From the NCBI RefSeq assembly GCF_009914755.1, contig NC_060929.1: a DNA stretch of 64,000 nt, one strand, 5' to 3'. The DNA is from the human T2T-CHM13v2.0 reference genome, Homo sapiens. How positions within the stretch are numbered: position 1 is the stretch's first letter; every line of letters starts with the position of its first letter. Under the pieces are notes generated by a model. The model was not told where the DNA came from and did not search any database. It saw only the letters and a program-made list of their open reading frames with translations. The position numbers and the translations under genes are program-made. This document shows, piece by piece, positions 1 to 64,000 of the stretch.

Positions 1-2568
1 ACATCTAAGAAGCTCAATGAACTTCAGGGCGGATAAATTGAAAGGGATCGACACCAAGACAAATTGTGATTAAATTGTTAAAAGACAAAAACAGAGAATT
101 TTGACAACAGCAAGAGAGAAATGACTGGTCATGTATAAGGAATCTTCATTAAGATTAACAGTAGGCTTATCATCAGAAACCATGGAGCTCAGAAAGCAGT
201 GGAATGACGTAAGTGCTGCGAATAAAAGCCAAAAAAGAATCCTGAATCTGGCAAAAGTATCCTTAAAAAATGAAGGAGAAATAAATATGTTCCTAGAACA
301 ACAAAACGGAAGGAGTTCATAACTACAAGGAATACTAAAGGAAGTCCTTCAGCCTGAAAAGAGGCTAGGAGAGAGTAGCTCAAAGCCATATGAAGAACTA
401 AAGAATATCAGTAAAGGTAACTACATAGGTGAAATTAAAAGTAAGTAGTTTTCTATTTTTGGATTTGTAACTCCTCTTTTTTAAGGAAAAAGGATTTAAA
501 AAATAAATGCATAAAAGAATAATTATAAATCTATGTTAATGAGCACATAATATGTAAAGATGTAATTTTAGACAGTGCTACCCTAATAGTTGGAGAATTC
601 AACACCTTGCATTCCATAAAGGCCCAGATAGAAGATCAACAAAAAAGTTGAAGACTTGAACAACACATAAACCAACTAGATCTAACAGACATTTATAGGA
701 CATCACTCCCTCCCAAGAACAGCAAAGTGTATGATATGGTTTGGCTGTGTGTCCCCACCCATACCTCATCTTGAATTGTACTTCTTATAGTTCCCACATG
801 TTTTGGGAGGGACCTGGTGGGAGATAACTGAATCATGGGGGCAGTTTTCCCCATACTGTTCTTGTGGTAGTAAGTCTCATGAGATCTGATGGTTTTATAA
901 GGGGTTTCTGCTTTCGCTTCTCTCTCGTTATCTCTTTGCCTGCCACCATCCATGTGAGATGAGACTTGCTCCTCCTTGCCTTCTGCCATGATTATGAGGC
1001 CTCCCCAGCCATGTGGAACTGTAAGTCCAATTAAACCTCTTTCTTTTGTAAATTCCCCAGTCACAGATATGTCTTTATCAGCAGCGGGAAAATGGACTAA
1101 TACAGTAAATTGGCACCAGTACAGTGGGATGCTGCTGAAAAGATACCTGAAAATGTGGAAGTGACTTTGGAACTGGGTAACAGGCAGAGGTTGGAATAGT
1201 TTGGAGGGCTCAGAAGAAGACATGAAAATGTGGGAAAGTTTGGAACTTCCTAGAGACTTGTTGAATGGCTTTGACCAAACGCCTGATAGTGATGTGGACA
1301 TAAGGTCCAGGCTGAGGTGGTCTCAGATGGAGATGAGGAACTTGTTGGGAACTGGAGTAAAGGTGACTTTTGTTATGTTTTAACAAAGAGACTGGTGGCA
1401 TTTTGACCCTGCCCTAGAGATTTGTGGAACTTTGAACTTGAGAGAGATGATTTAGGGTATCTGGCAGGAGAAATTTCTAAGCAGCAAAGCATTCAAGAGG
1501 TGACTTGGGTGCTGTTAAAAGCATTCAGTTTTATAAGGGAAGCAGAGCATAAAAGTTTGGAAAATTTGTAGCCTGACAATGCAATGGAAAATAAAATCCC
1601 GTTTTCTGAGGAGAAATTCAAACCGGCTGCAGAAATTTGCATAAGTAACAAGGAGCAGAATGTTAATCCCCAAGACAATGGGGAAAATGTATCCAGGGCA
1701 TGTCAGAGGCCTTCATGGCAGCCCTTCCCATCACAGGCCCAAGGCCTTGGAGAAAATGGTTTTATGGGCTGGGCCCAGGGTCCCCGTGCTGTGTGCAGTA
1801 TAGGGACTTGGTGCCCTGCATCCCAGCCACTCCTTCCAGAGCCATGGCTAAAAGGGGTCAAGGTACAGCTCAGGCTGTGGCTTCAGAGGGTGGAAGCCCC
1901 AAGCCTTGGCAGCTTCCACATGGTATTGAGCCTGCGGGTACACAGATGTCAAGCATTGAGGTTTGGGAACCTCTGCCTAGATTTCAGAGGATGTATGGAA
2001 ACGCTTGGATGCCCAGGCAAAAGTTTTCTGCAGGGGTGGGGGTGCTCATGGAGAACCTCTGCCAAGGCAGTGTGGAAGGGAAATGTAGGGTGGGAGCCCC
2101 CACAGACACTCCCTACTGGGGCACTGCCTAGTGGAGCTGTGAGAAGAGAGCTACCGTCTTCCAGACCCCAGAATAGTAGATCCACTGACAGCTTGCACCA
2201 TGTGCCTGAAAAAGCCACAGACACTCAATGCCAGCCCATGAAAGCAGCCAGGAGGAAGGCTGTACCCTGAAAAGCCACAGGGGTGGAGCTGCCCAAGACT
2301 ATGGGAACCTACCTCTTGCATCAGCGTGACCTAGACGTGAGACATGGAGTCAAAGGAGATAATTTTGGACCTTTAAAATTTGACTTCCCCACTGGATTTT
2401 GGACTTGCATGGGGCCTGCAGCCCCTTAGTTTTGGCCAATTTCTTCCATTTGGAACGGCTGTATTTACCCAATGCTTGTACTCCCATTGTATGTAGGAAG
2501 TAACTAACTTGCTTTTGATTTTACAGGCTCATAGGTGGAAGGGACTTGCTTGTCGCAGATGAGACTTT

Positions 2569-2863
2569 TATTTTTTTTAAGACAGTGTCTCACTCTGTCA
2601 CCCAGGCTGGAGTGCAGTGGCATGATCTCAGCTCACTGCTGCAACCGCCACCTCCTGGTCTCAAGTGATTCTCCTGCCTCAGCTTCCTGAGTAGCTAGGA
2701 ATATAGGCACCCACCACCACACCTGGCTAATTTGTGTATTTTTAGTAGAGATGGGGTTTCACCATGTTGTTCAGGCTGGTCTTGAATTCCGGACCTCAGG
2801 TGATGCCCCCACCTTGGCCTTCCAAAGTTCTGGGATTACAGGTGTGAGCCACTGCACCCAGCC
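2569..2863 (-). mobile_element. AluS in THE1 internal region
   Basis: Alu consensus; TSD CAGATGAGACTTT. Confidence 0.9.
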
Positions 2864-3160
2864 TCAGATGAGACTTTGGACTATGGACTTTTGAGTTAAT
2901 GCTAAAGTGAGTTAAGACTTTGGGAGACTGTTGGGAAGGCATTACTGGTTTTGAAATATGAGGACATGAGATTTGGCAGGGGCCAGGGACATAATGATAT
3001 GGTTTGGCTATGTCCCTACCTAAATCTCATCTTGAGTTGTACTCCCATAATTCTCACACGTTGTGGGAGGGACGTGGTGTGAGATAATTGAATCATGGGG
3101 GTGGTCTTCCCCATACTGTTCTTGTGGCAGTGAGTAAGTCTCATGAGATCTGATGGTTTT

Positions 3161-3464
<304 letters not shown>

Positions 3465-3769
3465 CCAAGATCTGATGGTTTTATAAAGGGTTTCCACTTT
3501 TGCTTCTGTCTCATTCTTTCTTTGCCTGCCGCCATCCATGTAAGATGTGACTTGCTCCTCCTTGCCTTCTGCTGGGATTGTGAGGCCTCTGCAGCCATGT
3601 GGAACTGTAAGTCCAATTAGACCTCTTTCTTTTGTATATTGCCCAGTCATGGGTATATCTTTATCAGCAGCATGAAAAAGGACTAATACAGTGTATGTTT
3701 TTCTCAAGTGCATATGGAACATTTACCAGCATAGACTATACGTTAGGCTACAAAACAAGTCTCAATAAT

Positions 3770-4693
<924 letters not shown>

Positions 4694-6082
4694 GGAATAG
4701 AGAATAGAAAACAATAGAGAGAATCTACAAAACCAATAGTTGGTTCTTCCAAAAGATCAACAACATCAACAAACCTTTAGCTAGACTGGTAAGAAAAAAA
4801 GAAGAAAATTACTAAAAGAGAAGTGAAAGTGTGGTTATTACTACCAAACTTACAGAAATAAAAAGGATTATGAGAGAATACTATGAACAATTATATGTTA
4901 ACAAATTCAATGAGCTAGAAGAAATGGACAGATTCTTAGAAAATTGACTGGTATGTGATGAAAAAATGAGAGTTGATTGGGAAGAGTCCGGATAAACTAC
5001 CAAAAGCATGTAATTGAATCAAAAATAGATTGGCAAAGACTTACAGTGTCGGAAACAACTAGGATTGATCCAAATTCTTCTAAATTCTCTAATCTGGAAT
5101 CTACAGCTCTTGCACACTACAACCCTCAATTCTCATTCAATTGTTCTACAAAAATTTAAACCTCATACCAAATGTTTGAGTGGAGTTTTTTCTTGTAAGA
5201 GCTGCATAAGCTCCAAACACACGAACCTTCTCTTGTAACTAAATTCTTGACCTCTGCACAAAATACAATAAATGCCATCTGTGGCACTAAAGAGTAAGCA
5301 AAAGCAGGAGGGTAGATAACATTTGAAACAAGGGAACAGCACTAGGTGAGTTTCCCCTGTTTTTGCAGATTCCAGCATGCGAGTAGGCTCCAGTCTGCAT
5401 CATGAGAAGTGGCTGGAAATCTGGTAGATCACCGCTTTTCTAGTCTAAAAAACTAGAGGACAGAATTTGAGACGATCAGCTTCTGGAAAGTAAGGGGGAA
5501 TACCATAAGTAAAAAAGAGGGTAGAACCCCAAATTTTATGCATAAACTCTACCCAATCTTTCACTGACCACTAAATCATGCATGTAGAATAAATTCTAAG
5601 TAGTCCAGTTAAAAATTAAAGACCCAAACTGCTTTTTGAGTTGCCACCCATGAGACAGAGTTTGCAGTTTGAGTCCAAATAAGTGAAGTGACTCCTAAAA
5701 CAAAGAAAATCAATGTTTTTTTGAGGGAACATAAAATAATCCACAGTTTCTACAAAATACCATACTTAAAAAATGACATTAAAGGATCAGTCATATTCTA
5801 AGCTCTTAATAAAAGAGGAAATGCTGGGATTGTATTATGTTTTATTTTATGCATGGCTAGAGACAGTTGACTATATAGTACACATGCATCATATGCATCA
5901 TGTGGCAATTAATCATAATATTTAATATGAATATTAATTCATTTGAATCCTCTGCTTTCATTTTTCTGTGTCATTTTTAGTAGCAATAAAAATTTACTTG
6001 AAGATTTTTTTTAAATCATAATGTCTAGGATACAATACAAAGTGACTCAACGTATGAGAAAAAAACAGGAAAACACACCCCA

Positions 6083-6389
6083 TTTTCTTTTCTTTTTTTT
6101 TTTGTTTGAGACACATTTTCACTCTTTGTTGCCCAGGCTAGAGTGCAGTGGCGCCATCTCACTCACTGCAACCACCACCTCCCGCGTTCAAGCGATTCTG
6201 CTGTCTCAGCCTCCCGAGGAGCTGTGATTACAGTCGCCTGCCACCATGCCCAGCTAATTTTGTAGTTTTAGTACAGACGGGGTTTCACCATGTTGGCCAG
6301 GCTGGTCTCGAACTCCTGACCTTAGATGATCCACCCGCCTCCGCCTCCCGAAGTGCTGGGATTACAGGTGTAAGCCACCACGCCCAGCC
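6083..6389 (-). mobile_element. AluS
   Basis: Alu consensus; TSD AAACACACCCCATTTTC on both sides. Confidence 0.9.
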
Positions 6390-6809
6390 AAACACACCCC
6401 ATTTTCAAGAGGAAAGACAACTAACAGAGAGACCAGTTCTAAGATGCCCAGATGTTTGAATTAGTAGACAGAGATTTTAAAGTAGCTATTAAACTAAGTC
6501 AAGGATGTGAAGGGAAATAAGATCACAATGATGAAAAAGTAGGAAATATTAGCAGAGAACTAAAAACCAGACATATATAAAGATACAAAACATCCCTGAA
6601 AATTTTAATATCTGAAATTAAAAATTCACCTTTTTACTGCATAGGCTTAACAGCAGAATGGAAGTGCCAGAAAAGAGTCAGTAAACTTGCAGATAAATCA
6701 ACAGAAATTGTATAATCTGAACAACAGAGAAGTAAATGTTTGAAAAAAATAGCCTCAGGGACCCTTTTGATATGGGACAATATCAAAAGTTCTAACATAA
6801 ATGAAATTA

Positions 6810-7701
<892 letters not shown>

Positions 7702-9113
7702 CTACCTGTTTAATGGTACTTTTTGTCTAACTAAGCAGGCATAGAGTTTTTTTTTTACAATATTTGTTTATTTAGCAATATAGGTTGTAAAAATACAAAG
7801 GTATAAAATATAAGTTGTAAAAAACTTTATGCCTGCTTGTTAAGAGAAAAATTCATATTTAGTTAGCAATAAATATAAGTTATAAAAAACTCTGTGTGTT
7901 GTAAAAAACTCCGTGCCTGCTTAGTTGGACAAAACTCAGTCCCCAAGTCTGCCCCCCACCTCACCACACCAGTTTGAGTTGATTTAGACACCCTAATCTA
8001 CTAGAAGTGAATAGGAATGACATGGTCTCTTCCAAGAAGGAACTTATATTCAAGTCAAGGAGAAAAACAATAATAATAACAATTAAAAGTAAACATTTTA
8101 TTTAATAAACAGATGTTATGGTAAGTTCTGTTACATAAATAAACTGGGTGCCATTGTACAGTATAATGCTTTGAGGGTACTACTTTAAATCAAAAAGTCA
8201 GAAAAGGATACTGGAGTAGTTTAGATGAGAGATGATAACCACCAAACTACATTAGTGACAGTGGAGAACAGATAAATGAGCATTCAACGTATAAGATATT
8301 AGGATATTCAAGATATCCGAGGTAGAATTGACAGATTTTACTACCTGAATGTGGGGAGTGGTGGATATTGAGGAGTAAAGAATAGGATTCCCAGGTTTGG
8401 GAGTTGCACAAGTCTGTGAATGGTAGTGTCCTTCATTGAGATTGAGAATAAAGAGGGAAAACAGATTGGGAGGAGAGGTTGAGAGGATGAATTCAGCACT
8501 GGAAACGCTGAGTGAAGAGTAGCTGTAAAACATCTGACTGTAGGTATCTAGTGGGCTGCTGGGTGGCCAGATGTGGAACTCTACATTTGAGAGTTATCAA
8601 CATGCAAGGGGTCATTGTAGCTTTCTTTAGGGAACGGAGATAGCTACTCTTGTTTGCCCAGTAAAAATTTCCCTTTCTTCTGATAGTAGACCCTGCTCCC
8701 TTGGTCTTACCCAGGCCTCGTCATTCTACGTCATCCTCCCATATGGGGAACATGACTCAAAAGGCAAATCAGAGTCTTTCCCTAGAATTGGTGTCTAGAC
8801 AGGAAGAGAAAGAAACTCTCTTCCTGGAGTTGCTTATTTGTTCACCAGATGGCTAAACTAGATGAATTTGATTCTGGGGCTGACGGTAGTCATCATTTTC
8901 CCTGCAGCATAAAGAGAGCCTGTCTTTAGAACAAAGACATCTCTGCTTGATGCATGGAGTTAGAGTGCCTAGACTAGTGGCACTAAGTCTAGGACTGATG
9001 TCTGGGTTCCTACAACTCTGATCTTCATTCTGTATTCTTCTCAGATAAATCTCCTTCACTGTTTTGTTTGTTTGTTTTGTTTTGTTATTTTTAAAGTGAG
9101 TTGAATAAGGTTT

Positions 9114-10016
9114 GTTACTGTTTGGGAGAAACTCTCAATGCATGTTTTTCCTCTGCTCTCATACTACCATGACAATAGTCATCAACACAGAAAAAGTCTT
9201 CTGTGACCAAGCGTGTTTCTTGGGTTTCTCCCCACCACCAAGCAAGCAATGAATTTTGCAGCGGACACCAACTGGGAGTCCTCCAATCAATTCTGATACT
9301 GGAGATAGCAACAGATTCCACAGGTTGAGGACTCAGTGCCCAAGATTGCCGCCAACCTCACAACACCAGTTGCAAGTCCAGGCCTCTGGAACTTCTGGTG
9401 GACAAGCTTCAAGTTGGGGTTCCCATGACCCCCTCTCTGGGTTCAGTTAATTTGCTGGAGTGGCTCACAGAACTCAAAGAAACACTTAATTATATGTACT
9501 GTTTTGTCATGAAGGATATTACGAAGGATATGAATGAAGACATGTATAGGGCGAGGTATGGGGGAAGGGGCATGAAGCTTCATGCACCCCCTTGGGTGCA
9601 CCACCCTCCAGGAACCTCTACATGTGCAGGTATCCAGGAGCTCTCTGATCCCTGTCATTTTGGGTTTTTATGGAGGCTTCATTGCATAGGCATGATTGAC
9701 AACTGTGTAGAAATGTGATTGGACAAAAAAAATTTGATTTAAACCCGGCAAGGCTTGTCTTTTCAGATTTTTCTTAGCCTCTCTGTATTGTATTCCTTCC
9801 TCTAAGGTGTGGGGCAGGGTGCTTTCTGGAATAAGGGTGTGTTGACCCACAATCAGATTACAGTCTTGGCTTGGGCAGGTAAAAGGAGGACAGGAGAAAG
9901 AAGGAGAGAGAGTCTATTTCCTAAGGCCTTAAGTGCCCCAACATTGTAACAAGGACTATGGGAGATAGGGGTCAGGAACCATGGACAAAAAACCAGTATA
10001 TATCATAACATCATAG
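9114..10016. mobile_element. MER21-like LTR
   Basis: CAACACAGAA..CTTCTGTGACCAA, GCAGCGGACACCA, CACAGGTTGAGG.CTCAGT.CCCAAGA, TTTGCTGGAGTGGCTCACAGAACTCA: recalled MER21 motifs. Confidence 0.7.
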
Positions 10017-10950
<934 letters not shown>

Positions 10951-11524
10951 AGACTCATCTAAAAATTATAACCACAATATAATTATCATATCTAAAACAT
11001 TAATATTTACTTAGTATCATTTAGTATCATGAGTTTACAAATTCTTGAATTGTATTGTAATTTAATTCAGTTGGTTTGAGTCAGGATCCAAACAAGATCC
11101 ACACATTGCAATTAGTTATGTTTCTTACATCCCCTTTAGTCTCTAAGTTAACCACCTCTTTTTTCCTTTTTTAAAGAAACGGAAGTATTTTTTTCCAGTA
11201 AAATTTCTTGTAGTCTAGATTTTGCTGATTATATCCCTGCAATGTTATTTAACATTCTCTATTCCCTCTAATTGCTGTAGGCTGGTAGTTAAGTCTGGAG
11301 AGTTGAACAATTGATCATATTCACACTTGATTTTTTAAAATCAAGCCTTTATAGATAGTGTTTTGTACTTCTATTGTAACACTTTGGGAAGCACATGATT
11401 TCTGGAGGTCTTTCTTTTGTGAGATTAAGGCTGTTCAGTGGGCTCAAATATTGTCTACGACAAAGTTCCTCATCTGCTTTTCACCTAATCGTTTCAGCAG
11501 CCGTTGATGATCATCCACTTGATC

Positions 11525-12105
11525 AGAAGTTCATGACACCTTTAGTGTCTGAATAATTTTTTCTCAGTTCCCATAGGTCAATAGAAGTACCTAACATTTC
11601 TGTTTATTAAGTAGTTAGGGTCAAACAAATTAATATTAGCTTGGTGCAAAAGTAATTATGGTTTTTGCTACTACTTTTAACATATGTATTTATGTCCTAA
11701 TAACTTAGTAGCGACTTTAAAATATACACATAATTTGAAAGAGTAATACTTTAATTTCATTCTTAAATAACCACATTCGCTTACTAATGGGATGTCTATA
11801 CCTCTTGGGCACCTCATAATTTCTGAAACCTTGAAATCAGGTGGGACACCACTACCCTCATTTCCTGTTCTTAACTGGATTCTGCACAACACTTTCTTGA
11901 GACCATAGCAACCACTGAAAACCTGACTGCAAAGATAGGTTAGTCAAAAGAATGTAATTTGCTCTAACGTTGAAAGTTTGAATTACCTCAGGCTGGTAGT
12001 TCACATGGCTTCTGACAGATGTCATCGTTGTTTCCCCCAAAATTTAAAATACCTACTGTGATGTCCCTGTGAGTTTGTTATAGTGCCCTCACGGTTTGGG
12101 CACTG
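11525..12105 (-). mobile_element. MER119-like hAT-Charlie DNA transposon
   Basis: TTACTAATGGGATGT, ACCCTCATTTCCTGTTC, AAAATTTAAAATA..CCCTGTGAGTT match the recalled MER119 consensus. Confidence 0.65.
11636..11680 (+). mobile_element. MADE1 (Hsmar1-derived MITE) half element
   Basis: TA|TTAGCTTGGTGCAAAAGTAATTATGGTTTTTGCTACTACTTTTAA, one arm of the Hsmar1 TIR. Confidence 0.75.
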
Positions 12106-12135
12106 GAGGTCATTGGCCATTATTCTCCCAGACTA

Positions 12136-12746
12136 GAGCAAGGATTGGCAAACTTTTTCTGTAAACAGCCCAGTAGTAAATATTTAGGCCTAGTAGCCAC
12201 GCGGTCTCTGTCATAACTACTCAATTCTGCCTTTATGGTGTGAATGCAACCAGTATAGACAATATGTAAACAAATGGAGTGACTGTTGCCGTGCTTTGAA
12301 TGTGTGTTACCTCCAAAATTCATGGTGAAACTTAATCACCATCATTGCAATAAGTGGGGCCTTTTTAGGAAGTGATGCTTATGAGAGCCATGCCCTCGTG
12401 AATGTAGGGCGTTTATAAAAGGGCTTGAGAGAGTACGTTTGCTCTCTTTACTCTTCTGCCATGTGAGGACACAGTGTTCTTCCCCTCCAGAGAATGCAGC
12501 AACAAGGTGCCATCTTGGAACTGGAAACTGAGCCCTCACCAGACACTGATCCTGCTGGTGCCTTGATCTTGGACTCCAAGCCTCTAGAACTGTGAGAAAT
12601 AAGTTTATGTTCTTTATAAATTACCCAGTTGCAGGTATTTTTGTTATAACAAGCACAAACGGGCCAACACAACTGTATTCCAGTTTATTTACAGACACAG
12701 GTGTTGGGCTAGGTTTGTCCTGAGGACCTTGGTTTCCTGACCCCTG
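12136..12746 (+). mobile_element. MER58-like DNA transposon interrupted by a MaLR LTR (MST/MLT1A-like, ~12286-12670)
   Basis: GGCAAACTTTTTCTGTAAA..GTAAATATTTAGGC start and CTGACCCCTG end. The inner LTR has CCTCCAAAATTCATG, GCCATGTGAGGACACAG, GAACTGTGAGAAATAA. Confidence 0.7.
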
Positions 12747-12838
12747 GCCTACAAAATAGAGAGGAATTTTTCATTTATTAGCTGGAGTTCTTCTAAGGAG
12801 AAGAATTTTCCCTCAACAGTTTGGTTACCCCAAGATAA

Positions 12839-13175
<337 letters not shown>

Positions 13176-13475
13176 GCTTCTTTCTTTTTACTAGTTTTCA
13201 AAATTGGTTGATTCCCTAGCATCCAGCAAAGGGGGCCAATAAAGTTTTTGGGTTTTGACTTTTTTTGCATCGTTAATGATGAAGTCATAAAATTTAAAAA
13301 TATATTTGATATGTTTCAGTCATTTGAAGATATTTTCTTTAATTTGAAAAAACTTCAAACTTGTAAAATATTGCAAAGATAGCACAAAGAATTCCCATAT
13401 ACTTTTACCCAGAGTTACCAATTGTTAACATTTTGCCATATTTGTTTTTTTATTCTCTCCCTCCTTCCCCGCTCC

Positions 13476-13516
<41 letters not shown>

Positions 13517-14009
13517 GTTTTTCCTAAACCACTTGAGATTAAGTTGCAGACAATATGCCTCTGCCCTTAAATTCTTCAGTGTATATTTCCTAAAAACAAG
13601 GATGTTCACAGTACGGTTATTACAATTAGATCATTTTTTATTGACACAGTGCTCTTATTTAATCTATAAACCTTACTCAAATTTCACCAATTGTTCCAAT
13701 AGTGTCCTTTATAGCATTCTTTTTTTCTCATCCAGCATCCAACCTAGGATTAATCATGCATTTAGTCTTCATGTCTCTTTAGGTTCCTTTAATCTGAATT
13801 AATTCCTTAGCCTTTCTTTGTCTTTCATGACATTGACATTTTTGAAGAGTATAGGCTATTTAGTAGAATGTCCCTTAATTCGAATCTATCCCAAGTTTCC
13901 TCATGATGAGGTTCAAGTTAAACATTTCTGGCAGAAATAGCACATGAGTATTGTAGTGTCTTTCTTACTGCATTACATCTGGAGGCACATGATGCATATT
14001 GATCGTCAC

Positions 14010-14577
14010 TGATAGCTAGTCTCCAAGTTCTTCAGTGAACTATGTCCCCAGTTTTCATGGCCTTATGTTGTTCCCTCTCCTCGAATCTGGACTGGCCCAG
14101 TGACTTTCTTTTAACTAATAGAATGTGGCAGATGTGATTGTTTCTTCTTCTACTAGATCTGAAGAAGCCTTGCAGACAAGTGGCCTTGTCTCTTGGAATT
14201 TTGTCCTTGCAATGTTTGCTTGGTTGGAATGCTCACTCTGGGGGTAAGCAACCAACATAATAAGTCTGACTGAGACCACCAACTGTGAGGAAGCCCAAGC
14301 TAGCCACTTGGAGAGAGAGAGAGACACCTGGCCAGCACCCAGCTGTTCCAGGTATCCCAGTCACCAGATAGCTGAAGAAAGAAGCCATCTTGAATGTTAA
14401 ACAAATTGATATCAAACGTTAAGATGAATCAAGTCCCAGCCAACATCTGAAGGTAACTGCATGAGAGATCCCAACTGAGCCCCCTCAATCAACAGAACCA
14501 TGAAAGATAATAATAAATTGTTTTAAGCCACCAAGTTTTGGAGTAGTTTGTTATTCAGCAATAGATCACCAGAACAG
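14010..14577 (+). mobile_element. MLT1-type MaLR LTR
   Basis: TGTTTTAAGCCACCAAGTTTTGGAGTAGTTTGTTA..CAGCAATAGAT..CCAGAACA 3' end; ACTGCATGAGAGA. Confidence 0.65.
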
Positions 14578-17265
14578 TACTGTAAACTTTGGTCACTTGG
14601 TTAAGATAGTGTCTTCCAGGTTTCTCCATTGTACAGTTATTTTTTCCTTATAATTGATAACTAATTCATGGGGAGACACTATAAGACCTTATTAATGTCC
14701 TTTTTTCATCAGACTTTCAGCTGCTAGTTTTAGTAAGCCAGAGTCAAATATTAGTATGATAGTTGCAAAATGGTAACCAAAAAACTCCTCTATTAGTTCT
14801 TCTACGTTTGTTAGCTAGCATTCTGCTGTAAGAAAGAGATTTGCTGGCTGGGAAATCTCTTTGTGCCCGGCCTAGCACACGTTCTTATCCTTTGCTGGTT
14901 CCTTCTTTTCTTTCCATTTTATTAATTTTGGTTTATCCTTCCATTAAAAATGAGCAAATATGTCTTTTTAGATATAAACTAGCATACTGGACACACTACT
15001 CTGGCTTTTTTCCAATAATACATCCTGGCAATCACTCCATAGCAGTGTATAGAGATAATCCTCTTTTCTTTTAATGGCTGCAGAGTATTCCATTGGTAGA
15101 TGTTTTGGCCTGCTATTGAGCAAGTTTTCAGTTGTTTTCAGTCTTTAGCTTTTGGTTGTGCAGTGAATAACTTTGTGTAAAATCCTTTTGTATTTTTTGC
15201 CAGTGTATCTCTGAGATAACTTCCAGAAGGAAGGTTGCTGGATCAAAGGGTACATGCATGTGTAATTTTGCTAGATCTTGTCAAATTCCCTTCCCTCAGG
15301 GTTATGCCATGGTACATTCCCAAGAGCAATATATGAGTGCCTATTACTTTACAGCTTTCTAACAGAGTACATTATCAAACATTTGCCATTCTAATAGGTG
15401 AAAAATTGTTTCTCAGTGTAGTTTTCATTTGCATTGCTCTTAAAATGAAGTTGAGATTCTCTTCATTTATTTAAGGACTATTTGCTTTTCTTTTTCTGTG
15501 AAATTCTTTGTTTATATCTCTTACCCATTTTTCTTGAGATTTGTTAATCTTTTTCTTTTTTACTTTTAGAAGCTCTCTCCATATTACAGATCTTAATCTT
15601 TTTACTGGGTGTATGTTGAAAATATATTTCTCCAGCTTTTCATTTGTCTTTTGGCTTTCTTATAGTTATTTTTTGCTATGAAGTTTTATTTTTAACCTTT
15701 ACTTAGTCACATTACATAAAATTATTCCTTCGGGATTTTAAATCATAGGTAGAAAAGTTTTTGCAAGTACAGAAGAATTCATCAGTGTTTTCTTCTAGTT
15801 TTTGCATAGTATTATTGTTTCCATATTTGAACTTGTTATTCTGTATAATGTGAGAAACAGGTCAGATTTTGTCTTTTTCCATATGGCTATCTAGTTACAT
15901 ATAGAGTATTTTCATAAAGAAGTGGTCAACAGTGTCACTGACTGCTAAGAGGTCCCCTAGGTTAAGAACTGAAAACTGCCAATAGGGTTAGTAACAAGGA
16001 GGTCAATGTGACCTTGCCAGTAGCAATTTCAATAAAGCAATGAGGCAGAAGTCAGATTGCAGTGGATTGAGGATTGAAAGGTGAGGAAGTAGAAGGAACA
16101 AGTGTAGATAACTCTTTGTGAGGTCCTAAATTGATAGTCTTTTTATTAGGCACTACATATAAGTTTCAGAATTCCAAAAGACAGATTTCAGGCAAAGAAG
16201 TTTTCCAATAAAACCCCTGTATCAGTCAGGGACCAATCAGGCAAATAGAAACCATTCTAAGTATTTAAAATAGAGGGAATTTAACCTTTGTGAGAATTGG
16301 AATGGTGCCTCATATGAGTCGATGCAGCTGTGCAGGTGCCTGGCTTGTTCGTTAGAGAGCAGGCAGAGAGGGTTCAGCTATTTCTTGCCTTTTGGTTTGG
16401 TGCCTTTGTGCAGGATACAACCTCCATATCTGTATCTGATGGCCCTGGTTATCCCCGTTTTACAGAGAAAGATTAAATAACTTGCCCAAGGTCATATGGC
16501 TAATAAATGAATAATCAGAGATTACCAATGTTGAATTCACAGCCAATTCCTGGTGACTTTCCTCCTATTTGAAAGCTATAATCCTTCAGTCTTGGGAGAG
16601 GTAGACAAAAAGAGATTCATTCCCGGCCAAGGTTCATGGACAGGGTCTGGTCACTGCTTCTCCTCCTAGGGTACTATGCTTTCCTAGTGACTCTTCACTA
16701 AATTCCATAGTTCACTGGTCAAACACTGTTCTGTGACAAAGGGCCAATAAGACCCCTTGGTCTAAGGAAGTATTGTCCAAGGTAACCTGACACAGTGTTT
16801 GACTTTTATCCTTCACTTACTTTAAGCTCTCATTAAACACACTTATAACAGAGTTTAGGTGCCACTGAATGTGTTAATGTCATCTAGGAAGGCTGGTTGA
16901 TTGCAAACAGGACCTCTCAGGAACACTAGTTAAGCTCAAACAAGACTGATTTGTAAACCAGAATTTCAATGTATGAATTCATAATAAGGAGCAAGTAAGG
17001 CTTGTATGTCTTATTTATGCCACCTCCTTTCCCAGTATCCAATCACTTGGGAAATTGAGTGATTAGTCAAGAAGTTGCTAAGTAAGCATGGAATCAGAAC
17101 AGGTGCTGATGAAATATCTTTACTCATAATAGAGAACACTTCTCTAGTGGCCAGCCCCCAGATTTAGAGTCTTTTAAATTTTCACCAGTGTTTCCCAAGC
17201 TTCAGTCATTTGAATACCACCTTTATGATTTTACCATTCCTGCATTTCAATACACACATACTTAG

Positions 17266-17549
17266 TTTTCTTCCTTTCCTTCCTTTCCTTCCCCTCCTTC
17301 TCTTCCCTCCCTTCCCTCCCTTTCTTCCTCCTTTCTTTCCTTTTCCTTCCTCCTTTCTTTCCTTTTCCTTCCTTCTTTTCTTTTCTTTCTTTCCTTCCTT
17401 CCTTCTCTTTCCTCCTTCCTTCCTTCCTTCCTTCCTTCCTTCCTTCCTTCCTTCCTTCCTTCCATCCTTCCTTCTCTCTCTCTCTCTCCCTTTCCCTCTT
17501 TCCTTCTCTTCTCTTCTTTTCTCTTCTCTTTTCTCTTCTCTTCTTTCCT
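17266..17549. repeat. ~280-bp polypyrimidine tract with (TTCC)n core, derived from an AluY tail
   Basis: Almost pure C/T; ~12 consecutive TTCC units at ~17416-17463. Lies inside TSD TTAGTTTTCTT (17262-17272 / 17821-17831). Confidence 0.9.
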
Positions 17550-17820
17550 TGGAGTCTTGCTCTCTCGCCCGGGCTAGAGTGCAGTGGCGCGATCTCTGCT
17601 CACTGCAAGCTCCGCCTCCCGGGTTCACGCCATTCTCCTGCCTCGAGTAGCTGGGACTACAGGCGCCCGCCACCACGCCCGGCTAATTTTTTTGTATTTT
17701 TACTTGAGACGGGGTTTCACCGTGTTAGCCAGGATGGTCTCGATATCCTGACCTCGTGATCCGCCCGCCTCGGCCTCCCAAAGTGCTGGGATTACAGGCG
17801 TGAGCCACCCCGCCCGGCCC
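17550..17820 (-). mobile_element. AluY
   Basis: CpG-rich, with the GCAAGCTCCGCCTCCCGGGTTCACGCCATTCTCC diagnostic. Confidence 0.9.
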
Positions 17821-18177
17821 TTAGTTTTCTTAATTGAATAAGTTTTTAAAACAAAACATTTACTTTAGCTTCTTTCTAAGCAATTATATTTCTGAAATCA
17901 TATTTGGTGTGCTAGTTTTCTAACACATATTGAAATAAATATAAACATTAAAATAACTACCAAAATGAAAATGTCCATGAACTGCTTAAACTCAGTGGTG
18001 TATATACCACACCTTAGTAAATATTGCCCTAGCCATTACTGGAAAAATAAAATACGTAAGTTTCTCTGAATCCTAGTTGGTGTGTTGAACACCTCTGTTG
18101 AATTTCTTCCTCAGGTGTGTACTAGCGTCATGGTATCTTGTACCATCATTGTACCCACCCCCTCTATTTTGTGTTGA

Positions 18178-18516
<339 letters not shown>

Positions 18517-19897
18517 TGAAAGATAAAATATGAAATTTTATCTTTAGTATTTGTGATTTTGTGCATAGTAAGAGATTCTCAAATATTTGTGTACCTAATA
18601 TTCTTGAATATTTTCTAACTATTCTCAAATATTTATAGTACCTAAGAATGAACATATACTCTACCATTTGAGGTGATTAATTTTGGCCTACTGGTGGATT
18701 AAAAGAATTTTTAACAGTGTCGACATGACGCTAGACACAATCCACATCAATAAAAAATCATTATTTGAATAAGACGAAGATAATGCTGAAAATATAAAAA
18801 GACTAAAATATCAGTTCTCTCTATTTGTATTAACTTTGAGAATTCAGTGTTTCAAAAGTGTGAAGGGTCTTAACTACAAACTTTGATTTAAAACTGAGAC
18901 TTCTTTGAGGAAATTGTTTTGCTTTAATCCGTCCTTCTAAAAATGGGATTTAGAGAATTTGGAGGAAACTGTATACAATAAAGTTTTTTTTTTCACCTAA
19001 GCTTTCTAGTTAATCATTTGACACAGCAGTCTGAAGATTTTAAATTCCAGTTGCCACTGCCATTCTTTCCACTAGAATGTTGCTTGAGATATGGGCCAAT
19101 TTTACTTAGCACCTAGCCTGGTACCTGGTGTATAGTAGGTGCTCATTTAAGGCTTATTTTACAACTAAGCGAATTCCTACCTTTTCTCTATGTTACAGAA
19201 TATCACTAACACCAAGTTAAGATCTATAAGAGGGAATCAGAAAATAGAATATTAGTTTCACTTTCTTGGAACACACATGAAGGAGCAAATCTTTACAAAA
19301 CTGTCTTTTTTCACTATTCATGGTCAATATTTGAATTATATTATTTTTATGCACTGCTTATTTATCCTTTCCTCAATATTGAACTTCAGTTCTCATCAGA
19401 ATTCGCTTTTTCTTAACCAAGGATTCCTCTCACACACTATACATGCAGACTTTTTCATTAAGTCATTTTATTGCAATACCTGAAAGCAACAAGAATCTGT
19501 ACTCTCCAAGTGAGTGAATAGCAGAGAATGTTTGCTAAGTGATTTTAAAAAATGTCTTCATTTTAGAAAATTTGCCCAAGTTTTCCATACTTGAAAAAAA
19601 ACCTAGTTGTCATTCTCTCTACATGATTTTATATCTTGCTTTTTCTGCTTAGTAAATATTTTCCCATAGAATTAAAAATTTTGCAGGAACAATCTCTAAT
19701 TTGAATTGAATTAATTTAATTCAATTGAATTGAATTAAAATACCTCAGAGGAATACAAATTCAGAACCTTGAAGATTGGTTGCTGTCCTCCACCATGCCT
19801 TGAGGGTATGTGATGTGAAAATTTGGTTTAAAAATGGAAATTATTTAAAATGAATTATATCAAACTGTATTTTGGTTTGGCCTTTGTTAAATATAAT

Positions 19898-20569
19898 CTT
19901 TTTTTTTTTTTTTTTGAGCCGAGTCTCGCGATCTCAGCTCACTGCAATCTCTGCCTCCTGGGTTTGAACAAGCTATTCTCCTGCCTCAGCCTCCGAAGTA
20001 GTTGGGACTATGGGTGCGTGCCACCACACCCGGCTAATTTTTTGTATTTTCAGTAGAGACGGGGTTTCACCGTGTTAGCCAGAATGGTCTTGATCTCTTG
20101 ACCTCGTGATCCACCTGCCTCAGCCTCCCAAAGTGCTGGGATTACAGGCGTGAGCCTCTGTGCCCAGCCTAAATATAATCTTTTAAGGTTGGGTGTGGCA
20201 GCTTATGGCTGTAATCCCAGCACTTTGGGAGGCTGAGGCAGGAGGCTCACTTGAGGCCAGAAATTGGAGACCAGCCTGGGCAACACAGGGAGACTCTTGG
20301 GAGGCTGAGGCAGGAGGCTCACTTGAGGCCCGGAATTGGAGACCAGCCTGGGCAACACAGGGAGACTCTTTCTCTACAAAATTTTTTTTAAAAATTAGCT
20401 GGGCATGGTGGCTTGTGCCTGTAGTCCCAGCTATTCGGGAGGCTGAGGTGGCAGGATCACTTGAGCACAGGAGGTTGAGGCTGCAGTAAGCTATGATCAT
20501 TAGTGCACTCCCCTCTGGGTGACAGAGTGAGACCTTGTCTCAAAAATAAATAAATAAATAAATAAAAAA
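19898..20569. mobile_element. Head-to-head Alu pair: (-) 19898-20169 and (+) AluJ 20187-20569 with an internal 72-bp duplication
   Basis: Alu consensus; TSD TAAATATAATCTTTT for the first element. Confidence 0.88.
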
Positions 20570-20809
20570 TATATTCATTTTGATCATCTTGAGAATAGTC
20601 TGACAAAGTTTATTGCTAACTAGATGAATCCTGAAATTCTTGGTGGTGATGGTTCTAGAGATAAAAAGTATGAAGCAAGCCTGAGCCTATTAAGTGCTTT
20701 ATCCTTTATGTACCAGTATCAAACTGTGTTGCTATTTATGTTCCTGAATGAGATAGGAATTTCTTCAGATTCAGAGAAGGGAAAATGACAGAAACGACAA
20801 CAAAAATGA

Positions 20810-21125
<316 letters not shown>

Positions 21126-21307
21126 TCTGAGAACTACACTTTTAAAACAGCCCATGGTCACGCGTTTTGAAGGGCTGGGGAAATACTGAGGGATTTTACC
21201 TGCTTTTGGGGTGGGGGGTGGGGGCAGAACAAGAAAATCTGATTGAAGACAGCATGAAGTATCAAAATAACCCTTGGCCACTTTGGCTAGTGCCCGTAGG
21301 AATATAA

Positions 21308-21724
<417 letters not shown>

Positions 21725-22149
21725 GAGTCTAACTTTCTTTACGATTTCCTGGGGTCCCAGCTGGACGGAGTCTCATCCCTGCCCCCCTTACTGGGAGGAA
21801 AAGGGAATGCACCTCCTCCATGAGCCTCAGCTGCACTTTGAGGCACCTGGAATCCCCGGATGTGGAGCGAGTCTCTGAAATGCAGAACCCGAGGGGCCAA
21901 CCCATGGACTGTGATGGGTAAAAGGGGAGAGAGCACTAAAGAGGCCAAGTAGGGAGGACATTATCCCTTTCCCCTTTTATTATTATTTTTTGTTAGAAAA
22001 AGGCAGGTGGACATATTTAGCTTGCGAAGCTTGCACAAGGAAAATCCAGAGCGTCTCCAGAATAAGGATCCCACGAGAGAACGTGGACACAAGTAGGCCC
22101 TCAGCCAGCCTTGTACCCACAGGCCCAACAGGCCACTTGGCTATGAGGC

Positions 22150-22500
22150 CAGAGCGTCGCCATAGGGGCCCGAACGCTAGCGTTTAGGGAATCCGCAGGC
22201 TAGAAGTGGAGGCGGGACGCCACTGGTCGTCTGAGCGCTGATTGGCTGGTGGCGCTAGTCACCAGCCAATCGTCAACAGACGCCATTTGTTGTTGGAGCC
22301 ACGCACCTGACGCAGTGGGCGTCTTGCACGTGCAGCCGTTTAAGTCGCGTGGGCGCCTGCGAGGGCTTGGGAGAGCAAGCCGCGGAGAGGTGAGTGGGCC
22401 GCTTTTCTACGGGAACTGGCCTGAACTCGGCCGTACGGGCTCCCCAGTAACCGACCTTTGGCCAAAGTGTGGATGGAGTAGGAGGAGTTTTGAAGCCGTC
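22150..22500 (+). promoter_or_regulatory. DDX4: DDX4 CpG-island, TATA-less promoter
   Basis: Abrupt CpG/GC-rich patch in AT-rich DNA ~0.9 kb upstream of the DDX4 ATG exon. Contains GGCGGGA (22211-22217), inverted and forward CCAAT boxes (22241-22245, 22266-22270), YY1-like CGCCATTT (22281-22288), half-CRE TGACG (22308-22312) and E-box CACGTG (22327-22332). Confidence 0.9.
22300..22389 (+). other. DDX4: DDX4 exon 1 (non-coding 5' UTR); start approximate
   Basis: Ends at consensus donor GAG|GTGAGT (GT at 22390-22391) inside the CpG island. The next strong acceptor precedes the ATG exon. Confidence 0.8.
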
Positions 22501-23251
22501 CTTCGAAGCCTTTCTGCCTCGGGGTCTCAGAGTCCCACGGGTGCCCAAAGTCTGGGCTTGAGGCCTGCAGAGGAGGCGAAGGGGCCTTATTCCTGGCTTC
22601 TTCACTGCGTTTTCTCTGAACAGACATGGTCCGAGTACCATTTGTGTACAAATCCTTCTTGATGAAGCTGGTTGTCCTTTGTCGGCAGGATTTGGGCAAC
22701 CATACCCTTCTTCCCTTCCCCACTAAAATCCAAGGCCTCCCTCTTCACCGAGTCGCCGCCCCCCTACCCAGTCGACTCCCGTACCCCTGTCCCCGCCCCC
22801 ACGCACGCCACAAACACCCCAAAGCAAACATCCTATCCACCTTGGATGTTAATCATGCGAAGGGAGAAATCTTAAGTAGTTTCTGAAAAAAGTTGCCTCT
22901 CCCTTAATATTCAGTAAGTCGTTTGGGGACCCTTTGAGGGAGGAGATAAAGTCTATGAACAGATGTTTGGGAAAAGCCTAAGTCTTGCTGGGGACATGGC
23001 GATTGCTAGAATGACTAGGTAAGAGGTTCAACTAGTTTCTAAAGCTAAGAAAGGATGGAGATAAATGCCACCTTTAGATAAGAAGAGACCTAATTCCTTC
23101 TTTGGAAAAAACTTTTGGGGTATCAGCACCTAGTTGGGTAGTTTCAAGATGTATGTGAAACAATGAGTTTATGCTTTTAAAGTTATGATTCTGATCTAAT
23201 TGAGTCCAAATGTGCATTTTTTTTTTTTTATGAATAGAACTTGAAGCCACC

Positions 23252-23320
23252 ATGGGAGATGAAGATTGGGAAGCAGAAATCAACCCTCATATGTCTTCCT
23301 ATGTTCCCATATTTGAGAAG
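23252..23320 (+). CDS. DDX4: DDX4 exon 2 coding part (exon 23238-23320): MGDEDWEAEINPHMSSYVPIFEK
   Basis: Poly-T tract + AG acceptor at 23236-23237, perfect Kozak GCCACCATGG, 69 nt, donor AAG|GTAATA. The translation is the recognisable VASA N-terminus. Confidence 0.97.
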
Positions 23321-24184
23321 GTAATAACATTTAAAGTTTAGTTATTAAATGCTACGGATTTTATCAAAGTTGAAAATCACTGTGGTGAGAGTTCTAAATT
23401 ATACAGTCTGTGTCAGTGTTTATCTCCATGTGATTGTTATTAACTATTATATGGGGAATAAGAGACAACCTAAGCCTCGTATAGGATACAATAGCTTGAG
23501 GCAATTTGATAATTAAAAGCTAAAATAGATGTAAAAATATTAATGACCTAATTTAAATCTCAATGATTTAGGACTTCCTCAGGTGAAAGCAAACTTGGGC
23601 AAATGTGGTTGATATCAGTGAAAGACGCTTGTATGGAAAATTGAAAACAATAATTACGTTTTGGGAGATATTTTAAATTCTGAAAATTGATTTTGTGCAA
23701 GGAGGGTTCTCAGGATAAATGATACTAGGCTGATTGAGTTGGTAACATCAGTTTGTATGAATCTTCAGATCTTTTTTCTTAATGGCATTTGGGGAGTTAC
23801 ATTGTAATTTAGGGGACAGTGGGGTAAGTTTTTTGGGCTTCAGTTCTGACTTGGAAATTGGCTTTAAAAAGATGAATAGAAGGTACTTTAAAAGATAATA
23901 GATTATTTTTGCATGTGTTACTTACTATATGGTGTCTCTACAAGTTGATTTTTTTGTTCCCCTTCAGAATTTCCAGTTTGAGTGTATGTCAGTTCTGACA
24001 CTTTCTGATTTCAAGTTTTGCCTTAGTGGAAGTTCTTATTTTAGACAAAAATATAAAATATGCAATCTTTTGTCTTAGTTGAATTTGATCTATATGTGAA
24101 GTTTATATTAAAATACCCAAAATACTAATATAAATTTATCATGTTTCTTTTCTTGGAACTTTTTAAAAGAAATAACATGTTACC

Positions 24185-26088
<1,904 letters not shown>

Positions 26089-27337
26089 GTGCAGAAACTA
26101 GAGATGAATACATTACATTTTTATGTAGAACAAATCTAAAGTCTTTCATTCCGTTTCTTTTAAAGACACCATTTTGATTTGTTCTAACTGAATTTGGTTT
26201 TCAAGAAAAAGCTGGCCTTCTCTTTTATAGCGGCTTTATCTGTGATCATCCTTTTCTGAGTGCTTCTCAGGAGCTTTATTTGGAGACTTAATGTTGACAT
26301 ACGCTTATATAATTTTGAAATAATTTGTCATTGTTCTAGTATAACAGATAGAATTTTGGGTAGAACTTCTCAATTCTAAATTTTAAAGTGAGTGTACCAC
26401 CTGGGAATAGAACAGCGAAAGATGTGAAGTTAAGAAAGATTTTATAATGTGGCAATTATATAGTCCAGAAATCTCAACCATTAGGCATTTGCACGTTGCC
26501 TGCAGGCTTATTGGGGTGAGTGTTAGAATGGATGGGTATGGTGAGTGTATTAGATAATTCCGTTGCTTACTTACTAGCTGTGAGGCCTCTTGTTAACTGA
26601 CCGTGAATGTAAGCCTGTATAGTGATCACTTCTGTCTGATCTATTTGCCATTTTTGTGGCACATTTCAGAAGGCAAAATCTCTTGTGGTTAAAGTGGAAA
26701 CAGTAATTGAGTAATTAGACCATCCACAATTATAATTTTATTAAGCAGCAGTAGCAATGTTAGCAATAATTGTTGAGATAAGAAAATAAACATATATATG
26801 ATATTACAAAATTGAAAGTAAGAATACAGGTGAAAAAAATGTGTTCATCAAAATGCAAAAGGATTATTTGTAGCTGCATGTGAGAACACTTATGTGTTAA
26901 ACATTCGAAATTTCTGAATTGGTGCATTTGGGTGGTTTGAGAGATAATAATGGTTTACAGCTAAGTATTTTAAGAGGTAAGCTAAAGACAAGACCTATGA
27001 TTCATTCAACATATTTTTGAGTTCTAGTAGGTGCTGGAGAGAGAGTGGTGAATATAAGGTGCTTGCTGTTACATTGTATTTTACTGGAGAAGACAGAATA
27101 AGCGCGTTTGAGAACCAAATAATTATAGTGAAAAGTACTATAAAAAATTAGAGAAATGTGTGTGTGAGACTGGTGTGGGGTGGATTTAGTTGGAGAGGGA
27201 AGGCTTCTCTCAGACAGTGACTCATGAGCCTGAGACTTAAAGGAGTCCCAGCAGGACATCAGGTGCAAAGGTTCTCAAGGAACCTTTGAGAAGGAGGAGG
27301 GAACAAACTTGGGGTATTAGGGCAACAAGAAGGCCAA

Positions 27338-27710
27338 TGTGTTAGTTTTCTGTGGCTGCTATAACAAATTAACACAAACTGGGTAACTTAAAGCAACATA
27401 AATTTATTCTCATAGTTCTGGAAGCCTGAAGTTAAAAATCAAGGTGTCAGCAGCGCTGCCCTCCCTCTGGAGGTTCTGGGACAGAATCTTTGCTTCTTCT
27501 AGCTTCTAGTGGCTAAGGGCATTCCTCGGCTTGTGGCTGCATATCTCTTAGCTCTGTCTTCACATTGCACCTCCTTTGTGGGTCTTTGTGTTATTTCCCT
27601 CTGCCTCTCTATTATAAGGACACTTGTGATGGCAATTAGGACTCATGCCGATAATCCAGGGTAATCTCATCTCAAAATCTTTAACTTAATTTCATCTGCT
27701 GTGACCCCTT
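27338..27710 (-). mobile_element. MLT1C-like MaLR LTR
   Basis: TGTGTTAGTTTTCTGTGGCTGCTATAACAAATT..CACAAACTGGG..AAATCAAGGTGTCAGCAG, GGATAATCCAGG.TAATCTCATCTCAA. Confidence 0.7.
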
Positions 27711-27719
27711 TTCTCTCTC

Positions 27720-30009
<2,290 letters not shown>

Positions 30010-30065
30010 TGATTGTACTTTTCAGGAATATGGGTGACTTAAATGACTAAACTTTTACTTTAAGT

Positions 30066-30232
30066 CAGGTGTCAGCAAACCCTTTCTATAAAGGGCCAGA
30101 TAATAAATAATTTAGACTTTATAGGCCTTACCTGTCTGTCACAACTTTGCTGTTGTAGTACTTCAATCAAACTCTTTACAGAATCAGGTGGCCCACCAGA
30201 TTTGGCTGGTGGCTGTAGTTTTCTGACCACTG
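30066..30232 (+). mobile_element. MER58A-like fragment
   Basis: CAGGTGTCAGCAAAC..TTTCTATAAAGGGCCAGATAATAAATA..TTTTCTGACCACTG. Confidence 0.65.
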
Positions 30233-30450
30233 TTCTATTGATATATATTAGTACTATATATACAGTGTTAAAGTGAAGATGTCTTGGAATAATTAGTAAA
30301 GGAACATCCAGTGATTTAGAAAACCTTACAGTCTATCATTATTTTGTTCTGAACAAAGCTCAATTGTTATAATTTTCTAGTATTTGTGAAATAAATGACA
30401 CGTTCATATTCAAAGTAGGAAACTAGTTTTTTCTTTCTTCTTTCTCACAG

Positions 30451-30508
30451 GATAGGTATTCTGGAGAAAATGGAGACAATTTTAACAGGACTCCAGCTTC
30501 ATCATCAG
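30451..30508 (+). CDS. DDX4: DDX4 exon 3: DRYSGENGDNFNRTPASSS
   Basis: TTTCTCACAG acceptor, CAG|GTATGT donor, 58 nt, phase 0-1, continues the exon 2 frame. Confidence 0.96.
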
Positions 30509-31238
30509 GTATGTGTTATGGGAAAAAGGTAAAACCCTTTTTAGTTTAAGGGTTTCATCTAGTGAATGAAGAGCAGCAGACTAGTAGACATCTTGTAGAG
30601 GGTGTTTTAAAAAATTTCTTAGTGAAAGTTCCTTCTGATTTGGATATTGTGGAATGGGGGTACTTCTAGTTAGAGGAATTGAGAGAGGGAAAAGAATAGA
30701 CTGTATTATTTGATTTAATGGATTACTATAAAACATTTGCCTAACTTGGAAGTTGCACATTCAGCTTCCAGGCTGCTAGGGCATCATCATCATCAGGGTT
30801 CCTGACATAAGGGAGTAGAATATAGGACTATAAGGTTGTCGAAGCAGGTTACAATGGTGATGACCTGTCAGGATAATAACTGTTTAAGCCAAATCTGTCA
30901 TACCATCAGGATATCTTGAGTTTCTTTGGGATCAGAAAACTAATTTGGGAAAGGTCTTAGGAGAACAATAAAAACGTGTCAAGGTAAAGGAACCCATATC
31001 CTTCCTGTTGCGCCCTCCTCCCAACCCCACTCTGAACTTGTTTTCACTTTGGTTGCCCCTCCCACCATCATTTTTCCCCTTGGGTTGTCCAACTCTATTT
31101 TACAGAGTGGATGTAGATGGGAAGATGGGTGGAAGTGGTAGGACTAGGCTGGGAAATTGAACTCATGGCAGTAGTTTTTCACATTGTTGAAGTCCAAAAC
31201 AGGATGAAATGCAATTGTTACTATATTAAAATAATTTT

Positions 31239-31855
<617 letters not shown>

Positions 31856-33425
31856 AAAAACTATGATGAAGTATACATAAGATTTACCATTTTAATGTGT
31901 ACAGTTCAGCAGCATTCAGTACAGTCTCATTAGTCTGTAACCATCATCCACCATCTACCCCCAGAACTTTCTTGTCTTCCCAAACTGGAACTCTGTACTC
32001 ATTGAAAAATAACTCCCCATTTCCTCCTCTCCCCTGATCCTGGCAACCACCATCTACTTCCGGTGAATTTGAGTTACTATAACTTTACTATGAGTCTCTA
32101 AATCGAGTTACTACTATTTTTAAGGCAGACTAGCATAAGGAAGAGGGCCTGGTGGTATCAGGTAGTAATTTTATCATTTTTCTTATAAAAAATTAGTAGA
32201 TGAGGTAAAACATTTTATGGTCAAGGGAGCTGCATGCTCACTGAAACCTGGCCTATGGTGGAAAACACCCATGGTGAGGTAGTTTCCAAAATGTGAGGAT
32301 AGTTTGAGAGTCAGTTTATCAGGTTAAAGCAAATCTAATTCTCATGAGCATCTTAAGTTCAGGGTAAATATCTTGACAAAAGTTAAGTTTAAAAGAGATG
32401 ACTTTGCTATTTTCAAAATATGTTTATCTTTTATAAGCATTTAAACACAGTGGTTTAATACAGAAATATTCAGATTCTCAGAAGTTCTTGGAATCCTGCC
32501 TGCTGAAACCCCAGCAAAGGGCTAATTTTGCTTCTACCATATAAACTCTGTGTGTACTTAGAGTATTCCAGAAAGACAAATGGATAAACGTAATAGATAC
32601 CTTTTAACATGTCTATTTACATCGATTGCTGTGTAATCAGGAGAAACCTGGTTTTTTGAGGTATGAACAGAAGCCAATATTTGTAAAGGAATGAAAGTTT
32701 AGGTCTATAGTATATTAACGCATAACACTGTTTTGTATTGGAATTTTCAAGAAACTAGACTGAAATAACCACCAACTAAAAGCTAAGTTTTTTTTTTTAG
32801 CATTAGACCTATGAATGTTTAGGCTAATGAAATGAAATCATTAATGAAAATCACTAATGAAAAATATTGATTGCCTGCTTACCTTCTTCTAGATAACAAG
32901 TACTTTTTGTAGTTCTTCATAATTTTTTATTTTTTTATGAAAATTTTCTTATTAGAGAAATATAAACCAGGACAGTGAATGTAAGCCAAGCCAATACCTA
33001 AATATGCTTATTGTTTTAAAAAAAAGGAAAAAGGGAGAAATAAAATATGAAATCTTAGCCCCTAAATTTAGCTACCATTGATGTCTATTGACTCTGATTT
33101 TTTAGATTCCTGTGTATATTCCCACATACATGATCGTATGCCACTGGCATAATATATTAATACATATGTTCCTTTTTTATAAATACTTGTCTTGTTTTTC
33201 CTTTGCTTACCCATGCTTACCTTCCATGCCCTTTTCATGCTCTTAAAATTGTATTTAGACATGCGTCTTTTCATTCTGTATTTTATAGAAATGGAATCGT
33301 GTTATATCACATCTTGCTTTTATTTAATAGTCATGGAAACCCTTCTAAACAACTGGTATTATCTGATTATTTCCAAAATTAAGCGAAAACAATTTCACAT
33401 TACTTGGCTTTAAAATGTCAATAGG

Positions 33426-35894
<2,469 letters not shown>

Positions 35895-36441
35895 TAAGTT
35901 GCCTGTTTGTATTTTTAGTCTATTTGTCTATTGAGCTAGCTTTTCCTATTGTTGATTGGCAGGCATTGTTAATATTCTAGATTTTAGGCTCTTTCCTGAT
36001 TTAGACACTGAATATCTTCTTCCATTCTGTTGTCTGTCAGCTTTGTTCATGGTATGCCTTATTAATCAAAAATTTAATTCTGAAGTTATTAAATAATTTT
36101 TTTGCTTCTTGATTTGATTTTGTAGTTTAAGAAATTCTTCACCATCTCTGTCAAAAAGTAGCCTCCTACATTATCTTCCTTAGACTTTTGCCTTTCACAT
36201 TGAGCTTTTAATCGTCTGAACTCATCCTTTTTGAATCATGGTGGCCATATTTATTTGAGTGTCAAATCAAGACATAGTGTATGCAGTATGAATATACCTA
36301 AATGACTCACAAAAAAGGAATCTTTGACGCTAAAGTTTTTCTGGTCAGCCCTGACCATTGGTCTCTAGTTATTGAGGAGTTTTGTTTGTGAACTGTGGTA
36401 AACTAGACATAATAGAAAATTTACTGTCTTAACCATTTTTA

Positions 36442-39458
<3,017 letters not shown>

Positions 39459-40494
39459 TTAAAGCATTGGATAAAATCTACAGTTCATTGACGAGTAGTA
39501 GAAATAACAAACATCTAGGCTTTTCCTCACTTCAATGGGAATGCTCCCAAATTTTTATAATTATGATGTTTGCATTAGGCTACTAATAGTTATTTTTTAA
39601 AATCATGCCAAGAGAGTTTCTTTTCATTTCTACTTGAATATTTGTTTTGTTCAGGAATGGCAGTTGAATGTTATCAAATGGCTTTTTAGAATTACTGATT
39701 TCTATTATTTCTCCCTTATATCTATTAATGTAGTAAATGAATTTTTAAATGAACTTTGTGTTCCTGGGCTAAGCCTTACGTGACTCTTTTATTGTACTAT
39801 TGGATGAAATTAGATATTTTATTTAGCACTTCTGAATTAATGTAAGATTGGCGTATAGTTTTCTTCTGTCATGTCGTCCTCACTTGGTTTTGGTTTCAAG
39901 CTTTTCATGTTTTCCAGTAAGCTCCGGAACATGAAAATTACCTGTTTTTTTACAAGTTGTATAGAATTTGTTCATAAAACTGTCTAGGCCAGGGCAGATT
40001 CTTTTTTTTTTTAAACTTTATTGAAGCATAATGTACACATAGATTCAATATGTATTTCAGTAAGATACACAGCATAAATGTACAGCTCACTTAATTATCA
40101 GAAGCTGAACACTCCCTGAAAGCCAGCACTCAGATCAAGAAAAACAGCATTATTAACAGCACCCTTGAAGCCTTCCTTTTTCTTCCAGGCACCGTCCCTC
40201 TGTCCAGAAGTGACTATTATCCTGATTTCTAACAGCATAGATCAGTTTTCCCTATAAATGGCAGTCATATAAAATGGCGTCATACATTGTGTTCTTTTTT
40301 TGTTGAGGTTTTCTCCAGGTTGTTAGAAGTAGTTATAGGTTATTTGTGGATGTATGATATTCCCTATGTAAATATACCGTAAATTAAAATATTGATGGTC
40401 ATTTTTATAGTTTCCAGTATTTGCCTGTTATGAGTGGTTCTCTTAAGAATGTTTTCCAATTCATGTCTTTCGGTGGATATAAAAATCTTCTCTG

Positions 40495-40635
40495 AATGTG
40501 ATTGGCAGAACAGTAGCATTGGCATCACCTGGGAACTTGTTAGAAATGAAGAATCTCATACTGCACCCAGAACTACTGCATCAGAATGTGTGTTTTAATG
40601 AGATCACCAGGTAATTTGTATGCACATTACTGTTA
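40495..40635. mobile_element. MER5A-like fragment
   Basis: GGCATCACCTGGGAACTTGTTAGAAATG..ACTACTGCATCAGAAT..TTTTAATGAGATCACCAGGTAATTTGTATGCACATTA. Confidence 0.7.
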
Positions 40636-41399
40636 CACTCTGAAGTCTCTATTTGGAAGACTTGACACTGAATTCTAAGTGTTAGTGTTTCAGCTACTTG
40701 GGGTAATGAAAGGGATTAGAAGTCAGGAGAGCTGGCAGCCCTAAGCACCACTAAATAGTTTCAAAACTCTTTGCCCCTAAGTCTTTTCTCATCTTCCTTT
40801 AATTTTCCTCACTCTGGTTTAGGCAAATCACTGTGGAGAAAGGTTGGAAGATTATAGAGTCTTAGAGCGCATACTGAAGTCTCATACATAATTGGGTTCT
40901 TTTGCTTGGTGGTTTTAGTATATGGAATTTTTTTTAAGTTCTTGTTCAATATTTGAGCCTCTTTGGATTTGGTCCAAGTGTAACTATATTGAGAGATATT
41001 CTTTGTGGTCAGTTGTTGGGGATTGTGTACACTAACACTAAATTCATTTTAAATGGACTTCATTTTTATTTCTTTTGGTTTATTTTGGTGGATTTCATAG
41101 CATTCAAGAAGAGCATCTATACTCCATCATTTATTGGTATTAGAGTCTTATTTATTTTTATTGCTATGTATAATATGTATTGTGGGGATTGCCGTGATAT
41201 ATATCAATGACAGCATATCATTACATTCATGAAAGTGAATGTAAACTTTCACATTTACATGTGAAAGTACTGTGAGATTTAAAACTACTAAAAAATGGAA
41301 AGGAAATAATTGTATATTTTCCTTAGGATTGTGTGCTAATAACAAGGTAAACTGGGTTAATTCTTTCTTAGAACCTTCTACTCTTGTACCATCATTTTT

Positions 41400-41890
41400 A
41401 TGTATTTTTTATTTACATAGGTTTTTGGGGAACAGGTGGTGTTTGCTTACATGAGTAAGTTCTTTAGTGGAGATTCGTGAGATTTTGTGAACCCATTACC
41501 TGAGCAGTATGCACTGTACCCAATTTGTAGTCTTTTATCCCTCACCCCTCATCGCACTCCTTTCCCCAAGTCCCCAAAGTCCATTGTATCATTCTTATGC
41601 CTTTGCATCCTCATAGCTTAGCTCCTGCTTATGAGTGAGAATATCTGCTATTTGGTTTTCCATTCCTGAGTTAATTCACTAAGAATAATGGTCTCCAATT
41701 CCATCCAGGTTGCTGCAAATGCCATTATTTCATTTCTTTTTCTGGCTGAATAGTATTCCATGGTGTATATATACACCACTCATTGATTGATGGGCATTTG
41801 GGCTGGTTCCATATTTTTGAAATTGCGAATTGTGCTGCTATAAACATGCGTTTGCAAGTATCTTTTCATATAATGACTTCTTTTCCAACT
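41400..41890 (-). mobile_element. L1PB-like 3' end fragment
   Basis: TAGGTTTTTGGGGAACAGGTGGTGTTTG..TACATGAGTAAGTTCTTTAGTGG, characteristic of the L1PB 3' UTR on the minus strand. Confidence 0.75.
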
Positions 41891-42048
41891 AGTGAGAGGT
41901 AGGATTCCCAAGAATAATTGTTACCCTGTGACTTTATTGTAGAATCTTTATTGAAGACCTTTTCATGAAAAAAATCTACTGTATTGAAGTCTTATGTAAA
42001 CCATAAAGCTTAATGTTTTGAACCACCACTAATTTTAAGAACATTACC

Positions 42049-46199
<4,151 letters not shown>

Positions 46200-47460
46200 T
46201 AGTTTCAATCTTGATTTTCTTCTCAGTAGAACTTGCATAACTAATAATGTGGTTTTTGAAGTTGACTCTTCATTGCTTAAAATATCGACTAGCTTGTTAT
46301 GTCCTGTGAAGTATGTCTGAGTAGCTTGGACTTCTTGAATCACACATCTTTGAAATCTGATTAAAATACTTTTATAGTTGGGCATACACAATTTTACAGG
46401 TGGTTTCAGGAGTTACACAGATCCCTTTTAACTCCCCTCTACAAGGGTTTTACAGAGGTAAGTAAGACAGTATATAGGGATCACAGGGAATGCTTTAATT
46501 TTTTTCTCAGTGATAGTTTAAAGCATCATTTTATGCTGTTTTGGATGTCTCTCCTGTTCTTTTTTTAATGTTTTATTTTAAATAATCGTTCTTGCTATCA
46601 CATCTCTGCTCTCGAGATTTTTAATTTAGTGGTAGAGAAACACATGGAAAGAAATACTACTTTAAAAAGGTACAGATAGTATGCTGTGGGAATGTGGAAG
46701 AAGGATAAATTATGACTGGAGGGCTAAAGGAAGACTTCACATAATTGGTTTTTTGAAGAATGAAGTGAATTTTGATAAGACAAATAAGAAAGTAGGGAAT
46801 GCCATGCCAAAGGAATAGCATGTACAAAGATACAAAATATTAGCAGTTGACAGTGTGGAGTATTGGAGTTGTTTGGTGTGAATTAAAATGTTGGGTGTTT
46901 AGAATTACATAGTGAGAAACAAAGCTAAGAAGGTTAGTATGGGGAAATAGTATGGCGAGATGGGGAGGCCAGGAGGGGAGTGGTAGTCTTAGGTTTTTCC
47001 CTTATGTAGCCCCTTGTTTTAATTTTAAAAATGGAAAGGATATGATAAATATAAGAAATAGAAAAATAAAAAATAGAACAGTTAAACAGGACACGAGTGT
47101 AAGATTTTCAATAGCAGTGACTTTCACACAGGGCAGAGCGTAATAGCTGGCTCTATCAGGATGAGAATTCAACATATAGAAAACTATGGAGCAGAATTTT
47201 CCTGCTTGAAGGTCTCCAATATAATACCAACTAGTAGAAAGCTGTGTTTCACCGGTAGTAGATTTGTTTTTACCTTGGTATCATAATTTAAGAGTTTTTC
47301 TTTTAAGTTGCAGGTATATTAATTAATTTTAGGTTTCTGTGCTACTCTTTTCCCATCCTTGGAAGTCTCTTTACGCCAGAAATTCATTTAATTCTTAGTT
47401 TTTGATGATGACACACTTAATTTTATATGTTAAAGAGTTTAACTGTCCACCCTTTTTCAG

Positions 47461-47538
47461 ATGCTGGTGAGTGTAATAAGCGAGATAATACATCCACAAT
47501 GGGTGGTTTTGGAGTTGGAAAGAGTTTTGGAAACAGAG
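47461..47538 (+). CDS. DDX4: DDX4 exon 5: (D)AGECNKRDNTSTMGGFGVGKSFGNR
   Basis: CTTTTTCAG acceptor, GAG|GTAATT donor, 78 nt, phase 1-1. Also visible within ORF 47427..47609. Confidence 0.96.
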
Positions 47539-48299
47539 GTAATTACTTGGTTATGATATCTTACAATCAAAACTTGAGTGATTTTTTAATAATTGAGTTT
47601 AAATACTGATTGACAGACATTCCATATTGACATTTAATTTCAAGGTATATATTCTGTGAGTGCCTTTGCACTAAAGATTATCTTATTAAAACTTATTAAA
47701 AACATTTTTTAATTTTATGAAAGATTACTGATGAATGCTTTTAAAATTAATTCTAGAGACATGTCTGTATGCTTCAGAGATGCATAACTCTTAGACATAG
47801 GTTTTTAGGAAATAAGTTTGAAAGCAAAACTTGACGACTTTTTAAAAAAGAGTAAACAAAAAGAAGCTAACAAGATTTTCATGTTATTGAGGAGAAAATC
47901 ATTGAGTTATTGGGTTATAATTTAGTTGTATTGTCCTTAGCAGATGAAGAGATTGAGTTTGTAAAATTTTGAGAATTTTGATGGTTTTAAATAGAAAACA
48001 TATAGTGGTTACACTGACATATTCCTCTGTTTTGCCCATGTGCATACAGAGGAGTATATGACAATTGAGGTAATACAGAATTGGCTGAAAAGAAAGTTGT
48101 TTTTAACCTTAAGAGAATGGAGTTGATAAACTGACACAAAGCAGAAATTGTTGTACAGCCTGAGTGAATTTGCATGTGATAGCTATGTATACAATTGTGT
48201 ATCGCTTATCTTAGAAGGCATCATAACTAGTAGTTCCTGTGTGGTTATCATTTTTACCACAGAGGTACAGGAAATTGTTTCATTTTATATTTTGTATAG

Positions 48300-48350
48300 G
48301 TTTTTCAAACAGCAGGTTTGAAGATGGTGATAGCTCTGGTTTCTGGAGAG
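48300..48350 (+). CDS. DDX4: DDX4 exon 6: (G)FSNSRFEDGDSSGFWR
   Basis: TTTGTATAG acceptor, GAG|GTAAGG donor, 51 nt, phase 1-1. Confidence 0.96.
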
Positions 48351-49681
48351 GTAAGGTTGATATTTTTGTGTTTTAAAATTTAATGTCAAGAGTACATGCT
48401 AAAAAAGAGAAATTAAGATTAAGTCTCTTAGTCCGGGCCAATTCTAACTTATTTAAACCAGATTTTATGAAGTAGCTATATCCAAAGCCTTAACCAAGGA
48501 TATTACTGCTTTGTACATAAAGAATTCAGGCATCCTAATTTGGCCTGTTGCCATCTGCCTTAATCCATGAGGTACAACTTTTGAATGCTCTGAAACTTAA
48601 GAAAATGGGGATAGATAATAAAAAGAAGTAGTCAAGAAGTGAAACTTCACTCTCTATATAAATACAGTTTGTGATGTATAGGGTCACATTTAGATTCAAA
48701 TAAATCTAAGAAAAAGTTTCATGAGAATGTAAATCAGTGCTGAAATTAAAGACAATTCCATTGAAGGTACTGACACTCTACAGGAATACAGAGAATGATG
48801 AGAATGATGAAAATAATGATACCAGAAGATGGACTACGATAAACCAGTGCATTCCCAAATCTGATTGAGTCGATTTGGGTGAGGTCTTAGAACCTGTATT
48901 TAAAAGCATCCATGGTGATCCTGATACCTCCTGTGTTTGGTAATCATTGATGTATGAAATCTTTATAACATAGAACACTTTAGGGTGCCAAACTTGGCTT
49001 CATGTCTCTGCCTTGCTACCTGCTAGTTGAAGTAGAACAAGTTGCTTAATTTTTCTAAGCCAGTTTTCTGTTCCATAGAATGGAAGGTATTCATTTTATA
49101 GGTGGTTAGGCAGGCTAAGTGAGAATGCGTGTAAAAGCACACAGCTGAATACCAGACACATTCATGACAAACACTCAGATGTCATCCATCTATCTTCATT
49201 AAATATTTGAAGCTGATCTTATTAAACACTTTGATTCCCAAAGTCAAAACCAAGCCTAGACCTGATCACCTTAAAACACTTTTGGTATAAGGCCGGATTT
49301 TAATTATCAAATGAGACTGTTTCTCCAAACTATTGCCAGTCTCTTTCTCCCTACTTCTCTTTTTTTCTCCTATCCCGTTCAAATGAAAACATATATGATG
49401 TAGAACTAGTATTTGTGAGAGAAGAAAAATACCATCATTTTTATTCTTTTCCATTTCTATGTGTTTCTGTTCTGATCTCTTTTAACTCATTTAATATTCA
49501 AGATCATTTCTACTTATACACAGACCTTTCTACCTACTTGACCCCTTTGTAGAGATGGTGGGCCAGGGAGCTTTTGAATACAAATTCCAGTTTCTCATGG
49601 CACTTGAGAGAACTTCTCTCCGAAGTGGCCTGCTTGCTTTGTTTTGATCTACTTTCTTCTTTTTTCGTTTTTAGTTCCCCT

Positions 49682-49682
49682 A

Positions 49683-49722
<40 letters not shown>

Positions 49723-49723
49723 T
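49682..49723. repeat. (A)n(TA)n microsatellite
   Basis: A-run followed by ~11 TA units. Confidence 0.9.
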
Positions 49724-51215
49724 GGATTGAATTCATTCATTGTCTCAGTTGTTAGCAAGCCCAAGTTCTGAGCTCACGGTAGAAGCTTTTTACTCTGGAC
49801 ACAAATGGATAGTATGTTTTTAAATTTTTTTCCCCTGTCATCTACTTTGCTTAAGCTGGTATATTGTAGTGATAAGGAACTCAGATACTGGATTTGAACA
49901 CGTAGGTGTGAGACTCAGATCCTCCTCCTGGCAATTGTATTATCTTGAAAAAGCCTGTAACTTTCTGCTTTTCATTTTCTCTATTTGTATAATGATGACT
50001 ATATCTACTTCACAAGGTTTTTGTGAAACTTTAGACTAAAGTTAATACATGTGATACATTTAGAACACGGCCAGGTACATACTTTATGTGTTGTTATTAT
50101 TATTTTTCGAGACGGAGTCTCGCACTGTCACCTGGCCTGGAGTGCAGTGGTACAGTCTTGGCTCACTGCAACCTCTGCGTCCAGGGTTCAAGTGATTCTC
50201 CTGCCTCAGCCTCCTGAGTAGCTGGGATTACAGGGGCCCGCCATCACGCCCGACTAATTTTTTTTTTTTTTTTTTTGTATTTTTAGTAGAGACGGGGTTT
50301 CGTCACGTTGGCCAGGCTGGTCTCAAACTCCTGACCTCACGATCTGCCTGCCTCGGCCTCCCACAGTGCTAGGATTACAGGCATGAGCCACTGCGCCAGG
50401 CCATATGTTATTTTTGTATAATTAATAGGTTGTAACTAATCTTGGTATCATTATCTCATTTTTGTTTGTGCTTAGCTTTATTTCCTAACTGTATAGAGAT
50501 CACTTATTTTTTAAAGTAATTTTTTATTTTGAAATAGTTTTATTCATAAGAAGTTGCAAAAATAGTACAGAGGTTTTTCATGTACCCATCACCCAACTTC
50601 TCTTAATGTTTTCTATTTTTATTCCCACTGTGATCAAAATAACTGTAGGTTTATTTTAGGGAAATAATTGGCCAAAGATATTGTGAGACTCTTTCCCTTG
50701 CCAGGTCCCAGATTAGTAGTTTTGTTTTTTTTTTTTTTTTCTCGAAAGCAGTAAATATTAGTTATCATCATTGTTATTCCAGGGCCAACTTTTCAAAACT
50801 TATTTCTTTCCTGCCCTTCTACATTGTATTAAGTCCTGCCTTCCAGAAAGTTGTCTTGTTAATGGCTCTTCAGGATTGTTTGTCAGTTGTCAGCTGCAGC
50901 TGAAATAGGAGACTGCAACAAGAGCTTTGGGTCACTGTTTATTGTAGAACATTATTAGTTGTTAAATGGATTGGGACTTTCACACAGGAACTTAGCTAAT
51001 AACCTGCAAGCTGTTTGGTCACTTGCTGTCATTATTTTGACTTAATGTTCCCAGATATTAAATATTAATGATATGTACAAAGATCCCTTGAAACCATCTT
51101 TGTATTCCCAAATGTGACTTTTTTTGGAATCTTCTGGAAAGCCTGATGTCATAGTAATAACATAGAACTTTTACATTTCGAAAAATCATTCCTTTCAGAA
51201 TAAACATTTCTGGGA

Positions 51216-51252
51216 ATGGGGTCTAGGAATTTATTTTTAACCAACTCTCCAG
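51216..51252 (+). CDS. DDX4: Candidate alternative first coding exon of DDX4 (MGSRNLFLTNSP), in frame with exon 7
   Basis: ATG at 51216, 37 nt to the CAG|GTAGTT donor; phase 1 matches the exon 7 acceptor. Matches my recollection of a short DDX4 isoform N-terminus (not verified). Confidence 0.6.
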
Positions 51253-51403
51253 GTAGTTTTCAGGCAGCCTTCAGTATAGTAATCTCTCATACTACTATTT
51301 TAAAACTCTGGGAATGTTACTTACTAATATCAAAAATGGAGAAGCTAGGATATCCCCAAATTATTTCATTAGCATGAATGGGGGAAAGTTTGCATATATT
51401 TAA

Positions 51404-51508
<105 letters not shown>

Positions 51509-52166
51509 TGAGGTTCAGGAATTCAAGACCAGCCTGGCCAACATGGCAAAACCGCATCTCTCCTAAAAATACAAAAATTAGCCAGGCATGGTGGCGCATG
51601 CCTGTAATCCCAGCTACTCGGTAGGCTGAGGTGGGGATAATCGCTTGAACCCGGGAGGCGGAGGTTGCAGTGAGCAGAGGTTGTGCCAGTGCACTCCAGC
51701 CTGGGCAATACAGCTTGACTCCATCTCCAAAAATAAAGTAAATTACAGAAAAGATATGACATTATAAATAGAAGAGTCTAGTGGTCTATGGACCTTATGT
51801 GAGAACCACTTGATTACTTAATAGCTTAGATGTTCCTGAAATCATTTTTGGTCAAACTGAAATTTATGAAATTCTTATTTTTTGTTTTGTTTTGCTTTGC
51901 GTAGTATAATGCTTGGCAAATAGTAGGTTCTCAATTTCATATAATAAACATTTAATATTTAGATACATGAGATGATTTGTATAGGGAATCGACTCTGAGT
52001 AATGTCTTTATATATCTGTTAAAATTATTTGAAGAAATATGTTTATATTTTAACTTATGAAAATATTTTGTCTTCTTACTAATTTATCTTGTGACAGTGC
52101 TATTCTTTATATATTGCATCATTTAAGTTAATTAAATGCTATTTACATGTTAAATTTTTATTGAAG

Positions 52167-52226
52167 AGTCTAGTAATGACTGCGAAGATAATCCAACACG
52201 GAACAGAGGGTTTTCCAAGAGAGGCG
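52167..52226 (+). CDS. DDX4: DDX4 exon 7: (E)SSNDCEDNPTRNRGFSKRG(G)
   Basis: TTGAAG acceptor, GCG|GTAAGG donor, 60 nt, phase 1-1. The next exon was not found in the window. Confidence 0.95.
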
Positions 52227-52411
52227 GTAAGGACCACATTTTGGAACAATTTGTACTTAACACAGAGACACTAAACTGGTAAAACTGATTTTGAAGGAGC
52301 TGGATGAAAAACACTGATCGTGAAAACCTTTGAAGAAAAATACTTTGGTATATGTTTTCTGCTTTTAATATTTGAGTGAGTATTCAGTGGGTGCCCCTCC
52401 TTTCACTCTTT

Positions 52412-54146
52412 TATTTTATTTTTTTAAGTTTTTGGTTCAGGGGTTCATGTGTAGGTTTGTTATCTAGGTAAATTGCATGCCATGGGGTTTTGGTGTACAG
52501 ATTATTTTGTCACCCAGATAATAAGCATAGTCCCTGATAGGTAGTTTTTTGATCCTGTACCTCCTCCCACTTTCTACCCTAAAGTAGGCCCCAGTGTCTG
52601 TTGTTCCCTTCTTTGTGTCCATGTGTTCTCAGTGTTTAGCTCCCACTTATAAGTGAGAACATTCAGTATTTGGCTTTCTGTTCCTGCATTAGTTTGCTTA
52701 GAATAATGGAGCTCCATTCATGTTCCTGCAAAGGACTTTATGTCATTCTTTTTTATGGCTGCCTAGTATTCCATGGCGCATATATACCACATTACCTTTG
52801 TCCAGTCTACTGTTGGTGGGCATTTAGGTTGATTTCTGTGTTTTTGCTATTGTGAATAGTGCTGTGGTGAACATATGTGTACATGTGACTTTATGGTAGA
52901 ATTATTTATATTCCTTTGGGTATATACCTAATTATGGGATTGCTGGATCGAATGGTAGTTCTGTTTTACGTTCTTTGAGAAATCGCCACACTGTTTTCCA
53001 CAATGGCTGAACTAATTTACACTCCCACCAGCAGTGTATAGGCATTCCCTTTTCTCTGCAAGCTTGCCAGCATCTGTTATTTTTTGATTTTTTAATAATA
53101 ACCATTCTGACTGGTGTGAGATGGTATCTCATTGTGGTTTTGATTTGCATTTCTCTAACGATTAGTGATGCTGAGCATTTTTTCATCTGCCTGTTGGCTG
53201 TATATTGTCTTTTGAAACGTGCCCATGTCCATTGTCCACTTTTTAACGGAGTTGTTTGTTTTTCTGCTTGTACATTTAATTTCCTTATAGATTCTGGATA
53301 TTAGGCCTTCGTCGGATGCATAGTTTGCAAATATTTTCTCCCATTCTGTAGGTTGTCTGTTTACTCTGCTGATAGTTTCTTTCGTTGTGCAGAAGCTTGT
53401 TCATTTAATTAGGTCCCATTTGTCAATTTTTGTTTCTGTTGCGGTGGCTTTTGGCATCTTCATCACAGAATCTTCCAGGGCCTGTGTCTAGAATGGTATT
53501 TTGTAGGTTATCTCCAGGGTTTTTATAGTTTTAGGTTTTACATGTTATTCTTTAATCCGTCTGGAGTTGATTTTTGTATGCGGTCTAAGGAAGGGGTCCA
53601 GTTTCAATCTTCTGCATATGGCTAGCCAGTTATCCTAGCGCCATTTATTGAATAAGGAATCCTTTCCTTATTGCTTGTTGTTGTCAACCCTGGCAAAAAT
53701 CAGATGGTTGTAGGTGTGTGGAATTCCTATTTGCAGATGGTATGATTTTATACCTAGAAAACCCTATAATCTCTGCCCCAAAGTTCCTTGATCTGATAAA
53801 TTACTTCAGCAGAATTTCAGGATACAAAATCAATGTACAAAAATCAGTGGCATTCCTATCCACTATATTGTTAAAATGGCCATACTGCCCAAAGCTATTT
53901 ACAGATCCAATCTACCAATAACATTCTTCACAGAATTAGAAAAAAACAATTTTAAAATTCATATGGAACCAAAAAAGAGCATGAATAGGCAAGACAATCC
54001 CAAGCACAAAGAACAAAGCTGGAAAGCGTCACATTACCTGAGTTCAAACTATACTACAAGGCTGTAATAACCAAAACAGCGTGGTACTGGTCCAAAACCA
54101 GATACCTAGACCAGTGGAACAGAATAGAGAGCACAAAAATAATGCC
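52412..54146 (-). mobile_element. L1PA with 5' inversion: minus-strand 3' part 52412-53721, plus-strand inverted ORF2 part ~53725-54146
   Basis: ORF2 C-terminal peptide on minus (52932..53186) and RT peptide on plus ([13 protein letters not shown], 53718..). The junctions are contiguous in L1 coordinates (..GAAATAATGCC / CCACACACCTACAACC). Degenerate TSD CCTYCTTTYACTYTTT. Confidence 0.88.
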
Positions 54147-55399
54147 TTCTTTTACTTTTTTTTTTTTTTTGAGATGGAGTCTCACTCTGTCACCCAGGCT
54201 GGAGTGCAGTGGTGTGATCTTGGCTCACTGCAACCTCCACCTCCCAGGTTCAAGTGATTCTTGTGCCTTTACCCTCTCTAGTAGCTGGGACTACAGGCAT
54301 GTGCCAGCATGCCTGGCTAAGTTTTGTATTTTTAGTAGAGATGGAGTTTCACTATGTTGGCCAGGCTGGTCTGGAACTCCTGACCCTCAGGAGCTGTCAC
54401 CTCAGCCTCCCAAAGTGCTGGGATTACCGGCATGAGCCACTGTGCCTGTCCTTGTTTTACTTTCTAATGTCACTGGATCTGTTGGTTGTGGTTTTTTTTT
54501 CCCCCCTATGATCTCCAGAATGTGCTATCAATTACAGAAGAGGGACAATGTGAATCTTGGTCAGTTGCAATTTAGATGAACTGGGGATGTCTTTGTCTCT
54601 GAATAGAGTCATTGGAAATTTGAGGGGGGAAGAAATTGTAGATTATTTTTTGTTCAAGTCTAGCTGTATTTCACCATACTCTGGTAATTCAGCTTCTATT
54701 GAATTTGAGATGAGATTGTATCAAAAATTACCATGCTTAATTCTTGATTATATATGGGCAGTCATGTTAAAATAGCAATGACAACAAAACGTATGAAGAA
54801 TATAGTGAACTTACTATAAAATTGCTGAGGATGTGCAAATCTATGATAAGAGGTTTTATTGTTTGGAACTACATAGTAATCAGATACATCAGTGTTTTTA
54901 CCGCACCTTGGAGACATTCTTTTCCTTTGCCCATTAGGTAGGTAGCTGGCTGAATTAGGCCCTCCCTAGTGAAGGTAGGACTTGTGGATTTCATAATGAG
55001 GGAAGACTGTCTCCTTAATTACTTCTTATGATAATTGTGGAGAGGGGTGGTGGTGGGGAGAAAGTTAAGCTAAGAAAAAACAAGACTCATCTTTTACCAT
55101 ATTTTTTTTAACAAGCAATTTTTGGCACTTAATGTTCCTAAAACATAGCTCATATTTGAAATTTTTTTCTTCAGACCAGTGAATATCTTTTGTACTATTA
55201 ACATTTACTTTAAATCAATTTAATTCATATTTAAATGAGGCAGTCGAAACCATTTGCAGCTCTATGTGCTTGGTCCTGACTTACAGATTAGTGTAGGATA
55301 ATTAGCAGGGGCACAGCCATTTTGCAGGGTATCCCTGATTTCCATTCTCTGTAGATGTATACATTTGAGGATAGGAAGTTTGCATATAGGGGTCACTCA

Positions 55400-59650
<4,251 letters not shown>

Positions 59651-60108
59651 TACAAGTTGAGTTGCCGGGAGATGGAACTAGGTAAGTTAAAATGCTGCGA
59701 AATTTGCTGTTTAAAAGAAAAAATTCCCTGGGTTGCTTCAAGCCTTTTATTGATTTCTAGAGTTTGGAAAAAGTTAATTCTGACAGTTCTTGCCCATTTT
59801 TTTCCTTGCCTTTTTGGAGTAGTGGAATTTAGAGTTCCTTACTTGGCCATTTTTGCTGATATCAGTGATACATATCATTTTAGTGTTTTCATTTTATTCA
59901 TTAGTATGTAGAAATATAATAACTATCTGGTAAGTATTTTTTTAAAAAGTAATAAAAGATGTTCCATTTTCTTTTATACAAAGGTTAGAGGATTTATAAG
60001 GTAATTTCTTTCTGAAGATATTGTCACCAAACATCTTTAAGAGTTAGATTGTCAGCTGTCCCTTATGAAATGCAGACTATACCTTCTGGGAGGACTCAGG
60101 TTACTTTA

Positions 60109-60225
<117 letters not shown>

Positions 60226-60296
60226 TTAAAACCCCGTCTCTACTAAAAATACAAAAATTAACTGGGCGTGGTGGTGCAGCCCTGTAGTCCCAGCTA

Positions 60297-60443
<147 letters not shown>

Positions 60444-61754
60444 TTAGAAACTTACAGAAAAGAACAGAGTGATTAAAGGTAAAGATTAAACACAGATGAA
60501 GAGAATGAATTAATTCAAAGATAAATCTGTGGAAATTCTCTAAACTTGGAAATGGAAAACACGAGAGTGGTTAATAAATAAGGTATGGAAGATAGACTAA
60601 GACCTGTGGTTCAACATATGACTGTCTCCTGAGGAGTGGCCAGAAAATGGGAGGAGGACAGGAAAGAAGAATATTCAAAGAGAATAGATGAGACTTTTCC
60701 AGAGTTAGAGAGGCACAAGAGTCCTCAGCAAATAAAATTAAAAAATTCATACCCTTATGCATGTATTGAAATTATAGTATTACAAAGATTTTTTAAAACC
60801 TATAAAACTACTAGAGAAAAAAGGTAGATTCACCTTTAGAAGAACATTATATTCACAACAGAATTTTCTTCAGTAAAGGTAGATTTCAGAATGTAATAGC
60901 ATAGTATATTCAGAATGCTGAAGGAGAATAGCTCTGAATCCAAATAACTATATTCAGATAATTAGGTGCCAGGGAGAAATAATGCCATTCAGATAAAAAT
61001 GGTGTTTAATACTCTCATATTGTTGAGTAAGAACTACTAAATTGTATACAGTAGTAAGACAACTGATTGCAGGAAGAAAGGCATAGGAAACAAGAAGCAA
61101 TGAGGAGCGAAAAAAAAGATATGTAAAACAGGTAAACATATTGGTAAACTTAAATAAGTATTGACTATATAAACTAGCAATAATGACTATTAATTTAGGG
61201 GTTCCAGAAACAAAAGTGAATTAAAATACTAGCAAATGAAAAGACTGAAATTCTTGCCAGCTCAGTTGAAAGGAAAAATATTTCTTAATAAGTAAAATGA
61301 AGGGTAATCAGAGAAGGGATAAGATAAAATGTGTAACTTGCTGATGGAGGAAATCCAATAGAAGGACAGAGCTTTGTAGGAAGGAAGGTAGATTGAAAAT
61401 AGTTTATTTCCTAAATATTCGTGGTGAAAATTGGTAAAAATAAAATACATAGCTTTACCATTTGGGGAAAACAGGACAGAAAGGAGAACAAAAAGCATCG
61501 AAAAAACTCTGTAAAGAGAAAACACAAAGATTGTAGAAATAAAAGACCTATGTATCAGTAATCATAATATAGGTAAGCATATTTCAATATGGAGTTGAAA
61601 GTAAAGAGGTCAGGCATGGTGGCTCATGCTTGTAATCCTAGCATTTTGGCAGGCCAACATGGGAGGGATCTCTTGAGGCCAGGAATTCAAGGCCAGCCTG
61701 AGCAACTAAATCTTGTCTCTACAAAAAAAAATTTTTTTTTTAAATTAGAAAATA

Positions 61755-61871
61755 GGCTATGGCCATACCACCCTGAACGTGTCCGATCTCGTCTGATCTT
61801 GGAAGCTAAGCAGGGTTGGACCTGGTTAGTACTTGGATGGGAGACTGCCTAGGAATACTAGGTGCTGTAGG
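61755..61871 (+). pseudogene. 5S rRNA pseudogene (nearly full length, lacks the terminal CTTT)
   Basis: GGCCATACCACCCTGAACG...GATCTCGTCTGATC..GGAAGCTAAGCAGGG...TGGTTAGTACTTGGATGGGAGAC..GGTGCTGTAGG matches vertebrate 5S rRNA. Most differences are CpG transitions. Confidence 0.95.
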
Positions 61872-62036
61872 TGTCGGGGGAGGGCAGGTGGGGGAAGAGA
61901 GCATTAGGGAAAAGAGCTAACGCATGCTGGGCTTAATACCTAGGTGATGGGTTGACAGGTGCAGCAAACTACCATAGCACACGTTTACCTATGTAACAAA
62001 CCTGCACATCCTGCACACGTACCCTGAAACTTAAAA
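61872..62036 (+). mobile_element. L1PA (older primate subfamily) extreme 3' UTR fused to the 5S copy
   Basis: G-rich stretch, then CTTAATACCTAGGTGATGGGTTG..GGTGCAGCAAAC..ACCTATGTAACAAACCTGCACATCCTGCAC..GAAACTTAAAA, the L1PA 3' terminus. Confidence 0.88.
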
Positions 62037-62860
62037 GTAAAGAGAAAAAAGTGTTCAGTAACTCAAAGCTGAATAGAAATAGAGACAAAGTATACTGTAA
62101 GGTAGAATTATTAAGGATAAATTCATCAGGAAGACATTATAGTTCTGAACATGGTTCTAATCTAACAATATACTAAGATGCACAAAGGAAAATAGACATA
62201 AGGAAAAATTCGCAAATCCTAGTAAGTTGAGACAGCAGAACAGAGATTAATAAGAATATAGAAGATCTGAATGCCACTTACTCAGCTTGATTTAATATTT
62301 GTTTGGAATCATATACTCTAAAATTATAAATCATATATTTTTCCAGCATGTATGGAAAATATGTACAATTTGATCATCTTTTAAGGATGACCTATGATAA
62401 ATATATCATAGGTCATGTTCTCTTATTAAAATAAAAGAAATCAATAAGTCTAACCTTCATGATTTAGAAACTGAATTTCTCAGTTTATGAATAACAGTTC
62501 ATATGGAAATCCTGAAATATTTAGAATTTAATAACAGTAAGAACAGAGCACATGAAAACTTTGAGGATATAGTTAAAGCAGCTGCCTCTTAGAGGAAATT
62601 TTATAGCCTTAAATGCATCAGAGAAAGGATAAAATGTAAAACTTGCTAATAGAGGAAATCTAGTAGGACAGAACTTTGTAGGAAGAAGACTAGATTAAAA
62701 ATAGTTTAAATATTTCTTTTCTCAGAAAAAATAATGAGTTAAGTGTTCAAGCCAAGTAGTTAGAAGGGAGAAAACTCAAATAAAAAAGGTAGTAGACATA
62801 AATGAAATAGAAACAGATACAATAGAGTGTTCAGCAGTAAAAGAAAATGAGGTAGTTTCA

Positions 62861-63307
<447 letters not shown>

Positions 63308-63715
63308 TCAGGATATTGGCTTGTTGGATGTTAGTTGGAAGGAGTGCTCAGGGAGAAGAGAAGCATAGGGCAAAAGAAAAACATGGGCTGCAAATATGTT
63401 GGAAACATTTTAGTCTTAATCTGGGCAGTGGAGATAAGCTTTCATTTTATTATATTTTTAACTTACATATGTGTTCTTTTACTTTCATGAAAATATACCT
63501 TTACAGAAAAGGTTCCAGAAGATACAATTTTTTTGAAGAGTTTTGTTTCATTTTTAAATAGGTTTTAAAATACATATACTCTAATATTCAGAAATAGCAT
63601 ATATAGAATTTATCTTTATTCATCATTCTCTTTAAGTATAAATAGTTGCAAGTTTACAAACGGAACAGTCTTTATTTCCTGCCCAGTTGGCACTTTGGTT
63701 TTGCATTAATCTGGT

Positions 63716-63754
63716 TCTGCCCTATGAGTCTGCCCTATGAGTCTGCTCTATGTG
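63716..63754. repeat. 13-bp tandem repeat x3 (TCTGCCCTATGAG)
   Basis: Two perfect copies and one degenerate copy. Confidence 0.8.
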
Positions 63755-64000
63755 CAATTAAATTTTACTTGAACTGCTTCTACTAATCTTTTGGTATTCA
63801 ATTCAATTAAAAATTGTTCTTACCTGGAAATCAGACTTTATATGTGCCTGCATGTCTGTGCTTTGAGTAAGATGTTTACTATATTCTATATGGAGCAGAT
63901 ACAAGCCTAGGATTTATTTAATTCTTTTGTGCATTGTGGAAATCCAGTTAATGGTGCAGTTTTGGTGACTTTTAGTGTTTTAATTCAAGTGCTACTTTTT

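What the first reader, a model, noticed from the sequence alone, without database searches (positions are those of the whole stretch)
46400..46457. Candidate fossil or poison DDX4 exon in intron 4: frameshifted sibling of the GF-aromatic-R modules
Seen: ATTTTACAG|GTGGTTTCAGG...GGGTTTTACAGAG|GTAAGT, a 58-nt segment with an AG acceptor and a perfect consensus donor, ending AGAG|GTAA exactly like exons 4, 5 and 6. Read in phase 1 it gives G-G-F-R-S-Y-T-D-P-F-stop (TTT TAA). Removing one T from the T4 run at 46426-46429 gives a 57-nt symmetric exon GGFRSYTDPFNSPLQGFYR, strikingly like exon 6 (GFSNSRF...SSGFWR). It is not in a recognisable repeat. Inference: a once-coding IDR module inactivated by a 1-nt insertion, or a retained NMD-inducing poison exon regulating DDX4.
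Basis: partly seen in the sequence, partly recalled or inferred. Interest (0 to 1): 0.75.

Follow-up and report, generated by a model that had tools for sequence, protein, structure and literature searches.

The report
Unused look-alike exon inside DDX4 intron
A 58-base stretch in intron 4 of the human germ-cell helicase gene DDX4 looks like a broken extra copy of the neighbouring small coding exons, but nothing found here shows that it is used, so it is best read as a silent relic or a chance look-alike.

Summary
The sequence is as described. Window 46400-46457 is 58 nt, bounded by ttttacag| and |gtaagt. Read in the phase left by exon 4 it gives GGFRSYTDPF and then TAA. A second frame gives NSPLQGFYR up to the donor.

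The resemblance to the DDX4 module exons is rarer than chance. Of 364 donor-like sites on the DDX4 strand, only exons 5 and 6 and this segment end in [G/S]F-x(0-2)-R in the right phase. None of 1126 control sites does. Composition-preserving peptide alignment is not significant (best p 0.087, against exon 6).

No evidence of use was found:
- None of the 7 RefSeq transcripts includes it (hub table).
- 0 of 97 placental DDX4 isoforms with a recognisable exon-4 end carry such a peptide.
- No truncated reading frame ends in it.
- There is no retrocopy.
- Three literature searches found nothing.

It is single-copy and showed no repeat origin.

Best reading: a decayed sibling of the GF...R exons, now a silent pseudoexon (0.45). 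Chance look-alike: 0.33. Regulated poison exon: 0.07. Vertebrate genome alignments and RNA-seq junction data could not be reached, and they would decide.

The parts
46400..46457 (+). 58-nt pseudoexon. The first frame (phase 1 after exon 4) gives GGFRSYTDPF then a stop. The second frame from 46430 gives NSPLQGFYR.
46380..46399 (+). Candidate 3' splice site gggcatacacaattttacag. It has 9 of 18 pyrimidines at -20..-3, the lowest among exons 2-7 (10-17 of 18).
46376..46377 (+). Upstream AG, 22 nt before the candidate acceptor. It narrows where a branch point could lie. TTTAT with its A at 46374 is the only yUnAy-like site I could see by eye (inference).
   Evidence: inference
46429..46431 (+). In-frame TAA reached when the segment is read after exon 4. 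It overlaps the last T of the T4 run 46426-46429.
46458..46463 (+). Candidate 5' splice site GAG|GTAAGT. It matches CAG|GTAAGT at 8 of 9 positions, as good as or better than the donors of exons 2-7 (6-8 of 9).
44486..44563 (+). DDX4 exon 4 (78 nt, ends NFGNR, ACAGAG|gtaagc). It is a paralogue of exon 5.
   Evidence: hub table; (D2)
47461..47538 (+). DDX4 exon 5 (78 nt, GGFGVGKSFGNR at its end). Its GTGGTTTTGGAGTT resembles the first 15 nt of the pseudoexon.
48300..48350 (+). DDX4 exon 6 (51 nt, GFSNSRFEDGDSSGFWR). It is the closest real exon: it starts with GF directly after the acceptor and ends GF-aromatic-R.
   Evidence: (D12)

Best explanation
The segment is a decayed member of the series of small phase-1 exons (exons 4-7) that encode the GF/RG-rich disordered N-terminus of DDX4. 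That series arose by exon duplication. This copy no longer codes: it is 58 nt instead of a multiple of three and has a TAA in phase. It is now a pseudoexon that the spliceosome normally skips. I infer that a weak acceptor (half purines, with an AG 22 nt upstream) and a CU-rich core help keep it out, despite a near-perfect donor. If it is occasionally spliced in between exons 4 and 5, the mRNA carries a stop codon many exon junctions upstream of the last one. By the established 50-55-nt rule such an mRNA should be removed by nonsense-mediated decay, which would be splicing noise and not regulation. Shown here: the anatomy, the stop codon, the rarity of the pattern, and absence from annotated transcripts and from placental proteins. 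Inferred: common descent with the module exons, the time of death (before the placental radiation, or never fixed as an exon), and the present skipping.
For: Anatomy and stop codon. Pattern rarity, first test: of 546 YAG...GTRAG pseudoexons of 30-120 nt on the DDX4 strand, only this one and real exon 6 combine a GF start with a [G/S]F-x(0-2)-R end. In 304,938 control bases (1993 pseudoexons), 40 have the start, 0 the end and 0 both. Pattern rarity, second test: of 364 donor-like sites in DDX4, six end F-x(0-2)-R in phase. These are exons 4, 5 and 6, this segment, and two sites with stop codons. Among 1126 control sites the figure is 2, and 0 for the [G/S]F form. The 10-mer ACAGAGGTAA occurs three times in 79 kb of DDX4 (exon 4, this segment, exon 5) and once in 305 kb of controls. 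Local DNA similarity was tested with 2000 shuffles: p 0.013 to exon 5, 0.004 to exon 6 and 0.006 to exon 7. Against 1407 intronic windows, the fractions scoring at least as high were 0.044, 0.014 and 0.004. Exons 4 and 5 are old duplicates (D2; 0 of 3000 shuffles), so duplication did build this array. Not in use: no RefSeq transcript (hub table), 0 of 97 placental isoforms, and no truncated reading frame.
Against: Peptide alignment of the read-through against exons 4-7, with composition-preserving shuffles, is not significant: p 0.81, 0.24, 0.087 and 0.17. That test also fails to link real exon 6 to exons 4, 5 or 7, so it has little power. DNA similarity is confined to GGTTT-type Gly-Phe codons and the splice-site neighbourhood. 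The middle 24 nt match nothing. The pattern tests were designed after the fact, on a segment picked by a reader scanning 64 kb. No open orthologue was found in any species sampled. The sample was 117 mammalian DDX4-like entries among the 120 listed, 13 frogs and 150 unnamed representatives. Flanking intron shows no similarity to the flanks of exons 5 or 6.
Confidence: 0.45

Rival explanations
1. Chance pseudoexon. Ordinary intronic sequence happens to carry an AG, a strong GT donor and two Gly-Phe codon pairs. It never coded and is not used.
For: Pseudoexons are abundant: 546 on this strand. Peptide-level similarity is not significant. No orthologous peptide turned up anywhere. The 24-nt middle has no similarity to any exon. 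The segment was picked by eye, and my tests were built after seeing it. The second frame being open over 58 nt is not rare.
Against: The phase-correct [G/S]F..R end at a donor-like site was found 0 times in 1126 control sites. Combined with a GF start it was found in 0 of 1993 control pseudoexons. The segment also sits inside the 2.9-kb intron between the two duplicated module exons.
Confidence: 0.33
2. Functional poison exon. Regulated inclusion in germ cells introduces the TAA and sends DDX4 mRNA to nonsense-mediated decay, setting the DDX4 dose.
For: In-phase TAA far upstream of the last exon junction. The donor matches the consensus at 8 of 9 positions, as good as or better than all neighbouring real donors. 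There is a usable YAG|G acceptor. Intact splice sites around a diverged core are what selection on splicing alone would leave.
Against: No RefSeq transcript uses it (hub table). No truncated reading frame ending in its peptide exists among proteins of 30-379 residues matching the DDX4 N-terminus; 6 were found, none with it. The acceptor is the weakest of those compared. Searches for DDX4 with 'poison exon', with 'cryptic exon', and with 'nonsense-mediated decay' plus 'cassette exon' gave nothing on it (listings only). The protein database is a poor detector of NMD isoforms, so this absence is weak evidence.
Confidence: 0.07
3. Exonised fragment of an old interspersed repeat (MIR-like). The TTTTACAG and AGGTAAGT motifs would be repeat-derived and the Gly-Phe codons incidental.
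For: Only my recollection that the MIR core holds similar motifs; this is a lead, not a test. An Alu-like element lies 200 nt upstream, so the intron does hold repeats.
Against: I built an nhmmer profile from 30 genomic copies fetched by a recalled 19-nt motif. That motif had 1827 exact genomic matches and 0 for the reversed control. The profile found three places elsewhere in the window (E 1.6e-06, 0.0016 and 0.058). It found none at 46250-46650, even at E up to 1000 with filters off. The own-genome search found a single copy. The profile is crude, so an old degraded copy could escape it.
Confidence: 0.05
4. Recursive-splicing-type site. The CU-rich tract 46421-46442 plus AG|GTAAGT at 46456-46463 would act as a joined 3'/5' splice site during stepwise removal of intron 4.
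For: AG directly followed by GTAAGT, with a pyrimidine-rich stretch and a TTAAC branch-like motif 26 nt upstream (read; inference).
Against: Intron 4 is only 2897 nt, whereas by my recollection recursive splicing in vertebrates is described for very long introns. AGGTAAGT occurs twice in the part of DDX4 inside the window. No data were available.
Confidence: 0.02

Closest known systems
DDX4 exon 6 (window 48300-48350, GFSNSRFEDGDSSGFWR)
   Same: It is a small exon entered in phase 1, with GF directly after the acceptor. It ends GF-aromatic-R with AGAG|GTAAG. The 3' ends match at 14 of 18 nt (D12). The size class is similar (51 against 58 nt).
   Different: Exon 6 is 3n, open, and present in nearly all listed mammalian isoforms. 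The pseudoexon is 3n+1, has a TAA in phase, appears in none, and its middle part is unrelated.
Exons 4 and 5 of DDX4 (duplicated 78-nt modules ending FGNR)
   Same: Same last ten bases with donor (ACAGAGGTAA), and the same phase. The first 15 nt of the pseudoexon resemble GTGGTTTTGGAGTT in exon 5.
   Different: Exons 4 and 5 are demonstrably paralogous: 78% identity over 40 nt and 0 of 3000 shuffles. The pseudoexon is not demonstrably so (p 0.81 and 0.24).
Poison (NMD-inducing) cassette exons of RNA-binding-protein genes (recalled class, such as those in SR-protein genes)
   Same: An intronic cassette with an in-frame stop codon that would trigger nonsense-mediated decay if included.
   Different: Known poison exons are defined by observed, regulated inclusion and usually by strong conservation. 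Neither is shown here, and neither could be tested.
Intronic pseudoexons or decoy exons (general class)
   Same: It is bounded by consensus-like splice sites yet absent from annotated mRNAs. 546 candidates of this kind lie on the DDX4 strand.
   Different: This one also carries phase-correct motifs of the host gene's own exon family, which none of the 1993 control pseudoexons did.
42-nt cassette of orang-utan DDX4 isoform X5 (maps to window 44866-44907)
   Same: Another small phase-1 segment in intron 4 that ends AGAG|GT and lies between exons 4 and 5.
   Different: That one is open, is a multiple of three, and is annotated as coding in one ape. It has no GF motif. In human the dinucleotide before it is AA, not AG.

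Membership tests
DDX4 N-terminal GF/RG module exons | Symmetric phase 1-1 exon whose length is a multiple of three | tested here: not met
   The segment is 58 nt; exons 4, 5, 6 and 7 are 78, 78, 51 and 60 nt.
DDX4 N-terminal GF/RG module exons | Open reading frame in the phase left by the preceding exon | tested here: not met
   TAA at 46429-46431 after ten codons.
DDX4 N-terminal GF/RG module exons | Ends in F-x(0-2)-R followed by G|GT in phase | tested here: met
   LQGFYR + G|GTAAGT. This is shared only with exons 4, 5 and 6 among open sites in DDX4; the control rates are 2 of 1126 for F..R and 0 of 1126 for [G/S]F..R.
DDX4 N-terminal GF/RG module exons | Sequence similarity to other modules beyond composition | tested here: inconclusive
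   DNA local scores give p 0.004-0.013 to exons 5-7. Peptide shuffles give p 0.087-0.81. That test also fails for real exon 6.
DDX4 N-terminal GF/RG module exons | Encoded peptide present in DDX4 proteins of some species | tested here: not met
   0 of 97 placental isoforms with a recognisable exon-4 end. No match in 287 stored proteins apart from the word GGFRS in three unnamed representatives. No named marsupial, monotreme or sauropsid DDX4 was retrieved.
Poison exon (NMD-coupled cassette) | Premature stop codon more than 50-55 nt upstream of the last exon junction on inclusion | tested here: met
   Stop codon in the segment, with exons 5-22 downstream (hub table). The rule itself is established knowledge.
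Poison exon (NMD-coupled cassette) | Actually included in transcripts, and more so when NMD is blocked | not testable with these tools
   No RNA-seq access. Indirect evidence: none of the 7 RefSeq transcripts (hub table), and no truncated reading frame among 6 short N-terminal proteins.
Poison exon (NMD-coupled cassette) | Splice sites and exon conserved across species | not testable with these tools
   No vertebrate genomes other than the window's own are held (output).
Repeat-derived (MIR/Alu) exonisation | The segment aligns to a repeat family | tested here: not met
   Single copy. The MIR profile gave no hit. The Alu-like match ends at 46194. The profile is home-made, so sensitivity is limited.

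The most novel reading that the evidence does not exclude
A former coding module of the DDX4 phase-separating tail was converted by a one-base change into a conserved NMD-coupled poison exon. Germ cells would use it to tune VASA/DDX4 dosage. That would be a case of an IDR exon recycled as a regulatory switch in a core germ-line gene.
Probability: 0.06. Interest if true: 0.6.

Novelty: new member of a known kind. Interest (0 to 1): 0.2.

Why it matters
The N-terminal tail of DDX4 drives formation of germ granules through regularly spaced FG/GF and RG motifs. Mutating nine conserved phenylalanines abolishes droplet formation (PMC4352761; passages read). Its small exons are duplicated and are skipped in various species (PMC3720182; passages read).

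A recognisable dead module would document gain and loss of exons in this tail and would help date it. If the segment were instead a used poison exon, it would be a previously unnoticed control point of VASA dose. It would also be a place where variants that strengthen its weak acceptor might lower DDX4 expression, which bears on interpreting variants in infertility. On present evidence it is a minor annotation curiosity.

Tried and rejected
I then fetched the rest of the gene and used a 90-residue helicase exon.

3. MIR origin was a lead from memory only. A profile from 30 fetched copies gave no hit at the segment, so I rejected it, with the caveat that the profile is crude.

4. Self-similarity of 46330-46560 against 102 kb of the locus gave only T-rich matches downstream of the donor.

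5. The search of 50%-identity representatives gave 150 unnamed proteins. A 9-mer BLOSUM scan of both halves had top scores of 28 and 27, in unrelated contexts.

6. A frog DDX4 N-terminus used as query found 13 proteins, all from frogs, so it gave no route to marsupials or sauropsids. Frog GFNNE[NT]S[SG]F units share the GF-x6-F spacing of the first half, but weakly.

7. A search for short proteins matching DDX4 residues 1-69, aimed at truncated reading frames from transcripts that include the segment, gave 6 proteins and none with it.

8. A DDX4 retrocopy that might have preserved an old isoform does not exist for the N-terminus.

9. Rfam on intron 4 gave only Alu-like and Alu-derived miRNA-model matches at 45911-46194.

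10. A second exon-5-like stretch at 46850-46871 (D7) has no splice-like ends and I dropped it as chance.

11. The paper on marsupial and monotreme DDX4 (doi 10.1095/biolreprod.111.091629) is not held.

Full report
**Observation**

The window holds DDX4 exons 1-7 (hub table). At 46400-46457 there is a 58-nt segment preceded by aattttacag and followed by gtaagtaag. Exon 4 ends in phase 1.
- Read in that phase, the segment gives GGFRSYTDPF and then TAA at 46429-46431.
- From 46430 a second frame gives NSPLQGFYR plus one base, up to the donor.
- Its last six bases with the donor (ACAGAG|GTAA) are the same as in exons 4 and 5. Exon 6 ends GGAGAG|GTAAGG.

'One T fewer opens the exon' is true but is not by itself remarkable. 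The second frame is open across the whole segment, so any single-base loss before the TAA would open it.

**Splice-site quality**

The donor GAG|GTAAGT matches CAG|GTAAGT at 8 of 9 positions. Exons 2-7 score 6-8 of 9. The acceptor has 9 of 18 pyrimidines at -20..-3, the lowest of those compared; the real exons have 10-17. An AG lies 22 nt upstream. The core of the segment is CU-rich. I infer, without a test, that the weak acceptor and this core help keep the segment skipped. MaxEnt and SpliceAI scores could not be computed here.

**Is it a repeat?**

- A 261-nt query found only itself in the 3.1-Gb own genome.
- Sensitive blastn against 102 kb of the locus gave nothing but T-rich matches downstream.
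- Rfam on intron 4 found Alu-like matches, below the gathering score, at 45911-46194 on the minus strand. That is 200 nt upstream and does not overlap.
- From memory, the TTTTACAG and AGGTAAGT motifs reminded me of the MIR core. I fetched 30 genomic copies through a recalled 19-nt motif (1827 exact matches; 0 for the reversed control) and built an nhmmer profile. The profile found three places elsewhere in the window and none at the segment, even at E up to 1000.

A repeat origin is not supported, within the limits of a home-made profile.

**More than chance?**

AG...GT pseudoexons are common. I counted 546 YAG...GTRAG candidates of 30-120 nt on the DDX4 strand. What is unusual is the phase-correct motif at both ends.
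- Only two of the 546 start with GF within four codons and also end with [G/S]F-x(0-2)-R. They are real exon 6 and this segment.
- In 304,938 control bases (upstream region, minus strand of the gene, 30 unrelated loci), 1993 pseudoexons gave 40 with the start, 0 with the end and 0 with both.
- With a looser donor definition (at least 6 of 9 matches), 364 sites in DDX4 gave six F..R ends. These were exons 4, 5 and 6, this segment, and two sites with stop codons. Among 1126 control sites, 2 had an F..R end and 0 had the [G/S]F form.
- The 10-mer ACAGAGGTAA occurs three times in DDX4 (exon 4, this segment, exon 5) and once in the controls.
- Local DNA alignment to exons 5, 6 and 7 gave shuffle p-values of 0.013, 0.004 and 0.006. 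It gave nothing to exons 3 or 4.
- The repeat finder paired the 3' ends of the segment and of exon 6 on its own (14 of 18; D12).

Against this, semi-global peptide alignment with composition-preserving shuffles is not significant: p 0.087 to exon 6, and 0.17-0.81 to the others. The same test detects exon 4 against exon 5 (0 of 3000 shuffles) but fails to link real exon 6 to any other module, so it has little power. All pattern tests were framed after the segment had been singled out. I put common descent with the module exons at roughly even odds.

**Does any species use it as coding sequence?**

No vertebrate genome other than the window's own is held, so I used protein databases.
- A 90-residue helicase exon of the same gene retrieved 1765 proteins at E up to 1e-20, of which the best 120 were listed. 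Nearly all were placental DDX4 isoforms: primates, rodents, lagomorphs, carnivores, camelids, goat, pig and whales.
- Of the 120, 97 have a recognisable exon-4 end. Of these, 88 continue directly into a known exon and 9 carry other residues. None has anything like the segment's peptide.
- A search of 1.84 billion 50%-identity representatives gave 150 unnamed relatives. Scanning all stored proteins with both halves gave only noise. Of eleven 5-residue words, only GGFRS occurs, in three unnamed representatives.
- A frog N-terminus found 13 proteins, all from frogs.

No named marsupial, monotreme or sauropsid DDX4 came up in any search. That is the main gap. An exon lost before the placental radiation could still look like this in human, because the human lineage has diverged only modestly since then (my own knowledge).

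**Is it used as a non-coding cassette?**

- None of the 7 RefSeq transcripts includes it (hub table).
- A search for proteins of 30-379 residues matching DDX4 residues 1-69 was meant to catch truncated reading frames of transcripts that include the segment. It returned six proteins, none ending in the segment's peptide. This is weak evidence, because such databases rarely hold NMD isoforms.
- No DDX4 retrocopy exists that could have frozen an old isoform.
- Literature searches gave nothing on this exon; I saw listings only. DDX4 with 'poison exon' returned 20 papers, and the 10 listed concern other DDX genes. DDX4 with 'cryptic exon' returned 2. DDX4 with 'nonsense-mediated decay', 'cassette exon' and 'testis' returned 1.

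**Context**

Exons 4 and 5 are clear duplicates: 78% identity over the last 40 nt plus donor, 2975 nt apart (D2). N-terminal exon skipping is reported in cattle, tammar, zebrafish, mouse and human (PMC3720182; passages read). GF/FG and RG spacing in this tail is conserved and is needed for droplet formation (PMC4352761; passages read). A dead extra module in this array is thus plausible on general grounds.

**Verdict**

The most likely reading is a decayed sibling of the GF...R exons that is now a silent pseudoexon (0.45). Any stray inclusion would place a stop codon far upstream of the last junction and, by the established rule, lead to nonsense-mediated decay. A chance look-alike is nearly as likely (0.33). 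A regulated poison exon is possible but unsupported (0.07). Repeat-derived (0.05) and recursive-site (0.02) readings are minor, and about 0.08 is left for readings not listed. The decisive data are a cross-vertebrate alignment of this position and junction reads in germ-cell RNA with and without NMD. Neither could be obtained with these tools.

Noticed in passing
window 44866-44907 (+): Orang-utan DDX4 isoform X5 (P0009) has 14 extra residues between exon 4 and exon 5. tblastn places them here in human, 12 of 14 identical and open. The segment ends AGAG|GTGAGA, like the module exons. The human dinucleotide before it is AA and not AG, so human probably cannot use it. The orang-utan DNA was not seen.
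   Followed up: partly
window 45911-46194 (-): Alu-like element in intron 4. It gave two Metazoa_SRP model matches below the gathering score, plus Alu-derived miRNA-model matches. It lies 200 nt upstream of the pseudoexon, antisense to DDX4.
   Followed up: no
window 44528-44567 and 47503-47542 (+): The last 36 nt of exons 4 and 5 plus GTAA are 78% identical and lie 2975 nt apart. Both exons are 78 nt, and their peptides align with 0 of 3000 shuffles reaching the score. This is an old tandem exon duplication.
   Followed up: partly
window 46850-46871 (+): A 22-nt stretch matches the GGFGVG-coding core of exon 5 at 17 of 22 positions, but it has no splice-like ends. Probably chance.
   Followed up: partly
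proteins P0095, P0097, P0102, P0113, P0120 (felids); P0070, P0071 (bears): Felid DDX4 isoforms replace exon 5 with an unrelated 17-19-residue cassette (DSSPVAPSK...). Bear isoforms read 13 residues past the exon-5 donor. Lineage-specific cassettes are common in this part of the gene.
   Followed up: no
window 51171-51252 (+): The alternative first exon listed by the hub holds an ATG (MGSRNLFLTNSP...). It matches the N-termini of short primate isoforms (P0011, P0020).
   Followed up: no

What the first reader, a model, noticed from the sequence alone, without database searches (positions are those of the whole stretch)
61598..62044. Tripartite Alu-left-arm / 5S rRNA / L1 3'-end retro-chimera under one apparent TSD (SINE3-like architecture)
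Seen: an Alu left monomer (61608-~61747), a near-complete 5S rRNA copy (61755-61871) and ~165 nt of L1PA 3' terminus (61872-62036) are joined head-to-tail on the same strand. AAAGTAAAGAG occurs at the Alu 5' edge (61598-61608) and again directly after the L1 end (62034-62044), and I see no separate TSD around the 5S-L1 part. The 5S internal control region (box A AGCTAAGCAGGG, box C TGGATGGGAG) is intact but its oligo-T terminator is gone; the first run of four or more T is at 62338. Known: L1 ORF2p forms bipartite small-RNA/L1 chimeras (U6-L1, rarer 5S-L1), and SINE3 elements are 5S heads with LINE tails. Inference: this is either a rare double template-switch insertion or a 5S-L1 chimera that landed in a FLAM/Alu tail. 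It could in principle give a Pol III 5S-L1 read-through RNA inside a germline-expressed intron.
Basis: partly seen in the sequence, partly recalled or inferred. Interest (0 to 1): 0.8.

Follow-up and report, generated by a model that had tools for sequence, protein, structure and literature searches.

The report
Alu–5S–L1 composite retro-pseudogene in DDX4 intron
An old Alu half, a full copy of 5S ribosomal RNA and the tail end of an L1 element sit head-to-tail between one real 11-base target duplication in a DDX4 intron: a rare but known kind of retrotransposition accident, single-copy and most likely inert.

Summary
Rfam finds a full-length 5S copy at 61755-61873 (87.7 bits). An Alu left arm plus A/T-rich linker lies at 61608-61754. 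The last 165 nt of a primate L1 lie at 61872-62036.

AAAGTAAAGAG is exact at 61598-61608 and 62034-62044. It is not chance: an anchored match of 11 or more arose in 11 of 200,000 simulated L1 tails, and 29 real sibling tails reached at most 7.

Three things are new.
- The L1 has no poly(A). It stops at CTTAAAA, and three of those A are shared with the duplication.
- The Alu arm is an old type and about 2.5 times more diverged than the 5S and L1 parts (13.4% against 5.9% and 4.4% at non-CpG sites).
- No sibling copy of either junction, and no source copy of the Alu arm, exists in this genome.

I favour one insertion with two template switches (about 0.5) over a 5S-L1 chimera landing at an older monomer's tail (about 0.37). 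Only orthologous loci can decide. It is not a SINE3-like family, and Pol III read-through is unlikely.

The parts
61598..61608 (+). 5' copy of the target-site duplication AAAGTAAAGAG. Its last G may also be Alu nt 1.
   Evidence: Exact 11-mer repeat. Tested against chance.
61608..61722 (+). Alu left monomer body, from nt 1 to ...GTCTCTAC. It is an old type with all inferred CpGs decayed, a 5-nt deletion and an internal T4 at 61644-61647.
61723..61754 (+). A/T-rich Alu mid-linker or tail: A9 (61723-61731), T10 (61732-61741), AAATTAG (61742-61748) and AAAATA (61749-61754). AAATTAG matches the end of the linker in dimeric Alus.
   Evidence: Dimeric Alus L056, L048 and L042 show the same A(n)T(n)...TTAG linker form.
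61755..61871 (+). 5S rRNA copy (RNA5SP183), nt 1-117 of 121, with 10 mismatches to the array gene and no indel. It lacks the terminal (C)UUU.
61872..62036 (+). The last 165 nt of a primate L1 3' UTR, ending ...CCCTGAAACTTAAAA. It has none of the A/T-rich terminal stretch or poly(A) seen in all 29 siblings.
62034..62044 (+). 3' copy of the target-site duplication AAAGTAAAGAG. Bases 62034-62036 are shared with the L1 end.
62045..62610 (+). Right flank: a very old LINE-1-like sequence in the ORF2 endonuclease region, on the same strand. Together with 60690-61597 on the left it forms the host sequence.
   Evidence: Collinear but weak tblastn hits to two full-length L1 loci (E 0.003-0.04). Only self hits at DNA level. 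Pfam found no L1-related family: 5 of 6 pieces had no match and one had a weak unrelated match.

Best explanation
This is a dead, single-copy composite retro-pseudogene that L1 made in one target-primed reverse transcription event.

Inferred mechanism, step by step:
1. L1 endonuclease nicked the bottom strand of an ancient LINE-like sequence in a DDX4 intron at 5'-CTTT/CAAC-3'.
2. The freed ...TACTTT-3' end paired with the A-rich stretch at the very end of an L1 3' UTR (CUUAAAA...) rather than with the poly(A). The copy therefore has no tail.
3. After 165 nt of L1, the reverse transcriptase switched to the 3' end of a 5S rRNA and copied it to nt 1.
4. It then switched a second time, onto an Alu left-monomer RNA transcribed from an already old Alu or free-monomer copy, and copied that to its nt 1.
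5. Second-strand repair produced the 11-bp duplication that encloses all three parts.

Shown: the three parts, their exact junctions, the duplication and its statistical weight, the missing poly(A), and the lack of sibling copies. Inferred: the single event, the order of the switches, the microhomology priming, and the old RNA source for the Alu arm. Today the unit most likely does nothing.
For: - The 11-bp repeat abuts Alu nt 1 on one side and the last L1-specific base on the other. Chance is about 5e-5.
- No separate duplication and no poly(A) bound the 5S-L1 part. The best alternative is 8 of 9, and 4 of 29 unrelated tails match as well.
- Both internal junctions are at RNA ends, as template jumping predicts. 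The L1 joins 5S at nt 117/118 of 121, and 5S runs to its nt 1.
- Both repeat copies are identical at 11 of 11. By my calculation from the rates, that has about 32% probability at the 5S/L1 divergence and about 4% at the Alu-arm divergence.
- There is a precedent in two mouse B2 SINE-U6-L1 elements flanked by perfect 15- and 16-bp repeats (PMC2104539, section 8 read).
- Priming without a tail by microhomology has parallels in this genome. Four 5S pseudogenes (L016, L018, L019, L023) stop at ...GGATGGGA and run straight into a duplication that starts GAAA.
Against: - The Alu arm looks much older than the other two parts. Non-CpG differences are 13/97 (13.4%), against 6/102 for 5S and 6/136 for L1 (Fisher p = 0.012). 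Counting all substitutions gives 20/104 against 18/248 (p = 0.002). Against 5S alone the difference is only p = 0.08-0.09.
- Its inferred CpGs are decayed at 7 of 7, against 5 of 8 in 5S.
- Each part matches the typical divergence of its own family. Alu siblings have a median of 10.8% and L1 siblings 4.4%. That is what two insertions at different times would give.
- A single event therefore needs an RNA from an already old copy, yet no such source is present. The best genomic match to the Alu arm is 87-88% over at most 79 nt, and 80-83% over the full length.
- The Alu part carries a T10 run and 13 more bases before the 5S. A Pol III transcript would not read through T10, so the run must have expanded after insertion.
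- The nick site CTTT/CA is not the canonical TTTT/AA (consensus recalled).
Confidence: 0.5

Rival explanations
1. Two events. An old free left Alu monomer inserted first and created the AAAGTAAAGAG duplication. Tens of millions of years later a bipartite 5S-L1 chimera inserted exactly between the monomer's A-rich tail and its 3' duplication copy. That second insertion had no poly(A) and no duplication of its own. It was either an endonuclease-dependent event with blunt or deleting second-strand cleavage, or an endonuclease-independent insertion at a break.
For: - The Alu arm is about 2.5 times more diverged than 5S and L1 and has lost 7 of 7 inferred CpGs.
- It is closest to old-type Alu left arms, whose median non-CpG divergence of 10.8% it shares.
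- No source copy exists that could have supplied an already old RNA.
- The stretch AAATTAG-AAAATA before the 5S reads like a decayed genomic tail.
- Free monomers with an A9T10 tail and their own duplication do exist, for example L045.
- Doucet et al. 2015 name this rival explicitly for tripartite elements (PMC4476161, passage read).
- A missing poly(A), 3' truncation and a missing duplication together are the recalled hallmarks of endonuclease-independent L1 insertion.
Against: - The second insertion has to hit one exact phosphodiester bond at the tail/duplication boundary.
- It must leave no duplication: no third copy of AAAGTAAAGAG lies before the 5S.
- It must leave no poly(A).
- The old monomer's 22 duplicated bases must all have escaped change. 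I calculate about 4% for that at the Alu arm's non-CpG rate.
Confidence: 0.37
2. The 11-mer repeat is a coincidence. A 5S-L1 chimera with a short degenerate A-rich tail (AAAAGTAAAG) inserted into the tail of an older monomer at a TTCT/AA site. Its real duplication is AGAAAATAG / AGAAAAAAG.
For: The 8 of 9 repeat lies at 61747-61755 and 62043-62051. That nick site would be closer to the recalled endonuclease consensus. The flank is A/G-rich and contains another exact 12-mer repeat, GTAAAGAGAAAA at 61511-61522.
Against: An anchored exact match of 11 or more arose in only 11 of 200,000 simulated tails, and real sibling tails gave at most 7 in 29. G is rare at the relevant tail positions in siblings, at 0-3 of 29 per column. 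The 8 of 9 match is reached by 4 of 29 unrelated tails.
Confidence: 0.03
3. The unit is a member or a retro-copy of a composite mobile family, a SINE3-like 5S-head/LINE-tail SINE, or is a working Pol III gene that gives a 5S-L1 RNA.
For: The 5S scores well above Rfam's threshold.
Against: - None of the 39 non-self scored hits crosses the 5S/L1 junction (219 candidates).
- No Alu-5S junction copy exists (273 candidates, 40 scored; three hits that reached upstream of the 5S were inspected and have unique flanks).
- The 5S is not at the 5' end of the unit.
- Nt 63, 66, 92 and 97 are changed, and there is no T4 run until 62338.
- The upstream element that human 5S genes need (recalled) cannot be present in a retro-copy.
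Confidence: 0.03

Closest known systems
Mouse B2 SINE-U6 snRNA-L1 tripartite chimeric retrogenes (Gogvadze et al. 2007, PMC2104539)
   Same: The order from 5' to 3' is SINE, then a small Pol III RNA, then a 5'-truncated L1 3' end, all in sense and enclosed by one pair of perfect direct repeats (15 and 16 bp there, 11 bp here). The same two explanations are on offer: a double template switch, or a second insertion in the 3' end of the first.
   Different: Here the parts are an Alu left monomer and 5S rRNA instead of B2 and U6. There is no poly(A) after the L1. The SINE part is clearly older in sequence than the other two. I could not see their figure 4 or additional file 2, so I do not know whether the mouse SINE parts show the same age gap.
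Bipartite 5S rRNA-L1 chimeras (Buzdin et al. 2003, recalled and not held; bioRxiv 10.1101/2025.02.02.635956, passages read)
   Same: A 5S copy is fused directly to the 3' part of an L1 and inserted by L1 machinery with a target duplication.
   Different: The preprint says 5S segments in such chimeras are frequently antisense and truncated at positions 46 or 90. This one is sense and essentially full length (nt 1-117). It also has a third part upstream inside the duplication and lacks a poly(A).
The two human 'tripartite chimera-like' elements of Gogvadze et al. 2005 (cited in PMC2104539)
   Same: Human loci with three fused retro-copies.
   Different: They are described as lacking identifiable direct repeats, being in a microsatellite or in AT-rich flanks. 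This locus has an exact 11-bp repeat. I could not see what they are made of or where they lie, so identity with one of them is unlikely but not excluded.
SINE3 and other 5S-derived SINEs (Kapitonov and Jurka 2003, recalled; listed in the preprint's references)
   Same: A 5S-derived segment is followed by a LINE-derived 3' tail.
   Different: Those are multi-copy families that a 5S promoter at the 5' end drives. This is a single copy with an Alu arm in front and no sign of amplification.
Endonuclease-independent (non-classical) L1 insertions (Morrish 2002 and Sen 2007, recalled)
   Same: A 3'-truncated L1 without poly(A), with a junction at a short microhomology.
   Different: Those lack target duplications. 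Here a significant 11-bp duplication flanks the whole composite. The likeness matters only for the two-event rival.

Membership tests
L1-mediated small-RNA/L1 chimeric retro-pseudogene | A full-length small RNA copy in sense, fused directly to a 5'-truncated L1 3' part | tested here: met
   5S nt 1-117 is joined at 61871/61872 to L1 sequence that aligns with 29 sibling L1 3' ends.
L1-mediated small-RNA/L1 chimeric retro-pseudogene | Poly(A) or an A-rich tail at the 3' end | tested here: not met
   The L1 ends at CTTAAAA and runs straight into GTAAAGAG. All 29 siblings carry an A/T-rich tail there.
L1-mediated small-RNA/L1 chimeric retro-pseudogene | A target-site duplication of about 7-20 bp flanking the insertion | tested here: met
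   An exact 11-bp repeat with a chance probability of about 5e-5. It encloses the Alu arm as well.
L1-mediated small-RNA/L1 chimeric retro-pseudogene | An L1 endonuclease-type nick site (TTTT/AA, recalled) | tested here: inconclusive
   The inferred site is 5'-CTTT/CAAC-3' on the bottom strand: T-rich before the nick, but C after it.
Tripartite chimeric retroelement (double template switch) | Copies of three different transcripts fused head-to-tail in one orientation | tested here: met
Tripartite chimeric retroelement (double template switch) | One pair of direct repeats around all three parts and none around a subset | tested here: met
   The only internal candidate is 8 of 9, matched equally by 4 of 29 unrelated tails.
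Tripartite chimeric retroelement (double template switch) | All three parts arrived at the same time | tested here: inconclusive
   Orthologous loci are not available here. The sequence-age proxy points the other way, with the Alu arm at 13.4% non-CpG divergence against 5.9% and 4.4% (p = 0.012). An RNA from an old copy could also explain that.
SINE3-like 5S-derived SINE family | A multi-copy family sharing the same 5S/LINE junction | tested here: not met
   No other copy of either junction exists in this genome.
SINE3-like 5S-derived SINE family | A 5S-derived Pol III promoter at the 5' end of the unit, and a terminator | tested here: not met
   The 5S is internal, behind an Alu arm and a T10 run. 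The first T4 or longer after it is at 62338.
Free left Alu monomer | Left-arm homology only, followed by an A-rich tail, with no right arm | tested here: met
   Homology ends at the linker ...AAATTAG. Where dimeric siblings continue with the right arm, the 5S follows instead.
Free left Alu monomer | A target duplication of its own directly after its tail | tested here: inconclusive
   The matching repeat copy lies after the 5S-L1, not after the tail. Whether it once followed the tail is the open question.

The most novel reading that the evidence does not exclude
This is a true product of two successive template jumps in a single L1 insertion. It would be the first human SINE-small RNA-L1 tripartite retro-copy with an unambiguous target duplication. 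Two unusual features would come with it: the third template was a transcript of an already decayed Alu monomer rather than an active SINE, and reverse transcription was primed without any poly(A), by a few bases of microhomology to the end of the L1 3' UTR.
Probability: 0.5. Interest if true: 0.45.

Novelty: new member of a known kind. Interest (0 to 1): 0.3.

Why it matters
Tripartite L1 chimeras are the main natural evidence that the L1 reverse transcriptase can jump templates more than once in a single insertion. According to Gogvadze et al. 2007 (PMC2104539), the two human examples known then had no recognisable target duplication, and only mouse and fungal cases did.

A human case with a clean 11-bp duplication would be a useful addition. 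Existing primate alignments could date it exactly. The age gap between the Alu arm and the other two parts also shows that a single flanking duplication does not by itself prove a single event. That caution applies to published tripartite cases as well.

There is no sign that the locus matters for DDX4 or produces a functional RNA.

Tried and rejected
- Empty-site proxy from other copies of the ancient host repeat. DNA searches with each flank found only the window itself. A 40-aa translation found only itself and one weak hit at E 0.9. blastn of the flanks against the window gave only a 100-nt internal repeat and a 30-nt palindrome.
- Identity of the host repeat. tblastn of flank translations, with stops as X, against two near-full-length L1 loci gave only weak collinear hits. 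Pfam found no L1-related family in six open pieces: five had no match and one had a weak unrelated match, YozE_SAM_like at E 0.013, below its cut-off. So 'ancient LINE-1-like' is only weakly supported, and I could not confirm the pre-insertion sequence independently.
- Sibling or source copies. Searches with both junctions and with the Alu arm, twice, found none. Only the 40 best of 219-3274 candidates are scored per search, so a distant relative could be missed. A copy 90% identical should not be.
- A third, decayed copy of the duplication before the 5S (AAATTAGAAAATAG). I rejected this because AAATTAG matches the Alu linker end seen in many dimeric siblings, and the rest is no better than chance.
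- Twin priming or an inverted tail as the origin of A9T10. I rejected this because the same A(n)T(n)...TTAG linker form occurs inside intact dimeric Alus (L056, L048, L042).
- BC200 origin of the monomer. I considered this from recalled sequence features only and did not pursue it.
- Literature. Buzdin et al. 2003 is not held. A search for RNA5SP183 found one paper, which only lists the name. Searches for tripartite or triple chimeras found no description of an Alu-5S-L1 element.
Full report
**What is there**

The window is chr5 of T2T-CHM13, and the finding lies in a DDX4 intron, downstream of the exon at 52167-52226 and on the sense strand (hub annotation).

Rfam 5S_rRNA matches 61755-61873 on the + strand at 87.7 bits (gathering score 38) over the whole model. 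A weak Metazoa_SRP match, the signature of an Alu arm, lies at 61609-61741 at 22.1 bits. The two arms of the ordinary Alu at 62899-63181 score 59 and 56.7 bits.

A search of the window's own genome with 61598-62044 returned the locus itself and 39 L1 3' ends, 87-94% identical. They cover window 61872 to 62036-62044 (40 scored of 8157 candidates).

**Junctions**

The 5S array on contig C1 gives the canonical gene: 5 of the 6 gene copies found in six fetched array loci are identical. Against it, the 5S copy aligns from nt 1 (61755) to nt 117 (61871) without gaps. It has 10 mismatches, at nt 2, 6, 26, 28, 46, 63, 66, 92, 97 and 106. Nt 118 is ambiguous with the first L1 base, and the terminal UUU is missing.

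L1 siblings read ...CCTGTCGGGGGAGGG... at the point where this copy reads ...GTAGG|TGTCGGGGGAGGG. So the L1 begins at 61872, directly at the 3' end of the 5S RNA.

Upstream, the Alu arm starts at its nt 1 (61608/61609) and runs to ...GTCTCTAC at 61722. Then come A9, T10, AAATTAG and AAAATA, and the 5S follows at once. AAATTAG is the end of the mid-linker that in dimeric Alus precedes the right arm. Several dimeric siblings have the same A(n)T(n)...TTAG form (L056, L048, L042). The Alu part is therefore a left arm plus a complete linker.

**The duplication**

AAAGTAAAGAG is exact at 61598-61608 and 62034-62044. Two things could weaken it, and I tested both.

First, the flank is A/G-rich, and another exact 12-mer, GTAAAGAGAAAA, occurs at 61511-61522.

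Second, the 3' copy sits where an L1 tail would be. Aligning 29 sibling L1 ends shows that the family ends ...GGAACTTAAAA, followed by an A/T-rich tail in every sibling. This copy has G, T, G and G at positions where siblings show G in 3, 0, 1 and 1 of 29.

I simulated tails with sibling composition. An anchored exact match of 11 or more to the bases just before the Alu start arose in 11 of 200,000. The 29 real sibling tails gave at most 7.

The duplication is therefore real. It begins inside the L1's own terminal AAAA, and the L1 has no poly(A) at all.

The best candidate for a separate duplication around 5S-L1 alone is AGAAAATAG (61747-61755) against AGAAAAAAG (62043-62051). That is 8 of 9, and 4 of 29 unrelated tails match the pre-5S sequence equally well.

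**No family**

Searches with the Alu/5S junction (273 candidates, 40 scored) and the 5S/L1 junction (219 candidates, 40 scored) found only other 5S genes and pseudogenes. All 39 non-self hits stop at the 5S end. I inspected three hits that reach upstream of the 5S (L016, L019, L023), and they have unrelated flanks. The unit is a single copy and not a SINE-like family.

**Ages of the parts**

I compared each part with the majority state of its closest genomic relatives, or with the array gene in the case of 5S.

| Part | Non-CpG differences | Inferred CpGs decayed | Sibling median (non-CpG) |
|---|---|---|---|
| Alu arm | 13/97 (13.4%) | 7 of 7 | 10.8% (range 6.9-15.8%) |
| 5S | 6/102 (5.9%) | 5 of 8 | not applicable |
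| L1, 61897-62036 | 6/136 (4.4%) | 1 of 2 | 4.4% (range 0.7-6.6%) |

The Alu arm also carries a 5-nt deletion and a 1-nt insertion.

The Alu arm against 5S plus L1 gives Fisher p = 0.012 at non-CpG sites and p = 0.002 for all substitutions, 20/104 against 18/248. Against 5S alone the difference is only p = 0.08-0.09. Both sibling sets were picked for similarity to the query, so all values are underestimates. The bias should be at least as strong for the far larger Alu family.

By recalled diagnostic positions the arm is of the old AluJ or free-left-monomer type. No copy in the genome is close enough to be its source: the best match is 87-88% over at most 79 nt, and 80-83% over the full length.

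**Explanation**

The duplication encloses all three parts. Both internal junctions lie at RNA ends. There is no second duplication and no internal poly(A).

This is what one target-primed reverse transcription with two template jumps predicts: L1, then the 3' end of 5S, then an Alu-monomer RNA. It matches the mouse B2-U6-L1 elements with perfect 15- and 16-bp repeats (PMC2104539, section 8).

The missing tail fits priming by the nicked end ...TACTTT-3' on the CUUAAAA at the end of the L1 3' UTR. This step is inferred. As a parallel in this genome, four 5S pseudogenes stop at ...GGATGGGA and run directly into a duplication that starts GAAA.

The perfect 11 of 11 repeat also fits the younger age better. 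I calculate about 32% probability of no change at 5% divergence, against about 4% at 13.4%.

The evidence against is the age gap. A single event needs the third template to be a transcript of an already decayed monomer that has left no source copy. The T10 run must also have expanded after insertion.

The rival, which Doucet et al. 2015 name explicitly (PMC4476161), is an old monomer with this duplication into which a 5S-L1 chimera later inserted. That explains the ages naturally. It needs the second insertion to hit the exact tail/duplication boundary, to leave neither a duplication nor a poly(A), and the old duplication to stay perfect.

Weighing these, I put one event at about 0.5, two events at about 0.37, a chance repeat at about 0.03, and a family or functional reading at about 0.03. 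The rest is unassigned.

**Function**

Nothing points to activity.
- Positions 63, 66, 92 and 97 lie in or next to the recalled box A, intermediate element and box C, and they differ from the gene.
- A retro-copy cannot carry the upstream element of human 5S genes (recalled).
- The first T run after the 5S is at 62338-62342.
- A T4 at 61644-61647 and the T10 at 61732-61741 would stop any Alu-driven Pol III transcript before the 5S.
- I could not examine expression data.

**Literature**

PMC2104539 (abstract, passages and section 8 read) reports two human tripartite-like elements without recognisable repeats, and two mouse cases and one fungal case with repeats.

The 2025 preprint 10.1101/2025.02.02.635956 (passages read) catalogues 253 small-RNA/L1 chimeras, of which 10.5% involve 5S, mostly antisense and truncated. 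It also lists 113 Alu/L1 chimeras. It does not use the word tripartite.

My searches found no description of it.

**Verdict**

It is a new example of a known, rare kind of L1 by-product. Whether it arose in one step or two is undecided and could be settled easily with primate alignments. Interest is modest.

Noticed in passing
L016 (G000:C8:93292608-93292684), L018 (C10:107856996-107857047), L019 (C8:56122478-56122547), L023 (C10:275280-275349): Four 5S pseudogenes are all cut at about nt 88-90 (...GGATGGGA). Each is followed at once, without poly(A), by a 13-17 bp target duplication that starts GAAA and repeats the bases just before 5S nt 1. This looks like tail-less priming by microhomology on the GAGA of 5S. 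The 2025 preprint notes frequent truncation near position 90.
   Followed up: partly
L017 (G000:C3, around 184627504-184627554, minus strand): A full-length 5S copy (to ...GCTGTAGGGTT) is fused directly to nt 1 of a full-length, young-looking dimeric Alu with a poly(A). AGAAAA-type repeats lie on both sides. It is a candidate bipartite 5S-Alu chimera.
   Followed up: partly
window 61307-61406 and 62617-62708: A 100-nt direct repeat at 80% identity (E 4.5e-20) straddles the composite within the old host sequence. I have no explanation. It may be an old internal duplication of the host repeat.
   Followed up: no
window 62387-62416: A 30-nt near-perfect palindrome (28 of 30) in the right flank.
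   Followed up: no
window 61511-61522 and 62037-62048: The exact 12-mer GTAAAGAGAAAA occurs 87 nt upstream of the Alu start and again overlapping the 3' duplication copy. It shows that the A/G-rich host sequence produces chance repeats of this size.
   Followed up: yes
L045 (G000:C13:48776162-48776293): A free Alu left monomer has the same A9T10 run directly after ...CTCTAC and then its own duplication of about 16 bp (AAAAAATGAACTCTA / AAAAGAATGAATTCTA). An A-run followed by a T-run recurs at this point in several old Alus (L042, L043, L048, L056).
   Followed up: partly
window 62899-63181: An ordinary dimeric Alu on the + strand. Each arm scores 57-59 bits on the SRP model, far better than the 22 bits of the monomer in the composite.
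   Followed up: no
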